Origin: an uncultured archaeon
Lineage (GTDB): Archaea > Asgardarchaeota > Lokiarchaeia > Sigyniarchaeales > SOKP01
Assembly (NCBI GenBank): GCA_964525635.1
Contig: CAZGJX010000083.1
Location: 1 to 20,960, forward strand
Direction: 5' to 3'
DNA: 20,960 nt
In this document: in pieces, positions 1 through 20,960 of the stretch
Layout: every line of letters starts with the position of its first letter
How positions within the stretch are numbered: position 1 is the stretch's first letter
Notes under the pieces: generated by a model
Told to the model about the DNA's origin: nothing
Database searches by the model: none
Seen by the model: the letters and a program-made list of their open reading frames with translations, nothing else
Made by a program: the position numbers and the translations under genes

Positions 1-219
1 TATTTAAATGTAATGCAGGAAAGGATTAATTAAAGTTTATCTTGTCGAACTTAAGCATATATATAACATATTTAAATAAATATTTAAATTATTAATCTAA
101 TTTATTTTTTCAAGGATTGTTAGAAAAGGAAAGAACAATGCAATACATATAAAAAGTAATAGTTAAAAAAAAAAAAATTTTTCCTAAGGTAATTTTCTGA
201 TTTTAAAAATAAAAAAAAA

Positions 220-1221
220 TTATGCTTTAGCTTCATTCAAAACCTTCAAGTCATTTTCACTTAATTTTATGTTCAGACTTTCTAAATCTTCATCTAAATG
301 TTCAATAGAACTGGTTGTAACTAGTGGTACTGAAGATGGTGCATTTTGAACTAACCAAGCGAATATAATTTGAATTCTTGTACAATCTTTTTCTTTAGTA
401 ATCTGATCTAAAGCTGCAAGTCTATTATCTAATTCTTTTGTATTGAAATCACCCCAAACACTATTATCTGCATCTTTTGGTATCTTTGCATAATTTCCAT
501 AAATAGTTGGAGTATAAGCTATAAGATTTATTTCTGGATTGTATAATATATAGTCTAATAATTCATTATTAGTATGAATTCCTCTTTTAGCAGGATCTGG
601 TCGTAGATATGTATGAAATTGTTGAATACAAGAATACTCTATCCAATTATTTTGCTGACATATATGTCTACTTCTTTCTAATCTCCATGTTCGATGATTA
701 CTGCATCCAATAGATCTAATGATTCCTTTTTCTATTAATTCATTGAAAGTCCCTAGGGTTTCTTTTAATGGTGTATTTAGATCTTCAACATGAGCATAAT
801 ATAAATCTATATAATCTGTTTGTAATCTTTTAAGGCTTCCTTTGATTGCATTATTAATAGCTTCTTTTGAAAGACCTTCACCATATGACCACCAATTATC
901 AATCATAGTGCCATCAGGATTTTTAATATCATTAATATTCTTTGGATTCGCACCAACTTTTGTAGCAAGAACAATTTCATCACGATTATCTCGTGATTTC
1001 ATCCAATTTCCAATGATAGTCTCACATTCTCCACCTTTGCCATTTGGATTCCAAACCGAATAATTATTAGAGGAATCTAGAAAATTTCCTCCAGCTTCAT
1101 AAAAATGATCTAAAATCTTAAACGCTGTTTTTTCATTAATTTTTGTCCCAAAATCAGTATTTCCCATACCTAATTGAGTTATTTTAATATCTGTTTTTCC
1201 CAATTGTACTTTTTTCATCAT
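220..1221 (-). CDS. Aldo/keto reductase (Tas/aryl-alcohol dehydrogenase-like)
   Basis: 333 aa. N-terminal LGKTDIKITQLGMG. Catalytic tetrad motifs FLDSSNNY (Asp, Tyr), LATK (Lys) and SLKRLQTDYIDLYYAH (His); IGCSN. AGAGG RBS upstream. Confidence 0.93.
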   Translation of the reverse strand: MMKKVQLGKTDIKITQLGMGNTDFGTKINEKTAFKILDHFYEAGGNFLDSSNNYSVWNPNGKGGECETIIGNWMKSRDNRDEIVLATKVGANPKNINDIKNPDGTMIDNWWSYGEGLSKEAINNAIKGSLKRLQTDYIDLYYAHVEDLNTPLKETLGTFNELIEKGIIRSIGCSNHRTWRLERSRHICQQNNWIEYSCIQQFHTYLRPDPAKRGIHTNNELLDYILYNPEINLIAYTPTIYGNYAKIPKDADNSVWGDFNTKELDNRLAALDQITKEKDCTRIQIIFAWLVQNAPSSVPLVTTSSIEHLDEDLESLNIKLSENDLKVLNEAKA

Positions 1222-1300
1222 AAAACCTCTTTTCTTTTTTTAAAAATTTAAAATTAATTTTATAATCAAAAGAAAAAATAATTTAAAATCAAATGAGATA

Positions 1301-1615
1301 TTATTCTTCGATTTTTTCTATTTTAAAAAAAACTGGTCGAACACCATCAATACAACATGTAATAAACATATTCTTGTTTTTAAACCACATACCAAAATTA
1401 CCATCAGCTATAAATGCAATAATTGACTTATAGATATCATTTTATGCTCAGGTACAAAATCCCTCAGGTATACCGCTAAAACCATCAGTAATAAATTCCT
1501 GTCCCTTTTTAAAATTTTCACATGGACCATAAGGTTTTAATTTTTCTGCAATGTATTTATCTGCTATGTCTCGATAATAATTTTTTCTCAACACTGTTAT
1601 TTTACAATTATCCAA
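1301..1615 (-). pseudogene. TIGR04076-family-like small Cys-rich protein interrupted by two in-frame stops
   Basis: Manual translation from TTG at 1615: MDNCKITVLRKNYYRDIADKYIAEKLKPYGPCENFKKGQEFITDGFSGIPEGFCT*A*NDIYKSIIAFIADGNFGMWFKNKNMFITCCIDGVRPVFFKIEKIEE*. The motifs CKITVL, GPCxxFxxGQEF, PEGFCx(W)A(W)xDI and CCxDGxRPVxFKIE match the family as I recall it. TGA at 1450-1448, TAA at 1444-1442, no frameshift. Confidence 0.85.
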
Positions 1616-1895
1616 TATTTTCCCAACCTAAGTTTTATAGAGAATTCGATTATTTTTTCAATTTTTATAAATTCATTTCTTGTTATTTTGTAAAGAAAAA
1701 TCATTTATAAATATAACTACTTTCATGGTTCCCTGCGTACTAATAAATTAGGGCTTGGTACTAAAATCGTATAATGTTTTAAATTAAGATTATTCTATCA
1801 GAAATTGAAAAGATTAATTAATTTCAAGTGATTTATTTATTGTATTTTTAAAATTAGATAAATTAATGACTTAGATTTCAAAAAATATAACATTA

Positions 1896-3296
1896 TTAAT
1901 CCCAATTATCAAGGGCATATTCCATATATTCAATTGCTTTTAATTCATTAGATTTTGCCGTATCTAATAAGGATATACCTTGATCTACAGTCTTATTATT
2001 TAATATATTTGAATCTTGTTCAAAATAAGGAAATAATTCCGAGTATTCTTCTAGATTATGTTTAATTTTCCTATAATGTTTATTTGCTTGATTAAGAAAT
2101 TTTTTTGAGGATTGATTAGGTGTGCTATTTGATAGCCAATCTAAATATTCTGAACATGTATTTTTTGCATCATTGTAAAATTTAGCGAGGAATGAATTAC
2201 CAAAAATATTAAAATTATTTAAGTGATAATTTTCAAGAATATTACTCCATTCTGAATAAGCATCTGGACCTGCTACAAAATTAGATTTTGCCACATTAAT
2301 ACCCTTTGCAAATAAAATTGCACGTTTTAAAGAATCCTTATTGATATCTCTATTTTCATTATTGGAAAATCGGTCTTTGAAATAAAAATAATGAAATATA
2401 TCTAAAGGTTGGAGTTCATCATATTTTATTGGAGTATCTTCTTTCCCAAATAATCTAAAATAGGTACTTACTAAATAACTATCTTTCTGATAACCCCGTA
2501 TAATACCATAAGCAGGAACTCTTAATCCCCACATAATTACTGGTGTATCATCTATTTGAATTAATTGTTTTATCTTCTCAAAAATTTCTTCTGCTAATTT
2601 CAAATCTTCCTCAACTAATTTTCGAGATCTTGGATTTTTCATTTTTATTCTAACATTAATGATATTCCAACCAAAATCCTCTGTTCCTTTTTGAATTAAA
2701 TCCCATGCCGTATCAGATAATAGACTTTCAGCAAGAAAAGAAATCCATCCTTTTTGGATATTTGTTATAAAACTATACCCCGATTGTCCACCTACATGTA
2801 TATAATTATATTTCATTCCTAAGGACATTAAAATTCCGGATACGGATGAGATATATGAATTCCATCCTCCTTGATAAATTGGATTTGAGCCCACCATTTT
2901 TCCTAAAGGACTTAAAGGTAAACGATTGTATTTAAATTGCTCACTTATATAATCCTGTTCAATTTGAAGTTTCATATGTGATCTTTGATAAGTTAAAACA
3001 ATATTTTTAACAAAATCTATTCCATCTATACTTATTTTATATAGTCCTCTTTGTGTTCTTTTAATTAATCCAGAATTGATCAGACTAGATATATGATGTA
3101 TCAAGCTAGTCTTTTTTAATTGAGTAGTATCTAAAAAAAAAGAAAATAGTTTGGGACTTAAGAGAAGTTCAGCAAGGATTTTAAGCCTAATTGAATTCCC
3201 AGCAGATTTTAATATATTTGATATATTATCAAGAGAATCAATTAATATATTATATATTTTTTTATTATCGATAATATTATCCAATGTATCATTCAC
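1896..3296 (-). CDS. ArsR-like winged helix-turn-helix protein fused to a large uncharacterised C-terminal domain
   Basis: N-terminal LKSAGNSIRLKILAELL...KTSLIHHISSLINSGLIKRTQRGLYKIS is an ArsR-type wHTH. The roughly 330-aa C-terminal region (GGQSGYSF...GPDAYSEW...LFPY) is of uncertain function. Confidence 0.75.
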   Translation of the reverse strand: MNDTLDNIIDNKKIYNILIDSLDNISNILKSAGNSIRLKILAELLLSPKLFSFFLDTTQLKKTSLIHHISSLINSGLIKRTQRGLYKISIDGIDFVKNIVLTYQRSHMKLQIEQDYISEQFKYNRLPLSPLGKMVGSNPIYQGGWNSYISSVSGILMSLGMKYNYIHVGGQSGYSFITNIQKGWISFLAESLLSDTAWDLIQKGTEDFGWNIINVRIKMKNPRSRKLVEEDLKLAEEIFEKIKQLIQIDDTPVIMWGLRVPAYGIIRGYQKDSYLVSTYFRLFGKEDTPIKYDELQPLDIFHYFYFKDRFSNNENRDINKDSLKRAILFAKGINVAKSNFVAGPDAYSEWSNILENYHLNNFNIFGNSFLAKFYNDAKNTCSEYLDWLSNSTPNQSSKKFLNQANKHYRKIKHNLEEYSELFPYFEQDSNILNNKTVDQGISLLDTAKSNELKAIEYMEYALDNWD

Positions 3297-3777
3297 TTAT
3301 AAATTAATTATAAACGGTTCAAGAATTTTATAAATTTATAATTTTTATGAAAAAATTACAATTTTTCTTAAAAACCTTTTTTTTTACTTATATCTAAGCA
3401 ATTATTTCTAATTAATTTATCCTAATTTTCCCGAATAATAGAACTAATTTTATAACCCTTTATAATAAAAGTATTTTTAGAATATTTTTTTTGAAATAGT
3501 CTAAATGAATTATTAATATATTTATCGAATATATTCAATGTTAGATATCGAATAAACTAAACTTATTATTACCAACTTAAAATTGCATATAATACTATTA
3601 TCATTCTTAAATTAGTTATTGTAAACAATATTATAGGAATATATATAATCTATTATTCTAATTTATAAAACAATATTCTAATTTAAATTCAATAATCTTA
3701 ATAAAATGATTAAAATCGGTTAAATAATCTTATTGAAATCAACAATTTTTTATCTATTTTTGCATTAATTTATAAAT

Positions 3778-4218
3778 ATGAGTAAACCTAAATATGAGAT
3801 AGTAAAGTGGGAAAGTTATGAAATAGGAGATTCTGCGTCTCATACAAAAACCATCACGGAAACAGATATAATTCTATTTGCAGGAATTACAGGAGATTTC
3901 AATCCATTACATATGGATGAAGAATTTGCAAAAATCCAGATGTTTAAAAAGCGGATAATACATGGAGCATTCAGTGTTGGATTAATATCAGCAGTTTTAG
4001 GCACTAAATTATTTGGTCCAGGAATTTTATATGGTTCCCAAAATGTTAAATTTTTAAAACCAGTCTTCATAGGTGACACTTTATCTGCTGTAGCAACTGT
4101 TAAAGATAAATATACAAAAAAGGAAGGAAAATTAAAATTTCTTAAAATTGAAACAAAAGTATATAACCAAAATGATGAAGTTGTTACTGATGGCGAAGCA
4201 GAAATAATCTTTATGTAA
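3778..4218 (+). CDS. MaoC/PhaJ-family (R)-specific enoyl-CoA hydratase/dehydratase (hot-dog fold)
   Basis: Hydratase-2 motif FAGITGDFNPLHMD (catalytic Asp/His), RIIHG and FLKPVFIGDT. Confidence 0.93.
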   Translation: MSKPKYEIVKWESYEIGDSASHTKTITETDIILFAGITGDFNPLHMDEEFAKIQMFKKRIIHGAFSVGLISAVLGTKLFGPGILYGSQNVKFLKPVFIGDTLSAVATVKDKYTKKEGKLKFLKIETKVYNQNDEVVTDGEAEIIFM

Positions 4219-4228
4219 ATTTGCTTTG

Positions 4229-4330
4229 TAATAATATTATTTTAAGTTTATTTTTTTTCTGTTTTTTTTTATTTCTTAATTTTTATTGGAGATTAGACAA
4301 CATTTTTTTGTTAATTTTTTTTTTTAATTT
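4229..4330. terminator. Probable oligo(T) termination region between the convergent MaoC and adenosyltransferase genes
   Basis: Several long T runs on the + strand just after the MaoC stop, and A-rich sequence further right (T on the - strand). Consistent with archaeal-type U-rich terminators. Confidence 0.4.
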
Positions 4331-4426
4331 TAGTTTAAATAAGCAAATTAAAGAAGAAAATTAATAATTAACAAAAACGGAGATGAGAAAGTTTTTACAA
4401 TAATATTATCAATTTTAGGCACAAAC

Positions 4427-4963
4427 TTAATACTCTATACCATATCTAGCAATAATCCCTTTAGCGGAATAATAATGTTTCACTTGTTTCATTTCTGTAA
4501 CTAAATCAGCTACTTCTTTCAATTTTGGATGAATTTTTTGTCCACCAGTAAGTATTAATTCAACCTTCTCAGGTTTTTTTTCAATCAATTTCATTACATC
4601 ATCAATAGAAACGACTCCCATCTCGACTGCTACTCCAATTTCATCCAAAATAATTATATCATATTCATTTTTATTAAATACACTCTCAGCGAAGTTTATA
4701 GCTTTTTTTCCTTGATCTAAGTCAATATCTCTTGGACTTTCAATAAGTTCTTTAGTTCCAAATTGCTTTACTTGAAAATAAGGATTCTGTTTTATTGCTT
4801 CGATCTCCCCATATTCCATATTACCTTTCATAAATTGAATCATAAATACCTTAAAACCATGACCAGTTGCTCGAAAGCCCTGACCAATAGCTGCTGTTGT
4901 TTTTCCCTTACCTCTTCCATAGTAGCATTGAATTAATCCATATTCTAATCTTTTTCTCATCAT
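4427..4963 (-). CDS. cobO: ATP:cob(I)alamin adenosyltransferase, CobA/BtuR/CobO type
   Basis: P-loop YYGRGKGKTTAAIG, IQFMKG, YDIIILDE, ADLVTEM...KH and C-terminal ARYGIEY. Confidence 0.93.
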   Translation of the reverse strand: MMRKRLEYGLIQCYYGRGKGKTTAAIGQGFRATGHGFKVFMIQFMKGNMEYGEIEAIKQNPYFQVKQFGTKELIESPRDIDLDQGKKAINFAESVFNKNEYDIIILDEIGVAVEMGVVSIDDVMKLIEKKPEKVELILTGGQKIHPKLKEVADLVTEMKQVKHYYSAKGIIARYGIEY

Positions 4964-5155
4964 TAAATACCTTTTTAATTCTATTAAATATTAATTTGGA
5001 GTTATTAATCATATTAATTTCAAATTTGATTTATTATTATTTAAGAATTATTTATTATTCAATCAAAATTTTATCGATTCTTTAATTATTTATAAGATGT
5101 TTCAAAAGTTATCATATATTAATCAATGAAAATTAAAATAAATTTAAGATAACTG

Positions 5156-6037
5156 ATGCCACAGACTAAATTAATGGATTTGGAAGAAGCTATATCCACA
5201 TACATAGATGATGGAGATCTAATTGGGATTGGAGGATTATCCTTTTGGAGAAAACCAATAGCTACTTGCAGGGAAATCATTAGACAAAAAAAGAAAGAGC
5301 TTTCAATCTGTACTTTTGTGGGAGGTTTAGATGTTGATATGCTAATTGCGGCGGGATGTGTATCGGAAATCAGATCTTCTTTTGTAGGAATGGAAGTATT
5401 TGGAATGGCCCCTAATTATCGAAAAGCAGTTCAAGAAGCTAGTATAAAAATTATTGAAGAAACTGAAGCTTCAATAGCATTGGGATTAAAAGCCTCATAT
5501 TTAAAAGTACCTTTTATGCCATTGAAAGGAATAATCGGAACAGATTTTCCAAAAATTAGAAAGGATATAAAAGAATTTGAAGATCCTTTAGGTAGTGGAA
5601 TTAAATTAATGGCTCTTCCAAAAATAGATTTAGATGTTGCTATATTACATGTTCCCTATGCAGATGAGTATGGAAATGGGAATGTGGCTGGAGCAGTTTG
5701 GTTAGATGATGATATGGCTAAGACGGCTAAAAAGACCATTATTACTTGTGAAAAAATAGTTGAATTGAATGATATGATAAATTTACCAGGAAAAGCACAA
5801 TTGCCTATGCAGACAACAAAAGCAGTAGTTAAAGTTCCATTTGGAGCTCATCCAACTTCTTGCTATGACAAATATACATTTGATGCCTTGCATATTCAAA
5901 AATATATGAAAATTGATTTTAAAGATTATAAAAAGAAATATATTAATTTAGATTCTCATACACAGTATTTAGAAGAAGTGGGAGGGTCGCAGATGATTTC
6001 AAATATTAATCTACAAACGAAAAATACTTCAAATTGA
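5156..6037 (+). CDS. Family I CoA-transferase-like protein, alpha subunit (GctA/CatI/IpdA-like)
   Basis: KLMDLEEAI...DGDLIGIGG, DMLIAAGCV, VPFMP, DVAILHVPYADEYGN and VVKVPFGAHPTSC are typical of GctA-type subunits. Confidence 0.9.
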   Translation: MPQTKLMDLEEAISTYIDDGDLIGIGGLSFWRKPIATCREIIRQKKKELSICTFVGGLDVDMLIAAGCVSEIRSSFVGMEVFGMAPNYRKAVQEASIKIIEETEASIALGLKASYLKVPFMPLKGIIGTDFPKIRKDIKEFEDPLGSGIKLMALPKIDLDVAILHVPYADEYGNGNVAGAVWLDDDMAKTAKKTIITCEKIVELNDMINLPGKAQLPMQTTKAVVKVPFGAHPTSCYDKYTFDALHIQKYMKIDFKDYKKKYINLDSHTQYLEEVGGSQMISNINLQTKNTSN

Positions 6038-6068
6038 ATTAAAAAAAAAAGAGAAGGATTAAAATAAA

Positions 6069-6944
6069 ATGAGTGAAGAATCAAAAGATTATTCAATAGA
6101 TGAAATGATGGCCGTTTTAATGGCTAGAGAAGTCAGAAATGATGATGTTATGATTGTTGGTGTTGCTACTCCAATGGTTTGGTCAGCATTTACTTTAGCA
6201 AAATTAACTAATGCACCAAACGCTATTTATCATTATATTATGGGAAATACTTTTGTCTTCGAACCATGCCAAGTTTCATTATTATATCTTGAAATGAATA
6301 CAACAAGGGCTTATCGATTTCAAAACTCTGGAGAATGTACCTTGGAATCACTTCCATCTGATAATTTGACTACAATAGAATTTTTTAGACCTGCTCAAAT
6401 TGATCAATATGGAAATACAAATAATATTTGTATCGGAGATTGGTATAAACCTAAAATTAGATTACCAGGATGTGCGGGGATAGCAGATTTCTCAATGTTT
6501 TATTCACGTGGGACTTTTTTATACACTCCAAGACATGATACTAGAAGATTTGTTCCAAAGGTTGATTTTATTTCAGGAGTTGGTTTTCAAAATGGAAACA
6601 ATCCTTTATGTGGAGGTGCAGGACCTCAATCGGTTATAACCAATTTGGCTTATCTAGACTTTGAAGAAAGAAGTAAAACTATGAGATTGGCATCTTTACA
6701 TCCAGATATTGATATTGAGACAATTATAAAATCAACTGGTTTTGATTTAATTATTCCAAATAAAATAAAGAATACAAAACCTCCTACTAAAAAAGAAATA
6801 AAATTATTAAGAGAAAAGATAGATCCATTAAATATAAGGAAGTTAGAAGTGCTTACTGGAAAGGAAAGGGAAGAATTATTAAGTATCATTATAGAAAAAG
6901 AATTAGCAATGACAAATAAAATTCCTTTATTGTTAAATTCTTAG
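6069..6944 (+). CDS. Family I CoA-transferase-like protein, beta subunit (GctB/CatJ/IpdB-like), canonical catalytic Glu absent
   Basis: YSIDEMMAV, LAKLTNAPN, AQIDQYGNTN, RLPGCAGIAD, FVPKVDFISG, VITNL and MRLASLHP. Starts 31 bp after the alpha subunit stop on the same strand. Confidence 0.9.
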   Translation: MSEESKDYSIDEMMAVLMAREVRNDDVMIVGVATPMVWSAFTLAKLTNAPNAIYHYIMGNTFVFEPCQVSLLYLEMNTTRAYRFQNSGECTLESLPSDNLTTIEFFRPAQIDQYGNTNNICIGDWYKPKIRLPGCAGIADFSMFYSRGTFLYTPRHDTRRFVPKVDFISGVGFQNGNNPLCGGAGPQSVITNLAYLDFEERSKTMRLASLHPDIDIETIIKSTGFDLIIPNKIKNTKPPTKKEIKLLREKIDPLNIRKLEVLTGKEREELLSIIIEKELAMTNKIPLLLNS

Positions 6945-6955
6945 ATATATATTTA

Positions 6956-7933
6956 TCAATCATCCTTTTTAATTTTAAGATGAATATGATAATATAATTC
7001 TTTAAGTTCATTATATATATCAAATTTGTTATCTATTAATTTTAAAGCAATATTATTCAATTCATTATTGTTAAAGATTCGTTCAAAAATTATTTTTTCA
7101 ATAGTATCAACCATAGATTCTTTAATTTTATACATATAGCGTTGTTTCATTTTTATTTTGATTTTTTCAGAAAGTTCCAAATATTCTTTATGTTCATATA
7201 TTTTTTCAATTAATTCATCAATACCTTCACCAGTTATAGAATTTGTCATCAAAACGGGAGGTCTCCAACCAGATTGAGTAATTGTAGAATCATCTAACAT
7301 AAGTTCAATTTGAACAGCAATGTCTTCTCCACCCAAATCTTTCTTATTTATATTGTATATCTCACCTATTTCAATAATTCCAGCTTTTTGAATTTGAATA
7401 GCATCACCATAACCAGGCACTAAAACTACAACAGTGCTATAAACTAAGTTATGGATTTCAAGTTCTGCTTGTCCAACACCAACAGTCTCAATTATTATTA
7501 TATCCATACCAAAAGCTTCATACAATAAAGTTATGTCGAATACTGCTCTGGAGATTCCCCCCGCATAACCACGAGTTGCTAAACTTCTTATAAAAACATT
7601 AGGATGACATGTAATCTTGGTCATTCTTATACGATCTCCTAGAAAAGCCCCACCACTAAAAGGTGATGTAGGATCAACAGATATAATTCCAACTTTTTTA
7701 CCATCTTCTGCTAGTGTCATTGCAACTTGACCCGTTAGAGTACTTTTTCCAACACCCGGAGAGCCTGTGATTCCTATAATATATGAATCATGTTTTAGAT
7801 TATTAAAATCTTTAAATATCTTTGATGCTGATGAGGGATCATTTTCAACCAAAGTTATCAATTTTGCAAGAGCAATTTTATCTTTTTCTTTAAATCTCTG
7901 ACATAATTGGTCAATATTATCGTTTGTATTCAA
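6956..7933 (-). CDS. meaB: MeaB/ArgK/MMAA GTPase chaperone for AdoCbl-dependent acyl-CoA mutase
   Basis: ALAKLITLVEN, Walker A GITGSPGVGKST, VDPTSPFSGGAFLGDRIRM, VFIRSLATRG, IETVGVGQAE, GDAIQIQKAG and NKKD. TTG start with GGGTG upstream. Confidence 0.96.
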   Translation of the reverse strand: MNTNDNIDQLCQRFKEKDKIALAKLITLVENDPSSASKIFKDFNNLKHDSYIIGITGSPGVGKSTLTGQVAMTLAEDGKKVGIISVDPTSPFSGGAFLGDRIRMTKITCHPNVFIRSLATRGYAGGISRAVFDITLLYEAFGMDIIIIETVGVGQAELEIHNLVYSTVVVLVPGYGDAIQIQKAGIIEIGEIYNINKKDLGGEDIAVQIELMLDDSTITQSGWRPPVLMTNSITGEGIDELIEKIYEHKEYLELSEKIKIKMKQRYMYKIKESMVDTIEKIIFERIFNNNELNNIALKLIDNKFDIYNELKELYYHIHLKIKKDD

Positions 7934-8136
7934 TAATAGGCACCCTGTGGTAAATATATGTGGTCTTTTTTAGTATATCACAATTTATGGTTTAATAGAT
8001 ATTACTTATCTAATAAATTAAGAAATATTAGGTTCAATAATTATTTTATGAAAATACTCATAGTTTAATTCTAATTTGAATTAATGACTTTAAATAAATA
8101 ATTAAATTGAAATAATATAGATCCAAAATACTGAAT

Positions 8137-8535
8137 TTACTTATTAATACTACTTGTAATAAAATCTACTATATCTTTTGTAATTGTTCCTGGACCATAA
8201 ATATTTGCAACACCTAATTCCTTTAATTTTGGAAAATCATTTACAGGTATTACTCCTCCTAAAATTATCAAGAAATTGTTTTTTACGCCTTTTTTATCTA
8301 ATTTTTCGATTAGTTGCTTCGTAAAAATCGTATGCGCTCCTGAATGGATACTCATCCCTATCACATCTACATCTTCATGAATTGCTGACTCGACTATTTG
8401 ATCAATACTTTGAAATCCCCCATAAATAAGCTCCATACCTGCATCTCTTAAAGCACGAGCCACAACTATAGATCCTCTGAAATGACCTCCGATTCCAGGC
8501 TTTGAGATTAAAACTCTTATTTTTTTTTCAGCCAT
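8137..8535 (-). CDS. Cobalamin-binding small subunit of acyl-CoA mutase (variant motif GGHFRG)
   Basis: KIRVLISKPG-IGGH-FRG, ARALRDAGME, EDVDVIGMSIHSGAH, LGGVIP and YGPGT. ATG at 8535 preferred over the TTG at 8541. Confidence 0.93.
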   Translation of the reverse strand: MAEKKIRVLISKPGIGGHFRGSIVVARALRDAGMELIYGGFQSIDQIVESAIHEDVDVIGMSIHSGAHTIFTKQLIEKLDKKGVKNNFLIILGGVIPVNDFPKLKELGVANIYGPGTITKDIVDFITSSINK

Positions 8536-8750
8536 AATCAATTCAATTTAATTAAAATCTAATTTCCATAATTAATTTTAAATTTTTAATAGTCAATAAT
8601 TTTAAATTTTTCCGATTTAGATTATATATTGTTTTAAAATATTAGTATATTTATTTAAATATCAAATTAATAAATTAAATAATAATAAAATACTTAACCT
8701 CATAGAAAAATAAAACAAAATATAAATTAAATTAATGTTTATAGATTAAA

Positions 8751-9227
8751 ATGCCAGGATTAACGCATATAGGAATTGCTTTTATTGTGGGAGCAGTAGT
8801 ACCTAGTGTTCCTCTTTGGGCTTTATTGATTGCCACTGAATTTATTGATATAATTTGTATAATTCTTTGCATAATAGGAATTGAAAAAATACCTAATAAA
8901 GAAAATGCACCTATAGCACCTTATTCTCATGGACTTTTTATGGCGTTGATTTGGACATTAGTTGCAACTTTAATTACTTGGTTCATTAGTTACGATACAT
9001 TTACAACAATAATCATTGGAAGTGTTGTTTTTAGTCATTGGATTCTAGATTTTATCGCATCCCCAATGACTTATACATATCCTAAGGATACTGGAAAACC
9101 TATTTTTTTCCAAAATTCGCGTAAAATAGGTCTTGGTTTATGGAGATCAAAAATAATAGTTATTATTGGTGAATATATTATTACTCTCTTTGGTATTACC
9201 ATTTATATAATATCATTATTTTTATAA
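8751..9227 (+). CDS. Putative membrane-bound metal-dependent hydrolase (YdjM-like)
   Basis: Several hydrophobic segments with an N-terminal His (THIG), EFID, PYSHGL and SHWILD, as in YdjM/DUF457-like proteins. Confidence 0.7.
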   Translation: MPGLTHIGIAFIVGAVVPSVPLWALLIATEFIDIICIILCIIGIEKIPNKENAPIAPYSHGLFMALIWTLVATLITWFISYDTFTTIIIGSVVFSHWILDFIASPMTYTYPKDTGKPIFFQNSRKIGLGLWRSKIIVIIGEYIITLFGITIYIISLFL

Positions 9228-9296
9228 TATTATGCAGATTCTTGGAAATAATCAAAAAATATGATATTACTAAGAAAGAAAAATAATTTTACAATA

Positions 9297-10970
9297 TTAA
9301 ATTGCTAATGGAGGTTCCCAAATACTCCATATTTCTCTATAAATATCACATATTTCGCCAACAGTAGCTCCTTCTTTTGTAGCCTTCATTATTATTGGCA
9401 TTACATTTTCCTCTCGCTCACATACATTTCGGAGTTCATCTAATATTGTTTCTAGTTTATTATTATCTCTCTTCTCTTTTAATTTTTTAATTCTTTTTAT
9501 TTCAATATCCATCGCTTCTTCATTTGTTTTAAAAACATCGCAGATGGTATCATATGAGATTGGATATTTATTTACACCTAACATAATTTCAGCTCCATTC
9601 TCCATTCGTTTTTGTCTCTTATGAAAAGCATCTCTCATCTCTTTATATAACCATCCAGTTGATAATGCTTTATCTATAGTACCAATACTTTTAATTTTAT
9701 CCATATATTTCCATACTCTTTCTTCGATTTCATCAGTTAGCCATTCTACATAATATGATCCAGCTAGAGGATCAACAGTATTGGTAATACGTGATTCATT
9801 TTCTATGATTTGTTGAGTTCTGAGAGCTACTAATGCAGCTTGTTTAGATGGAAGGCAAATCGCCTCATCATATGAATTAGTATGTAATGATTGGCATCCT
9901 CCTAATGTTGCTTCAAGTGCTTGGATTGCAGTTCTAGCTATATTAATTTGAGGCATTTGTGCGGTTAGAGAACTTCCTGCTGTCTGTACATGAAATCTAA
10001 ATTGAAGTGATTTTGGATCTTTAGCATTATATTGCTCTTTTATTAATTTTGCCCAAATTCTCCTTGCTGCTCTATATTTTGCAATTTCTTCAAAAAAATC
10101 CTTATGAGCTGAAAGGTGAAAAGCTAATCTATTAACGAAATCATCAACTTTCCATCCTCTTTCAATTAAATTTTCAATATGAGAACATGCGCTGGAGAAA
10201 ACAAATCCTAATTCTTGAACTGCATCAATACCTCCTTCTCTGTAATTATAACCTGTAAAATTAATTGGGTGCCACTTAGGTACGTTTTTCATTGGTACAG
10301 TCCATTCAATAAAATCACAAGCTAAACGTAGTAAATGATCTGGAGGGACATTTTTATATGGGATATATCCAACAGTCATTGTTAAAATATCATTTTGCGT
10401 TGTACCCATAAGATTTTTAATATCATAACCCTTTATTTTTGCCATATTAAAATACATTGAACAAACTGGAGCAGAAGTAAATGGTTCAACAACTAAAGCA
10501 ACACTAATTTTATCAATTGGAATATCTTTAGTAAGTGCAAATAAACTATCTATACAATATAGAGGAACACCTGAAGTACCCACTTCTGGAGCACCATCTT
10601 TATTAGTTGGATCAATACCATTAAATGTTAAAGCATCAACAGCAGCACTATAACCTGTTTCTCCATGCTTATATAAGAATTTCCAACGCTCATTAGTCTC
10701 TTCGGGAGTGCCATGACCACTGAATAATCGCATTGTCCATACTCTTCCCCTATACATAGATGAGTAGGGCCCTCTTGTGTAAGGAGGTTCTCCAGGAAAT
10801 CTTACATTCTCAAGATAGTCTCCTTTTATATCTAGGGGAGTATATAATTTCTTAACAGGGATTCCTGAATCTGTTTCAAATCTCTGATCACTTTCTTTTG
10901 TATCTTTATGTTTTTTTTCCCATTCTTCTTTTTCTTGTCTTATTCTTTGTAAATAATCCTTATCATACAT
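9297..10970 (-). CDS. AdoCbl-dependent acyl-CoA mutase, large (TIM-barrel, substrate-binding) subunit; methylmalonyl-CoA mutase family, specificity unknown
   Basis: 557 aa. TDSGIPVKKLYTP, PGEPPYTRGPY, GTTQNDIL, FFEEIAKYRAARRIW, RFHVQTAGSSLTAQ, QSLHTNSYDEA, DPLAGSYYVE and ATVGEI. No fused B12 domain. Confidence 0.96.
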   Translation of the reverse strand: MYDKDYLQRIRQEKEEWEKKHKDTKESDQRFETDSGIPVKKLYTPLDIKGDYLENVRFPGEPPYTRGPYSSMYRGRVWTMRLFSGHGTPEETNERWKFLYKHGETGYSAAVDALTFNGIDPTNKDGAPEVGTSGVPLYCIDSLFALTKDIPIDKISVALVVEPFTSAPVCSMYFNMAKIKGYDIKNLMGTTQNDILTMTVGYIPYKNVPPDHLLRLACDFIEWTVPMKNVPKWHPINFTGYNYREGGIDAVQELGFVFSSACSHIENLIERGWKVDDFVNRLAFHLSAHKDFFEEIAKYRAARRIWAKLIKEQYNAKDPKSLQFRFHVQTAGSSLTAQMPQINIARTAIQALEATLGGCQSLHTNSYDEAICLPSKQAALVALRTQQIIENESRITNTVDPLAGSYYVEWLTDEIEERVWKYMDKIKSIGTIDKALSTGWLYKEMRDAFHKRQKRMENGAEIMLGVNKYPISYDTICDVFKTNEEAMDIEIKRIKKLKEKRDNNKLETILDELRNVCEREENVMPIIMKATKEGATVGEICDIYREIWSIWEPPLAI

Positions 10971-11143
10971 TATTTAACCACGTAATTCAAAAATAGTAGA
11001 TTCCTATAAATTGTAATCCAAATAAAAAAATGTTCTAAGAAATTTATATTCTTTTAAATTTAAAGGTTTAAAATTAGTATTTTTAATATTTTTAAATTAT
11101 TTCCAAATATAGCAAGATTTAAAAAAAAGAAAAAGAGAGAGAT

Positions 11144-12442
11144 TTAGTCAAGAGCTTTCCATTTTTTTATAATTACACCAGGAATTTCAAGATTAGCCTG
11201 CATTGGGGTACATCCAGGATAAAAGTGTGTATTTGAAGTAATATTCTTGTGTTTTTCAGCACAGTCTCCAATTACAAAAACTTCTTTATCGCTACCTTTA
11301 ACATCCTCAGGAATATAAGCATTTTTTCCCAATATAATAATGGGTTCCTCATTATGTTTTTTAAATTTAGGAAATGTAAACGCAAGTCCATCACAAATAG
11401 CTCTTGTTAACGCTTTACATACATAACAAGGACAACCCTCGAGTATTCGTACACCAGAATATATTCCATTACATTCATTAGAGGGTTTTATAAAATCTCG
11501 TTTTATTTTATCGATTGATTCTCCTATGACATTAATTTTATCAAGATCCCTTGGTCCAGCACCAAGATGTGCTCCTAAACGGATAGTTCTAATATCCATT
11601 GGATCAAATCCCATTACTCGAGCACATACAGCATCAGTTGAAACTACATTATCTCCAGCTATAATCGTATTCATATCTGTTATTGTCATATATTCATGAC
11701 CTCTCATTGGGATTGGTCCTTGTCCTTGAACTGCCCAAATACCTGAGATAACCGTAAGGCGTGGAGGTAATGTTCGTGCAATATCAACAAATTTTAGACT
11801 TAATTTTCCATCATGAGCAATCATTTTATCTTCCCATTTGAATATCCCTTGATAATTTTTCATACCTAAAGTAACAGTTTCAAATGAGTGTGTTTTCATA
11901 GCAGGACAATTTATAAAAGCAACATCTTCTCTAGTTAATATTTCTGGTACATGAATCTTTGACATTGCATTTGCAGGTTTTTTAATTTCAATTTCTACTC
12001 TTTCCATGTTATTAAAATCAACAGCTTTTCCTCCCATTGATTCAACAGCTTTTTGTACACCAGAAATATCTAAAGTTATGCATGCCTGCCAACGATCATG
12101 ATAATCAAACGCACAAGTTTCACCAGTTATTACTTCTTTTGCATTTGCTTTTTCTAGTGCTAATTTTGTTATGGCCGCTAGGACTCTCGCATCAGTATTA
12201 GCAGCACCTTGAAGATCAATACACTCTTCACCAGTTTTTTTATCAACTTTTATCGAACCGAAATATGTACAACAATTTGGTTTTAATACAACAGTTTCTC
12301 CTGGTTTTATGTATTTATCAATACCACCAAGTAAATCGAATATTTCTTCAACCATTTTTAAAACTACTTGAAATTCTTCTTCAGTATATTTACTTGGGAG
12401 TCCTGGAATTTCATCACGATGCACAATAGCAACTTTAGTCAA
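11144..12442 (-). CDS. DUF362-family Fe-S protein with C-terminal Cys-rich domain
   Basis: LLGGIDKYIKPGETVVLKPN, INCPAMKTH, TLGMKNYQG, GQGP and DAVCARVMGFDP; C-terminal GCPCYVC...GDCA...PGCTP. Likely start is TTG at 12442 (MTKVAIV), with the GTG at 12451 being part of the AAGGTG RBS. Confidence 0.85.
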   Translation of the reverse strand: MTKVAIVHRDEIPGLPSKYTEEEFQVVLKMVEEIFDLLGGIDKYIKPGETVVLKPNCCTYFGSIKVDKKTGEECIDLQGAANTDARVLAAITKLALEKANAKEVITGETCAFDYHDRWQACITLDISGVQKAVESMGGKAVDFNNMERVEIEIKKPANAMSKIHVPEILTREDVAFINCPAMKTHSFETVTLGMKNYQGIFKWEDKMIAHDGKLSLKFVDIARTLPPRLTVISGIWAVQGQGPIPMRGHEYMTITDMNTIIAGDNVVSTDAVCARVMGFDPMDIRTIRLGAHLGAGPRDLDKINVIGESIDKIKRDFIKPSNECNGIYSGVRILEGCPCYVCKALTRAICDGLAFTFPKFKKHNEEPIIILGKNAYIPEDVKGSDKEVFVIGDCAEKHKNITSNTHFYPGCTPMQANLEIPGVIIKKWKALD

Positions 12443-12576
12443 TAAATTCACCTTAATTTATTTAGTTAAAAAAAATATTTTAAATGTACTTTAAGCTAAT
12501 AAAAAATAATAACTAAAAAAAATTTATTCTTAAAGAATTTGAAATTTAAAGGATTAAATATTTTATATATTGAATT

Positions 12577-13368
12577 ATGAAAAAATTTGAAAATAAAGTA
12601 GTCTTCATAACTGGAGGCGGATCAGGACTAGGAGAAAAAATTGCAAAAGATTTCGCTGAAGATGGTGCTAATGTAGTAATTTTTGATATTAGTGCTGAAA
12701 ATGGAAAACGTGTTGAATCGGAAATTAAAGAAAAAGGTGGAGAGGCTTTATTTACAGAAGGTGATGTTAAAGATTCCAAAACTGTTAAGGAATGTGTAGC
12801 AAAAGCTTTTGAAAAATATGGTACTATAGATTTTCTTATAAATTCTGCTGGTATTTTAAGAGATGGTTTAATTCATAAGTTACCTGAAGAAAAATGGGAT
12901 TTAGTTATCGATATTAACCTTAAAGGTTGTTTTTTATGTCTTCAAGAATGTTCTAAAAGATGGATTCAACATGCTAAAGAAAATCGAAAAGAACACATCG
13001 CAGATTATCCCGATAAAAGAGTGATTAATATAAGCAGTCAAGCTGCTGAAGGAAACATCGGTCAAATAAGTTATGCTTCTTCTAAAGCAGGTATAATAGG
13101 ATTAACTAAAACAGCAGCTATTGAGTTAATCAGATATAATATTAAAACACATGCAATAATGCCAACATTAATTGAAACTCCAATCCTTGGTGAATTATTA
13201 GAAAAAGAAGATGGTAAATGGAGAAAATATTATGAAGGGAGAATTCCATTAGGAATTGGAAAACCCAAGTATGTCTCTGATGCAATTCGATTTCTTTGTA
13301 GTGATGATTCTTGGTTTATGAACGGAGTAATTTTACCAATAAACGGTGGCAGGTTAGGACCACTTTAA
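12577..13368 (+). CDS. Classical SDR oxidoreductase, FabG/PhaB-like 3-oxoacyl-thioester reductase
   Basis: TGGGSGLG, INSAGILRD, WDLVIDINLKG, INISS, GNIGQISYASSKAG (YxxxK) and INGG. Confidence 0.9.
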   Translation: MKKFENKVVFITGGGSGLGEKIAKDFAEDGANVVIFDISAENGKRVESEIKEKGGEALFTEGDVKDSKTVKECVAKAFEKYGTIDFLINSAGILRDGLIHKLPEEKWDLVIDINLKGCFLCLQECSKRWIQHAKENRKEHIADYPDKRVINISSQAAEGNIGQISYASSKAGIIGLTKTAAIELIRYNIKTHAIMPTLIETPILGELLEKEDGKWRKYYEGRIPLGIGKPKYVSDAIRFLCSDDSWFMNGVILPINGGRLGPL

Positions 13369-13470
13369 TTATTATAGATTATAATATCTTATTTTTCTTT
13401 TACTATTTTATATTAAATTCAATAAAGTACTGAATAATAAATAAATACTTAATTGATTTATTTTTCACCT

Positions 13471-14280
13471 TTAGATGATACTACCTGTCTTTAAAATAAT
13501 TAAACATATAAAATAAATCAATAAGAAATTACCAATTAATATCCCTACATCTTTAACTCCTTGAGTAGAGGAAGTAGGACGCCTAAATGTAAACATAATC
13601 CCAAGTGGCATAAAGAGTAAAGGGATGAAATAATAGTCTTGAAGAAGAATAAATGACCAGATTGTAAAGATGATTGAAAAAATCGAAAAAATCCATATTA
13701 CTATTTGACATTGTTTTAATGATAAATGTTTTCTCATTGAATCATTATCTATTACCTCATGAACAAGTTGTCCTAAAGTTCCGATTAAGAAAAATGCAAT
13801 TAAGAAAATGAACTCCCCATAAAAGAGAACATTTTTATCCCCACCTACTTTAACCATAAAATAAGGGAGGATTACATGAGATACCGTTAAAAATATCTGA
13901 TTTATGATAATTAATGATTTTATCCATATACAATAACTTATAACCATAAAACCAGCAATTCCAAGGAGAATACCATTAATATAATTTTGAAAACAAGTAC
14001 GTAATAGTAAAGTAATTCCAAAAATGAAGGCAGCTAATCCAATTGTAAAGATTTCTCTTGGATGATAACCCTCGACTCTTTTAATAGTTTCTATTTCTTC
14101 TTGATCTTTCATATCAAAAAAATCATTCCATGTATTTCCAGCTATTCCAAGAAAAAAAAATCCAATTATTATATCAAAATAATCAAAGGGATTGAGATCA
14201 TTTAGATAAATTGCTATTAAAATAGGAATTAAAACACTAAAAAGATAATCTAACCTTAAAATATCAATTCTTCTAGACAT
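13471..14280 (-). CDS. UbiA prenyltransferase superfamily membrane protein (divergent)
   Basis: Multiple TM segments, N-terminal ILRL and acidic motifs WNDFFDMKD...KR and HEVIDND. Confidence 0.75.
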   Translation of the reverse strand: MSRRIDILRLDYLFSVLIPILIAIYLNDLNPFDYFDIIIGFFFLGIAGNTWNDFFDMKDQEEIETIKRVEGYHPREIFTIGLAAFIFGITLLLRTCFQNYINGILLGIAGFMVISYCIWIKSLIIINQIFLTVSHVILPYFMVKVGGDKNVLFYGEFIFLIAFFLIGTLGQLVHEVIDNDSMRKHLSLKQCQIVIWIFSIFSIIFTIWSFILLQDYYFIPLLFMPLGIMFTFRRPTSSTQGVKDVGILIGNFLLIYFICLIILKTGSII

Positions 14281-14456
14281 TTTTCTCTAATGAATTAAAT
14301 ATTATTTTTTAATTAATATAAAATATGAATGTTATTATGTCTTGGTAGTTCGTGAGTCAAAAGTGAATAATATTTAAAAATCAATAATATTATATTACTA
14401 AACCGTGATTAATTAAATAAGTTAAGTTTTTTATTAAAGATTTAATTGGTGAGATT

Positions 14457-14855
14457 ATGCCAGATCTAGATAATAATAAATCCAATGAATCAAAATTATT
14501 TCTTGAGTTAGTTCCATGTGTAAGATGTAGAAATGCATTTATGCGTAGACCTGGCAGTAATGAAAAAGATATATGTGAAAATTGTATAAGATTAGAAAAA
14601 AGAAAGCAAGAATTAGAGAAAGATATATCAGAAGTACAGCATAAAATTGAACTGAAAATTGATAAAATGAGACATGAGATGTCTCAGAATAATAAAAAAT
14701 TTAATAAACAATATTTTGTAGAAAGGATTAAAAAAGGATCTGATGTTTTAACAAAATCAATTGAATTGCTAAAAAAGATTGAAGAAACGAATGATGAGAA
14801 GTATATCGAAGAATATCAAAAATTATTTGATAAAATAAAGAAGGAATATTCCTAA
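14457..14855 (+). CDS. Hypothetical protein: C4 zinc finger followed by coiled coil
   Basis: CVRC-x15-CENC followed by K/E-rich helical sequence. GGTGA RBS upstream of the ATG. Confidence 0.75.
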   Translation: MPDLDNNKSNESKLFLELVPCVRCRNAFMRRPGSNEKDICENCIRLEKRKQELEKDISEVQHKIELKIDKMRHEMSQNNKKFNKQYFVERIKKGSDVLTKSIELLKKIEETNDEKYIEEYQKLFDKIKKEYS

Positions 14856-14873
14856 ATAATTTCGTTCTTATTT

Positions 14874-15659
14874 TTATTTAATTTTTTGAATTACACACCC
14901 TATATTCATTAATTTGTTAATAGACTGATATTTTGCTTCCATTTTCATAAAATAAGATAAAATTTTTACGATAAAATCCCATATTTTTCTAAACCATAAT
15001 TTTTGCTGATATCGATTTCTTAAACTCTTTATTTGATCTTCAACCTTTTGAGGATTATATGATTGGATTTCAGTTATTTTAAATAGTTGTCCATAAATCC
15101 CAAATGTATTAATTATTTTTAAATTATATTGGTAAAATAATTCTTTTAATTGTCTTATTTCATATCTTCGATAATGTCCAATTAATTTATCCTGATTGCT
15201 AAAATATTTCATTTTATGAGGAATAGTAGCTATAATTAATCCCTTCTTTTTTAGAATTCTGCTGATTTCTTCTATAGCTATATAATCTTTTTTAATATGT
15301 TCAAGTACATCTAAAATAATTATTAGGTCAAATTTTTTATTTCTATAAGGTAAATTACAAAGATCTGCATTAATAGGATGGAAAATTTGTTCACTTTCTT
15401 TTAGTATATTTTTATTTAGGTATTGTTTTAAAGGAGTTTCTGCTATATCTAAATAGGATTTATGATTTATGTTTTCTAAAAAAAAAAGAAAAGAATTTCC
15501 AGAACATCCAATATCTAACGCATTTTTAAATATACTCCTTTTACCTATAATTTTCTTTAGAATATCAAATTTACATTTAATTCCTGGAGAGATATAATAT
15601 TCTGATATAGTCCTTAATGAAAAATTTAGATGTTTATCGTAAAAGTCTTTACTGGTCAT
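14874..15659 (-). CDS. Class I SAM-dependent methyltransferase (Methyltransf_11-like)
   Basis: ALDIGCSG, ADLCNLPY, FDLIIILDVLEHI, EISRILKKKG, ATIP and DKLIGHYRRY. Confidence 0.9.
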   Translation of the reverse strand: MTSKDFYDKHLNFSLRTISEYYISPGIKCKFDILKKIIGKRSIFKNALDIGCSGNSFLFFLENINHKSYLDIAETPLKQYLNKNILKESEQIFHPINADLCNLPYRNKKFDLIIILDVLEHIKKDYIAIEEISRILKKKGLIIATIPHKMKYFSNQDKLIGHYRRYEIRQLKELFYQYNLKIINTFGIYGQLFKITEIQSYNPQKVEDQIKSLRNRYQQKLWFRKIWDFIVKILSYFMKMEAKYQSINKLMNIGCVIQKIK

Positions 15660-15857
15660 TTAAAGGTTTCAATTTTTAATATTTCACAATAGTATTTTTC
15701 TTAGAAGATATATAGTTTTGAAAATTTGTACTTTATTTAATTTAATTATTTATTATACGAATTTTGAAAAAGATCAAATTACTATTAATAATTATTAATT
15801 TTATATACTTAATACAAATATAAATTGATAAAGTTAAAATTATTAATTTAATAAAAA

Positions 15858-16277
15858 GTGATAAATTTGATTGAACTTAGTATATTTCTTCCAAATAAAC
15901 CTGGAATGCTTGCAGAGTTAATAAAAAAATTATCAGATAATAATATAACTCTAAGAGCAATATCGGTAGTTGAGACTGCGGATTATGGTCTAATCTTACT
16001 TTTAGTGGATAAAGCAAATGAATGTATTGAACTTCTAGAGAAAAGTGATTATGAATTTACTTCAACAGATGTACTAGCAATTAAATATGGTGGAAATCCC
16101 TCAATCCTATTTAATATTGCAGAAATATTAGGAGAAAATAATGTAAATATTGAATATTTATATTTAACTGTTGTAGAGAGTGATTCTTTAATAATTTTGA
16201 GAGTTGATAATATAGAAAAAGGACAGAATATTCTTCAAAAAAATAGCTTTATAATTATTGAAGAGAACGGATTATAA
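15858..16277 (+). CDS. Tandem ACT-domain protein
   Basis: ELSIFLPNKPGMLAEL...NITLRAISVVETADYGLI, and a second repeat ...LGENNVNIEYLY...ILRVDN. Alternative TTG start at 15867. Confidence 0.9.
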   Translation: MINLIELSIFLPNKPGMLAELIKKLSDNNITLRAISVVETADYGLILLLVDKANECIELLEKSDYEFTSTDVLAIKYGGNPSILFNIAEILGENNVNIEYLYLTVVESDSLIILRVDNIEKGQNILQKNSFIIIEENGL

Positions 16278-16330
16278 CCTCTATTATTTAATTAATTAAA
16301 GAAAAAAATAAATTATAATAATTTTATTTA

Positions 16331-16837
16331 TTATTTTCTTGCTTTTCTTGACTTTTTGGTAATTTCATTGGTAATATAAAATCCAACAACATAACATATT
16401 AGAATTATAAAAAATGAAATAGCTCCAACAATATAAAACCATCTTGTAAAATAACCCCAAAGCTCTCTTATCAAAAACTCAAAAAGCCACATAACTGCTC
16501 CTGCAGCTGTTACAAATATTATATCCCATAATGCATTCATCCATGAGTCTTTTCCACGTTGTCGCCACCCCCAATGATAAATGAGTGTATTTTCTAAGAG
16601 TTCCCATAATATTGCAACTAAGAATGTAAATAAAAATACCATCCACCATGCAATAATACTTGCACCCCGACCATACATAAATTCTGGAATGGTGATTGTA
16701 AGTGAAAATACAAGAAAAGCAGCAATTCCTATATCCATATGACCCCAGCTATAGAAATCCCAAGCAGATCGGCCAACATAGTCATCAACAAGCCCTACAA
16801 AAGGTATATATTTTTCTTCTTTTTTTTTTTCACTCAA
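16331..16837 (-). CDS. Membrane protein with H...WExxEN...DS..N...D motif (DUF2585-like)
   Basis: About 4 TM segments; DFYSWGH, WELLEN and DSWMNALWD. TTG start with AGTGA upstream. Confidence 0.65.
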   Translation of the reverse strand: MSEKKKEEKYIPFVGLVDDYVGRSAWDFYSWGHMDIGIAAFLVFSLTITIPEFMYGRGASIIAWWMVFLFTFLVAILWELLENTLIYHWGWRQRGKDSWMNALWDIIFVTAAGAVMWLFEFLIRELWGYFTRWFYIVGAISFFIILICYVVGFYITNEITKKSRKARK

Positions 16838-18015
16838 ATTAAATCACTTTTTTTTTATACATTTAACATTAAATTGCTAGTTTAAAAGTCTATAGTTATC
16901 GGATATCTATAGAAAGAAAAATATAATTTCTGATATAATAGAACCTCCAGAATTATATTAGTATAAAAATGTAGATATATTTTTTAAAATTATATCTAAT
17001 CAATTGAAAAAAGATAATATATTTAGATAAGAAATAACAGGTGTTTTTTTTTTATTAAATGAATGCTTATTTTCTTTAAGAATATTTCTAATTTTATATA
17101 GAGTATTTCAATTTGTCGGATATAGATTCAATTATAGTGTTTCTTTTTTTTTTCTGCTGTTTTTATCTATATTATTTCTCTTTTTAAAAGTCCTATTAGG
17201 TTTATCTAAGAAAATCACCTAAAATAACTAAGATATTTGTGTACAAAATTTCAAATTTTCATTGAAAAATCATATGAAATTAATTTAAAAAATGCGCCAA
17301 ATAATGAATGATCTCTTTAATAATAATTGTGTATTTCATGATCATAGGAATTATCTGCAAGAATAATCAAATCATTTTATATACTTAGGATAAGAGCTTT
17401 TATTCCGTTTTTCTCAATCTTTATTCTTATTAAAATTTTAATAAAATCTATATTTCTTTTGTATATTGCATTATAAATTAAATTTCAAAATTAATTTCGG
17501 TTAAATTAATAAAAAATAAGTGATGCACATCGAATAAAATGTAAGAAAAAATTTCATTTTTGTTTTAATTTATGAGCTTTTTTTCTGTATATGTTTATCC
17601 TTTAGAAGTATTAGGTAAATCAAATAATAATGCTTACAATACCATATCATAACAAAAGATTTGATTAAATAATCGCGCCAAGCGTTCAGAGAATTGACGA
17701 AAGATTTATTAATATGAAAAAACATATTATATATTAGAAAAACATTTTTCTATAATGTAGTGGAATGTTTGTTTTTAGCCATAATTTTAATTATTCCTCC
17801 ACAAAAATAATAAATAAAAGCTAATATAATTCTCAAGCATTCCATTACTTTATTTATTTCTTTTTTTTTTTAATAAAAATAGATTTCTCAATGATACATA
17901 TTTAAAAAAAAACACATTATTCATTATGGAAAAAAAAAATTATATGATTTCAACTATTGCTGAATTAATAATTTTTATTATATAAATATTAGAAAAATTA
18001 AGGGAATTTGAGGAT

Positions 18016-19077
18016 TTGGCAAATATAATCGATATTAATTCTAATTACTTGAAAGAGATCAAATATCAGAGAGAAATTAATAAAAATATTTCCCAATGTT
18101 TAACTTGTGAAAGAAGATGTAAAATTAAAAGAGGAGAAATAGGTTTTTGTGGAACACGTATTAATAAAGTGGGAATAATTTATTCAATGGTATATGGTTG
18201 TATTCCAGCGATTTCAATAAATCCAATAGAAAAAAAACCACTTTATCATTTTTACCCGGGAAGCTTTGCAATAACAGTGGGAACATATGGATGCAATTTT
18301 TCATGTTTTTGGTGTCAAAATCACCATTTATCACATCCATCTACTCCAATTATAGAGTTAATAAAAAAAAGGACGTCATTTCTCTCACCAGAAGATTTAA
18401 TTCAAAATGCTTTAGAAAAAAAATGCCAAGGAACATCTATATCTTTTAATGAGCCAACATTATTATTTGAATACTCACTAGAGGTATTTAAATTAGCGAA
18501 GAAAGAAAGTTTGTATAACACATATGTATCAAATGGATATATGACTAAGAATGTTCTAAGAGATTTAGTAGATAATGGATTAGATGCTATTAATATAGAT
18601 ATAAAAGGCGACACTAAAATGGTTAAAAAATATTGTGGAATAGATATTGAGAATGTCTGGAGAAATGCTAAGCTAGCAAAAGAATTGGGAGTACATGTTG
18701 AAATTACAACTTTATTGATTAATAAAGAAAATACTGAAGAAAAAATAATAGAAGATATATCAAAAAGAATTTTGAAGGATTTAGGTAAGGATACACCCTT
18801 TCATATTACGAGAGCGTATCCTCATTATAGATCTATTAATCATGGATTTAATAAGCCTACACCAATAATTCTTTTAGAAAAGGCATATAAAATTGCTAAA
18901 AAAGCAGGATTAGATTTTGTTTATATTGGAAATCTATCTAATAGTAATTATGAGAATACAATATGCCCTAATTGTTTAGAAACTATAATTAAAAGGAAAA
19001 TTTTTGGAATTGAAAAATTACTGATAGATGATGAAGGTAAATGCAAATTCTGTGGTTTTAAAATATCTATTATTTAA
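18016..19077 (+). CDS. amrS: AmmeMemoRadiSam-system radical SAM enzyme (PflA-like)
   Basis: N-terminal CLTCERRC...GFCGTR, NPIEKKPLYHFYPG, radical SAM motif GCNFSCFWCQN, FNEPT, VSNGY, NIDIKG, HVEITTL, YIGN and C-terminal CPNC/CKFC. Confidence 0.9.
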   Translation: MANIIDINSNYLKEIKYQREINKNISQCLTCERRCKIKRGEIGFCGTRINKVGIIYSMVYGCIPAISINPIEKKPLYHFYPGSFAITVGTYGCNFSCFWCQNHHLSHPSTPIIELIKKRTSFLSPEDLIQNALEKKCQGTSISFNEPTLLFEYSLEVFKLAKKESLYNTYVSNGYMTKNVLRDLVDNGLDAINIDIKGDTKMVKKYCGIDIENVWRNAKLAKELGVHVEITTLLINKENTEEKIIEDISKRILKDLGKDTPFHITRAYPHYRSINHGFNKPTPIILLEKAYKIAKKAGLDFVYIGNLSNSNYENTICPNCLETIIKRKIFGIEKLLIDDEGKCKFCGFKISII

Positions 19078-19234
19078 ATAGTAGATGATAGATTATATAA
19101 GTTATTTTAAAGATAACTTATTGGAGAAAACCTATTTTTTATTTTATATTTTAAAAATAGAAATTTATTAAATTATACATGATTTCTGGAATTAATTATT
19201 ATTTCAATCTATTTTTTGGTGTTAAGTATATATA

Positions 19235-20485
19235 ATGGATCCCATACAAAAAGGAAATAAAAGAGCAAAATATCCAGAATTAAAACCTCTTTGGATGGGT
19301 TTATTTATTGACATTTTAGGATTTTATCTAATTATACCGCTCTTAAAAACAATTAAAGAGGTTTTTAACACAGATGATCTTATGATGGGTTTAGTGGTTT
19401 CAATTAATGCTGTAATTAGTTTAATTTCAGCTCCAATATGGGGTAAACTTAGTGATAAGTTCGGTAGAAAATATACATTACTCATAGCAGAATCGGGGAC
19501 TTGTATCGCTTTTTTAACTTTAGCATTTTCTAATTCTTTGCAGTTATTATTTATATCTAGAGTTATAGATGGTATATTTGGGGGTAATTATCCAATAACA
19601 AAAGCAATCATTACAGATATAGTCCCCTCAAGAGATAGAGGGATACAAATGACCAATTTAGGTGTCGTGCATACATTAGCAGGTGTAATCGCACCAGGAT
19701 TAAGTGGAGTTCTAGCATTTATCCCAATATTTGGTCCTCAATATCCAGTTGCATTACCGGGATTAGTTGCTGCAGGTCTTTCTTTATTAACTATGATTAT
19801 AACTTTTCTATACATAGAAGAAAGTTGGACTAAATCTAAACGAATAAATATCGAAAAAGAACTAAAAATAAAAATCAATCTTATAAAAAATAAAGATGCC
19901 TTGTATTTATTAACCCAATATGCTTTTCATACTCTTTCATTTATGCTTTATGTAGCACCTCTTTCTCTTTTTATTGGATCAATTATCGGTCTTGATCAAT
20001 TAGGGATAATAATAATGTTAGAAATTTCTGGAATATCTCGTGCAATTGTTAGAGTTACAGTTTTCACCCCAACAATGAAAAAATTAGGTGAAAGGAAAAT
20101 GACGAGAATTGGATTATTAATTCTAATAATTTCTTTTTTCTTCATTGGAATCTTCGGATTTCTATATTCTGAAGTTTGGATATTTATCATAATATTTGTA
20201 ATAATAAGTTATGGTGTTTCTTGCTCACGAGGACCCTTAATTGGTAAAATAACTAAAACAGTATCTCCAAAAGAAATGGGGGTTATTAATGGTTATACGA
20301 CAACTTTAGATAGCACATCTCAAGTGATAGGTCCAATATTAGGTCCATTTTTATACCTAATTAATCCATTTTGGTATGGTCTTACTATGGCAAGTATTGC
20401 TTCGGGAGCATTTCTTATGGATTTTAGAGAATTTACACCTTTAGTAGAAAAAATTAAACCTAAAAAAGAGCAGAAAATAGACTAA
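19235..20485 (+). CDS. MFS transporter, TetA/DHA1-like efflux family
   Basis: FIDILGFYLIIPLL, motif A WGKLSDKFGRK, LFISRVIDGIFGGN, AIITD and VIGPILG; about 12 TM segments. Confidence 0.92.
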   Translation: MDPIQKGNKRAKYPELKPLWMGLFIDILGFYLIIPLLKTIKEVFNTDDLMMGLVVSINAVISLISAPIWGKLSDKFGRKYTLLIAESGTCIAFLTLAFSNSLQLLFISRVIDGIFGGNYPITKAIITDIVPSRDRGIQMTNLGVVHTLAGVIAPGLSGVLAFIPIFGPQYPVALPGLVAAGLSLLTMIITFLYIEESWTKSKRINIEKELKIKINLIKNKDALYLLTQYAFHTLSFMLYVAPLSLFIGSIIGLDQLGIIIMLEISGISRAIVRVTVFTPTMKKLGERKMTRIGLLILIISFFFIGIFGFLYSEVWIFIIIFVIISYGVSCSRGPLIGKITKTVSPKEMGVINGYTTTLDSTSQVIGPILGPFLYLINPFWYGLTMASIASGAFLMDFREFTPLVEKIKPKKEQKID

Positions 20486-20488
20486 AAT

Positions 20489-20959
20489 TTATTTATTATC
20501 CGAATATGATTCCATTTTTGCTTGAAATTTACTTAGATTAATTATGCTGAATATTATTATTACTAATGCAAAGAAAAATAGATAATAATTTTCAACGGTT
20601 TGTTTAAATATTGTTAATCCAACAAGAATAGGAATAATAACTGAAAGACTATTAATTATAAGATAGATAATAGATGCTTTTCCTCTCTGAAATCCACTTT
20701 GGTAAAAAATAACACCTAACATGAAAAATATAATTAAACTCCAAAAAGATAAAAATAGCCAGATATGATAAAAATCAAACCAGAAAATTCCAAAAACTAT
20801 CTCTGTCCAACCAAAAAAAGATAGAAGATCTATATTAGCATCATTTAATCCTTGTGTAAGTATATTTGTACAAAGTGCTCCTATGGAACTTAAAATAACT
20901 CCTATGATCGTTAAGAAAAGTCCTTCTAATGATGTATCTTTTTTTATTTTAGAAGATTT
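20489..20959 (-). CDS. Partial (5' end outside window) multi-pass membrane protein, DMT/NIPA-like transporter
   Basis: The frame stays open from the window edge: KSSKIKKDTSLEGLFLTIIGVILSSIGALCTNILTQGLNDANIDLLSFFGWTEIVFGIFWFDFYHIWLFLSFWSLIIFFMLGVIFYQSGFQRGKASIIYLIINSLSVIIPILVGLTIF... The QxGFQRGKAS...P...G..IF pattern resembles a DMT-superfamily C-terminal half. Confidence 0.65.
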   Translation of the reverse strand, partial: KSSKIKKDTSLEGLFLTIIGVILSSIGALCTNILTQGLNDANIDLLSFFGWTEIVFGIFWFDFYHIWLFLSFWSLIIFFMLGVIFYQSGFQRGKASIIYLIINSLSVIIPILVGLTIFKQTVENYYLFFFALVIIIFSIINLSKFQAKMESYSDNK

Positions 20960-20960
20960 A

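Follow-up and report, generated by a model that had tools for sequence, protein, structure and literature searches.

A divergent adenosylcobalamin-dependent acyl-CoA mutase clade of Asgard archaea and its candidate role with short branched acyl-CoAs

Several described enzyme systems can be set beside the locus analysed here. HcmAB, the 2-hydroxyisobutyryl-CoA mutase of Aquincola tertiaricarbonis (4R3U), and its relatives specific for (R)-3-hydroxybutyryl-CoA have split subunits and a MeaB partner, as does our locus. IcmAB/IcmF (4XC6) also depends on MeaB; it has Phe at the position of Tyr89 in methylmalonyl-CoA mutase (MCM) and no carboxylate-binding Arg. ‘Methylmalonyl-CoA mutase’ is the database label of the proteins described below, which share with that enzyme the Pfam family, the fold, the MeaB and adenosyltransferase partners and, in orthologues, the adenosylcobalamin (AdoCbl) His-on motif. 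IpdAB (cholesterol ring-C-cleaving hydrolase, 6CO6/6CON) and AibAB (3-methylglutaconyl-CoA decarboxylase, 5MZW) are two-subunit proteins with the family I CoA-transferase fold in which the catalytic Glu of the beta subunit has been lost. An operon of Ca. Methanoliparia with a mutase and BadDEG/HgdAB-like genes has been mentioned and left unexplained (Laso-Perez et al. 2019, PMC6703427).

The window (the whole stretch of DNA that was analysed, 20,960 nucleotides) belongs to a Lokiarchaeia-type Asgard MAG with an estimated completeness of 100%. Gene identities were assigned with Pfam and NCBIfam profiles (Table 1), and all nine genes named in the original prediction were found where it had placed them. 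At the centre of the region is what appears to be a complete AdoCbl mutase system: large subunit, B12 subunit, MeaB loading/repair GTPase and CobA-type adenosyltransferase. All genes are intact open frames, but they alternate in strand and form at least six transcription units; the set is a neighbourhood, not an operon. The small membrane-protein ORF interrupts the pair of large- and small-subunit genes from the opposite strand. It is missing from the other 60 mutase loci, where the small subunit comes directly after the large one, and is not part of the mutase system. A paralogue of this ORF, 34% identical, lies on contig C177.

Table 1. Features of the mutase neighbourhood, with positions in the window and profile matches
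Feature	Coordinates	Strand	Profile match
MaoC (R)-specific enoyl-CoA hydratase, PhaJ type	3778-4218	+	PF01575 96 bits
ATP:cob(I)alamin adenosyltransferase, CobA/BtuR type	4427-4963	-	PF02572 185 bits
GctA-like alpha subunit, family I CoA-transferase fold	5156-6037	+	PF01144
GctB-like beta subunit, Glu-less	6069-6944	+	PF01144
MeaB G-protein chaperone	6956-7933	-	TIGR00750 298 bits, over cut-off
B12-binding small subunit	8137-8535	-	PF02310; TIGR00640 136 bits
Small membrane-protein ORF, weak YdjM-like	8751-9227	+	Pfam match under cut-off
Acyl-CoA mutase large (substrate-binding) subunit	9297-10970	-	PF01642 MM_CoA_mutase 553 bits
DUF362 protein	11144-12451	-	PF04015 105 bits
SDR, MFE-2-like (3R)-hydroxyacyl-CoA dehydrogenase	12577-13368	+	adh_short 170 bits

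The large subunit carries the motifs RLFSG, SAAVDALTFNG, TVGYIPY, GYNYREGGIDA and RLAFHL. Its best solved relative is HcmA (4r3u, 418 bits over aligned residues 9-551), the profile NF006944 scores 445 bits where its cut-off is 876, and in a tree it is about equally distant from HCM-like, ICM-like and MCM-like representatives. Orthologues with at least 66% identity were found only in the Asgard families f1, f5, f6, f7 and f21 and in a few f3/f13 genomes. Members of this Asgard-restricted clade are 66-100% identical; the next paralogues reach at most 48%, and among 1.84 billion representatives searched the nearest relative outside the clade is 46% identical. Judged by its sequences, the clade is distinct, conserved and uncharacterised.

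A deviation of the large subunit at catalytic positions had been predicted, and it is borne out. The positions of MCM Tyr89, Arg207 and His244 are Phe, Tyr/Phe and Asn, invariant across 21 orthologues (Phe83, Tyr/Phe202 and Asn242 in the large subunit, plus a new His285); Tyr243, His328, Gln330 and the DEA Glu are kept. The same-genus orthologue, at 89% identity, has every signature residue. Because family f21 has Phe at position 202, the hydroxyl of this aromatic residue is dispensable. HcmAB, the best solved match, further shares with the window mutase the lack of Arg207 and, as predicted for the latter, an uncharged substrate, and the context in the window genome includes (R)-3-hydroxyacyl-CoA enzymes. 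However, none of the hydroxyacyl-CoA mutase signature residues is present (Ile90 is replaced by Phe and Asp117 by Ala), an observation against the reading that we prefer below; further differences are Tyr/Phe for Gln208, Asn for the conserved His and an additional His at the equivalent of Phe287. From IcmAB/IcmF the clade differs by Tyr/Phe for Gln198 and Asn for His; the true Phe/Gln/His pattern is carried by a second mutase of the genome, the paralogue on contig C128, whose small subunit has the canonical DGHDRG. The genome has no Tyr/Arg-type mutase.

Neither an epimerase nor an acyl-CoA carboxylase had been noticed in the window, and both absences extend to the whole genome: the best TIGR03081 match reaches 21.9 bits and lies in a frame broken by stops, with none over the cut-off, and carboxyltransferase PF01039 has no match. 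Without an epimerase and a carboxyltransferase in the genome, propionate metabolism is therefore unlikely for this mutase, as had been predicted; the replacement of Tyr89, Arg207 and His244 likewise separates it from methylmalonyl-CoA mutase.

The small subunit has GGHFRG in place of the cobalt-ligand motif DxHxxG, whose Asp hydrogen-bonds the cobalt-ligating His. This deviation, which had also been taken as a feature of the system, is confirmed for the window, and the identical 132-aa sequence occurs on three contigs (NCBI, JGI and an independent Logan assembly). It is nevertheless private to one genome and not a system property: the orthologues have DGHWRG in 18 of 18 cases, same genus included, and DxHxxG is kept in 18 of 19 small subunits. 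The His and the remaining fold motifs are intact. Identity to the orthologues in genome G159 is 80% for the small subunit, 77% for MeaB and 80% for GctB. MeaB is single-copy (a search of the genome for a second copy found none), and the adenosyltransferase, which has a second copy on contig C50 (79% identical), comes immediately after MeaB in families f5-f7. With the ligand-triad Asp lost and the operon split by the inserted gene, the enzyme may be impaired in the window genome.

To see which genes stay with the mutase, we compared neighbours within 10 kb at 61 mutase loci. The loci come from related MAGs, and the counts, which are not independent, are 60 of 61 for the small subunit, 50 for MeaB after the small subunit, 18 for the GctB-like gene, 17-19 for a short-chain ACAD-EtfB-EtfA set divergently upstream of the mutase, 11 for the adenosyltransferase, 9 for the SDR (orthologues of 68-88% identity at about 7 loci, usually beside EtfA), 4 for MaoC and 3 for DUF362. 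Synteny is firm for mutase, small subunit and MeaB only. Of the wider neighbourhood that was expected to travel with the mutase, the GctB-like gene does so in part, MaoC, SDR and DUF362 at few loci. Outside the core the neighbourhood is variable, which speaks against a shared system.

The neighbouring ACAD is closest to Bcd (5ol2, 4l1f) and AcrC, with cyclohexanecarboxyl-CoA dehydrogenase among the second-tier matches. In genus g11 the genes MutL-B12s-MeaB-f32-HgdA-HgdB-FAD oxidase-CCG are contiguous on one strand; in this operon the mutase is accompanied by a pair resembling 2-hydroxyacyl-CoA dehydratase and by a GlcD/GlcF-like 2-hydroxyacid dehydrogenase, and the HgdA-like proteins also match benzoyl-CoA reductase BzdN/BcrC models. 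In family f21, thiolase/DUF35 pairs and SDRs flank the mutase. Close orthologues of the ACAD-Etf, HgdAB and nitroreductase neighbours found at other loci are missing from the window genome (for ACAD/Etf, none above 47% identity). As partners, ACAD-EtfAB and the HgdAB-like proteins suggest small C3-C5 acyl-CoAs.

The GctAB-like pair is nearer to true glutaconate CoA-transferase than to IpdAB or AibAB (PDB matches of GctA 124, IpdA 99 and AibA 73 bits for the alpha subunit; GctB 108, IpdB 61 and AibB 59 bits for the beta subunit). Glu104 of the GctA-like subunit, invariant across 13 orthologues, aligns with catalytic Glu105 of IpdA, a position fixed by comparing 6co6 with the E to A variant 6coj. 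When the GctB-like subunit is aligned to GctB (1poi_B), the Glu54 region reads AIYHYIMGNTFV and holds no acidic residue, at low posterior probability; the same stretch is invariant in 17 orthologues. The catalytic deviation claimed for the pair is thus upheld, within this low-posterior alignment. Unlike AibAB, the pair lacks AibB Cys56 and has Glu where AibA has Gly (PMC7756340), and there is no steroid or isovalerate-biosynthesis context around it. The pair may be no CoA-transferase but use this fold to cleave C-C bonds, as a retro-Claisen hydrolase like IpdAB or as a decarboxylase like AibAB. The proposed co-occurrence of the Glu-less pair with the mutase holds for families, since GctB-like orthologues are found in exactly those of the mutase clade, but less so for loci (18 of 61 within 10 kb). 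In family f1, 13 genomes have the GctB-like gene without a mutase orthologue (completeness is 99% or more in three) and 17 the reverse; in f21 the two genes are ~475 kb apart.

The MaoC protein has the Asp-x4-His motif (GDFNPLH), and its best PDB matches, 5cpg (PhaJ) and 1iq6, are both (R)-specific enoyl-CoA hydratases. For the SDR, the best match is the MFE-2 (3R)-hydroxyacyl-CoA dehydrogenase 2et6 (207 bits, versus 163 for FabG), and the Asp that follows beta-2 (VVIFDIS) makes NAD a likelier cofactor than NADP. These closest solved relatives agree with the (R)-specific type proposed for both enzymes. The DUF362 gene is directly downstream (higher coordinates) of the large-subunit gene, with weak linkage. 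Its product was described as an Fe-S protein, which we could not confirm: Fer4 and CxxCxxC are absent, and only a C-terminal CxCxxC...C group is found.

Our tentative reading, to which we give a probability of about 45%, is an AdoCbl mutase system that interconverts a short branched or 2-hydroxy-branched acyl-CoA and a straight-chain acyl-CoA, with the GctAB-like pair cleaving a C-C bond. As in known acyl-CoA mutases, the Co-C bond would break homolytically and H be taken from a methyl or methylene carbon; the CoA-thioester carbon would then undergo a 1,2-shift before H is returned. The pocket has neither the Tyr/Arg pair that binds a carboxylate nor the general acid His244, and with Phe83, Tyr/Phe202, Asn242 and His285 it would therefore take an uncharged, probably short (C3-C5) substrate; our guess would be a short acyl-CoA with a hydroxy or alkyl branch. 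From the neighbours (ACAD-EtfAB, HgdAB-like with GlcD/F-like, MFE-2-type dehydrogenase, (R)-hydratase and thiolase/DUF35) we infer substrate class and pathway order: the product would most likely be a straight-chain (R)-3-hydroxyacyl- or acyl-CoA, as in 2-hydroxyisobutyryl-CoA <-> (R)-3-hydroxybutyryl-CoA. If so, fermentation of 2-hydroxyacids and amino acids would be linked to acetyl-CoA by an (R)-specific beta-oxidation-like route.

The alternative that survives best, itself unlikely, is a mutase for isobutyryl-CoA/butyryl-CoA or another plain alkyl-CoA. Valine-derived isobutyryl-CoA would become butyryl-CoA, then crotonyl-CoA (ACAD/Etf), (R)-3-hydroxybutyryl-CoA (MaoC), acetoacetyl-CoA (SDR) and acetyl-CoA. 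This would fit the ICM-like Phe at the Tyr89 position, the loss of Arg207 and the hydrophobic or aromatic pocket residues; among metabolic neighbours the commonest, the short-chain ACAD with EtfAB, is of Bcd type, and hydratase, dehydrogenase and thiolase neighbours fill out butyryl-CoA oxidation. However, the C128 mutase already has the exact ICM-type residues and small subunit, the window clade is invariant for Tyr/Phe and Asn instead of Gln198 and His, and the operon link to 2-hydroxyacyl-CoA dehydratase-like genes is left unexplained.

Somewhat less probable still is that mutase and neighbours share no pathway: the module would lie where gene order is fluid and acyl-CoA fermentation genes are plentiful, with neighbours serving separate routes such as hydroxyglutarate-type glutamate fermentation (HgdAB-like, GctAB-like decarboxylase, Bcd/Etf). 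As PF01039 is missing, the genome would in any case require a glutaconyl-CoA decarboxylase of a non-biotin kind. Beyond small subunit and MeaB, each gene is near the mutase in less than a third of loci; the alternating strands, the f1 genomes with one gene alone and the distance in f21 are of the same kind. Even so, the same partners recur across several genera despite rearrangements, g11 has mutase, MeaB and HgdAB-like genes in an unbroken same-strand run, the mutase-HgdAB adjacency is repeated in an unrelated archaeal phylum, and presence or absence of the GctB-like gene and mutase coincides at family level.

The original prediction suggested a branched, quaternary-carbon or cyclic acyl-CoA that is rearranged and passed to (R)-specific beta-oxidation-like steps. 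We consider improbable such a route with a bulky isoprenoid-, sterol- or alicyclic-derived substrate and ring opening by the IpdAB-like pair. Phe and Tyr/Phe add bulk to the mutase pocket instead of removing any, the ACAD is nearest to C3-C4 enzymes, and the pair is nearer to GctAB than to IpdAB, although its Glu at the IpdAB Glu105 position and the lost beta-subunit Glu are as in IpdAB. The BzdN/BcrC scores of the HgdA-like proteins, the cyclohexanecarboxyl-CoA dehydrogenase match and the related mutases beside BadDEG-like genes in the hydrocarbon degrader Ca. Methanolliviera would suit a cyclic substrate; the 61 neighbourhoods hold no steroid or benzoyl-CoA pathway markers. Nothing found there points to an isoprenoid, sterol or quaternary-carbon substrate, the frequent partners being Bcd/AcrC-type ACAD-EtfAB and HgdAB-like proteins.

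Decay or impairment of the system in the window genome is very improbable: the GGHFRG motif, the inserted ORF and the lack of an ACAD/Etf orthologue above 47% identity in a genome with an estimated completeness of 100% would fit it, but every frame is open, the large subunit keeps its signature, the small subunit has diverged from G159 about as far as MeaB and GctB, and its His and other fold motifs are retained.

In Ca. Methanolliviera, whose operon is the one left unexplained in PMC6703427, a mutase of the same Asn244/His287 radiation (YNYRE, FHL and WHP motifs) is found beside an HgdAB/benzoyl-CoA reductase-like pair; the differences are another phylum, three mutase paralogues in a row and a BcrAD-type activase gene. 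The 57% match of its mutase P0297 is to the sister protein P0124, not to the window protein, and in the tree the window mutase is about as far from P0297 as from P0124.

The genes that the original prediction placed at 3778-13368 are all present, as judged from an open reading frame (ORF) listing together with Pfam and NCBIfam scans; the description of the DUF362 protein as an Fe-S protein was not upheld and is rejected on sequence. Since the strands of the window genes alternate, there must be at least six transcription units, and the window contains no tRNA and no match to an Rfam family. The window makes up all of contig C83 of the host genome, which is 4.45 Mb in size, with roughly 27% G+C and an estimated completeness of 100%. 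Its nearest protein relatives belong to MAGs called Lokiarchaeota, Promethearchaeota, Hod-, Thor- and Odinarchaeota, which makes the host an Asgard archaeon. Its sole MeaB is the one in the window, which scores 298 bits against TIGR00750 (cut-off 241). Another contig of the same genome carries a further CobA-type adenosyltransferase, with 79% identity to that of the window.

Positions of the features discussed (C, other contigs of the host genome; L, loci examined for comparison)
Feature	Location	Strand	Remark
MaoC hydratase	window, within 3778-13368		ORF listing, Pfam/NCBIfam
Adenosyltransferase, CobA/BtuR-type	window, within 3778-13368		ORF listing, Pfam/NCBIfam
DUF362 protein	window, within 3778-13368		ORF listing, Pfam/NCBIfam
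Classical SDR	window, within 3778-13368		ORF listing, Pfam/NCBIfam
GctAB-like pair	window, 5156-6037 and 6069-6944	+ and +	two PF01144 CoA-transferase-fold subunits; ORF listing, Pfam/NCBIfam
MeaB	window, 6956-7933	-	ORF listing, Pfam/NCBIfam
B12-binding small subunit	window, 8137-8535	-	ORF listing, Pfam/NCBIfam
Membrane ORF	window, 8751-9227	+	158 aa
Mutase large subunit	window, 9297-10970	-	PF01642, 557 aa; ORF listing, Pfam/NCBIfam
ORF without Pfam family	window, 1896-3296	-	466 aa
ORF without Pfam family	window, 14457-14855	+	132 aa
ORF without Pfam family	window, 16331-16837	-	168 aa
Low-G+C stretch	window, 16838-18015		
Second adenosyltransferase	C50:19405-19938	-	CobA-type
Second mutase	C128:5115-7168		locus L053
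Mutase-HgdAB run, genus g11	L042:132-10863		
Methanolliviera mutase locus	L094, CABGHH010000011.1, 1-8526		
Large subunit in L094	L094:3567-5327	-	full length
Recurrent nitroreductase	L039:6804-7607		
Recurrent nitroreductase	L037:15774-16574		

The large subunit is a full-length TIM barrel: its residues 32-548 match PF01642 over model positions 1-511 of 512 with 553 bits, and it scores 550 bits against TIGR00641 (cut-off 304). The closest solved structure is the large subunit of 2-hydroxyisobutyryl-CoA mutase (HCM; 4r3u, 418 bits), followed by the methylmalonyl-CoA mutases (MCM) of human (338 bits) and Propionibacterium (310 bits). In MCM, Tyr89 and Arg207 bind the substrate carboxylate and His244 is the general acid; isobutyryl-CoA mutase (ICM) has the pair Phe80/Gln198 with a conserved His, and HCM has Ile90 and Asp117 (HcmA numbering). 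Sequence alignment places Phe83 (RLFSG) at MCM Tyr89, and likewise gives Tyr202 (TVGYIPY) at MCM Arg207/HcmA Gln208, Asn242 (GYNYRE) at MCM His244, His285 (RLAFHL) at MCM Phe287 and, against 4r3u, Ala110 at HcmA Asp117. The three MCM residues are thus replaced by Phe83, Tyr or Phe202 and Asn242; the Phe of ICM is shared, but its Gln has become Tyr or Phe and its His Asn; and the Ile and Asp of HCM are Phe and Ala in the alignment to 4r3u_A. The equivalents of the radical-handling residues Tyr243, His328, Gln330 and Glu370 are kept in all orthologues, in GY(241), RFH(327)VQ(329)TAG and NSYDE(369)A. Across 21 orthologues from six families the motifs do not change except for Tyr/Phe at 202, so that the predicted deviation of the large subunit at catalytic positions holds for the clade. 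Because the residue tests for MCM, ICM and HCM all fail, the system is best described as a putative new specificity variant within the adenosylcobalamin (AdoCbl) acyl-CoA mutase family.

Among 400 genomes of the phylum, orthologues are separated from other mutases by a clean gap, with identities of 66-100% for the former and at most 48% for all else; within a family, identity is about 80%. Apart from three genomes that belong to f3 and f13, they occur in the Asgard families f1, f5, f6, f7 and f21, and single-contig f3 genomes hold only the paralogue of at most 48% identity. The lineages concerned have no cultured representative that carries the clade. When 1.84 billion representatives were searched, the mutase representative P0124, with 46% identity, was the closest protein outside the clade. 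In a FastTree tree of 130-odd representatives, the clade lies inside a 25-member radiation (support 0.93) whose pocket positions are highly variable and in which no member has an MCM, ICM or HCM signature. The immediate sisters of the clade, P0124 and a protein of Ca. Methanolliviera, both have YNYRE, FHL and WHP. The alignment for a second tree shifts the loop of the Arg207 column, and class counts at this site were taken from the first and the clade-only alignments instead. Our literature search returned no paper tying Asgard archaea to a non-MCM acyl-CoA mutase. As a separate observation, 138 metagenomic large subunits labelled ‘methylmalonyl-CoA mutase’ (P0124-P0273) differ very widely in their residues at Tyr89/Arg207/His244, with the MCM pattern in ~41 and the ICM pattern in ~8 of the 138 in the same representative alignment; such proteins seem to include inactive subunits or many specificity classes yet to be characterised.

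Labels of this kind on the clade's proteins would lead metabolic reconstructions to read propionate metabolism, which is probably wrong for this clade, as had been suspected from the sequence: the MCM residues are replaced, and in the whole genome methylmalonyl-CoA epimerase (TIGR03081) reaches at best 21.9 bits, in a frame with stops, versus a cut-off of 115, carboxyltransferase PF01039 has no match, and no mutase is of the Tyr/Arg type. A plain alkyl-CoA (ICM-like) function of the mutase is a serious rival to the reading that we prefer below. Outright identification with ICM was set aside, since the only other PF01642 gene of the genome is itself a paralogue of the ICM type, with the Phe/Gln/His pattern (RQFAG, IAQKSW, GYH) and a canonical DGHDRG small subunit; having no MeaB of its own, it presumably shares that of the window. 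This paralogue lies near LRR proteins and a radical SAM gene, and has AFHFPT in place of the AFD(L/M)PT of other mutases (His for Asp).

For the conservation of the neighbourhood, up to 20 kb was fetched around 60 orthologues (11 genera of f1, plus f3, f5, f6, f7 and f21), ORFs were clustered, and a panel of 26 proteins was mapped by tblastn. Within about 10 kb of the mutase, in 61 loci including the window, the small subunit is found in 60 and MeaB in 50. The remaining counts are 19 for an acyl-CoA dehydrogenase (ACAD), 17 each for EtfB and EtfA, 18 for the GctB-like and 13 for the GctA-like subunit, 18 and 15 for an HTH regulator and the ICMT-like protein that goes with it, 11 for the adenosyltransferase, 11 for a ferredoxin-nitroreductase directly after MeaB, 9 for the SDR, 9 for a nitroreductase between GctA and GctB, 7-8 for f32-HgdA-HgdB (f32 being a 161-aa protein that matches no family), 4 for MaoC and 3 for DUF362. 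By these counts only the cofactor module is firmly conserved, extended in f5-f7 to mutase large subunit, small subunit, MeaB and adenosyltransferase, whereas the metabolic neighbours recur across genera, variably. Of the genes whose co-occurrence was in question in the original prediction, the GctB-like subunit, SDR, MaoC and DUF362 each lie nearby in fewer than a third of the loci. That the mutase and its neighbours have no pathway in common is another serious rival.

The ACAD-EtfB-EtfA set is usually divergent from the mutase; the dehydrogenase is closest to electron-bifurcating butyryl-CoA dehydrogenases (5ol2_C, 4l1f) and acryloyl-CoA reductase AcrC, and EtfA, with a ferredoxin domain, is closest to AcrA. 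In f21 the flanks hold thiolase/DUF35 pairs and SDRs. Two nitroreductase-family proteins are also recurrent (L039, L037 and equivalents), the MeaB-adjacent one having an N-terminal ferredoxin domain; they may act in cobalamin reduction or processing, or as enoyl reductases, and the window genome has no orthologue of either.

No operon-type association with a metabolic partner is stronger than that of genus g11, where the large subunit, small subunit, MeaB, f32, HgdA, HgdB, a GlcD-like FAD-linked oxidase and a GlcF/HdrD-like CCG/Fer4 protein are contiguous on one strand (L042, with equivalents in L040, L074, L077, L079, L085 and L088). The HgdA/B-like pair belongs to the 2-hydroxyacyl-CoA dehydratase/double-cubane reductase/BzdN family, and no BcrAD-type activase was seen in the g11 stretch examined. 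CdhC-like and CbiA/MinD-like genes come after the run in L042. Ca. Methanolliviera belongs to a different phylum, yet the adjacency of mutase and HgdAB is repeated there: locus L094 of Ca. Methanolliviera sp. GoM_asphalt has in a row three genes for the large subunit, one of them truncated where the contig stops, and two for the small subunit, adjoined by HgdAB-like genes and a BcrAD/BadFG activase. Both of its full-length large subunits, P0297 and the one listed in the table, were placed in the non-canonical radiation of the window mutase. This operon of Methanoliparia has been mentioned and left unexplained (Laso-Perez et al., PMC6703427).

The two subunits of the GctAB-like pair score 49.8 and 47.4 bits against PF01144 (cut-off 23) and are closest to Acidaminococcus GctAB (GctA 124 bits, GctB 108 bits), then to IpdAB and AibAB. 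The catalytic Glu of CoA-transferases lies in the beta subunit (GctB Glu54, ‘ESG’). The Glu54 region aligns to AIYHYIMGNTFV, a stretch without an acidic residue that is unchanged in 17 orthologues, at low HMMER posterior probability, which makes the exact residue equivalence uncertain; with this qualification, the predicted deviation of the pair is borne out. In the GctA-like subunit, Glu104 aligns with high posterior to the sole residue in which the IpdA entries 6co6_A and 6coj_A are not alike (Glu in the former, Ala in the latter), which we take to be IpdA Glu105, catalytic in a ring-cleaving hydrolase; Glu105 of IpdAB is said to have been found catalytic by Crowe et al. in 2018. Glu104 is kept in 13/13 orthologues, and at its position GctA has Gln and AibA has Gly. 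Given the Glu-less stretch and Glu104, a CoA-transferase is very unlikely. As in IpdAB, the alpha-subunit Glu is present and the beta-subunit Glu is lost. In AibAB, Cys56B takes the place of the transferase Glu, with Glu72B nearby (PMC7756340). The aligned GctB-like stretch has no Cys, and AibA has Gly where Glu104 stands; at the level of residues the pair is thus more similar to IpdAB than to AibAB, since the Cys56B that marks the latter is missing. With IpdAB and AibAB as the first two, a Glu-less enzyme of this kind would add a third functional offshoot to the CoA-transferase fold. IpdAB acts in steroid catabolism alongside IpdC, IpdF, EchA20 and FadE30-33, none of which is recognisable among the recurrent neighbours in the 61 loci; a cyclic substrate for the mutase is a further serious rival.

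GctB-like orthologues occur in f1 (102/134 genomes), f5, f6, f7 and f21 and in no other family, coinciding with the families of the mutase clade. By hand count, 89 f1 genomes have both, 17 the mutase only, 13 the GctB-like subunit only and 15 neither, these genomes being related and not independent. Since completeness reaches at least 99% in three of the genomes with the GctB-like subunit alone, the association between the two is not an obligate coupling.

The SDR has the classical motifs ITGGGSGLG and YASSK, and its best relative is the (3R)-hydroxyacyl-CoA dehydrogenase domain of MFE-2 (2et6_A, 207 bits, versus 163 for the best FabG); it is predicted to be an MFE-2-type dehydrogenase with (3R)-specificity. 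The MaoC protein (PF01575, 96 bits) has the hydratase-2 motif Asp-x4-His as GDFNPLH, and its best PDB matches, 5cpg and 1iq6, are PhaJ-type (R)-hydratases.

Enzymes of the acyl-CoA mutase family move the thioester carbon in a radical 1,2-shift. In this clade the carboxylate clamp and general acid are lost, the aromatic pocket is bulkier, and polar Asn242 and His285 are new; the context holds short-chain acyl-CoA redox enzymes, a 2-hydroxyacid/2-hydroxyacyl-CoA module and (R)-3-hydroxyacyl-CoA enzymes. The proposal that uses most of these facts is that the mutase would link a branched or 2-hydroxy-branched C3-C5 acyl-CoA to a straight (R)-3-hydroxyacyl- or acyl-CoA. One such route might run from isobutyryl-CoA through methacrylyl-CoA, 2-hydroxyisobutyryl-CoA, (R)-3-hydroxybutyryl-CoA and acetoacetyl-CoA to two acetyl-CoA, and a variant for smaller substrates would be a lactyl-CoA/3-hydroxypropionyl-CoA mutase. 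A bolder, tentative reading, to which we give a chance of roughly one in five, is a natural small-hydroxyacyl-CoA mutase, with an active site unlike that of HcmAB, in an undescribed anaerobic route between 2-hydroxyacids and acetyl-CoA. Asn242/His285 would serve instead of the Asp117/His of HcmAB; the substrates could be 2-hydroxyisobutyryl-CoA/(R)-3-hydroxybutyryl-CoA or lactyl-CoA/3-hydroxypropionyl-CoA; and the partners would be a 2-hydroxyacyl-CoA dehydratase-like enzyme, an Acr/Bcd-type reductase and an IpdAB-like C-C hydrolase. Against a hydroxyacyl-CoA substrate, however, the HCM signature residues are missing from the clade.

Being highly conserved in lineages without a cultured carrier, the clade probably marks a fermentation route specific to the Asgard archaea that hold it. 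The substrates of known B12 acyl-CoA mutases number only about six, and there is an active search for a natural lactyl- or hydroxyacyl-CoA mutase; a new specificity class would interest enzyme engineers. A natural lactyl-CoA mutase would be notable because lactyl-CoA/3-hydroxypropionyl-CoA mutase activity was reported as new-to-nature in 2024 (PMC11599936). New here are the neighbourhood and phyletic statistics for the clade, the lack of methylmalonyl-pathway partners throughout the genome, the operon-type tie to HgdAB-like genes that is seen again in Methanoliparia, the residue of the GctA-like subunit that corresponds to IpdA Glu105 and the private nature of a change in the small subunit.

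This last change was also part of the original prediction, which counted the B12 subunit among the proteins that deviate at catalytic positions. The window small subunit has KPGIGGHFRG, with the His and Gly of DxHxxG and Gly for Asp, and the deviation is real; it is private to the lineage, the system-wide motif being DGHWRG in 18/18 orthologues, that of the same-genus genome G159 included. The mutase system may possibly be impaired in the window genome, as suggested by three private features together: GGHFRG, the hydrophobic membrane ORF inserted on the opposite strand between the mutase subunit genes, and the lack of a close orthologue of the usual ACAD-Etf partner. The inserted ORF has a weak YdjM-like match, is missing from the 60 other loci (1/61) and has a paralogue with 34% identity on contig C177. 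Speaking against impairment, all of the frames are intact, and the large subunit shares 89% identity with the orthologue nearest to it. A sequencing error or pipeline artefact as the cause of the Asp-to-Gly change is ruled out by the exact 132-aa protein on three contigs, from NCBI, JGI and an independent Logan assembly.

Elsewhere in the window, the low-G+C stretch (~1.2 kb at ~19% G+C) has no ORF of at least 80 aa, no tRNA and no Rfam match. Among the three ORFs without a Pfam family, the 132-aa and 168-aa ones are conserved beside the same methyltransferase and ACT-domain genes in G159.

Follow-up and report, generated by a model that had tools for sequence, protein, structure and literature searches.

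A CoA-transferase-fold gene pair of an Asgard archaeon that lacks the catalytic beta-subunit glutamate, lies beside a B12-dependent acyl-CoA mutase and is most likely not a CoA-transferase

The window analysed here, a stretch of 20,960 nucleotides of DNA from an Asgard (Lokiarchaeia-type) archaeon of salt marsh, carries a gene pair resembling glutaconate CoA-transferase (GctAB) among genes of a B12-dependent mutase system:

3778 to 4218, forward strand: MaoC-type (R)-specific enoyl-CoA hydratase (PF01575, E 1.1e-27)
4427 to 4963, reverse strand: ATP:cob(I)alamin adenosyltransferase, CobA/BtuR type (PF02572, E 1.2e-54)
5156 to 6037, forward strand: alpha subunit of the GctAB-like pair, 293 aa (PF01144, E 3.7e-13)
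6069 to 6944, forward strand: beta subunit of the GctAB-like pair, 291 aa (PF01144, E 2.1e-12)
6956 to 7933, reverse strand: MeaB-type G-protein chaperone of B12 mutases (PF03308, E 2.6e-80; TIGR00750, 298 bits, above cut-off)
8137 to 8541, reverse strand: B12-binding small subunit of the mutase (PF02310, TIGR00640)
9297 to 10970, reverse strand: acyl-CoA mutase large subunit (PF01642, E 6.7e-166) with a non-canonical substrate pocket (RLFSG, TVGY, GYNYREGG)

Both genes of the pair match PF01144 (CoA_trans) over almost the whole model and above the cut-off in each, and annotation pipelines name them 'CoA-transferase subunit A/B' or 'glutaconate CoA-transferase'. They are the sole PF01144 genes of the source genome, which is rated 100% complete. 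The DNA is listed in salt-marsh metagenome runs only, with no RNA dataset listed, and a full-text literature search found no publications specific to the Asgard pair. The best solved relatives of the two subunits are GctA and GctB (PDB 1POI; E 8e-35 and 124 bits for alpha, E 4e-30 and 108 bits for beta), which give the top bit scores, followed by IpdAB and AibAB (for alpha, IpdA at E 2.6e-27 and AibA at E 2.9e-19). The remaining fold motifs had been described in an earlier note on this DNA as intact, and the fold is indeed intact in AlphaFold2 (AF2) models of high confidence (pLDDT 92.8 for alpha and 91.9 for beta), whose TM-scores by target length are 0.81-0.91 against the GctAB, IpdAB and AibAB chains; the RPAQxDxxGNxNN motif and the CoA-binding core are likewise intact. 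In Foldseek comparisons, the alpha model gives a TMq of 0.89 with GctA, 0.87 with IpdA (rmsd 2.1-2.5 A) and 0.74 with AibA (rmsd 5-7 A), and the beta model is closest to AibB by both TM-score and rmsd (TMt 0.89-0.91), slightly above IpdB (0.81-0.86). When alpha and beta were modelled together, the predicted heterodimer reached an ipSAE of 0.90 against 0.01 for the best control, passing a mark that 58 of 80 solved complexes attain, as do 2 of 110 mismatched pairs; the pass may reflect memory, as like complexes have been solved. At least 94% of contacts are shared between runs, the partner pLDDT is at least 88, and the confident interface of the predicted heterodimer comprises alpha residues 80-82, 101 and 103-105 and beta residues 58-61, 75-76 and 125-137.

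The residues on which the argument turns are encoded at the following positions:

5393 to 5395, forward strand: alpha Glu80, in FVGME, an interface acid that is generally conserved
5465 to 5467, forward strand: alpha Glu104, in the motif EETEA, the proposed catalytic acid
6237 to 6239, forward strand: beta Ile57, codon ATT, separated from every Glu codon by at least two base changes
6291 to 6293, forward strand: beta Glu75, a family-wide acid
6465 to 6479, forward strand: beta loop PGCAG (P133-G-C-A-G137), standing where Glu-bearing relatives have GSGG

The catalytic glutamate of the beta subunit is absent from the pair, as the earlier note had proposed from the segment APNAIYHYIMG (beta residues 49-59, quoted correctly) and from a GctB counterpart, APDCHIIVESG, which is indeed the segment found in the GctB alignment. 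Three independent alignments place Ile57 in the column of GctB Glu54 and AibB Cys56: a pairwise alignment with AibB, in which the column is identified by the crystallised C56 variants; a profile of 36 sequences set against GctB, without gaps in the segment; and a MAFFT alignment covering 144 relatives, whose E-x-G sequences share the Ile57 column. A plain pairwise HMMER alignment with GctB is shifted by three residues and puts Tyr54 at the Glu column instead; under either alignment, beta residues 53-59 (IYHYIMG) are free of acids. In the AF2 beta model, Ile57 lies immediately past the strand formed by residues 53-56. Ile57 in this column is neither chance nor a sequencing error: the motif HYIMGN is invariant in 69 orthologues. 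The loop that is GSGG in 12 of 13 Glu-bearing relatives, and GGGG in the remaining one, is PGCAG here. In the transferase CtfAB, the E46S and E46A variants are dead and E46D is a hydrolase only (PMC12400318). Because the thioester-forming beta-Glu is Ile57 in the archaeal pair, ping-pong CoA transfer would not be possible by the classical route.

Two substitute acids had been put forward, and neither is well supported. The glutamate of beta FVFEP, which is Glu65 and had been numbered Glu66, varies among E, D, K, R and S in the nearest relatives and falls outside the confident interface residues, and was rejected as a clade-wide catalytic residue. The second, alpha Glu80 of FVGME, is acidic in almost all relatives checked, including the Glu-bearing fused protein P0233, and IpdA has Asp at this position; it is therefore not a replacement acid, although its predicted place at the interface makes a supporting role possible. 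Beta Glu75, which the alignments place in a loop within 1-3 residues of AibB Glu72/Asp73, was also considered as a relocated nucleophile and set aside, since its column is acidic (E or D) in 119 of the 144 relatives aligned by MAFFT, Glu-bearing ones included.

A further acid, in the alpha subunit, was overlooked in the earlier note. Alpha Glu104 aligns without gaps with Glu105 of IpdA, the residue marked by the E105A substitution that is the sole difference between PDB 6COJ and 6CO6, and reportedly catalytic according to the IpdAB structure work. Glu104 is invariant in 62 orthologues, within the motif EE(S/T)EA, and the closest bacterial relatives retain it. Of the five nearest relatives that are not orthologues, four have an alpha partner with this residue, as do 4 of 14 fused forms, and none of these carries the beta-Glu. 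An IpdAB-type alpha glutamate in a pair without the beta-Glu leads us to propose that the enzyme probably cuts, hydrates or decarboxylates a CoA-bound acid, in conjunction with the B12 mutase, and does not carry out CoA transfer.

By both MAFFT and HMMER, Glu104 also matches the Gln of the AtoD motif PQGT, which we take to be the position of Q98 in CtfAB, in the alpha chain. In CtfAB, Q98 makes a hydrogen bond to the catalytic Glu46 (PMC12400318), so that the carboxylate of Glu104 could reach the same space and could itself be a relocated nucleophile. The pair would then be a true CoA-transferase, passing through an acyl anhydride and an enzyme-CoA thioester on alpha Glu104, and, as the only family I CoA-transferase of the genome, would activate or release an acid of the mutase pathway. 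This is in keeping with the intact fold, CoA-binding core and RPAQxDxxGNxNN motif and with the lack of a further PF01144 gene; moreover, an AMP-forming ligase, which was considered as a conserved partner and rejected, is present at just 11 of 72 loci and lacks an orthologue in the source genome, so that another activating enzyme would be needed. We nonetheless regard such a transferase as improbable: in the pair, the loop that reads GSGG in Glu-bearing relatives is altered, and we know of no family I enzyme reported to use an alpha-subunit nucleophile. In addition, IpdAB, which has the same alpha-Glu and Gly57 of IpdB at the Glu position, gave no CoA transfer when assayed with short acyl-CoAs (PMC5380842), and the earlier appeal to IpdAB as a precedent for a Glu-less, non-transferring enzyme is apt.

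The phylogenetic setting was examined in a tree of 139 representatives of the nearest 50%-identity clusters. GctB, IpdB and AibB are outside this tree, none being among the 150 listed representatives, and motif labels and scores of PDB profiles were used in their place. The clade of the window (support 100) is nested in a 39-row clade without any Glu-bearing member, and the 13 Glu-bearing rows group elsewhere. Scored against the three solved families, the clade profile gives about equal values (151, 143 and 139 bits). By its loop motif, IpdB would seem to resemble another clade of the tree, with VGARG or IGPRG rows. The pair belongs to a large lineage whose members all lack the Glu, and on this comparison of sequences it is orthologous to neither IpdAB nor AibAB. 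Within the host family, orthologues are 72-86% identical, and the active-site-region motifs HYIMGN, EE(S/T)EA, RPAQ and PG.AG are invariant.

The mutase next to the pair is itself unusual. Its best solved relative is 2-hydroxyisobutyryl-CoA mutase (PDB 4R3U, 418 bits; human methylmalonyl-CoA mutase, MCM, 338 bits), and in the alignment Phe, Tyr and Asn stand at the positions of MCM Tyr89, Arg207 and His244, a pocket signature that is present wherever it is readable in 13 orthologues beside the pair. The small subunit has the loop GIGGHFRG as against the usual LDGHDRG, and its paralogue on another contig (C128) reads KPGLDGHDRG. The MeaB gene is convergent with the beta gene. Neighbours were counted in loci whose flank spans 7 kb or more (47 upstream of beta and 43 downstream), where CobA is the most frequent conserved neighbour (upstream in 33 of 47), MeaB is found no more than 10 kb downstream of beta in 19 of 43, the mutase large subunit is near the pair in 10 of 43, and the MaoC hydratase is recurrent and less frequent (upstream in 12 of 47). 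The pair and the mutase occur together in 26 of the 41 genomes compared within the same family; 3 others carry the pair alone, 5 the mutase alone and 7 neither, which gives an odds ratio of 12 for genomes that, being related, are not independent. The link to the mutase drawn in the earlier note thus has comparative support, and is real and not absolute. In a more distant relative, a 54%-identical pair of another family, the link was not found, and the genes adjoining the pair are unrelated to it.

Gene order is fluid in these genomes, and in some loci unrelated genes have been inserted between alpha and beta. A nitroreductase-family gene occurs in 27 of 72 loci, in many of them no more than about 1 kb upstream of beta, and we read it as sitting between alpha and beta. 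This arrangement, together with the fact that the commonest neighbours (CobA, MeaB) handle the cofactor and are not pathway enzymes, would suit a non-catalytic or accessory pair, a CoA-ester binder that delivers substrate to the B12 mutase or protects it, or else one that shifts CoA between the carboxyls of a dicarboxylate within one molecule. Intramolecular transfer of this kind is carried out by the family III enzyme IaaL, which is encoded next to a mutase in the iaa (auxin) cluster, where the mutase is accompanied by this phenylsuccinyl-CoA transferase and a decarboxylating dehydrogenase (PMC8360864). The iaa pathway itself was discarded as a model for the pair, because no Gct-like pair is described in that paper and the word 'glutaconate' is absent from it (PMC8360864). 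An accessory function is, in our estimation, very improbable, as the four invariant motifs and the high identity across the family fit a strongly constrained enzyme, and as the pair is kept without the variant mutase in three genomes.

A decarboxylase deserves more weight, and was not considered in the earlier note. In AibAB, Cys56 of AibB is dispensable, the amide of Gly134 contacts the enolate, and Glu72 is the proposed proton source. A cofactor-free decarboxylase of this type would remove CO2 from a malonyl-type or vinylogous glutaconyl-type acyl-CoA by way of an enolate, its product or precursor being the substrate of the mutase, and the E. coli sbm operon, which combines a mutase with a methylmalonyl-CoA decarboxylase, offers a parallel. 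The neutral residue at the Glu column, the likeness of PGCAG to the AibB loop PGVAG, the proximity of beta Glu75 to AibB Glu72 and the fit of the beta model all point this way, as does the neighbouring mutase, which is without the carboxylate-binding Tyr and Arg and would therefore take a decarboxylated acyl-CoA. However, AibA has Gly where the pair has the invariant acid Glu104, the alpha model is clearly worse on AibA than on IpdA, and Glu75 is not diagnostic of a decarboxylase because its column is acidic family-wide. The partners of AibAB in its pathway are HMG-CoA synthase, LiuC and AibC, and domain and family searches of the window ORFs found no HMG-CoA synthase, LiuC or AibC-type reductase. 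On balance, we consider this decarboxylase a live rival, if a rather unlikely one.

Taken broadly, the pair is most likely a hydrolase, lyase or decarboxylase acting on acyl-CoA and not a transferase, and the 'hydrolase or C-C lyase' of the earlier note is plausible. The chemistry and substrate are what we infer, and the specific account that we prefer, at a little under an even chance, is an IpdAB-like non-transferase based on Glu104, which performs hydrolytic C-C cleavage or thioester hydrolysis in a pathway shared with the mutase. In this account, alpha and beta would form a heterodimer with the glutaconate CoA-transferase fold that binds acyl-CoA, with an active site at the interface carrying alpha Glu104 at the position of IpdAB Glu105. 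Glu104 would serve as general base towards an acyl-CoA held without a covalent bond and activate water, which in turn would hydrate a beta-keto or enoyl thioester, leading to its retro-Claisen-type hydrolytic C-C cleavage; alternatively, the activated water would hydrolyse the thioester. The pair would thereby act in the same pathway as the AdoCbl-dependent acyl-CoA mutase, MeaB, the adenosyltransferase and the MaoC hydratase. A bolder proposal, which we consider conceivable and still doubtful, is that the pair, the mutase with its Phe/Tyr/Asn pocket and Asp-less B12 loop, MeaB, the adenosyltransferase and the MaoC hydratase make up an undescribed AdoCbl-dependent acyl-CoA pathway specific to one Lokiarchaeia family, where the CoA-transferase-fold enzyme would carry out hydrolytic C-C cleavage or decarboxylation on a carbon skeleton that has been, or is to be, rearranged. 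If true, this would give each of the two enzyme families a new class of substrate.

These results bear on metabolic reconstruction. Since the pair, the only PF01144 genes of a genome rated complete, appears to be misnamed as a CoA-transferase, reconstructions that give these Asgard archaea CoA transfer to or from free short-chain acids by means of it (e.g. in propionate, butyrate or glutamate fermentation) are probably wrong. The problem of mis-annotation would be general, because the Glu is kept in only 13 of the 139 nearest cluster representatives. The pair may represent a third lineage of CoA-transferase-fold enzymes with changed chemistry, beside IpdAB and AibAB, archaeal and phylogenetically separate from them, and one tied to a B12 mutase whose pocket fits no known specificity; together, they make a two-enzyme target in the search for a new anaerobic acyl-CoA pathway.

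Among known systems, the glutaconate CoA-transferase GctAB of Acidaminococcus fermentans resembles the pair in its alpha-beta architecture, its length class and the APD/N strand leading into the catalytic site, whereas Glu54 of GctB is replaced by Ile57, GSGGA by GCAGIA, and a Ser of GctA by Glu104, and the Glu-bearing relatives cluster apart from the clade of the pair. [quoted passage not shown] IpdAB, the COCHEA-CoA hydrolase of steroid ring C/D catabolism in Rhodococcus jostii RHA1 and Mycobacterium tuberculosis (PDB 6CO6, 6CO9, 6COJ and 6CON), differs from the pair in a sequence identity of merely 22-27%, in the loop FGVRG of IpdB, and in context, as the archaeal pair neighbours a B12 mutase with no steroid or KstR2-type setting, and domain and family searches of the window ORFs found no steroid or ring-catabolic genes. 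It is nevertheless IpdAB that, like the pair, combines a two-subunit Gct-type fold and a beta subunit without the catalytic Glu with an alpha glutamate at the same aligned position, an acid at the position of alpha Glu80 and a closely superposing alpha chain.

The pair is encoded by two genes separated by 31 bases:

5156-6037, + strand, alpha subunit, 293 aa, PF01144 match over almost the whole model
6069-6944, + strand, beta subunit, 291 aa, PF01144 match over almost the whole model

No other PF01144 gene was found in the window's genome (4.45 Mb, rated 100% complete). The window has a G+C content of 21-33%, and the same DNA was found in salt-marsh metagenome runs. Nearly all of its close protein relatives come from MAGs labelled Promethearchaeota or Lokiarchaeota, which places its source among the Asgard archaea. 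The best solved relatives of alpha and beta are Acidaminococcus GctA and GctB (1POI; 124 and 108 bits, respectively), followed by the hydrolase IpdAB (6CO6, 6CON) and the decarboxylase AibAB (5MZW). In the predicted models the CoA-transferase fold is intact, with AF2 pLDDT values of 92.8 for alpha and 91.9 for beta and TM-scores of 0.81-0.91 (by target length) to the chains of GctAB, IpdAB and AibAB.

The earlier note's claim that beta lacks the catalytic glutamate was borne out, as Ile57 (codon ATT) occupies the column of GctB Glu54 in three alignments. Beta residues 49-60 are APNAIYHYIMGN, the counterpart of APDCHIIVESG in GctB. Against AibB, Ile57 is matched to precisely the residue that varies in the crystallised C56A/S/N/V variants; a profile of 36 clade members is ungapped against GctB in this stretch; and the E-x-G sequences among 144 relatives aligned with MAFFT share the Ile57 column. 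HYIMGN is unchanged across 69 orthologues from public genomes, and the AF2 beta model places Ile57 directly after strand 53-56, like the catalytic Glu of the CoA-transferase family. A second transferase signature is also lost in the window, where the beta loop reads PGCAG, similar to PGVAG in AibB, and Glu-bearing relatives have GSGG (12/13) or GGGG (1/13).

CtfAB loses its activity in the E46S and E46A variants and retains hydrolase activity only in E46D (PMC12400318). IpdAB has Gly at the Glu position and CoA transfer was not seen (PMC5380842), and the Cys-bearing AibAB is a decarboxylase (PMC7756340). A canonical ping-pong transferase is therefore unlikely for the pair. The leading reading, held tentatively and with chemistry and substrate that we infer, is that acyl-CoA would be bound non-covalently at the alpha-beta interface, where alpha Glu104 would act as general base, as in IpdAB, for the addition of water and hydrolytic C-C or thioester cleavage, in the same pathway as the variant mutase, MeaB, the adenosyltransferase and the MaoC hydratase.

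Prediction of the alpha-beta complex gave an ipSAE of 0.90 versus 0.01 for the best control, a pass that may reflect memorisation by the predictor because like complexes have already been solved; of 80 solved complexes 58 attain this ipSAE mark, as do 2 of 110 mismatched pairs. Contact agreement between runs was at least 94% and partner pLDDT at least 88, and the predicted interface includes alpha 80-82, 101 and 103-105 and beta 58-61, 75-76 and 125-137.

Neither of the substitute acids proposed earlier is retained. The Glu of beta FVFEP, which is Glu65 and not Glu66 as first numbered, is E, D, K, R or S in the nearest relatives and is absent from the confident interface residues. Alpha Glu80 (FVGME) does lie at the predicted interface, but it is not a replacement, because an acid is present there in nearly all relatives checked, including IpdA and a fused protein in which the beta-Glu is retained. 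Beta Glu75 was also considered and rejected as a discriminating acid, being nearly invariant in the clade yet matched by an acid in 119 of the 144 relatives, some of which are transferases.

Judged by alignment, the discriminating residue is alpha Glu104, in the motif EETEA. It matches IpdA Glu105 without gaps, the sole residue differing between 6CO6 and 6COJ ('E105A COCHEA-CoA complex'), and is unchanged across 62 orthologues. In the nearest relatives that are not orthologues, the alpha partner has Glu in loci L006, L085, L087 and L078 and Asn in L086. The position is Ser in GctA and Gly in AibA, and an AibAB-like decarboxylase, to which the beta loop and beta-fold similarity to AibB point, is rather doubtful, as Glu104 is present and the alpha model fits AibA poorly. 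MAFFT and HMMER agree in placing the Gln of PQGT on Glu104 when E. coli AtoD is aligned to the alpha profile. CtfAB Q98 is presumably this alpha-chain Gln, the source passage giving no chain. Q98 hydrogen-bonds the catalytic Glu46 (PMC12400318). If the two are the same residue, Glu104 would lie right beside the old catalytic position. A true CoA-transferase using Glu104 as a relocated nucleophile is improbable.

An exhaustive search gave 1844 relatives at E <=0.001; beyond the window's own cluster, one representative has 61% identity and the next ones at most 45%. In a FastTree phylogeny built from 139 representatives, one clade (support 100) unites the window with five orthologues and the 61% relative and is nested in a 39-row clade with zero Glu-bearing members; the 13 Glu-bearing rows group elsewhere, and two state changes account for the entire tree. 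The clade profile scores GctB, AibB and IpdB about equally (151, 143 and 139 bits), and the pair is an orthologue of none of the three. The nearest bacterial relatives occur in beta-oxidation-like clusters with hydantoinase A/B, thiolase, 3-hydroxyacyl-CoA dehydrogenase, acyl-CoA dehydrogenase, AMP-ligase and a DUF35-type protein, a context that suits action on CoA esters more than the shuttling of CoA. Two of these Glu-less relatives (L087 1-12921, L086 1837-3768) lie beside hydantoinase A/B-type ATP-dependent enzymes in an uncharacterised catabolic cluster type.

In a sample of 151 Asgard genomes, orthologues of at least 72% identity are confined to the GTDB family of the window, and one other family has relatives at 54-56%. 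The Hermod-, Hod-, Thor- and Odinarchaeota names of some MAGs therefore probably do not reflect a broad distribution. Contig DATKTW010000023.1 (L012), which has a beta orthologue of 77% identity, is filed under 'Candidatus Nanopelagicaceae bacterium' but is probably a mis-binned Asgard contig. In the other Asgard family, a 54%-identical pair (L090, contig C1 of genome G038, 5155-7864) lies a few genes from weak eukaryote-type matches, namely Vps36/ESCRT-II with a GRAM domain and CCDC47.

The neighbouring mutase, going by its pocket residues, is not a methylmalonyl-CoA mutase. The best solved relative of its large subunit (9297-10970, - strand) is the 2-hydroxyisobutyryl-CoA mutase HcmA (4R3U), and the positions of MCM Tyr89, Arg207 and His244 hold Phe (RLFSG), Tyr (TVGY) and Asn (GYNYREGG), with Ala (SAAVD) at HCM Asp117, a pocket unlike MCM, ICM or HCM. 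This signature is present wherever readable in 13 orthologues beside the pair. The small subunit (8137-8541, - strand) has SKPGIGGHFRG versus the canonical KPGLDGHDRG of its contig C128 paralogue, so that the B12-loop His is retained and both loop Asp are lost. A second split acyl-CoA mutase on C128 (L081, 1426-3479; RQFAG, IAQKSW, GYHIREAG) has the Phe/Gln/His pattern of isobutyryl-CoA mutases. These two are the only PF01642 matches found in the genome, and neither has the canonical Tyr/Arg/His pattern of methylmalonyl-CoA mutases.

Neighbours of beta up to 10 kb away, counted over 72 loci with a beta orthologue
CobA-type adenosyltransferase, 38/72
MeaB, 26/72
mutase small subunit, 18/72
mutase large subunit, 15/72
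MaoC, 13/72

Where flanks reach at least 7 kb, the counts are 33/47 for CobA, 12/47 for MaoC, 19/43 for MeaB and 10/43 for the mutase large subunit. Across 41 family genomes, the pair and the variant mutase (at least 75% identity) occur together in 26, the pair only in 3, the mutase only in 5 and neither in 7, with an odds ratio of 12 among related, non-independent genomes. The suggestion that the pair works with the mutase is supported by linkage and co-occurrence, and weakened by the 3 pair-only and 5 mutase-only genomes; the link is real but loose. An accessory role or an intramolecular CoA shift is very improbable for the pair.

Gene order is fluid, and in one locus the unrelated homoserine dehydrogenase and threonine synthase separate alpha from beta. 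A nitroreductase-family gene (PF00881) lies between alpha and beta at L004 7162-7959, an insert absent from the window; 27 of the 72 related loci have a homologue no more than 10 kb from beta, often ~0.9 kb upstream of it, and a role in cobalamin reduction or the pathway is possible. The window also holds a 466-aa ORF (1896-3296, - strand) with no Pfam family and a weak N-terminal ArsR-type HTH match; no look-alike was found within 10 kb of beta in the 72 loci.

A full-text literature search found nothing on this Asgard pair. Glu-less Gct-type pairs are already known from two characterised examples; the present pair is a distinct archaeal lineage and has a different partner, a B12 mutase whose pocket fits none of the known specificities.

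Follow-up and report, generated by a model that had tools for sequence, protein, structure and literature searches.

What does the acyl-CoA mutase of this Lokiarchaeia archaeon act on? Its gene lies in the window (the whole stretch of 20,960 nucleotides that was analysed), and databases name its orthologs methylmalonyl-CoA mutase (MCM). To our knowledge, few acyl-CoA mutase specificities have been described, namely those of MCM, ICM/IcmF, ECM, HCM/RCM and PCM. Each new one that was discovered gave access to a pathway or to a biotechnological route. In MCM, Tyr89 and Arg207 bind the substrate carboxylate, and His244 assists the rearrangement, as seen with H244 mutants. Isobutyryl-CoA mutase (ICM) carries Phe and Gln at the positions of Tyr89 and Arg207 and keeps His244, and the Tyr89 position is occupied by Ile in 2-hydroxyisobutyryl-CoA mutase (HCM) and by Leu in pivalyl-CoA mutase (PCM). 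Our search of the literature on Asgard archaea and such mutases found nothing specific.

Gene, strand and fold

The gene in question is the following:

9297..10970, minus strand: acyl-CoA mutase large (substrate-binding, TIM-barrel) subunit, 557 aa; PF01642 (MM_CoA_mutase) 553 bits against a cut-off of 22.1, TIGR00641 551 bits against a cut-off of 303.8

A preliminary description of the window had placed a mutase ORF at 9297-10970. The coordinates hold, and the coding strand is the minus strand, where the 557-aa frame is open; a plus-strand reading was discarded, as that frame contains many stops throughout.

The AF2 model of the large subunit has a pLDDT of 94.8. Foldseek matched it to HCM 4r3u with a TM of 0.95, an rmsd of 1.6 Å and 36% identity, and to MCM 1req with a TM of 0.92. 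HCM 4r3u was also the best sequence match in HMMER (3.7e-124, 418 bits, against 338 for MCM). All the motifs quoted in the preliminary description were located at the residue numbers it gave, namely RLFSGH at 81, ALVVE at 158, QNDILTMTVGY at 192, GYNYREGG at 240, RLAFHL at 281, HVQTAG at 327 and LHTNSYDEA at 362. It had called the core intact, and the cofactor and adenosine motifs QND (192), HxQT[AS]G (327) and LHTNxYDEA (362) are indeed present and invariant in the orthologs.

Two further readings of the gene were rejected. It is not a decaying pseudogene, since the ORF is intact and of ortholog length and its signature is invariant. Nor is it a non-catalytic MutA-like beta chain, since it keeps the cofactor motifs and is accompanied by a small subunit, a MeaB and an adenosyltransferase of its own; MutA chains, at 102 bits, are far weaker matches to the large subunit.

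Active-site residues

HMMER alignments to P. shermanii MCM (1req), to 5req (a Y89F mutant), to human MCM (2xij) and to HCM (4r3u) paired Phe83 with Tyr89, Glu162 with Asn168, Tyr202 with Arg207, Asn242 with His244 and His285 with Phe287, and an L-INS-i alignment of 145 sequences gave a second line of support. Neither the Tyr89/Arg207 clamp nor His244 of MCM (1req, 5req, 2xij) is thus kept, and every correspondence drawn by eye in the preliminary description was borne out against both MCMs and HCM. Compared with classical mutases, the query has one extra residue in the stretch that follows QNDIL, and a two-sequence MAFFT alignment put Tyr205, not Tyr202, in the Arg207/Gln column; HMMER with three structures and L-INS-i with 145 sequences put Tyr202 there. 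The residue aligned to Arg207 is therefore Tyr under either alignment, never the Arg or Gln that had been named as speaking against a new mutase subfamily.

The alignments also agree with the earlier view that Phe83 is ICM-like and that Tyr at position 207, Asn in place of His244 and the new Glu and His are not. Relative to ICM, the Phe is shared, and the clade has Tyr or Phe for Gln, Asn for His244, Glu for Asn168, Thr for Lys202 and His for Phe287; the score against the IcmF equivalog NF045497 is 230, against a cut-off of 1500. The determinants Ile90, Asp117 and Gln208 of HCM are missing as well (rqIagf/rlFsgh, stDfd/aaVda and kEymaQ/tmtvgY, 4r3u against the query), so that the key residues Ile, Asp117, Gln and His of HCM face Phe83, Ala110, Tyr202 and Asn242. 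The Leu that PCM has at the Tyr89 position is not found either, Phe83 being invariant. Compared in this way, the active-site residues appear to fit no studied member of the acyl-CoA mutase family.

Three residues shared by all of 47 classical sequences, namely Asn168, Lys202 and an Asp, have become Glu, Thr and Ser in the Asgard mutase; Tyr243 and Glu247 of MCM are retained. Since Asn168, Lys202, the conserved Asp and His244 have all been replaced, the chemistry may differ beyond a switch of substrate. The invariant, clade-specific Glu162 and the Asn242/His285 pair likely represent a re-wiring of specificity or catalysis. A 'relocated His' (Asn244 together with His287) is a conjecture; among 145 representatives, no consistent association of Asn244 and His287 as a coupled pair was seen.

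Orthologs and phylogeny

The preliminary description had suggested that substitutions not conserved among orthologs would point to decay. Among 129 orthologs, 66-92% identical to the query, Phe83, Glu162, Asn242 and His285 are invariant, and 295 of the 557 positions are conserved at 97% or more. Position 202 is Tyr or Phe, and because Phe occurs there in 11 of the 129, the Tyr202 hydroxyl is not essential. The same-genus ortholog has a large subunit 89% identical to the query, and more than 120 clusters at 90% identity are at least 79% identical to it. Comparison of these sequences demonstrates strong purifying selection on the large subunit. Orthologs were found in more than 100 Asgard genomes at 66-89% identity, below which the next matches drop abruptly to 48%. 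The mutase belongs to a distinct orthologous group that is mainly confined to Lokiarchaeia-type Asgard archaea.

In both FastTree and IQ-TREE reconstructions, the clade lies inside a 16-19-row group of unstudied sequences with support of 99-100, apart from MCM-, ICM- and HCM-signature sequences, these classes being assigned by signature residues only in a tree that holds no characterised ECM, PCM or HCM sequences. The mutase is accordingly not nested among sequences with known signatures, as the preliminary description had anticipated. The HCM-signature sequence P0139 falls in the other half of the tree. In an AU test, a topology with the clade as sister to ICM-like sequences could not be rejected (p 0.131).

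Closest in the tree (SH-aLRT 99) are mutases of Ca. Methanolliviera (L084) and a Desulfobacteraceae member (L088) and the metagenomic P0121, which is only about 46% identical to the query. Like the query, these 'YNYRE / FHL' mutases have Phe at 89, Asn at 244, His at 287 and FH[VI]QTAGS; unlike it, they carry Thr, Gln or Pro in place of Glu162, their residues at position 207 are small, and L084 and L088 have EGD for QND. Their loci also differ from that of the query, the one in Ca. Methanolliviera having three mutase pairs beside a 2-hydroxyacyl-CoA dehydratase and its activator.

Neighbouring genes

Around the mutase, the window encodes the following:

3778..4218, plus strand: MaoC-type (R)-specific enoyl-CoA hydratase; PF01575 96 bits
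4427..4963, minus strand: ATP:cob(I)alamin adenosyltransferase (CobO/BtuR type), which makes AdoCbl; PF02572 186 bits
5156..6944, plus strand: GctAB-like pair, genes 5156-6037 and 6069-6944; best PDB matches GctAB 1poi, IpdAB 6co6/6con and AibAB 5mzw
6956..7933, minus strand: MeaB G-protein chaperone for AdoCbl loading; PF03308 270 bits, TIGR00750 298 bits (cut-off 240.75)
8137..8541, minus strand: B12-binding small subunit, 134 aa; PF02310, TIGR00640 136 bits
11144..12451, minus strand: DUF362 protein, co-directional with the mutase and immediately upstream of it; PF04015 105 bits; present in 3/50 loci
12577..13368, plus strand: SDR, 3-oxoacyl/3-hydroxyacyl reductase-like; PF00106 171 bits

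Neighbours were counted at 50 ortholog loci. The small subunit adjoins the mutase in 49 of them, and MeaB lies within 10 kb in 41; the adenosyltransferase is nearby in nine. The small subunit of the window reads KPGIGGHFRG, so that the cobalt-ligating His is kept and the Asp of DxHxxG is changed to Gly. The corresponding motif is DGHDRG for ICM and xDGHWRG in 74 of 78 ortholog loci, and GGHFRG occurs in none of the 78; judged from the motif, loss of the Asp could weaken this genome's copy.

Subunit B of the GctAB-like pair is found near the mutase in 16/50 loci and subunit A in 12/50, and the pair is likely a pathway partner. The catalytic Glu54 of GctB (VESG) aligns with a Tyr in the pair, which is thus probably not a CoA-transferase, and a classical CoA-transferase beside the mutase was discarded on this ground. 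The MaoC hydratase (4/50) and the SDR are possible partners with weak linkage; SDRs are linked to the mutase in 9/50 loci, the window type being near it in 5/50, and in four loci of the distant family f21 a different SDR shares the operon.

An acyl-CoA dehydrogenase (ACAD) is near the mutase in 18/50 loci and EtfAB in 16/50. The best solved relatives of this ACAD are Bcd of the bifurcating Bcd-Etf complexes 4l1f and 5ol2, and both the ACAD and EtfA score highest against acryloyl-CoA reductase models, yet below their cut-offs. Domain searches of the mutase neighbourhood revealed no PLP-enzyme partner.

Predicted substrate and alternative readings

ICM/IcmF (4XC6, 5CJT) shares Phe at the Tyr89 position and the lack of Arg207 with the query, as does a second mutase of the genome, which lies on contig C128, has the ICM signature F/Q/H and is 43% identical to the query. 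An uncharged substrate is expected from these two features. MCM (P. shermanii 1REQ, human 2XIJ) has the fold, domain, QND, HxQT and LHTNxYDEA of the query and differs in the clamp and the catalytic His244. We then considered the rest of the genome, whose completeness by marker genes is 100%: the carboxyltransferase model PF01039 finds no match there, and the model for methylmalonyl-CoA epimerase (TIGR03081, cut-off 115) gave no more than a 21.9-bit match that contains internal stops. Replacement of the clamp and the lack of both these MCM partners support the earlier suggestion of a substrate without an MCM-type carboxylate, and with Phe83 and Tyr/Phe202 in place of the clamp they point to an uncharged short acyl-CoA of about C3-C5. 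The gene product is probably the large, catalytic subunit of a split AdoCbl-dependent carbon-skeleton mutase that is active on such a substrate.

In the mechanism that we propose, the His of the small subunit would bind AdoCbl, and Co-C homolysis would yield a 5'-deoxyadenosyl radical that abstracts hydrogen from an acyl-CoA threaded through the barrel; the thioester group is then predicted to migrate 1,2. The straight-chain isomer would probably be exchanged with the neighbouring butyryl-CoA-dehydrogenase-like ACAD/EtfAB, and the substrate would differ from that of the ICM-signature paralog. A plain alkyl substrate (iso-/n-butyryl or a C5 pair) is our tentative choice, a hydroxy-substituted acyl-CoA is a somewhat doubtful one, and some other substrate is rather improbable. 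Linkage to ACAD/Etf in only about a third of the loci counts against this main reading.

It is possible, if unlikely, that the enzyme is a hydroxyacyl-CoA mutase resembling HCM, RCM or lactyl-CoA mutase and interconverts 3-hydroxybutyryl-CoA and 2-hydroxyisobutyryl-CoA, or 3-hydroxypropionyl-CoA and lactyl-CoA. HcmAB of Aquincola tertiaricarbonis (4R3U), the top match in both sequence and structure, likewise has split large and small subunits and a MeaB-type chaperone, and this similarity may only reflect a shared split-subunit lineage. Both enzymes have an acidic residue near the top of the barrel, on strand 3 in the query (the invariant Glu162) and on strand 2 in HCM. Glu162 would hydrogen-bond the substrate hydroxyl in the manner of Asp117, the HCM determinant that bonds this hydroxyl, and the bulky Phe83 and Tyr202 would fill the space of the missing methyl groups. 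However, Ile90, Asp117 and Gln208 of HCM are replaced by Phe, Ala110 and Tyr, and the residue that Glu162 replaces, Asn168, occurs in all classical mutases irrespective of substrate, so that Glu162 may serve another role. The MaoC and PhaB-like SDR genes of the window, with the SDRs of the f21 operon, would suit hydroxyacyl chemistry, but their linkage is rare. The acryloyl-CoA reductase scores, although below cut-off, and the 2-hydroxyacyl-CoA dehydratase beside the sister-clade mutases of Ca. Methanolliviera point in the same direction, and lactyl-CoA mutase activity has been described for a natural homolog of HCM (PMC11599936).

It is distinctly unlikely that the enzyme is simply another isoenzyme of isobutyryl-CoA/n-butyryl-CoA mutase, with a drifted pocket and an unchanged substrate. 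The ICM-like Phe, the hydrophobic Tyr/Phe at position 207, the Bcd-like ACAD with EtfAB adjoining in 16-18 of 50 loci and the AU test would all allow it. On the other hand, an F/Q/H paralog coexists in the genome, most related genomes have two to three mutase matches each, Gln198 and His244 are replaced, and the unconstrained trees put the clade in another position. Four residues that all classical mutases share were altered and have since stayed fixed, which suggests a new function more than drift.

A similarly slim chance attaches to a clade of mutases for small polar acyl-CoAs, in which Glu162 would bind a hydroxyl or amino group (a lactyl-CoA/3-hydroxypropionyl-CoA or aminoacyl pair), or of enzymes for another AdoCbl radical reaction on CoA esters. 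If the substrate were polar, the mutase with the acryloyl-CoA-reductase-like ACAD/EtfAB and MaoC would form a B12-dependent C3 route through propionyl-CoA, acrylyl-CoA, 3-hydroxypropionyl-CoA and lactyl-CoA, bypassing the methylmalonyl-CoA pathway that is absent from the genome; alternatively, loss of His244, Asn168 and Lys202 would mark the different radical reaction.

Radical chemistry without a 1,2 thioester shift (elimination, or migration of an amino or hydroxyl group), or an impaired copy, is very unlikely. Replacement of His244, Asn168, Lys202 and the conserved Asp fits such chemistry, as does the wider 16-row group, which deviates even in QND (L084, L088); against it stand the intact adenosine and cobalamin motifs and barrel, and a neighbourhood with no sign of an aminomutase or PLP enzyme. 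An impaired copy is suggested by the small subunit of the window, alone in having GGHFRG instead of DGHWRG, but the large subunit, close to its same-genus ortholog, keeps all signature residues.

Finally, we can practically dismiss a methylmalonyl-CoA mutase that binds its carboxylate non-canonically: the database names and the passed subfamily-domain model TIGR00641 favour it, but none of Tyr89, Arg207 and His244 is retained, there is an additional acidic Glu, the MCM equivalog NF006944 scores 444.6 bits against a cut-off of 876 and the partner enzymes are missing, and from these comparisons the MCM label is probably wrong.

Significance

Few metabolic enzymes of Lokiarchaeia-type Asgard archaea are conserved as strongly as this clade. 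Metabolic reconstructions that rely on the MCM label deduce a propionate/methylmalonyl-CoA pathway that this genome, at least, is unable to run. A mutase that occurs naturally without His244, and in which Asn168 and Lys202 are substituted, is informative about the catalysis of the rearrangement. The identity of the substrate would clarify how short and branched acyl-CoAs are handled in these syntrophic, amino-acid-fermenting relatives of eukaryotes.

Active-site residues of the mutase large subunit

P0001, the 557-aa mutase large subunit, is encoded by a single open frame on the minus strand; the plus strand of the same interval holds many stops and no open frame. The features referred to below are:

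9297-10970, minus strand: P0001, acyl-CoA mutase large subunit
8137-8541, minus strand: B12-binding small subunit
6956-7933, minus strand: MeaB
5156-6944, plus strand: GctAB-like pair
4427-4963, minus strand: CobO-type adenosyltransferase
1896-3296, minus strand: 466-aa ORF

Pfam MM_CoA_mutase covers the full length of P0001 at 553 bits, and TIGR00641, the model of the large-subunit domain, matches with 551 bits, while P0001 falls below the curated cut-offs of the equivalog models for methylmalonyl-CoA mutase (MCM; 445 versus 876 bits) and IcmF (230 versus 1500 bits). An AlphaFold2 model built from 120 sequences (pLDDT 94.8) superposed on 2-hydroxyisobutyryl-CoA mutase (HCM, 4r3u) with a TM-score of 0.95 and an rmsd of 1.6 Å, and on MCM (1req) with a TM-score of 0.92.

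The motifs that the preliminary description had read by eye were all found in P0001 at the residue numbers it gave, and their correspondence to MCM was confirmed by HMMER alignments to solved structures (P. shermanii MCM 1req, the Y89F mutant 5req, human MCM and HCM 4r3u). In P. shermanii numbering, Tyr89, Asn168, Arg207, His244 and Phe287 of MCM correspond to Phe83, Glu162, Tyr202, Asn242 and His285 of P0001, respectively. P0001 has one residue more in the segment following QNDIL than classical mutases do; aligning just two sequences with MAFFT placed Tyr205 in the Arg207 column, and L-INS-i, applied to 145 mutase domains, placed Tyr202 there, as HMMER did. Neither Arg nor Gln stood at this position in any alignment made.

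We then set 14 divergent orthologs against 47 classical rows. At twelve positions the Asgard clade (P0001 and its orthologs) was fixed for one residue, and 80% or more of the classical rows shared a different one. At four of these positions the classical set shows 100% conservation irrespective of substrate signature, namely Asn168 (Glu162 in P0001), Lys202 (Thr197), His244 (Asn242) and an Asp (Ser142). As judged from these alignments, the changes exceed the known specificity pair 89/207. In MCM, His244 helps the rearrangement through a hydrogen bond to the thioester carbonyl, as mutant studies established. Its loss suggests that an adjacent residue such as His285 may substitute, or that the substrate needs other help.

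Conservation and phylogeny of the Asgard clade

In a sequence search we obtained more than 120 clusters (90% identity), whose members are 556-559 aa long and 79-92% identical to P0001, every one labeled Asgard (Lokiarchaeota/Promethearchaeota, Hod-, Thor- and Odinarchaeota; NCBI names). Among 400 genomes of the phylum, more than 100 carried orthologs at 66-89% identity, below which identity falls sharply to at most 48%. They cover most of f1 (the family to which the window belongs), families f5-f7 from the same class, a single f3 genome and f21. Decay of P0001, raised as a possibility beforehand, is excluded, since the signature residues F83, E162, N242 and H285 are invariant in 129 aligned orthologs, as are Q192-N-D, H327, Q329, and H363-T-N and D368-E-A of LHTNxYDEA. 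Of the 129, 118 have Tyr and 11 have Phe at position 202, and 295 of 557 positions are conserved at 97% or more.

At two loci (G172:C123:1136-2836 and G146:C202:552-2252) the ortholog match spans 1701 rather than 1671 bases, with two in-frame TAA codons, which may reflect an insertion of 30 bases, a short intervening sequence or an error in assembly. In family f13 the gene occurs in only 2 of 31 genomes (G031 and G039), both times on short contigs. The 79-82% identity equals the level within f1, and this points to contamination during binning or to recent transfer.

Scanning 1.8 billion representatives with HMMER yielded 18,203 relatives, and the best match outside the Asgard clade, the metagenomic P0121, is only 46% identical. 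Many representatives carry non-classical residues at positions 89, 207 and 244, indicating large unassigned diversity in the superfamily. Tree rows were classed by signature residues only: Y/R/H as MCM-like, F/Q/H as isobutyryl-CoA mutase (ICM)-like, and I/Q/H with Asp117 as HCM-like. In a FastTree phylogeny of 145 rows, the Asgard clade, on a branch of 0.39 with a stem support of 100, fell together with P0121, P0141 and P0134/P0215/P0207 in a group of 19 rows (support 100), separate from the half of the tree holding every MCM-, ICM- and HCM-like row. The corresponding 16-row group in a 68-row IQ-TREE phylogeny (SH-aLRT 99) lay across the midpoint root from all such rows. Thus, with classes defined by signature, neither tree nests the clade in a known mutase clade, in line with the new subfamily proposed earlier. 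Forcing it together with the ICM-like rows cost 51.6 log-likelihood units; a sister relation to ICM-like sequences, not formally excluded by the AU test (p 0.131), may therefore still hold.

The nearest named relatives are mutases of Ca. Methanolliviera and a Desulfobacteraceae MAG, which share Phe89, Asn244, His287 and FH[VI]QTAGS with the Asgard clade but lack Glu162. A locus of Ca. Methanolliviera sp. GoM_asphalt (L084, 1-8526) holds three large-subunit genes, one clipped by the locus start, each paired with a B12 small subunit. Directly adjoining this set are two HGD-D genes for a 2-hydroxyacyl-CoA dehydratase and a gene for an activator of the BcrAD/HgdC type. Among the three mutases is the closest named relative (57% identical) of P0121, the sister of the Asgard clade.

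Small subunit, gene neighborhood and paralog

The window's small subunit reads KPGIGGHFRG, having lost the Asp of DxHxxG. The motif is KPG[IVA]DGHWRG at 74 of 78 ortholog loci, that of genome G159 from the same genus among them, and none was detected at the other four. GGHFRG was found in the window copy only; it requires two codon changes of two substitutions each, which argues against a simple sequencing error. Classical small subunits carry DGHDRG; the Trp that the clade has in its place shows co-divergence of the small subunit with the large one, and is in itself a marker of the subfamily.

Within 10 kb of the mutase at 50 ortholog loci, we counted the B12 small subunit (49 loci), MeaB (41), an acyl-CoA dehydrogenase (ACAD; 18), EtfB with ferredoxin-domain EtfA (16), GctAB-like subunits B (16) and A (12), an HTH regulator (15), an MBL-fold protein (10), adenosyltransferase (9), SDRs (5 and 4) and MaoC (4). 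Among solved structures the ACAD is closest to 4l1f and 5ol2, butyryl-CoA dehydrogenases from bifurcating Bcd-Etf complexes; its top NCBIfam model, acryloyl-CoA reductase AcrC, scored under cut-off. At L035, L037, L039 and 13-15 further ortholog loci, a divergent ACAD (butyryl-CoA-dehydrogenase-like)-EtfB-EtfA operon adjoins the mutase, its EtfA bearing an N-terminal 2x[4Fe-4S] ferredoxin domain. The MBL-fold gene often immediately precedes the mutase gene on the same strand.

The beta subunit of the GctAB-like pair has Tyr at the catalytic Glu54 (VESG) of GctB, glutaconate CoA-transferase, and its other relatives of solved structure are IpdAB, a hydrolase, and AibAB, a decarboxylase. The pair is thus probably not a CoA-transferase; it probably serves as a CoA-ester lyase, hydrolase or decarboxylase. 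A nitroreductase-family gene often lies between or beside these subunits at ortholog loci. Neither Pfam nor NCBIfam gave a match to the 466-aa ORF, which was not seen close to the mutase in any other locus examined.

The assembly, 100% complete by marker genes, encodes only one other mutase, on contig C128 (L002, 1483-3536, plus strand; 43% identical). This paralog has the classical isobutyryl-CoA mutase signature (RQFAGF, KEYIAQ, GYH) and its own DGHDRG small subunit, with no MeaB gene within the fetched flanks. The genome has no carboxyltransferase (PF01039) match and no methylmalonyl-CoA epimerase above cut-off, indicating that the methylmalonyl-CoA pathway is not encoded. The database name of P0001, methylmalonyl-CoA mutase, is very probably wrong. 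Outside the window the genome also carries two sets of genes for 2-hydroxyacyl-CoA dehydratase.

Substrate and standing of the clade

The best-supported reading of these comparisons is that P0001 would be an active, AdoCbl-dependent acyl-CoA mutase belonging to a distinct orthologous group specific to Asgard archaea. Its substrate would be a short, non-carboxylated acyl-CoA, as the preliminary description had suggested in part, and the enzyme may be linked to short-chain acyl-CoA redox metabolism through ACAD/EtfAB. A plain alkyl substrate fits in part: it agrees with the hydrophobic Phe83 and Tyr/Phe202 and with the Bcd-like neighbor, but does not explain why Glu162 and His285 are invariant or why an ICM-type paralog coexists. 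A hydroxy-substituted substrate could also fit in part, given an acidic residue at the barrel top that is analogous to HCM Asp117, the closeness of P0001 to HCM and the dehydratase that the sister mutases of Methanolliviera adjoin. However, P0001 lacks the actual HCM determinants, and Glu162 stands for a residue universal in classical mutases whatever their substrate.

Our literature search found no paper on the Asgard mutase clade, which is a well-defined, strongly conserved and unstudied subfamily of a known enzyme family. It is one among many unassigned clades in that family; what sets it apart is the lineage that hosts it, its degree of conservation and the exchange of residues that are universal in all other members.
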